Source of the DNA: Magallana gigas
Lineage: Eukaryota
NCBI RefSeq assembly: GCF_963853765.1
Contig: NC_088860.1
Location: 22,072,001 to 22,136,000, forward strand
Reading direction: 5' to 3'
Length of the DNA stretch: 64,000 bases
Below, piece after piece: positions 1 through 64,000 of the stretch. Each line of letters begins with the position of its first letter. Positions within the stretch are counted from its first letter, which is position 1. The translations under genes and the position numbers were made by a program. The notes beneath the pieces are model-generated. The model had not been told where the DNA came from, made no database searches, and saw only the letters and a list, made by a program, of their open reading frames with translations.

Positions 1-178
1 GGGTTCTTTTTGTATGTTAATACCGATACATTGGTTGTCGTAACAACAAATGGAAACTCTCTCACTTTCTTTCTCTCTCTCTCGTTACACACACGTGTAA
101 TTGACAAAATCAGTTTGTTTGTTTGACCTGATAAATGCCATTATAAACGCCAGGTATTTAGACGAGTCTTTTACAGGA

Positions 179-612
179 CAGGCACGTAGCATCAGGGGGG
201 GCCAGGGGGGGCCTGGCCCCCCCCCCCCCCCACTTTTTCTCGCAGCAACAAATTTTTTAAAATTTACATATAAAAAAATGAATCATAATGGAGTTGGCCC
301 CCCCACTTTTTTGGAAGTTAGTAAAAAATTGATATGAAAATAAGGAAATGAGTAGTCAAATTGAAGTTACTACCCCCCCCCCCCCCCCCCCCCCCCCCCC
401 ACGGATTAGGATTTTCAAGATTTGGAGGAAAAAAATTTTTGGTAGGGAAGATTTTTTTTTTGGAAGTATAGTTGAGTCCCCCCCCCCCCCCCACGGATTA
501 GGATTTTGAAGATTTTTGGAAAACTTTAAATTTCCTTTTTTTTCCTCTTTTTTTAAAAGATTTTTTGGATGGGTCTGGCCTCCCCACTTTCAAAAACGAT
601 GCTACGTGCCTG
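179..612. mobile_element. MITE-like non-autonomous DNA element with 15-bp terminal inverted repeats
   Basis: CAGGCACGTAGCATC (179-193) is the exact reverse complement of GATGCTACGTGCCTG (598-612). The interior has poly-C tracts and a duplicated block (ccccacggattaggatttt). No clear TSD. Confidence 0.7.
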
Positions 613-999
613 CAGGGGGTTCTATTATTTTTACACTTAAGACCATATATACACAGGAATATCAATACACCTATTTAAAGACGGATCATATTGATAGATC
701 ATTAACATATCTCTTATATGAATATCACACCGGTTTTTTTTCTCCATAAAATAATTCCAAACTGTTCCTTTTGCGTGCTCCATCAGATAACTTGCGTCGT
801 ATAGTGGAAGATTCGCACTGTCAAATGGTCCGGGAGTACATGTTACCTGTAATGTAAACATTCAAAGTCTGTCTCTTAGTAATAAAAAGAAACAGCCTTC
901 AAGAAAAAGGTTCATCTACCAGAAAAGGTCCAGGATATACAGTGTTTATTCTAGGTCTAATTCTTCAAGTCTGATTCTTATGTTACAAAAATATATACT

Positions 1000-1160
1000 A
1001 TATACAGACATACCCCCTTTTATTTTTGCCACTTGCCACCACTTTTGCCTTTCTTGTCAGCAGGCGAATTTAAGACTGGGCGAATTCAAAAATCACAGGG
1101 CGAATTCAAGGCGGGCAAAACCGTTTGAATGTGTTGAAGGGCGAAAAAAAAACACCGAGC
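1000..1160. mobile_element. Degenerate MITE remnant related to the element at 63095-63291
   Basis: Shares motifs with the 63.1 kb element: ttatttttgcc, gggcgaattcaag, gggcaaaac, gaagggcgaaa, gcgaaaat. Ends are eroded. Confidence 0.45.
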
Positions 1161-2589
1161 GAAAATCATCTCGTATTACTTAAAAATTCACCTTTATACG
1201 AACTTATATAAAGTCGTGTCGTTGATTTATATCCTGCAGATGTTGCACATATTGTACATAAAGATACAACCAAACAACAAGTGCATGTTTATTCGCCGTT
1301 TTTACAATCTGAAATAAAAAGACCATGACATTATGATAGTTAGCAAGCCTGGTGAAAATGCAGGAAGCACATAATGTACAGGTATAATCTGGAACATATT
1401 ACAATGGGCTAAATAACAAACAGAATTCTATAATTTGACCATTCATATTTGTCAGGTGAATAGAACAATTGTATTTTTGTCGTCAAAAGGAACTGAGTCT
1501 ACACGACAACTAGACTAGTATGCTTAGCTTTAATACATGTAAAAGGACCTTGTACAGCCTCTTACATTGATCCTATGTTTAACGATTGTATCAAAGGGGT
1601 AGATCTTTAATCAGTTTATTTTCTTGTTTTTATTATTTAACACCATACATCCAATTCGAGACAATACCTCTGCAGAGGCCCTCTAGATAAACATGTACAT
1701 CACCCGGGGGTGCAGGGAACCCCCTGGATCAGTAATGTTATTCAGTATAAACCTTAATTCTATCAAATGAAGTCCTTATATAAACAGTTCTAGTATTTCT
1801 CACTTATTTTTAACGTAAAAGCTTACATAATATACAAGAAACGAATACAGACATACACAACTTATATCGATCAGAGCTGTAATCAGTTTTTCAACATGAA
1901 ATAAAACCTCTGCTTGTGCAGTTCCAATCATATTACACAAAAATGTTATGCTTCATACTTTTTTAATTGAGTTGAATTTATTCAAATCATCTTTTATATC
2001 TTATGTACCTTTTGAAAAACATATACAAAATTCATTAAGCAACAAAACAGTATTTTATTTTTATAGATTGGGGGGGGGGGGGGTTAAGAAGTAAAAAAAA
2101 AATGTGTTCTTCATACACAAGGACATGTAACTTAACTGATTAATAAGTCTGGTTTTTTTTTTTAAATTAAAGGAAATACTCTCAGTGGGAAAAATGATTT
2201 TCTCAAATTGTGTCATCTCTAAAAATAATTTGCATGGGATTAAATGATAAAATTTCACACTGTTCAGTGTTGGGTTTTGGGACCCAGCAACTCCATCTGC
2301 AGATCTAGAAGGGGCACTATGATGTAGCCCACAATTCCTCTGTTTTTTTTCCATCAGCTCGCATGATTGTGCTTTTCAAGATGTTTGGATTCCAGTAAAC
2401 AAGCACATCTACGAAAGTACTGGTGTCTTCCAATCAGCCACGCTAATGTTATTGTCCACTGTCCAGCTTAAAATAATCTCCTTGTGAAAAGTTTTTTTTG
2501 GTAAGCTGTGGATAATATGGCAAGATGGAATTTGAACTATACTTCATAAGGATGGATTTTTTTCCAATATTATCAGAAACATTGCTTTA

Positions 2590-5092
2590 CTATGCCGTCC
2601 ACTTTAAACATCTGCAATAAAGAAAATTCATAATCATTCTATTTCCACACAATAAATTGCACTTCTGATGCAGTAATGATGTACAATGTATCTGATACCA
2701 TGATGCACCTCTGAAAATGATGAGGTGTGTACCATTCTGAAGCCAGCATATCACAACACAATAAATTGCACTTTGGTGCAGTAATGATGTACAATGTATC
2801 TGATACCATGATGCACCTCTGAAAATGATTTGGTGTGTACCATTCTGAAGCCAGCATGTCACACCTATAAAACCCTGTTTCATTCTGAAACAGTTCCAAA
2901 CGCCAACCTTAAATGGGGTCGGGTCTGGGTCTGGACCCCCCCATTGGAAAATTTTGATTTAAAATTCATATATTAATGTTACCAAAATAAGGCCTTGAAT
3001 TTCCAACAGGAAACAAGAACATCACTCCCTTTAAAAATTACTGAATCTGTGCCTAAACTCTGAATGCTATATTGAAGCTATAATAACCATACCATATGTG
3101 CATCATTCTGAGTCAACAATGTGTTACATACCTGGTGTCTTGATGAGTGCCTAGGCATCGAACACAGCAATATCTCGCTCCACATTGTACACAGGTATAG
3201 TTGGAGGGAAAAGTATGACAGTTAAGAAAAAATCATAAAATACATGTTTTAAAAAAATCTTTCTAATAAAAAATCTGGATGTTTCTTATCAACACTAGAT
3301 ACTGTCATTAAATCAGTACACCCCACTTTTGTAGCTTCAGGTTTTTTCTATATTGATTGGACAACACTTAGTCTAATGGTTAGTCCAGAGTGCATGTAAA
3401 TTGACCTTTACCCTCATGACTTCCAAAGAAAGAGGTATCATTTAAGCATTGAATGCTTATTTTTGGATGTTGCCGGTCCTTTAACACACCAGGCCATGCA
3501 GACAAATTGAATAACTTGAATATGTTTCCTTTTTTTCAAAGCATGAAAAATGCTTTTATTGGAAAATAAACACAACATTAAACATAGAAGGGTGTTGAGC
3601 ATCTGTGAAATTGTTAAAATCAGTAAAAAAAAAAATCATTAAAAGAATGCAATATGTTTTGTTGTCTTAAAAGGATATCCACATATAGCACAGAATTTTC
3701 TGTCGGGGAATCGTGAAGGTGGTACCCCAGCCGAGTCGTAGCCGACAGAATCTTTGTTCAACATGTGCTAAAGCAGAAAAAAACCAACAAGAAATATATG
3801 GGCCTCTCATTGTTTTTTTTTTATACATATAAATTAATAGGATGGAATGATAAAGAGATCACTTCGAAGCAAATTTACCTCTTCTTCAAGTAATGCAGCA
3901 AAACTCTTCTTGTAACGAAACTTAAAATTGTCAGCTTTGCTTCTTCGTTTCTTTTTCCCCAATTGTCCTGTGATTACAAAACAGTAATACTATTTAAAAC
4001 AAAGAACATGTTAACCAATTTTGTAATTTAAAAAAAAAAAAAATTAAAAGACCTCTAGTACATGTAAAAGTTTTGAACTAAATGCAAATATTACTTTATT
4101 ACTTTAGCTTTATTTTGAGGCACTTTTTGTGTAACTAGCTGGTCAACAATCCAAATTTTTTCGGACTGAAAGCTACAGAATACAGCTAAGGCCAGTATAC
4201 ATGTTTGAATTTTTTGTTGATTAATAATCATGATCATTGAATACCCAAATTAACATTGAATCAAAATGTCCAAACAAAATCTCTACTCGAGTACATGTAA
4301 AAGCCATCAGTCCTGAATATATTACCTGGAGTATCCATGGATTCCTCAAACTTGGGGGCCTTCTTACTCATCTTCAGATCTGCATGGGGATCATCCTGAA
4401 AGTTGTCTTGTTCCAACGCCTCTAGGGCTTTTCTCTGACGCCTCCGTCTTGCTGCATCATCCAACACTCTCTTCTGTTGCAGGTCCTTGATTCTACCTAG
4501 AATATTTGAAACAATGTTATCAAACGGTTCTTGACTGCTTATTAGCTGCAGGACTGTAGCTCCCGGTCTGAAAAAATGTCCATCCGAATTTTTTCAGACC
4601 GGGAGCTACAATCCTGCAGCTAGACTGCTTATCAAACAAATGACACGTGATACTTTAAAAAAGAATTCCACTTTTTGAAAGTACATCTTTATTCAATGAT
4701 CTTCTAATTGTTTCTTAGGATGCATGATCAACAAAACAATTTTGTGGTAAAAAAAAAAGACTATGATTATCAAGAGACTCCTTTTATAGAGGTAAATATT
4801 ACAACTTTTTACAATATTTACAGTGCTGTTATTATAAATCGAAATAAAAACGAAGTGAAAGCAGAGACATAAATAACGTGTTATTTATGTGTATCTGGTG
4901 AAAGTAATACGTTTCGAAATTCCTCGATTGGAAATGGAACAAAATTGGAAAAATCTTTTTTTTAAATTTCTCTTACATTCATAAACGTGTATGTTAATGA
5001 AATGAATAAAAGAATGATCTTTAAAAATAAAAGAAAAATATGAAAGTTATCGAAATTCTAAAAAAAATCTTACTTGATTCCTTTTTCTCCAT
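2590..5092 (-). CDS. ZNHIT1: Zinc finger HIT domain-containing protein 1 (Vps71, SRCAP/SWR1 subunit), 6 exons, 156 aa
   Basis: Exons 5092-5074, 4496-4326, 3967-3879, 3767-3679, 3212-3132, 2611-2590 total 471 nt in frame: MEKKESSRIKDLQQKRVLDDAARRRRQRKALEALEQDNFQDDPHADL...KFCAICGFPSNYTCVQCGARYCCVRCLGTHQDTRCLKWTA*. The EQDNFQDDPHA motif, HIT zinc finger and CLKWTA end match ZNHIT1 as I recall it. Confidence 0.96.
2647..2862. repeat. Tandem duplication, two copies of about 109 bp, in the last intron of ZNHIT1
   Basis: acacaataaattgcactt...gaagccagcat occurs at about 2647-2755 and 2756-2862 with only a few differences. Confidence 0.9.
3213..3678 (-). other. U12-type (minor spliceosome) AT-AC intron in ZNHIT1
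   Basis: On the minus strand: 5' splice site GG|ATATCCTTTT, branch site TTTTCTTAAC, then TGTCATAC|TTTT. Splicing here gives CAICG-FPSNYTC in frame. There is no AG acceptor near the downstream exon start. Confidence 0.93.
4543..4622. mobile_element. 80-bp hairpin MITE with 10-bp target-site duplication (Mutator-like TSD length)
   Basis: TAGCTGCAGGACTGTAGCTCCCGGTCTGAAAAAAT pairs with ATTTTTTCAGACCGGGAGCTACAATCCTGCAGCTA (1 mismatch). It is flanked by identical GACTGCTTAT at 4533-4542 and 4623-4632. Confidence 0.88.
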
Positions 5093-5924
5093 AGTATAAT
5101 TTTCGTCGGACTCGGTATGCCGTTTGAGGTATATATTCGTTTCGCCCTTCCAGTCTTTCAGCCCCGGTCATTTCAAACCATGTACTAATCATTATATAAG
5201 GCTGTGGCTTAAATTTCGTCGTCATTTGTCGAAAGATAACATTATAAGCCAATCAAATAAATTTTTAATGTAATGTTATAATATGTCATATTTTGTATAT
5301 TAAAAGAAATAAAATAAATATTATTGTCACCATTTGATCTGAACACTGTTCAGAATTAATATTCTTTTATTTTTCGCAGCAAGAAAAAGTGGAATATTCA
5401 TAGGCTGAATAATTTAAACTATCTATTTCATGATTATTTTTTTTTTGCTAATGTTTTACAACAAAATTGAATAATTTAAAAATTAATAGAATTTAAAACG
5501 ATGAAAATATATTCATAACAATATTTTTAAATTCTATAAATTTCAAACATTAATGTAACACAGTCATTTCTAAGAAATGGGCAAAAAATTGTTCAAGTCT
5601 CAAACTGGAAAAAATTTGCTGTACATATAAGTATTCACAGCCATGATATTTTGAACCCCCATTTTGTTAAGAAATGGAATGAAAAATCACAATTAATAAC
5701 AATTCATTTTTTATTTCATATTTTATTTCAAAAATACTATATGGTTTATTTCTTTTCATTGGTAGTCTTGGTCAGCTGTACAAGAGATTCCATTGTCAGT
5801 GTTGCATAGCTGTAAAAAATTTGCTGAATCCCTGATAATCTTTCCACAACAAAAAGAGAAATTGTCATGCACCGAGATGCCAGATGTCTAAGTCATGCTT
5901 CAGTACGGGGTATTAATTGTGCAA

Positions 5925-8806
<2,882 letters not shown>

Positions 8807-11653
8807 ATTGTTTACTAGTTACAAATCAATTTTACCTTTTCACAAAGAAGAGTTTTTTGATAAATCGTACTCTAACTTACTCGTATTTGGGTCAACTTAC
8901 ATCAGAAATCGCCCACGATGGAGTTTTCCCTCTTTTTCTGTTAAATATAATATAATATTGATGGGACATAAAATTCATGTGTAGAATCAGGGTCTTTTAG
9001 GAGTTGTTCTTTAAATTTTTTTGTCAATGAAAAAGGGATATGAATCATGGATTCCCAAACTGAATTGATTTTGATAAGGAAATACGTGTAGTTGTACACT
9101 ATCATATTAATATCTATTCCAAAAAATTAAGCAAAACTCGATGTATTAAATTATGGCAGGAATATACATATTGATGACTAGATGGAATGACAAGATAAAA
9201 AAAAAAAGGAGGTCCTTTATTGTCGACACTGCGGGGTTTTTCCTGACATGGACAATCTACTTCATAATTACCACATCAAATGTGCTATTCTGATGATCAA
9301 ATATCCAAAAAAAAAAATATTTAAAGAGAAAATTTATAATCATATCTATATGGATTTACATTTGAAATTGACTTTGGCTCTAAAAACTGTTACCAGTAAA
9401 CTGAAATATTTGGATTTATCTTATTTCCGGCCGGGCGATTCAGTGAATTGAAGTGGAATTCCGCGTAGAATTCGTGATGACATATACATGTATTTTGCTC
9501 TTGTTACGTAACACACTTGATCCTTCACTGAGTGGAGTAACAGCTAGTAACATCATGAACATGCACTTTCCTAACATGCATGCAATAACATGCAATATTT
9601 ATATAAAATTACCACAATGCCAAGTCTGTTTATATTATCAATATTGGTAATACAATTGACATATGTGTTCTGAGGTAATAAAGAAATAAAAATAAACAAA
9701 ACAATAAACAAAATATGCACTGTTCTTATAATTGTATGGGGGGGGGGGGGGGGGAGGCTCAATGTCCCTTTTGTACTTTAATTAGTTTAAATTTGAAGGG
9801 AAAATTTCTTATCTATGTAGGTTTTAAAACTATGCTACGCTGTTAACCTGATATGTTTAGAAATTACATGTAATATATTATATCCTATCTTTAATTTGCA
9901 CAAATCTTTTAATCTAAAGATACACTAATCTTTTAATTTAATTGTGTCACTGTTCATTTTAACATTGAATTCTATATATTTTACGTGCTAGTCATAATGA
10001 CACTCTTCAAGAAATTTTATAGAGAATTATCGTATCGTATTGTTCTTATCAAACTTAACACATGGGAAAATAATTTTTGCTTTTGTTAATTTATACAGAA
10101 ATGTGTGATGGAGCTCGCTGGTGTTTTTTGCCTATAATTTGATTTCTGATTTACGCTCTTTCCTTCTTCAAAGACCACAAAAAATGCCTGTGCGCATTTC
10201 ACGCTGTCACCATTTCTAGCAGTTTTATATGTGATGATATGTTACTTGGAAGAGATCCGACCTTGAATAACATTCAATTCGAGAATAATTCTAGGAGAAC
10301 TTTGAAAGTCATCCAAGGTGGCTTTTGATCTCAGTCTCACTTTTCTGCTATATATTCCTTTTGTAAAAGTGAGACTCGGATCGAAAATAAGCTCGTCTAA
10401 CTTTTTTTATGGCCCCTGTGTCTGTTGTCCACGTCCAAGATGGAGAAATATTTTCCAATGAAATATCTTTCAGAAGACTGGCTAATTGCATTAACCATTG
10501 CAAGTGGTTTTGGGTTGTTTTTTTTTTGGGGGGGGGGGGTCGTTATTGCAATAGTTAGATGAGGTCATGAAAGTGGTCTTAAGAAGAGACGTCATCTACC
10601 AGTTAATTGTAAAATATCGGCAACTTGTTCCATCATCTGAGCAAATGAAAATAACCGACAGGAACTGAGTAAAATCGAAATTGGTTCCTACAGGTTATGA
10701 CTTGCATTATATTTTTGATTTTTTTTTTATATTATATATTTTTATAAACTGAACTGAAAAAAGATAAAGTTATCGTGATAAATAGTGGTGGCAAAAGCAA
10801 AGTATCGGACTGGGTGGAAAGACAGGTGTGGCTGCTGCCTTATGTGCCACTATACACGAACAAGCCAACTAAGTATGTAAGTACATGCATGTATTATCTT
10901 TATCTGAGTTGCATATTTCGTAATCTGTATTGTATTGTTTTTAAATTTATATTCTTTATTTTCATTTAATGTTTTATTTTTTAATCTCTAATCACCGATT
11001 TGTTTTATATAATTTTGTTGTTGGAATTAATTTAGAAGGTTGGGAATTAATGCGATTGGTTTAATATTCAGCAATTCTTAGTTTTTACATAAAGCTATCG
11101 AAGACATTGTTTGATAGATTGTCCAAAAACATACTAAATTTCTGACACAGACGATTTTCATTGTATATAGTCATAAATTATCATCAGGAAACAATTCCCT
11201 AATTGACTTCCGCTGTTTTTTTAAAATGGAAATAGACGGACTATTTGTTTAATTATTATAAAATCAAAATTTCCAAGAAACCACACAGTTTATCATGTAC
11301 TATGAACATTGTAGTACAATTTCCGAGAATTTTTAAAAACATTTTTTGAATTACAGATTATATAATTGTCAACACACATGTAAGTTAGATGATTTAGCAG
11401 GAACGGGTATGCATCGATTTAATTATCACCGCTTAATTGTAATTATGTGTTCTGAGTTTTAAAAATTAAACAAGGGAACAAAACAAGAGATTCAAAGGAC
11501 ACGAAAATTAAAACAATAGTTTATTGTGTAATAAAAAAATGTACAGACATAGATACAACAAATATATTTTAAACAACGTTTTGAGATTTCAAAAATGTGA
11601 AACTCTTATCGTCACAAAAATGAATGAGTATCAAACACAGTATCTCCCATATC

Positions 11654-12826
11654 TTACAGCTTGAACAACCCTATATAGTTATTTACTTGATTAGATTGAT
11701 CGAGGAAGTTGTGTGCACTCTGGGATAGGGAGCTCGATATCAGGTACCCGCGCTGCAATTCGAACACTCCCGCCAGAAAATTTGTGTGATGCTTGTCGGA
11801 TGTTTTGGAGCCACCAAACTTACTAAACACGAGGTCAACGTCACCCGTCCGCGGCAACAGCGGGTGAAACTTGGTCAGACTCTGATAAAACGTCTCCACG
11901 TAGATGTCTTTGCTATGATCGAAGGTGGTGGAGGAATATATAAAATAGTTCCCGCTGTGCTTTATTTGCAGATGGGTCGCGTTCTGCAGATCTATATCCT
12001 TTGTAAATGCCGTGCCGAGTGAATCGCTAGCTACCCAACGAAGTTTGTTTTCTAAAGAAAAAATAAATTAAAATATGATAATTAGACATATGTATATGTT
12101 AATTAATTACGTTTTTATTTAATTATGAAACAGCTTTAAAAGAAATTAAAACCTCACACAAGAAGCACAGAGCAAGCTAAGGTACATGTAATACTATGCA
12201 GATTTAGCATAGTATTACCAGTAACTTTAATTGTTTTTTCCTTAGCGGAGACACATTATTATTTTTGATGGCCCCTAATCATTTTCTAATTGGAAGGAGG
12301 GGGGTATAAAGTTGTGAAAATATTTAAAAGTGTAAAGTAACTATAACGATAGCACACTTACCCTTTGAGATCGACTTTTTCCGGTCCAAATATAGATGTG
12401 CAGCGCAAGGTCGCTCTCTCCACCAATGAAAAGAATCACTGACTGAATTCGCGTTACCTGTAAAAGGAAAACCGATATTCTATATTTACAGAAACTATAT
12501 CATACCTCTGGTTGCTATAATCATTCTATAATCATTATTTGAACTAGAATTAGATTGATTTTATATTCTGTAAAGATGATTTGCATATAACATACCAATG
12601 TGGTTGTCTTCATTCTGAATCTGTAGAAAATGTAAGAAAATGAAAATAATTATATCAGTTAATTAAACATTAAGTAAGATTTTAAGTAATATTCTCAGAA
12701 GGTTCAGACCTTATAAACACCAATTACTGCAACAGATACATCTATTTTCCTCCTTTTTTCTTCATATAATAACTTAATAAAATGGGGTTTTTTCAGGTTC
12801 TTTAAATTTACATGTATATACACGTG

Positions 12827-12868
<42 letters not shown>

Positions 12869-13598
12869 TTGGGGGGATAGATATGAATATCAGTTTTAGA
12901 TGAGTTTTAAATCTGATATCAAAGTTGTTTTCGTTTGATATTCAGTAAATTAAATTATTCGATTGTAAATGTTCAATTAAAGATCAGTTTCGGTTTCGAA
13001 TCAAAATGCACATGTATGCTCAATTTGTGCCGAGTCACATTTTGTTAATTAAATTAACATTTACTCATATGTTAATTAATAACTTAACTACTGGATTAAA
13101 AAGATTTAAAATTCTTATATTAAAAAAAATCAAATTAACAATTAACGAGAGAGAGAAAAAGAATATAAAGAATGTTGAATAACCAACTTTCGTTTTCGAT
13201 AGTGACTTGATACTATATATACTTACAGCACGGATAAATTCTTGAATGGCCGTGTCCTTTAAACAGCACAATTTATTTTGACGATCCGTCGTATAGATAT
13301 CATCATACAATGTTTCATTCGTATTTACATCTTCACCTAAATAATCGCAATTAAAACAAACAGAACTTTGTAGATCCCCGGCAAGGCTAACGTTGGCTTG
13401 AAGAAGTTTTTGGGCAATATTGGTCGATGGCTTAGGAACATCCTTATTTTCAACGGTTTCCTTATCCAAGGTATTAAAATAAATGGCTAAAACACTAACG
13501 AAGATCGCCAAAAAAATGTTTATTCCGAATGAAAAATACAAACAAGTCTTAGGTGCACAGGAAACCATGTCTGCGGCGCGTTGAGCCTTTTTCTTCAT
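11654..13598 (-). CDS. TNF superfamily ligand, copy 1 (type II membrane protein), 4 exons
   Basis: Exons 13598-13227, 12620-12596, 12458-12363 (approx.), 12051-11654, intron phases 0,1,1. Short cytoplasmic tail, TM helix (LYFSFGINIFLAIFVSVLAIYF), Cys-rich stalk, then a TNF homology domain: WWRERPCAAHLYL...LRW...GNYFIYSSTTF...FLAGVFEL...NYIGLFKL*. Start could also be the Met at about 13568. Confidence 0.9.
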
Positions 13599-16500
13599 GT
13601 CATGAATGATTATGCGTCAATACGAAAGTAGGTTTTTCCATTACATTTTATCTGGGGAAACAGAACAAAAATGAAAGGAAACACATATCTTGGTTGACTT
13701 GTGGGTTTTCACGTAGAATCGCTCTATTGGCCAATTCTATATTTTTTAAAACAAATTTGCTCTGCTTAACTATCAGCATATGATTCAGTTTAGACATAAG
13801 TGAAACTTCAAAAGAAATACACAAATATTATAAAAGAAAGCTTAAAATAGAACTATTAACAGGTATATGTAGAACTATAACTTTAAACCAAATATAGTAG
13901 ATATAGATTTCTTTTTAAAAGAGAGATCTTAACATTCATTGAATAAATGTCAAAATCTTTAAAGAATCAAATGTTTTACCTAGCTATCTTATACAAATGA
14001 ATGAAGGTATAGAAAAGGTACTAATAACTGGATATGTCGCAGTAAATTCACATGTCAAAATAGAGGAGAATGATGGGTCGAATTCAAATAAGATTATTGA
14101 CTACCTTTTTAATCATGGAAAGTAGAACAAATATGTCACCGGTTTTTTTCTGTTTTTAAATTTAATAAATTTTTATAAAAATTCCAAAAACAGTCAATAT
14201 AAAAACAAAACTTCCGCCAAAACCTTTGAATTAAACTATCTGTTACCTTAAGGTAAATCCTGACTTATGCGTAAATTTAGTTTTTCATTTTTTTTTTGGG
14301 GGGGGGGGGGGGTCTCTGATTGAAAGTAAAGTCTATCACGTGGAGAAACATCCACTTACACGCAAAGCAAATAAGGATAATTTTGAATCGACTTGACAAA
14401 GAAATTTTCTTGAAAGCTAAATGACTGGAGCTCATCAAACTCGATGGCTTTATTATATATTGTATGTTGTTGTTTTTTTTGGGGAGTTGATTTTAATCAA
14501 CTCTCCTACGCAGTTACTCTGGCAAACCGAAAGTGAAACAGTGTTTGGACCGAAACACAAATCAACATCGCTGACAACATTTTGTTCTCATCGACAAATT
14601 CGATGTAGTGTATTCTAAAGCCTTGTTTCCAAGGAAACTTATTTATAGATACCTTGTAAATAGTCAGATTTTAAATGGTCGAACAATTTAGATATTTTTT
14701 GTAGTCGTACATTGTATGTATTCCTACGCCAGACTTGTTCAACCTACAAGCAGTGAGTCTCTCTCGCTTGTCGGATATTAACGGAGACAGCCGAACGTCG
14801 ATCTGGTTGAACATGACTAGAGTTCAATATTGCCTGAATCCATACAATTTCTCAGAACTATTTTGATTACTGGCACGTAGTTTGATGGAATTAATTCTTT
14901 GAATATTACACAACAAGATTCATATGGGGTTTTCATATGGGGTTTTCACGAAATTCCTGTCGGAGAATTTATATAATAAAAAATGTGCGTAATTTAAATA
15001 CATATAAGAAAATACTTAGCATGCAAAATAACATATTGTTTATTTTAAAATAAATAATAATCGATAAAAATCAAATCCCGTCAGTACTTCAGTACTTTGA
15101 TTTACATATGTAAGCCCTAAAAGGTTACACTCCAATGTAACATCTTCACAGAATCCTTTTTATTTATAAAAGTCGAAACCCTCTGCTATACTAACAAAGG
15201 AGATAAAAAGAGGACATGAAACATTTAAGATTTATTTAAGGTGTTTTATTTTCTTGTTATCAAAACATTCAGAATTAATAAAGAATCACATTTTTTGTGA
15301 GCAAAAGTACATACCTATAATATTATACATGAACTCTTTTTTTTAACTTAAAAGCAATGCTATAAAACTATAGCTGCCAAAAAAATATGTATTTCCTATT
15401 TCTTTGAAACTTAAAAAGCTACGCTCGTTCTTTTTGGTAAAATTCAGTTTCTTATATTGTATAAAAGTTAAAAGCATATATTGTCCCACTTATCAAATTA
15501 TTTCAAATAATCGAATCATTTATAAGTAAACATTCAAAACTACCTCAAAATATTTAAGTATCCTGAATTTCATTCTGTTTTGTGACATGAACCATAAATA
15601 TTTATATTTTGATATGTAATTTTTAGTGCACATGCAGCCATTTTAGTGGAAAAAAAATCAGCCAAATTATGTATTTTGTCACCATGGTAACGCTTTTTAT
15701 GATATGCATTGATTTTATAATTTTTCTCTATAATTTGAATATTGACCATTTTCTAAATAACACATCGATAGCTCAAATTACTGTCGTTGGTTACAACGTG
15801 CTGTTCCCTCAAATAAGTTTTAATATGTCAAATTTTTAATCCTAAGAATATAACTCACTTTTTCATCCAATCAGCAGTCATTAAATATTCTATCAAGCTT
15901 AAAGAATTTCTTTTAATTTCACAATGACGCAGAACTTTTGATAAGCTAATGAAATTAAAATGGGCTACGTTTCTGGTGAGTTAGATCATATAAGTAAAAG
16001 AACCTGGGGGAATAAGCTGAGGCATATGCCCACAAGTGACCATAACCTTATCACTAGTATGTTTCAAATGACAATCACGCATTTAGTATAATATGTGTAT
16101 TAACTTCAATTATTTTTATTCATGTGCTTACATATCTCCAGAGAATTTATTATGTGCGTGTACATAGAATAAAGAATTCCAATTTTTTGTCTTAAAGTTC
16201 ATAATTTGTACTCCCTCAACAAAGTAACATGTTAATTTTAAAAGATAGTACTAAAGATAACTTATTTATCAAAAACTATAGAATGATTAAGTGCATGTGT
16301 TGAATTTATAGTAACGCAATTTTTACTTTCTTAACGTCAAATGAGTTTTCCGAATTTAAACAAAGTTAAAGATATAACAAAAAAATTACAACACGATTCA
16401 TAGGAATTGAACACCCAATTCAACATACTTATGTTCCATGAACTCCTCGCTAACCGCTACACCACGAAATCACATGTTTCCATGCATTTGAATAACAAAC

Positions 16501-17202
16501 TCAATTTAGTATTGGGCAAACATAATTCGGTCTTTGTCATTTGATGATCATCTTGAAAATTGAAGGAAGAATACTTGCTTTTCACTATAGAGTGGGTCTT
16601 GGTACCATTTTTTTTAAATTAAAAAAAGATAGACGTTTACATGTTTTATCAGTTTACGTCCTAAAAATGGTATGATGACCCACTCTATAAAAAACTGTAG
16701 TCTAAACATTCGATTTCATTAGCATTTTGTTGCTCAATTAGCATATACATTCATTGATGTCTTATATCATTTAGATTAAAAGTCAATTTTTTAAGATTTT
16801 GGCAAAATTGAATAATGATTACATATGCTTAATATATGTAACAAAGGTGATATTTTAAGAAAAAATTGTGGGTTTTTCAAAAGGATTTAAGTGATTTTAT
16901 GCCTCGGCTTATTCCCCCACGTTCTTTACGCGATTAAGAAGGGGCTCGGTCACTTCGCCTCCTCCGCCCCTTCTTAATTGCGTAATGTTTACTCTGTTGC
17001 CGCGGTATATTGGGGACAAAGCAAGAAGAAGTACCTGAACTTGTGTGTGTGTGTGGGGGGGGGGGGGGGGGGGTTCCAATCGATTAAAGTGTATAAAAAC
17101 AGCTTTAAACAAATAAGTAACATTTTTTGTTTACAAAAGTTTAATTCTACTAAAACTAGGTTTAAACTTGAAATTAAGATTAAATTTATGGTTTTATTTA
17201 AA

Positions 17203-17240
<38 letters not shown>

Positions 17241-17731
17241 AATCATCACAGCAGGTTTTCATGTTATTTAACAATGAATCTGGGTTTCAAAACAATTTAT
17301 TCATGATTAAAGCCATATCTTGTCACAGTCGTAAAATTGAATGGATGTTCTTTTTTTTCCCCATTACACTAAATGATTTTTTTAACATCACACAAGATAT
17401 TTGGTTAAACAAACTAATCAACAATACACAAATAATGATACTGATATAGCATACTTTATAGATACTTTTTACATGTATAATGCACACATTTTTAAGACTG
17501 CATTTTATTCAATAAATATAATAATGAAAGGGTTCAACAAAAAGAACATTAAAATAAATGAGAAACCATACAAGGTTGATTTTTGTTATTTGGATGCTAA
17601 TTTGAGCCAATTTTGGCAACAACTTTTGTCAAAAGGTCCAAGTACATAAAAACTTGCCAAAAACATTATTGATATATACGTGTATTTTTTTCAAAACATG
17701 ATAAGTCTTTTTTTCTTTATCTAGAGGTGGT

Positions 17732-19197
17732 TCACGGGTGCAATTTGTATGCACCAATATAACTTTTCAAAACCGCTGACGAGTCCAAGAATTTATGTCC
17801 GCCCTCTGAAAGTTCACTGGAAATTTGGTGATTTTTCATAAGAAAGAATATTCCCGACATGAAAATTGTTTGTTGTTTCTCCAGTGTCAATCCGCTAATT
17901 TTATGAAACACGAGAGACTCGTCTCCCGTGTTTGTCTGTTTAGGGTGGGATTTCCTTAAAATCTGATAAAATGGCGAGATCAGTTCACGTGATCCAAGAT
18001 CGAAGGTTGTTGCAGCATATATATAGTAAAGGCCAACACTGTTCACTTTCATATAAGTTTTGTTGAGAAGTTCAATATCATTAGCAAAAGCTGTTTCCTG
18101 TGAATCGGCAAGCGTCCACTGAAGGTCCTTATCTTTAAAATTGAATATTTGTCTCATGATTAAAATCTACTAGTAATTAATTTCACATTTGAAATGAGAA
18201 GGTAATTGCATTTCTTTATACAATCTATTCTTATACAGATTTTTTTTTAAAAATCGCCAAATAGGAAATAAAGTATAAAGTTAGAAGGACCAAGGTATGC
18301 CAAAATCGGCGTAAGGTCAAAAGTGATCAAAATTTTGTTAAGTACTGTTGCTTTATAACAATTCTACATGGCAAAAATAGTAACTTAACTTTTGAATGAC
18401 TAATTGCACAAACTGCTCTTTCTATTTATAAAAATGTCGATAAAACACTTACCTTTTACAGGAGTATCTTTGTCCATATAAAAATGAGCGGAATTGGGTC
18501 TGTTTCTCCACCAGCCTAGTGAAGTCTTGGTCAGTGAGTTGCTTTCTGGAAGGTAACAGCATAGGTCAAATATTTTACATTAGCTTTCCAAAGGTCGAAT
18601 TCCGTCTCTTTATATTCAATATAATAATCAAAAAACCAGATCCAAATGTTACCACAAAATATAATTTTAAATTTCTTGAAAACTTTTCATAATTCTAAAT
18701 CGAATCATGCAACTGAAATAGAACCCTTACCTTTAAGGTCGTTTATCTACAAAAAGAGGAGAGAAAAATTTGAAATTGATATTAACACTGGTATATATCA
18801 TTATTTCTGATGAGGTAGCATCCACTTAACTTCAATGGGATTTCTCGAGAGACGTTTATCTACTTACCGACTGTAGGAAGTTGCGAATTTCCCCGTCTTT
18901 TAAACAGCATAGCTTGTTTTCACACTCAGTTGTTATAACATCGCTATACAGGGTCTCGTGGGCAAGCACAGTGTCCCCCAGGTAGTCACATGACATACAC
19001 ACAGAATCCTTGGTCAGCCCAATCGCATCTCCACTCACGTTTCTCTTATCCATTAGAGGGGTTTTGCGGTTCCAGAAATTGAGAAAGATAGTCTCCCAAG
19101 GTAAGCCAATCCATGCACTGCCAAGTATAATTATCAATACGTTCCCCACAAATGTTAATGATATCAAGCACTTCTGAAACGGCGAATAGGCTGTCAT
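17732..19197 (-). CDS. TNF superfamily ligand, copy 2, 4 exons
   Basis: Exons 19197-18868, 18746-18731 (16-nt micro-exon), 18545-18453, 18132-17732. TM helix, CDYLG...LCC stalk, WWRNRPNSAHFYM...LQW...GLYYIYAATTF...FMSGIFFL...SYIGAYKLHP*. Confidence 0.9.
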
Positions 19198-19253
19198 CTT
19201 GAATTATCTGATTTTTCTACACGTGTTACTCATTTTTAAACAATCGTTCTCTT

Positions 19254-19289
19254 GGATTTCCCCACACTTGAAATTGGGGGGAAGTTTCC
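19254..19289. promoter_or_regulatory. Pair of NF-kB/Rel-like sites just upstream of TNF copy 2
   Basis: GGATTTCCCC (19254-19263, GGGGAAATCC on the gene strand) and GGGAAGTTTCC (19279-19289), about 60-90 bp upstream of the ATG. Motif match only. Confidence 0.45.
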
Positions 19290-20404
19290 TGTATTGTGGA
19301 AAAGTATGCAGGAAAAACGTCAGAAGTATTTTTAAACCATATACATGTTTGAAATTATCCTAAAATAAATCCATTTTCTAAGTAAAGGAAATATAATTAG
19401 TACTTTGTAATTTGTAGTACTTTAATCGCTCTTGTGATTCTATTTTAAGAAATTGTAATGGAAATGCATGGAAGATAAATAAGATATGAGTTCGGATTGT
19501 TCGGATATGACTATTTTCATTTATTCATTAAAAAGAAACATGATTACAATCACCTTTAACTGAACTAATCACATTGAACAAATACACAAGCATTCTTGTC
19601 TTACTTGATCCCATAGTATTATCAATAAAATGTTGAAAGGTGTAAAAATTGTTTCATATTATGGTTTGATTATATGAAGGATGCGAAAATCACCCCTTTC
19701 TATTCTTTCTTAGAATACGGCAATTCATTGATTAATTTATTGATAAATCTGTTCACAATCAATTAAAAATACACCTTGAACATATTTCGAAAGAACAATT
19801 ATTTATTACTTTTTGATAGACCATTTTTTTTTACATTATGCAAACTATAAACTATCCAGATCTATTCAATGAATCTGAATTTTTTGTCAGGGAAAACCAT
19901 CCTAAAACAAGTATTTCGCAACTATCTTGTAGTATAATTTTTCGATATAACACTTTGATGAAATAATTTCATAATCTACCATCGTTTTAGTAATCATACT
20001 ATACAATTTATTTTTAATATGGTTAATGAATACACTTTTAAAAAAGCATGTGTAGTGATCATCGAATTAACATTTTAAAGAAATTTTTATCAAATAAATG
20101 AGTTAATACATGTAGTTCTGATAAATGCATACAAATTAGTAATTGTTTCCTTGGATTTTTATAAAAACAATATATAAACTATGAAAGGGTTGTATTAATT
20201 TCATCTACATTTGTACCAGTATTTCTTCTTTTAAAACTTGTACATGCATGATACAATGTTTATTCCAACATCTGAAATGTTATGGGTGTCCAGTTGATAT
20301 CCACAGTTGATGTTGCTGTTAGTTAACTACTGATTATTGCCCTGAGTAGAATTTGTGATATGTCACAGTATCTTCCATTACATTTCAACACAATGTGAAA
20401 CCTC

Positions 20405-23400
20405 TTATTCAACTTTATATATTCCGAAGTAATTGGAGAAAGACGATGATACGTCAATTAGGTTCTTGGCGTTCTCCTGAACGTCCACAACAACTTCGTA
20501 CTCTGCTTCCAGATAAACAATTCCATGGAACAAAACAGACTCATGTGGATCCCTTTTATTATTTCTAAATTTTCTAAGTTGAAGTTTTTCAAGGTAAGAA
20601 TTGTTACTGCTTTTCCGCTTCCTTCCTAGAATTACGTTGAAATTTTCACTCTGGGCTGTATAGCCTTGCAGAATCTTTAACGATGAATAAATATAGTATT
20701 TTCCTGCAGCTGAAACACGGATAGTGGTCGAATTGGCCAGGGATATATTGGGAGATTTAAAGGCACTTCCTAGCGGATCAGAAGTCTGCCATCGTACATA
20801 GTTATCTAGATATATAAATAAATGATAACCAAGTTATTAGTATGTTACAATTTATTTCATGTAGTACAACGGGTTAAACACACAAATTCTCGAGCAAATT
20901 ATACCCTCTACTTATATAAAACATATGGCTGAAACACGCAAACAAAACAACCATAAGATTTTATAATTTAAAAGAAAATGGTCAACAATAAAAAAAAAAG
21001 TTAAAACTATTTGTATTCTTAAGATATGCAAATGTCAAATTAAGTGCTGTTTATCATTTGTGAATAAATATCTTTAAGATATTAAATAGTAGTAGTTTAT
21101 TGGCGTGTACATTACATACATTGCCATAGCATACAATTAAACAGTACTTTACAATAATTGTGGGTACAGGTGGGAGGCAGGTTATATAAATATATATAAA
21201 AGGTATAAAGTGGATGAAAAAATATCAAAAAGACCATTAAAATGTAAAATGAATGGCTACTTATCATTTATGAATAAATATTAATAAGATATGCAAATGT
21301 AAAATTAAGTGCTACTTATCATTTGTGAATAAATATTGTAGTTGTTTAAAGTTAACCAGTTTTTATGTTTTGTTTTACAATGTCAAGAAGATGTTATTTC
21401 TCAGAATCAGTCTCCCGAAATAGACTAAATATGGTAATAGTATTTTGAAAAACAAATGAAAATGTCAGATGTAAAATAGTTCATAATTCTTTTTCCAACT
21501 AAACATAATTTGCATGGCACACTAAATATTAAATTCCTCTTTTTGATTTTTTAAAATTTTGATTAATAAACCGTGCCTTTAATTATATACTAGTACAAAT
21601 AATAGAATAAAAGTCCCTTTCATTTGATAATATTTCATAAATAAAACTACATGGTCAAGGGTGATCTAAGGTTGACAATCTAGCTTTCGCAAAATTTAGA
21701 TTCTGGCATCTCATTGCATTGTAAGCCTAGTGTAAACTATTTAGTCTTGTAAACTTCATGTATTGATTGTTTTATACATATTCATGAAAAAAAAAATCAT
21801 AATGATTATTCTTTGGGTTTTTTAACTCAACTATTCTATAAAACACGATTGAATTATGATTGATAATCTAGTATTATATATTGATTTCTCAGGAATATTT
21901 AAGTATTTTGTGAAAATTGCTATTTTTTAAAAATAAAATTTCATTTTTTAATAAAGAAGATGGCCAATTTAACCGGTTAACATCATATAGTCGAGCGGAT
22001 AAGAAGCTGAATAAAAGAAATTATACCTGAAGATTAAATAGTTTTTTAATTCAAAATACGACGTCAGTTATTTTCTATATCAAGACATCGACTTTTAGGG
22101 TTTCGATTACCAACTGGTGTATGCGTTCCAAAATCTATTTTAAAGTGTTGTATTTGTTCTATACTTCTGCATTGATCTAATAAAATTACAAGAAAGTACA
22201 CATGTACAGCGTAAAAAGCAAATATGTATTTTTAAAAGTACAAATTTCAATAATGAAGAAATTATTTGAATGCCAAACATAATATTTTAGAAAACTTATA
22301 GAAGTGTGTACACTTAATAAATAGATCGCATTTACGCTTTAAGCTTTTTAACTTGAGGGTTCGATGCAATAAAAATTGCGATATTGTTTCTATTTCCTTA
22401 GTGTTATTTAAATTCAAACCGGTTATAGTTAGAAATTTTGATGAGCATAATTTTTTATTTATTAAAAAAGATATTTTCAGGAGACAGAATGGTCAACAAA
22501 TTACTTATCAATTATACTTTAGGCTATTAAAAAAATAATAATTTTAGCCATTAAAATTCATTAAAAAAATATTCAGATCTAAAATTTGAATACTTTTACA
22601 CCTTTATCTCTTTGTCAAAAGAAATAATATAGTATAAAACGGACAAGACTATCCGACCCTTTTAAATGTAACATTATTTGTTGCGATTAATTCAATATAC
22701 ATTCGCCCATGTCTTTTAACTCTTGTACATTCTATTAAAAGTCTGAATACTAATTAAAACTTTTGAATAACAATCATGTAGAAAATATATTCTCTGATTC
22801 TCTGAATAGATCAGTTTCACTAAAGTCATAACGTCTACATTTTCATGTTTCTATTCCTATATTATTTTATGCGAGTCCAACAATTTTTCATCTCTCTCTC
22901 TCTCTCTCTCTCAAATTCAATTTTCACAATAACAGAATTGTACAAATTTATAAAATTAGTAATAATTTGTAAAGACTTAATGATATGCATATGCTTTTAC
23001 AAACGTTTGTATCAGATATACATGTGTATATGGTTAAATATCATGTAGAATTTTAAAAAAAATAGTTTGTATACAATAACATACCTTTAGACAGAGGTTT
23101 ACTGGTGTCGATATATAGATGAGCAGCATTTTCTCTATTTCTCCAAGTAATTAACGAGTCTTTCAAAGATGACATATCATCACTTATTTCTGAATATTAA
23201 AAAATATATATATGAATAAAGGCTGCTTGATTAAGTACAACCACGTTCGTACAACAAAGTTTAATATTTTATGACTCATGTTTGAAGATCCCTTGTACCA
23301 TTAACATTAGCTTCTATTATTTTTCTCATTTTATACTAAAATTTCGTTACATGATATAATCTTTAATACATGTATAATATTATATTTTTGCATTATTATT

Positions 23401-23930
23401 AATCTTTTTTCTTTTATAATTTGTTCAAGTATAATGGACAGTCATTATCCTCACCATTTAAGTTTCTGACTTTATTTGCCTGAAATATAATGGGGGAAAT
23501 TATCAATATTAAAATTTCTAATGTAAAAATAAAAATAACATAGATTAAAATGAATTCATATTGATTCTATAGTTTATCATGATAAATATCTAATTTGTAA
23601 GGAAGAGAGATCTACCGCTGCAAAAATGAATCCTTGAAGCACTGTGTCATTGTAACAGCAAAGACGGTGTTCGTTGCCGCAATTCACCTGCAAAACCTCC
23701 GTGTATAACGTGTTCGACGTAAACAGGCTTTCACCCAAATAATCACAGGACACACAGAATCCATTGTTTGTTGCTAACGTGGACGTAAGACGCGCCTCCT
23801 GAACCACGGGATTTTCCTTGGTAGAAGTCATTCCAGGATAGAGGAAGATGTACATTCCGCTAAAGACGATCCCAAGAATTACATTGACGACCAGAGAAAT
23901 CGAAAGAGCGGTTGGAAACGTACTCTCCAT
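20405..23930 (-). CDS. TNF superfamily ligand, copy 3, 4 exons
   Basis: Exons 23930-23616, 23479-23455, 23189-23085, 20805-20405, phases 0,1,1. The last exon has no ATG and is absent from the ORF track: NYVRWQTSDPLGSAF...AGKYYIYSSL...LFHGIVYL...NYFGIYKVE*. Confidence 0.88.
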
Positions 23931-24882
23931 TGCTCGAATGAAAAAAATGCACTGGTTTGTTTGGTTTCACAACCGGTGTTTTGTACTGAACTGTGAGGAC
24001 TTTTCAGAAAATATAAACATCATCCATGTAACAAGGAAGTGATTGTTTGCCTCTCCCCATAGGTCCACACGACTGTCTTATCCTTTCCGGCCGACTGCTA
24101 ATATGAACTCGATATAATCTTTATAGTTTTACGAATGACGGAAAGTAATCTGTCGACATCCTGCAATTGCCAACCTATTGGTGTGTTATGTAAGGTTATA
24201 ATTTCCAAGAATTTTATTGGTTCCTGGTTTGTAACGAAGGTTTATGGCGATTTGTCAGTTGTGTGTTTATTTTTATCCGTTTTTAATAATTTTTTCCGTT
24301 TTTTATGGAAATCATGAAATAATATGATTGATAAGCAATTTTATTGATCCAGATACTCTACTATCGTAAAGAATAAAGGGTATAATATATTATCATATTT
24401 TTGTCTCTACATCAAGTTCAATAAGTAGGATCGATAGGAATTATAACATAGTTTTTATGATTGAGAAATTCAAACGTCAAATGTTAAAATGTTTATTTCT
24501 TATAATTATTATTTTGATGCTCAGATGAAATTCTACTGGTGGTAAGAGTTTAAGGGTAAATTAATTTCAGTTCTATAAGAACTTTTTTAACAACCTGCAA
24601 AAGTTAAGTGATATATTTATTAATAATCTAAACCACCAAATGAACATTTTCTCCATACACAAAATCGAATATCCATGAAGTAGTTTATTACTGCGTTTGG
24701 GATCGTATATTCATTCGACATCATATCTGACACAGTATTTCTGAAGAATCAGTGAACATTTTGTTATGACAGATATAAAAATTTCGACCATTATGTTTTA
24801 AATTTTGGATTTTTCGGGTGGCTCCTAACGTGACAAGTTGGCATCTAGTTTTTTGACTTACCTGCCAATATGTCAGACTTAA

Positions 24883-25357
24883 AGGGGCATGTTCACGATT
24901 TTGGTCCAGTTCTATTGTTCTGTTTTTATTATTTACAATGCCTTATGAATTCATTTCTAATGATCAAATGAAATTTGAGAGTCAGTCGTAGAGTTAAAGG
25001 CAAGACACAGGGCTCACATTCTCTATCATGTAAACAACGCTTGTGCCTTGTTTTTGTTTACATATGTTCAATATACCAGTAAAAATTCTTTTCAAGCTAG
25101 TCGTCTTATTCATTTTAAGCATAAATAAACAGCTCCTGACGTTTAACACATTTATTTAAGGAGTAAAACTGGAATTTTTACTTCAACATTCAAAATGTAA
25201 ACAAAAGCTTTGTTTACATAGCAAAAAATTGTAAGCTCTGTAACTCGCTCTGTAACTCAACTCAAATTGTGGTCGCCTATTTAAAATGCCTTACTAAAGC
25301 ATTGTAATGAATAAGATCGAAAAAATAATTTTCGACCAAAATCTTGACCATGCCCCT
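24883..25357. mobile_element. Non-autonomous DNA transposon (Kolobok/piggyBac-type TTAA TSD)
   Basis: TTAA|AGGGGCATGTTCACGATTTTGGTC ... GACCAAAATCTTGACCATGCCCCT|TTAA: about 24-bp TIRs with a TTAA duplication. Confidence 0.85.
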
Positions 25358-27545
25358 TTAATAACATGGCAATGCTTTGTTTTGTTATTTTGTTATTTTG
25401 TTACATCGTCTGAAATGTAATATCTGCTTATACAACCTCACGAATATTTTACCAATAATCTAAAACCACCTTCTTCCTCTCCAAAAAGAAATGCATAACA
25501 AAAACAAAAAGAAAACCGCGCTAGAACATCCCATGCTATTAATATGAGAGTAGTGCATTCATACAAAATAAAAGTATAGGTTAACAATTGAGATTTGTGA
25601 AAAAGGTCTATCCTTTGTATGTTTATAACACAAGCATCTGACGTTACTAGTTTTCTTATGATAAAAAGAAACACCGTATACCTAGATAAAGGGTATTTAT
25701 TTTTATTACGACATAGTATATAACGTCAAGTGCCTGTGGTTTATAAGTTACTGTAGGGGATGTTTATCATAAAACAACGTACTTTCTAGATCCGTTAATA
25801 CGTTTTTTGAAACCACCCAAAACAATTTTAGAAAATATAAGTAATACACATGCATTTTTAATCAATCCAATGTTAAATCATATGTTGAACCTTATACTTT
25901 ACATGTATCTATAGCAATGTTCTTCTCAATGAATTTCATATTAAATACAAGTTTTATTTCCTGTTTGATTTTTGCAAAATAAACAATATCAATTAAGATT
26001 TTAGTCTTTTATTTTAATGTAATGCAAGCAAGCATCGTACAAGTTTTCACCAGAGCGAAAATTATAAAATCTTTTACATTTTTCAACTGTTTTAAACCTA
26101 TTATAGTTGAACAAGTTCTAATTATATCTTAGTGTATTTGCTACCAAAATCCTATAAAGTTGGAAGGTAACAATTTTGCAAAAATTCCAGGTTGTTTAGC
26201 TGAAAATTGTTTTGTTCATTTACTTATGTTATAGTGCACATTCATTACTCAGAATAAACTGTAGTATTTTTGTAAAATTTCAGTTTTAGAATAATTCTCA
26301 GGAGGACCAGTTTTTTTTTCAAATTGGTATTGGTTCAAATCTGATTTACTGCAATTTTTTTAAAATTTCGTAATTTTGTTTCAATTTCTTTGCAAAATGT
26401 CATTGTTTGATAAGTACTTTTAGTTTATATGGCTATTTATTATTCTTTAGATAACAATCCATTGATTAAAAAGATATAAAATAATAACCATTTCGATTTT
26501 TTAGAAATATTTTTTTAAATCAAGAATTAAAAAAACTTTACCTGACAACCTTTTACATGTATGGATTGGAACATGATACCTGATACTTAAAATATCTGAA
26601 AATATGTTTTTGAAATTCCAAGGGGCATTTCCAACTTCGGTTTTTTCATTTAATTAAATGGTTATATGTTTAATTTGACTGTCTGTCAGTTGACAAGGTA
26701 TAAACGAGATCTAATGCTCTATTTGTTAAGTGATAAGAATTTGTAATATAAACAAGGTTCCTCTGCAGAGTTTTTGTTTATTTAAACGTTAAACTTTCTG
26801 GATAAAACTTATCAATTTTGAAACAAAGTCTGACAAATTCTCAGAACTGTTTACTTAATTTTCTTTTCAAATGGAGAAAAAATTAATTAAAATGAATTTT
26901 TTTTACCGAAATCAACCCCCGCATTAAACATTTGACCTACTAATTGTGTATATACTTGTATCTTTACACGATCCAAGTACATGTACTTTGTACCACTCGT
27001 GAAGTGAGAGAGTAAAAAATTTAAACTCGATACATAATACAATACCGGTATGTAATAATAACGGTCAGTGTTACCTCCCCTATATACCCTAGTAATAGGT
27101 AATGCTGGTACTCTTGATTAGAGGGTGAAACCACACTGAATGGCTAGGGTGCTTATCTGCCTCATTGAGAGGTGTTTCTTGTCATGTGATGTCATATAAC
27201 ACTGCCATTGGGATAGCAAGGTAAGATTTAAAACTATTGTTTATGTTTTATAAAACAGGAAATAAAAGACTTGAAAACATGCCTTCGCATTAAAAATTGA
27301 ATAAAGATAAATTATATTAGTCATCATACCTACATTTACATGTAAACACTAAGTTTATCAAACTACATAAAAGGCACATGTATAGCTAGTGCGTGGAATT
27401 TAAAGCTATCTTTTGCGCATGCATATTGCATGTAGTGACCGATATAGAAGTTTCTGATCAATGAGAGCCCATTGGGGTCATTTTTGTATAAAAAATTAAT
27501 AAAATAAAAAAATTAATAAATAATATACGATTATTGCTGTTTTTG

Positions 27546-27558
27546 AGGTCAAAGGTCA
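27546..27558 (+). promoter_or_regulatory. Perfect DR1 nuclear-receptor-type element upstream of the esterase ATG
   Basis: AGGTCA-A-AGGTCA. An everted pair TGACCT-cat-AGGTCA also lies at 27781-27795. May be repeat-derived. Confidence 0.3.
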
Positions 27559-28374
27559 ATACGATGATTTAGCTACCCTAGAAGTACAAAATACAATATT
27601 GTACTTCGAGGGTGACTAAATCATCGTATTGATCGAAAAAACCCAGCAATGATGATTTTATTATATGATTCAGCGACGAATTGATACAGACATATATTAA
27701 ATTGAGTGTTATCAAGCAATGTTTAAGTTTCATTGGACGATCTATTTTTAGTCCAATGTAGAGTATATCATATGTTATATTGACCTCATAGGTCACGTGC
27801 GGGTGAATATAACGTTCTGTTTACTAGTATTCGAGATAGTTGGATTTGAGCCAATCAATCAGAGAGCTAGGAATGAATCAATCATATAATAAATAAAAGT
27901 ATTGCAATATAACCGCAAAATTTTTGCGAATAAACGGAAAACTCTCGCGAATGACCGCAAACCTTTCACAAAAAAACACGTGTTTCGGGTGACAAAATTC
28001 GCAAATAAACTCGATACATTTATTCAAATCAGACCATTATGAAAGACAGTAAGTAAAAACTTTTTAATAAAACAGATATATCTAAATATTTTTTTATAAA
28101 TAAATTTTGATACGTTAATCAAAATTATACTGTCCAATCTTTTAGAATATATATAAAATCACATGTGATTAAACTTCAAATATGTATTCAACTATTCATA
28201 TCATGTAAAACATATGGGTACTTACCGTAAAAAAGGAGGTAAAAGATTCCTCCCGGGTTTTAGTCGACTCTGAATTCGTTAATTATCATTTTCTAAAATA
28301 AATACAAATTAAAACATAACCAATCTTCAATCAATTAAATTGTTAATAATGTAAATACTTGTTTTCAGGTGAGC

Positions 28375-64000: not shown

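Follow-up and report, generated by a model that had tools for sequence, protein, structure and literature searches.

Three TNF ligand genes in a 64,000-nt stretch of the Magallana gigas genome (contig NC_088860.1, forward-strand positions 22,072,001 to 22,136,000; hereafter the window) encode a conserved four-cysteine module of ~45–50 residues that follows a variable juxtamembrane spacer and precedes the TNF homology domain (THD). This module is undescribed in the databases and literature that we searched, though proteins carrying the motif are already deposited. We regard it as highly probable that the module is a genuine conserved domain and that it is confined to TNF ligands. Our reading as a whole, in which an undescribed mollusc TNF mini-domain acts as a disulfide-stapled pedestal, we place at roughly even odds (about 50%).

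All three genes are encoded on the minus strand, as are all of the features listed here, and are intact and expressed, with spliced open reading frames (ORFs) that contain a membrane helix and a PF00229 domain; they are tandem paralogues, no more than 12 kb apart. Exon 1 of gene 1 (13227..13598; assigned from its ORF and donor context) comprises the start codon, the membrane helix, the variable spacer, the Cys module, a helix and a phase-0 GT donor. The module itself (CFNCDYLG...TLY...LCCLKD, 35 codons) was located by translation at 13254..13358, with its first Cys codon starting at 13358. A 25-nt micro-exon in the linker (exon 2, 12596..12620) was placed by peptide location, AG/GT context and the intact spliced ORF, and is followed by exon 3 (12363..12457; linker, WWRxR motif and start of the THD, from tblastn and splice context) and exon 4 (11654..12052; THD and stop codon, from the PF00229 match and tblastn). 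In the genome scan, the TNF domain of gene 1 scored 41.5 bits against PF00229, above the cut-off, at contig positions 22083657–22084043. The spliced product of 296 aa is identical to transcript protein P0003, which came from a contig of 1071 nt, compared with a genomic span of 1945 nt.

For gene 2, exon 1 (18868..19197; membrane helix, spacer, Cys module and helix) was identified from its ORF and from contigs of three RNA runs, and the module (CMSCDYLG...TLY...LCCLKD) was translated from 18895..18999, its first Cys codon starting at 18999. The middle exon (18453..18554; linker, WWRNR motif and TNF domain start) was placed by RNA joints and tblastn, its 5′ boundary being certain to within a few bases, and the last exon (17732..18132; THD and stop codon) by PF00229 and the joint at 18132. 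Splicing was visible as the joints 18132>18453 and 18554>18864 in three RNA-type runs (X12, X13 and X6), the latter joint with 3 unplaced letters. PF00229 matched the last exon with an E-value of 8.2e-9 and 35.9 bits against a cut-off of 23 (35.2 bits in the genome scan). Gene 3 has the same membrane helix, spacer, Cys module and helix in exon 1 (23619..23930; ORF and donor), with a module of 37 codons that includes a 2-residue insertion (CVSCDYLG...TLY...LCCYND; 23646..23756 by translation, first Cys codon starting at 23756). Then come a 25-nt micro-exon (exon 2, 23455..23479; splice context), exon 3 (23085..23189; linker and TNF domain start, from tblastn and splice context) and exon 4 (20405..20805; THD and stop codon, from the PF00229 match and tblastn). 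Its TNF domain scored 42.8 bits against PF00229 at contig positions 22092411–22092794 in the genome scan, again above the cut-off, and the four-exon product is intact, 280 aa long, and parallels the database protein P0016. The GT donor follows the module after 12–13 codons in all three genes, each time at the same place and in phase 0. Each exon 1 product has a hydrophobic helix close to its N-terminus, and the THD lies in the last exon; with topology inferred from this layout, the window proteins are type II membrane TNF ligands.

The first-pass annotation had reported a CxxCDYLG...TLY...LCCxxD module after the membrane helix in exon 1 of all three genes, and we recovered each of the three peptides that it quoted, letter for letter, in minus-strand ORFs. 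The interval that it gave, 13227–23770, runs from the end of gene 1 exon 1 to just upstream of the gene 3 motif. Residues invariant over the three window copies are C, C, DYLG, TLY, LCC and D. It had further claimed stronger conservation of the motif than of the TNF domain, and this was borne out by pairwise identities both among the window paralogues (motif 63/41/46%, TNF domain 43/32/28%, spacer 13–15%) and among 17 non-redundant family members (motif 42.9%, TNF domain 30.9%, spacer 8.6%), with flanks at 9–18% family-wide. The consensus reads C-x-x-C-D-[YH]-L-G-x2-[VI]-x3-[DE]-T-L-[YF]-x2-I-x4-[CN]-G-x-[KR]-[LIM]-C-C, and is followed by an amphipathic helix. All four Cys are invariant in 46 aligned module sequences, and in a full-length alignment of 20 proteins the four Cys, together with a G and an L, account for 6 of the 12 invariant columns. 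A fifth Cys, five residues before CC, is present in 23 of 51 distinct modules, so that most ectodomains have an odd Cys count; such counts are compatible with a free thiol but equally with bonds between chains or with a bound metal. The whole ectodomain of Haliotis contains no Cys beyond the four, which indicates that these are able to pair with one another. The module is acidic (mean net charge −2.6), and in its 32-residue class position 28 is most often His. A chance origin can be excluded, because a three-sequence profile run against the 564-Mb genome found the window copies at E ~1e-27 to 1e-29 and because the strand control was one-sided: "membrane helix + CxxC...CC" occurred 10 times in sense and 0 times in antisense in 110 kb, and within the window there were three minus-strand matches and no plus-strand match.

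The presence of the module in the three window TNFs is thus real, but it is not special to them. The DYLG/TLY form occurs in seven genes of this genome, the three of the window and four more; paralogues at 17.7 and 23.9 Mb keep the motif. A bare frame (membrane helix, CxxC, 24–30 residues, CC) is found in 10 further TNF genes of this genome, which has at least 22 TNF-domain exons. Stalk types among the TNF paralogues are DYLG, CSPC, a short CxxC-x7-CC and a 2-Cys form. Comparison of the DYLG form with the frames of the other paralogues by hhalign gave a probability of 38%. Judged by sequence, the looser TM-CxxC...CC frame is common to most TNF ligand genes of this genome, and DYLG/TLY marks one subfamily, the oyster "FasL-like" group, with its homology to the wider frames weakly supported. 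We propose to define the module as CxxC, then 24–28 residues with G and T-L-[YF], then CC, positioned after the membrane helix and before the THD; this definition fits the seven DYLG/TLY genes of this genome, the window genes among them, as well as 49 clusters of database proteins.

Those clusters were matched in a profile search of 1.84 billion proteins, a check on taxonomic range and on carriers other than TNFs that had been suggested along with the original observation. Every named carrier is a mollusc (oysters, mussels, pearl oyster, scallops, unionids and Haliotis), and the DYLG form spans Bivalvia to one gastropod, the abalone. A TNF domain ends 22 of the 22 full-length carriers inspected; no carrier without one was found among the proteins inspected. 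Two profile matches were set aside: P0046 (2011 aa), whose 12 partial matches to profile positions 3–17 come without CxxC...CC and are probably spurious, and P0012, whose six partial repeats of the module's second half look like a repeat or assembly oddity. Word-indexed protein searches, which are of limited reach, returned only near-identical Logan proteins with exon 1 as the query and added three scallop proteins when the full-length alignment was used.

No Pfam entry describes the module. The exon 1 products gave only unrelated sub-threshold matches, as did 46 module segments, among which no Pfam family matched more than two members (best E-value 0.005). RING and zinc-ribbon models matched 1–2 of the 46 members each, at E-values of 0.005–0.24, below the cut-offs. 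A cysteine-rich domain of the TNFR/Grindelwald type, fused to the ligand, was rejected, as the CXXCXXXC signature given for Grnd in a preprint is unlike CxxC-x24–28-CC and there was no Pfam TNFR match. We searched the non-subscription literature and found neither the motif string nor any description of a stalk or cysteines in mollusc TNFs. An existing domain entry, or wider homologues without a conserved Cys pattern, had been named as grounds for abandoning the idea; we encountered neither, and homologues keep the four Cys.

The suggestion that the module is a small fold agrees with structure prediction, since AF2 predicts an autonomous β-β-β-α mini-domain. For the ectodomain (231 residues) the AF2 model had a mean pLDDT of 90.7 and a pTM of 0.84, with values of 84–91 over the module and 94–98 over the THD; this pTM suggests that the module is confidently placed against the TNF domain in the model, AF2 modeling neither metals nor inter-chain bonds. 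Predicted alone, the module retained the same β-β-β-α elements (pLDDT 83.4, pTM 0.62), which argues for an autonomous, monomeric fold. Three copies of the isolated module, folded with ESMFold2 without an alignment, gave a pLDDT of 39–41 and a score of 0.00, a result to which we give no weight in either direction on self-association. No significant structural match to the module beyond its own family was obtained in the PDB, AlphaFold DB or ESM Atlas. Foldseek against the PDB returned no match at E <= 1e-3, and VIA-align against 48,161 PDB chains gave a best Z of 3.1, where a match would need a Z of at least 5–8 and unrelated models typically reach a best Z of 7–8. A feature search of the ESM Atlas with residues 72–128 gave no usable match, and a shape search there recovered only the module's own mollusc THD cluster and generic β/α rows. 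The module profile run against PDB sequences yielded one chance match (E 1.2).

In the predicted fold the CxxC pair lies at strand 1 and the vicinal pair in strand 3, and two intradomain disulfides among these four invariant Cys would staple it. The domain would then serve as a rigid and acidic pedestal on which the N-terminal end of each TNF domain is kept at a fixed position above the membrane. Such a pedestal would stabilize or pre-organize the signaling trimer, and it may keep shed ligand active. In vertebrate FasL and TRAIL, the task of stabilizing the trimer has been ascribed to stalks that are unstructured. For this stapled-pedestal mechanism, taken by itself, we judge the chances to be slightly short of even. 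A broader and more speculative version, which we advance tentatively, would have the four-Cys unit as a new autonomous extracellular domain family of early mollusc or earlier lophotrochozoan origin, integral to TNF ligands from its beginning and acting as a built-in disulfide-locked trimer brace or cross-link through which shed ligand stays active, with the looser frame as a divergent ancestral form.

Inter-chain disulfide rings and zinc sites likewise typically use pairs of the CxxC and CC type, and we weighed the stapled pedestal against readings of both kinds. The module could be a covalent cross-linker, in which CxxC and CC form three-chain disulfide rings that lock trimers, or the fifth Cys builds higher oligomers. 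TNF ligands are obligate trimers and the module sits just below the trimerizing domain, an amphipathic helix follows CC, and the fifth, unpaired Cys in nearly half of the modules leaves ectodomain Cys counts that are often odd. Fibrinogen, COMP and thrombospondin use CxxC-type inter-chain rings. N-terminal Cys drive oligomerization in the structurally related CTRP/adiponectin family (PMC9952994). However, rings would be expected to need an extended geometry, whereas AF2 predicts a compact monomer with the CxxC and CC strands in one small sheet, and Haliotis has only its four Cys; we consider cross-linking unlikely. Improbable in our view is a zinc knuckle, in which the four Cys, joined in many members by the Cys/His of C-G-H-[RK]-x-C-C, would bind a metal and stabilize the fold or the trimer. 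There is a precedent in TRAIL, whose trimer stability requires Cys-bound zinc (PMC6521207), the site, Cys230, lying within the TNF domain. The ~26 residues between CxxC and the second Cys pair give a classic zinc-ribbon-like spacing, His prevails at position 28 of the 32-residue class, and the RING and zinc-ribbon models did give weak matches. Those matches nevertheless lie far below the cut-offs, in 1–2 members each; neither the His nor the fifth Cys is invariant, two adjacent Cys make a poor bidentate ligand for zinc, and the module of a type II protein faces the extracellular space, in which Cys pairs are normally oxidized.

The pattern of conservation itself could be read in two other ways. 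The module may be a binding domain with no bracing role, docking a co-receptor, a matrix or glycan component or a sheddase, or masking the receptor site until shedding. The surface-type conservation of D-Y-L-G and [DE]-T-L-Y exceeds what four Cys would need, the DYLG/TLY residues are specific to a subfamily while the Cys frame is general, as would be expected of recognition loops, and the module is acidic. Against this, the conserved aromatic and aliphatic positions may form the hydrophobic core of a very small fold, a partner is neither known nor predicted, and the lack of any carrier without a TNF domain among the proteins inspected implies that the module is not a shuffled, portable binding unit. 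We think this reading rather improbable. Conservation at the nucleotide level, whether through recent gene conversion among the tandem copies or as an element in exon 1, is suggested by the close spacing of the three paralogues. Yet the same residues recur in unionid mussels, scallops and abalone, the motif is kept in the paralogues at 17.7 and 23.9 Mb, and identity falls to 9–15% in the spacer next to the module in exon 1; we rejected this explanation on the cross-species pattern and allow it only the slightest chance. The stapled pedestal is the mechanism that we prefer.

Molluscs have greatly expanded TNF ligand families, with up to 27 TNF ligand paralogues reported in one species (preprint 10.1101/2024.07.27.603686). 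Studies of disease in aquaculture use oyster "FasL" and TNF genes as markers of immunity and apoptosis. In the literature that we searched, mollusc TNFs are presented as a transmembrane helix plus a TNF domain, but within one large subfamily conservation is strongest in an unannotated third domain, which in our view merits a Pfam or InterPro model of its own. If the module does brace or cross-link the trimer, it would explain an invertebrate answer to the "soluble trimer is weak" problem of FasL and TRAIL. A brace would leave shed ligand active, which the vertebrate proteins manage only while membrane-bound. Under either form of trimer fixing, the module would also offer a compact natural unit for ligand engineering and a sequence signature with which to sort mollusc TNF paralogues.

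Among known proteins, the nearest are other oyster ligands, and database names for the family are "Fas ligand-like" or "TNFSF6-like". The Ostrea edulis "Fas ligand-like protein" V9HX39 shares 54% identity with the product of gene 1, and its version of the motif reads CFSCDYLG...TLY...LCCIKD. Crassostrea hongkongensis ChFasL (287 aa, membrane helix 9–31, TNF domain 140–286) was placed closest to O. edulis FasL by its authors (PMC10585096), and by this published description it belongs to the same family as the window proteins. The features described for it are limited to the membrane helix, a glycosylation site and the TNF domain, with very low homology outside the membrane and TNF regions; the words "cysteine", "disulfide" and "conserved" have zero occurrences in that paper, and the motif is unmentioned (PMC10585096).

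Among other families, plant defensins are, like the module, small Cys-rich folds of β-strands and a helix, and in the wide PDB search no other Cys-rich fold recurred (Z 2.2–3.0, rmsd 2.2–2.6 Å over 37–39 residues for the defensins). Because Z is at most 3.0 and the element order and Cys pattern differ, we rejected a defensin-like fold and do not regard defensins as relatives. CTRPs and adiponectin resemble the module-bearing ligands in having conserved Cys N-terminal to a trimeric, TNF-like jelly-roll head, and in those proteins disulfides through the N-terminal Cys build higher oligomers (PMC9952994). Unlike the mollusc proteins, CTRPs are secreted, with a collagen stalk, and their Cys region has no predicted βββα unit; we detected no sequence similarity of the module to CTRPs, and the likeness appears to be functional only.

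The TNF domain itself links the family to vertebrate ligands. Foldseek assigned its model a probability of 1.00 to TNF, RANKL, TL1A, FasL, LIGHT and LT-alpha, the first five ranking within one narrow score range. The first-pass annotation knew of no named domain like the Cys module in vertebrate TNF ligands or Drosophila Eiger, and for the vertebrate ligands our comparison agrees: models of the six align from oyster residue 53 (helix and THD), leaving residues 11–50, and with them the Cys part, uncovered. Vertebrate TRAIL and RANKL stalks may have two Cys and then an amphipathic helix. We found no sequence or Pfam relation of the module to the stalks of vertebrate FasL (CD95L) and TRAIL. These stalks nonetheless occupy the same place, between the membrane helix and the TNF homology domain, and have been reported to fix the N-terminus of the THD and to boost activity (PMC12219679; PMC6521207).

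The Cys-rich module CxxCDYLG…TLY…LCCxxD is encoded in exon 1 of genes 1, 2 and 3, three TNF-ligand genes that lie head to tail, all on the minus strand, in the window (C8:22,072,001-22,136,000), and our analysis showed it to be a conserved unit that is restricted to TNF ligands and predicted to fold alone. In the exon 1 product of each gene, a short cytoplasmic tail leads into a membrane helix and a variable spacer, after which come the Cys motif and a short helix; exon 1 ends at a phase-0 GT donor placed identically in all three genes. The last exons encode TNF homology domains that score above the Pfam cut-off. The genome is AT-rich (~30% GC) and intron-bearing (564 Mb in 29 contigs), and we built the gene models by mapping peptides and by using splice contexts and transcripts. 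Gene 1 (exons 13598-13227, 12620-12596, 12457-12363 and 12052-11654, minus strand) has an intact ORF of 296 aa, as has gene 3 (23930-23619, 23479-23455, 23189-23085 and 20805-20405, minus strand; 280 aa); gene 2 comprises exons 19197-18868, ~18554-18453 and 18132-17732 on the same strand. The database protein P0003 (296 aa) is the gene 1 product save for a few residues, and it derives from a spliced transcript, since its source contig (1071 nt) is shorter than the genomic span (1945 nt). Both introns of gene 2 were spliced out in three RNA runs, and the gene 3 product parallels the 282-aa database protein P0016. Among named homologues, the closest come from Saccostrea cucullata, at 58% identity, and Ostrea edulis, at 54%; RNA runs containing the exons bear the label "oyster metagenome" or a coded species label, and the DNA is accordingly that of an oyster. 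The three genes are real and expressed.

Two details of gene structure were also observed. In contigs from three runs, 18864 is joined to 18554 at intron 1 of gene 2 (18554-18864, minus strand), and three letters at the joint match neither flank. The stretch left out has no canonical AG at its end in the reference, and the transcript is in frame when read through. The joint may reflect allelic variation, a very small exon or an artefact of the alignment. In genes 1 and 3, exon 1 is separated from the exon encoding a WWRxR signature by a micro-exon of 25 nt (12596-12620 and 23455-23479, respectively, minus strand), and no such micro-exon was seen in gene 2 transcripts.

The three peptide strings quoted in the first-pass annotation matched the sequence of genes 1–3 exactly, and its claim that the module is kept better than the TNF domain held true, by percent identity, both in the window paralogues and in 17 non-redundant full-length relatives. 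Module identity was 63, 41 and 46% among the paralogues and 42.9% among the relatives, compared with 43, 32 and 28% and 30.9%, respectively, for the TNF domain. The spacer before the module reached 13–15% in the paralogues and 8.6% in the relatives, the linker 15–21% and 10.4%, and the helix after the module 18.4% in the relatives. C, C, DYLG, TLY, LCC and D are invariant across the three window copies, and when 20 proteins ranging from oysters to abalone were aligned, 6 of the 12 invariant columns (four Cys, one Gly and one Leu) fell in the module. Of the three TNF domains, that of gene 3 (20405-20805, minus strand) has diverged furthest, with 28–32% identity to the other two, and has lost the H-P-x-L-P-x-x-G stretch kept in genes 1 and 2, while its Cys module is still 41–46% identical to theirs. 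Ahead of the first TNF-domain strand we also noted a second family signature, W-W-R-x-R-x2-[AS]-A-H-L-Y (P0003 residues 144-153 and homologues; exons 12363-12457, 18453-18554 and 23085-23189, minus strand), in which conservation is 90% or higher at W145, R148 and A152 and complete at H153, and which is modelled as short helices with pLDDT ~90.

The module had been described as present in all three TNFs, which is correct for these genes, but its scope is far wider. A profile built from the three sequences found seven copies in the genome (E 1e-29 to 1e-8), all on contig C8: three in the window, one at 23.90 Mb and three at 17.70-17.73 Mb. All seven lie upstream of TNF-domain exons and end at the same phase-0 donor. 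We then searched 1.84 billion representative proteins with a seven-copy profile for taxonomic range and non-TNF carriers, and obtained 49 clusters at E ≤ 1e-3, 24 of them at E ≤ 1e-10. The full C-x-x-C ... G ... T-[LF]-[YF] ... CC pattern was present in 45 of the 49; two database proteins, P0024 and P0058, have merely a truncated or partial version. Another, P0046 (2011 aa), gave repeated partial matches without the motif and was excluded as a probably spurious match. A TNF domain stood at the C-terminal end of every full-length member checked (22/22), the remaining clusters being exon-1 fragments called on genomic contigs, and no carrier clearly without a TNF domain was found among the 49 clusters. 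The best match of the search, P0012 (373 aa), contains a single complete module and then, in tandem, about five copies of its second half (T-L-Y ... C-G-H-R-I-C-C ...), with no TNF domain within the ORF; these partial repeats may represent an array of repeated exons, an artefact of assembly or read-through into an intron.

All named sources of module carriers were molluscs; this tally refers to named sources, as many clusters come from Logan, ENA or JGI assemblies without a species name. They comprise oysters (Saccostrea cucullata, Ostrea edulis with two proteins, Crassostrea virginica), mussels (Mytilus californianus, M. coruscus), a pearl oyster (Pinctada imbricata, two proteins), scallops (Pecten maximus, Mizuhopecten yessoensis with three proteins, Ylistrum balloti), freshwater mussels (Sinanodonta woodiana, Potamilus streckersoni) and a gastropod (Haliotis asinina, "TNF ligand superfamily member 6-like").

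All 22 TNF-domain exon matches of the 564-Mb genome lie on contig C8 between 5.09 and 34.94 Mb, in clusters at 5.1-5.3, 17.7, 19.9-20.04 (eight copies), 22.08-22.09, 23.9-24.02, 32.7 and 34.93-34.94 Mb. Scanning the upstream DNA of the 15 exons without the DYLG/TLY motif, we found for 10 of them a gene-strand ORF resembling exon 1, which encodes a membrane helix followed by 18–35 residues, CxxC, 24–30 residues and CC. These include a seven-copy C-S-P-C ... CC type in the cluster at 19.9-20.04 Mb and single types at 34.94, 24.02 and 5.27 Mb. As a strand control, the scan gave 10 sense versus 0 antisense matches over 110 kb; within the window it gave 3 matches, all of them on the minus strand. 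Of two further paralogues, L031 (C8:24,008,900-24,017,273) and L021 (C8:34,926,941-34,931,500), one has a shortened CxxC-x7-CC with extra Cys and the other has only two Cys, ~20 residues apart and followed by a helix. Profile-profile comparison aligned the DYLG family with the other frames weakly, CxxC on CxxC and CC on CC (probability 38%, E 3.3e-4). Judged from position and gene structure, a common origin of the DYLG form and the other frames is likely, short of proof. The window module is the best-conserved subfamily version of a design found in at least 17–18 of the ~22 TNF ligand genes here.

We modelled the gene 1 ectodomain (P0003 residues 66-296) using AF2 with a 46-sequence family alignment, which gave a mean pLDDT of 90.7 and a pTM of 0.84; pLDDT was 84–91 over the module (model residues 11-60), 68 over the linker (61-70) and 94–98 over the TNF domain. 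This pTM, high for the whole chain, points to a placement of the module against the TNF domain. Modelled alone (P0003 residues 69-128), the module showed the same elements (pLDDT 83.4, pTM 0.62), namely a strand at 12-15 carrying CxxC, two short turns, strands at 32-35 and 41-45, the latter carrying CC, and a helix at 48-58, and this confident isolated model argues for an autonomous fold. The ectodomain model matches vertebrate TNF ligands with a probability of 1.00. The first-pass annotation had pointed to no named domain of this kind in those ligands; all 30 matches listed from reviewed UniProt start at model residue 53 or later: the TNF, RANKL, TL1A, FasL, LIGHT and LT-alpha models cover the oyster helix and TNF domain, but never the Cys part. 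With the module model, Foldseek found no PDB match at E ≤ 1e-3, and the best VIA-align Z against 48,161 PDB representatives was just 3.1. Among 2.3 million AlphaFold DB clusters the sole match was the family member from Mizuhopecten (45 residues at rmsd 2.4 Å; others E > 0.6), and in the ESM Atlas the top row was a mollusc THD cluster. None of these searches gave a significant match outside the family. Because short models give weak searches, we read this as no known fold found, not as proof of a new fold.

Pfam holds no family for the module, nor did PDB sequences match it. A description of C. hongkongensis FasL covers the membrane helix, a glycosylation site and the TNF domain only, reports very low homology outside the membrane and TNF regions, and does not contain the word "cysteine" (PMC10585096). 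A ligand stalk motif is likewise unmentioned in papers on Magallana gigas TNF-3 (PMC11869874) and pearl oyster PmTNF (PMC12367993) and in a preprint survey of invertebrate TNF/TNFR (10.1101/2024.07.27.603686), and a full-text search of freely accessible literature returned no paper for the string CDYLG. The proposal of an undescribed stalk module is supported in part, as far as its reality, its absence from searchable sources and its predicted fold are concerned; its proposed chemistry and function are putative.

The module has four invariant Cys and lies between membrane and trimerising domain. With CxxC and CC on neighbouring predicted strands, these would form two intradomain disulfides, and the stapled unit and the helix that follows it may keep the TNF domain fixed at its N-terminal end. 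In a set of 51 distinct modules, the second Cys and CC are separated by 24–28 residues (mode 26); four Cys are present in 27 of the 51, and a fifth, five residues before CC, in 23. This frequent fifth Cys could instead serve oligomerisation, or the Cys could form inter-chain disulfide rings, readings for which CTRPs offer an analogy (PMC9952994). Gene 1 and its close relatives have no fifth module Cys; in these proteins a lone Cys where the TNF domain begins, within R-P-C-A-A-H-L-Y (P0003 residue 150, ~12400, gene 1 exon 3), keeps the ectodomain Cys count odd. Alternatively, the module might be a zinc site or a partner-binding surface. In 58 distinct modules the mean net charge is acidic, at -2.6, and 26 of them have an N-glycosylation sequon, which in most cases lies in the loop ahead of T-L-Y.

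A disulfide-stapled module that steadies the TNF domain would play the role that reviews give to the FasL and TRAIL stalks; when shedding removes these stalks, signalling weakens, and artificial trimerisation tags restore it (PMC12219679, PMC6521207). The module in these TNF ligands is an unannotated, lineage-specific accessory domain, and not a new kind of system.
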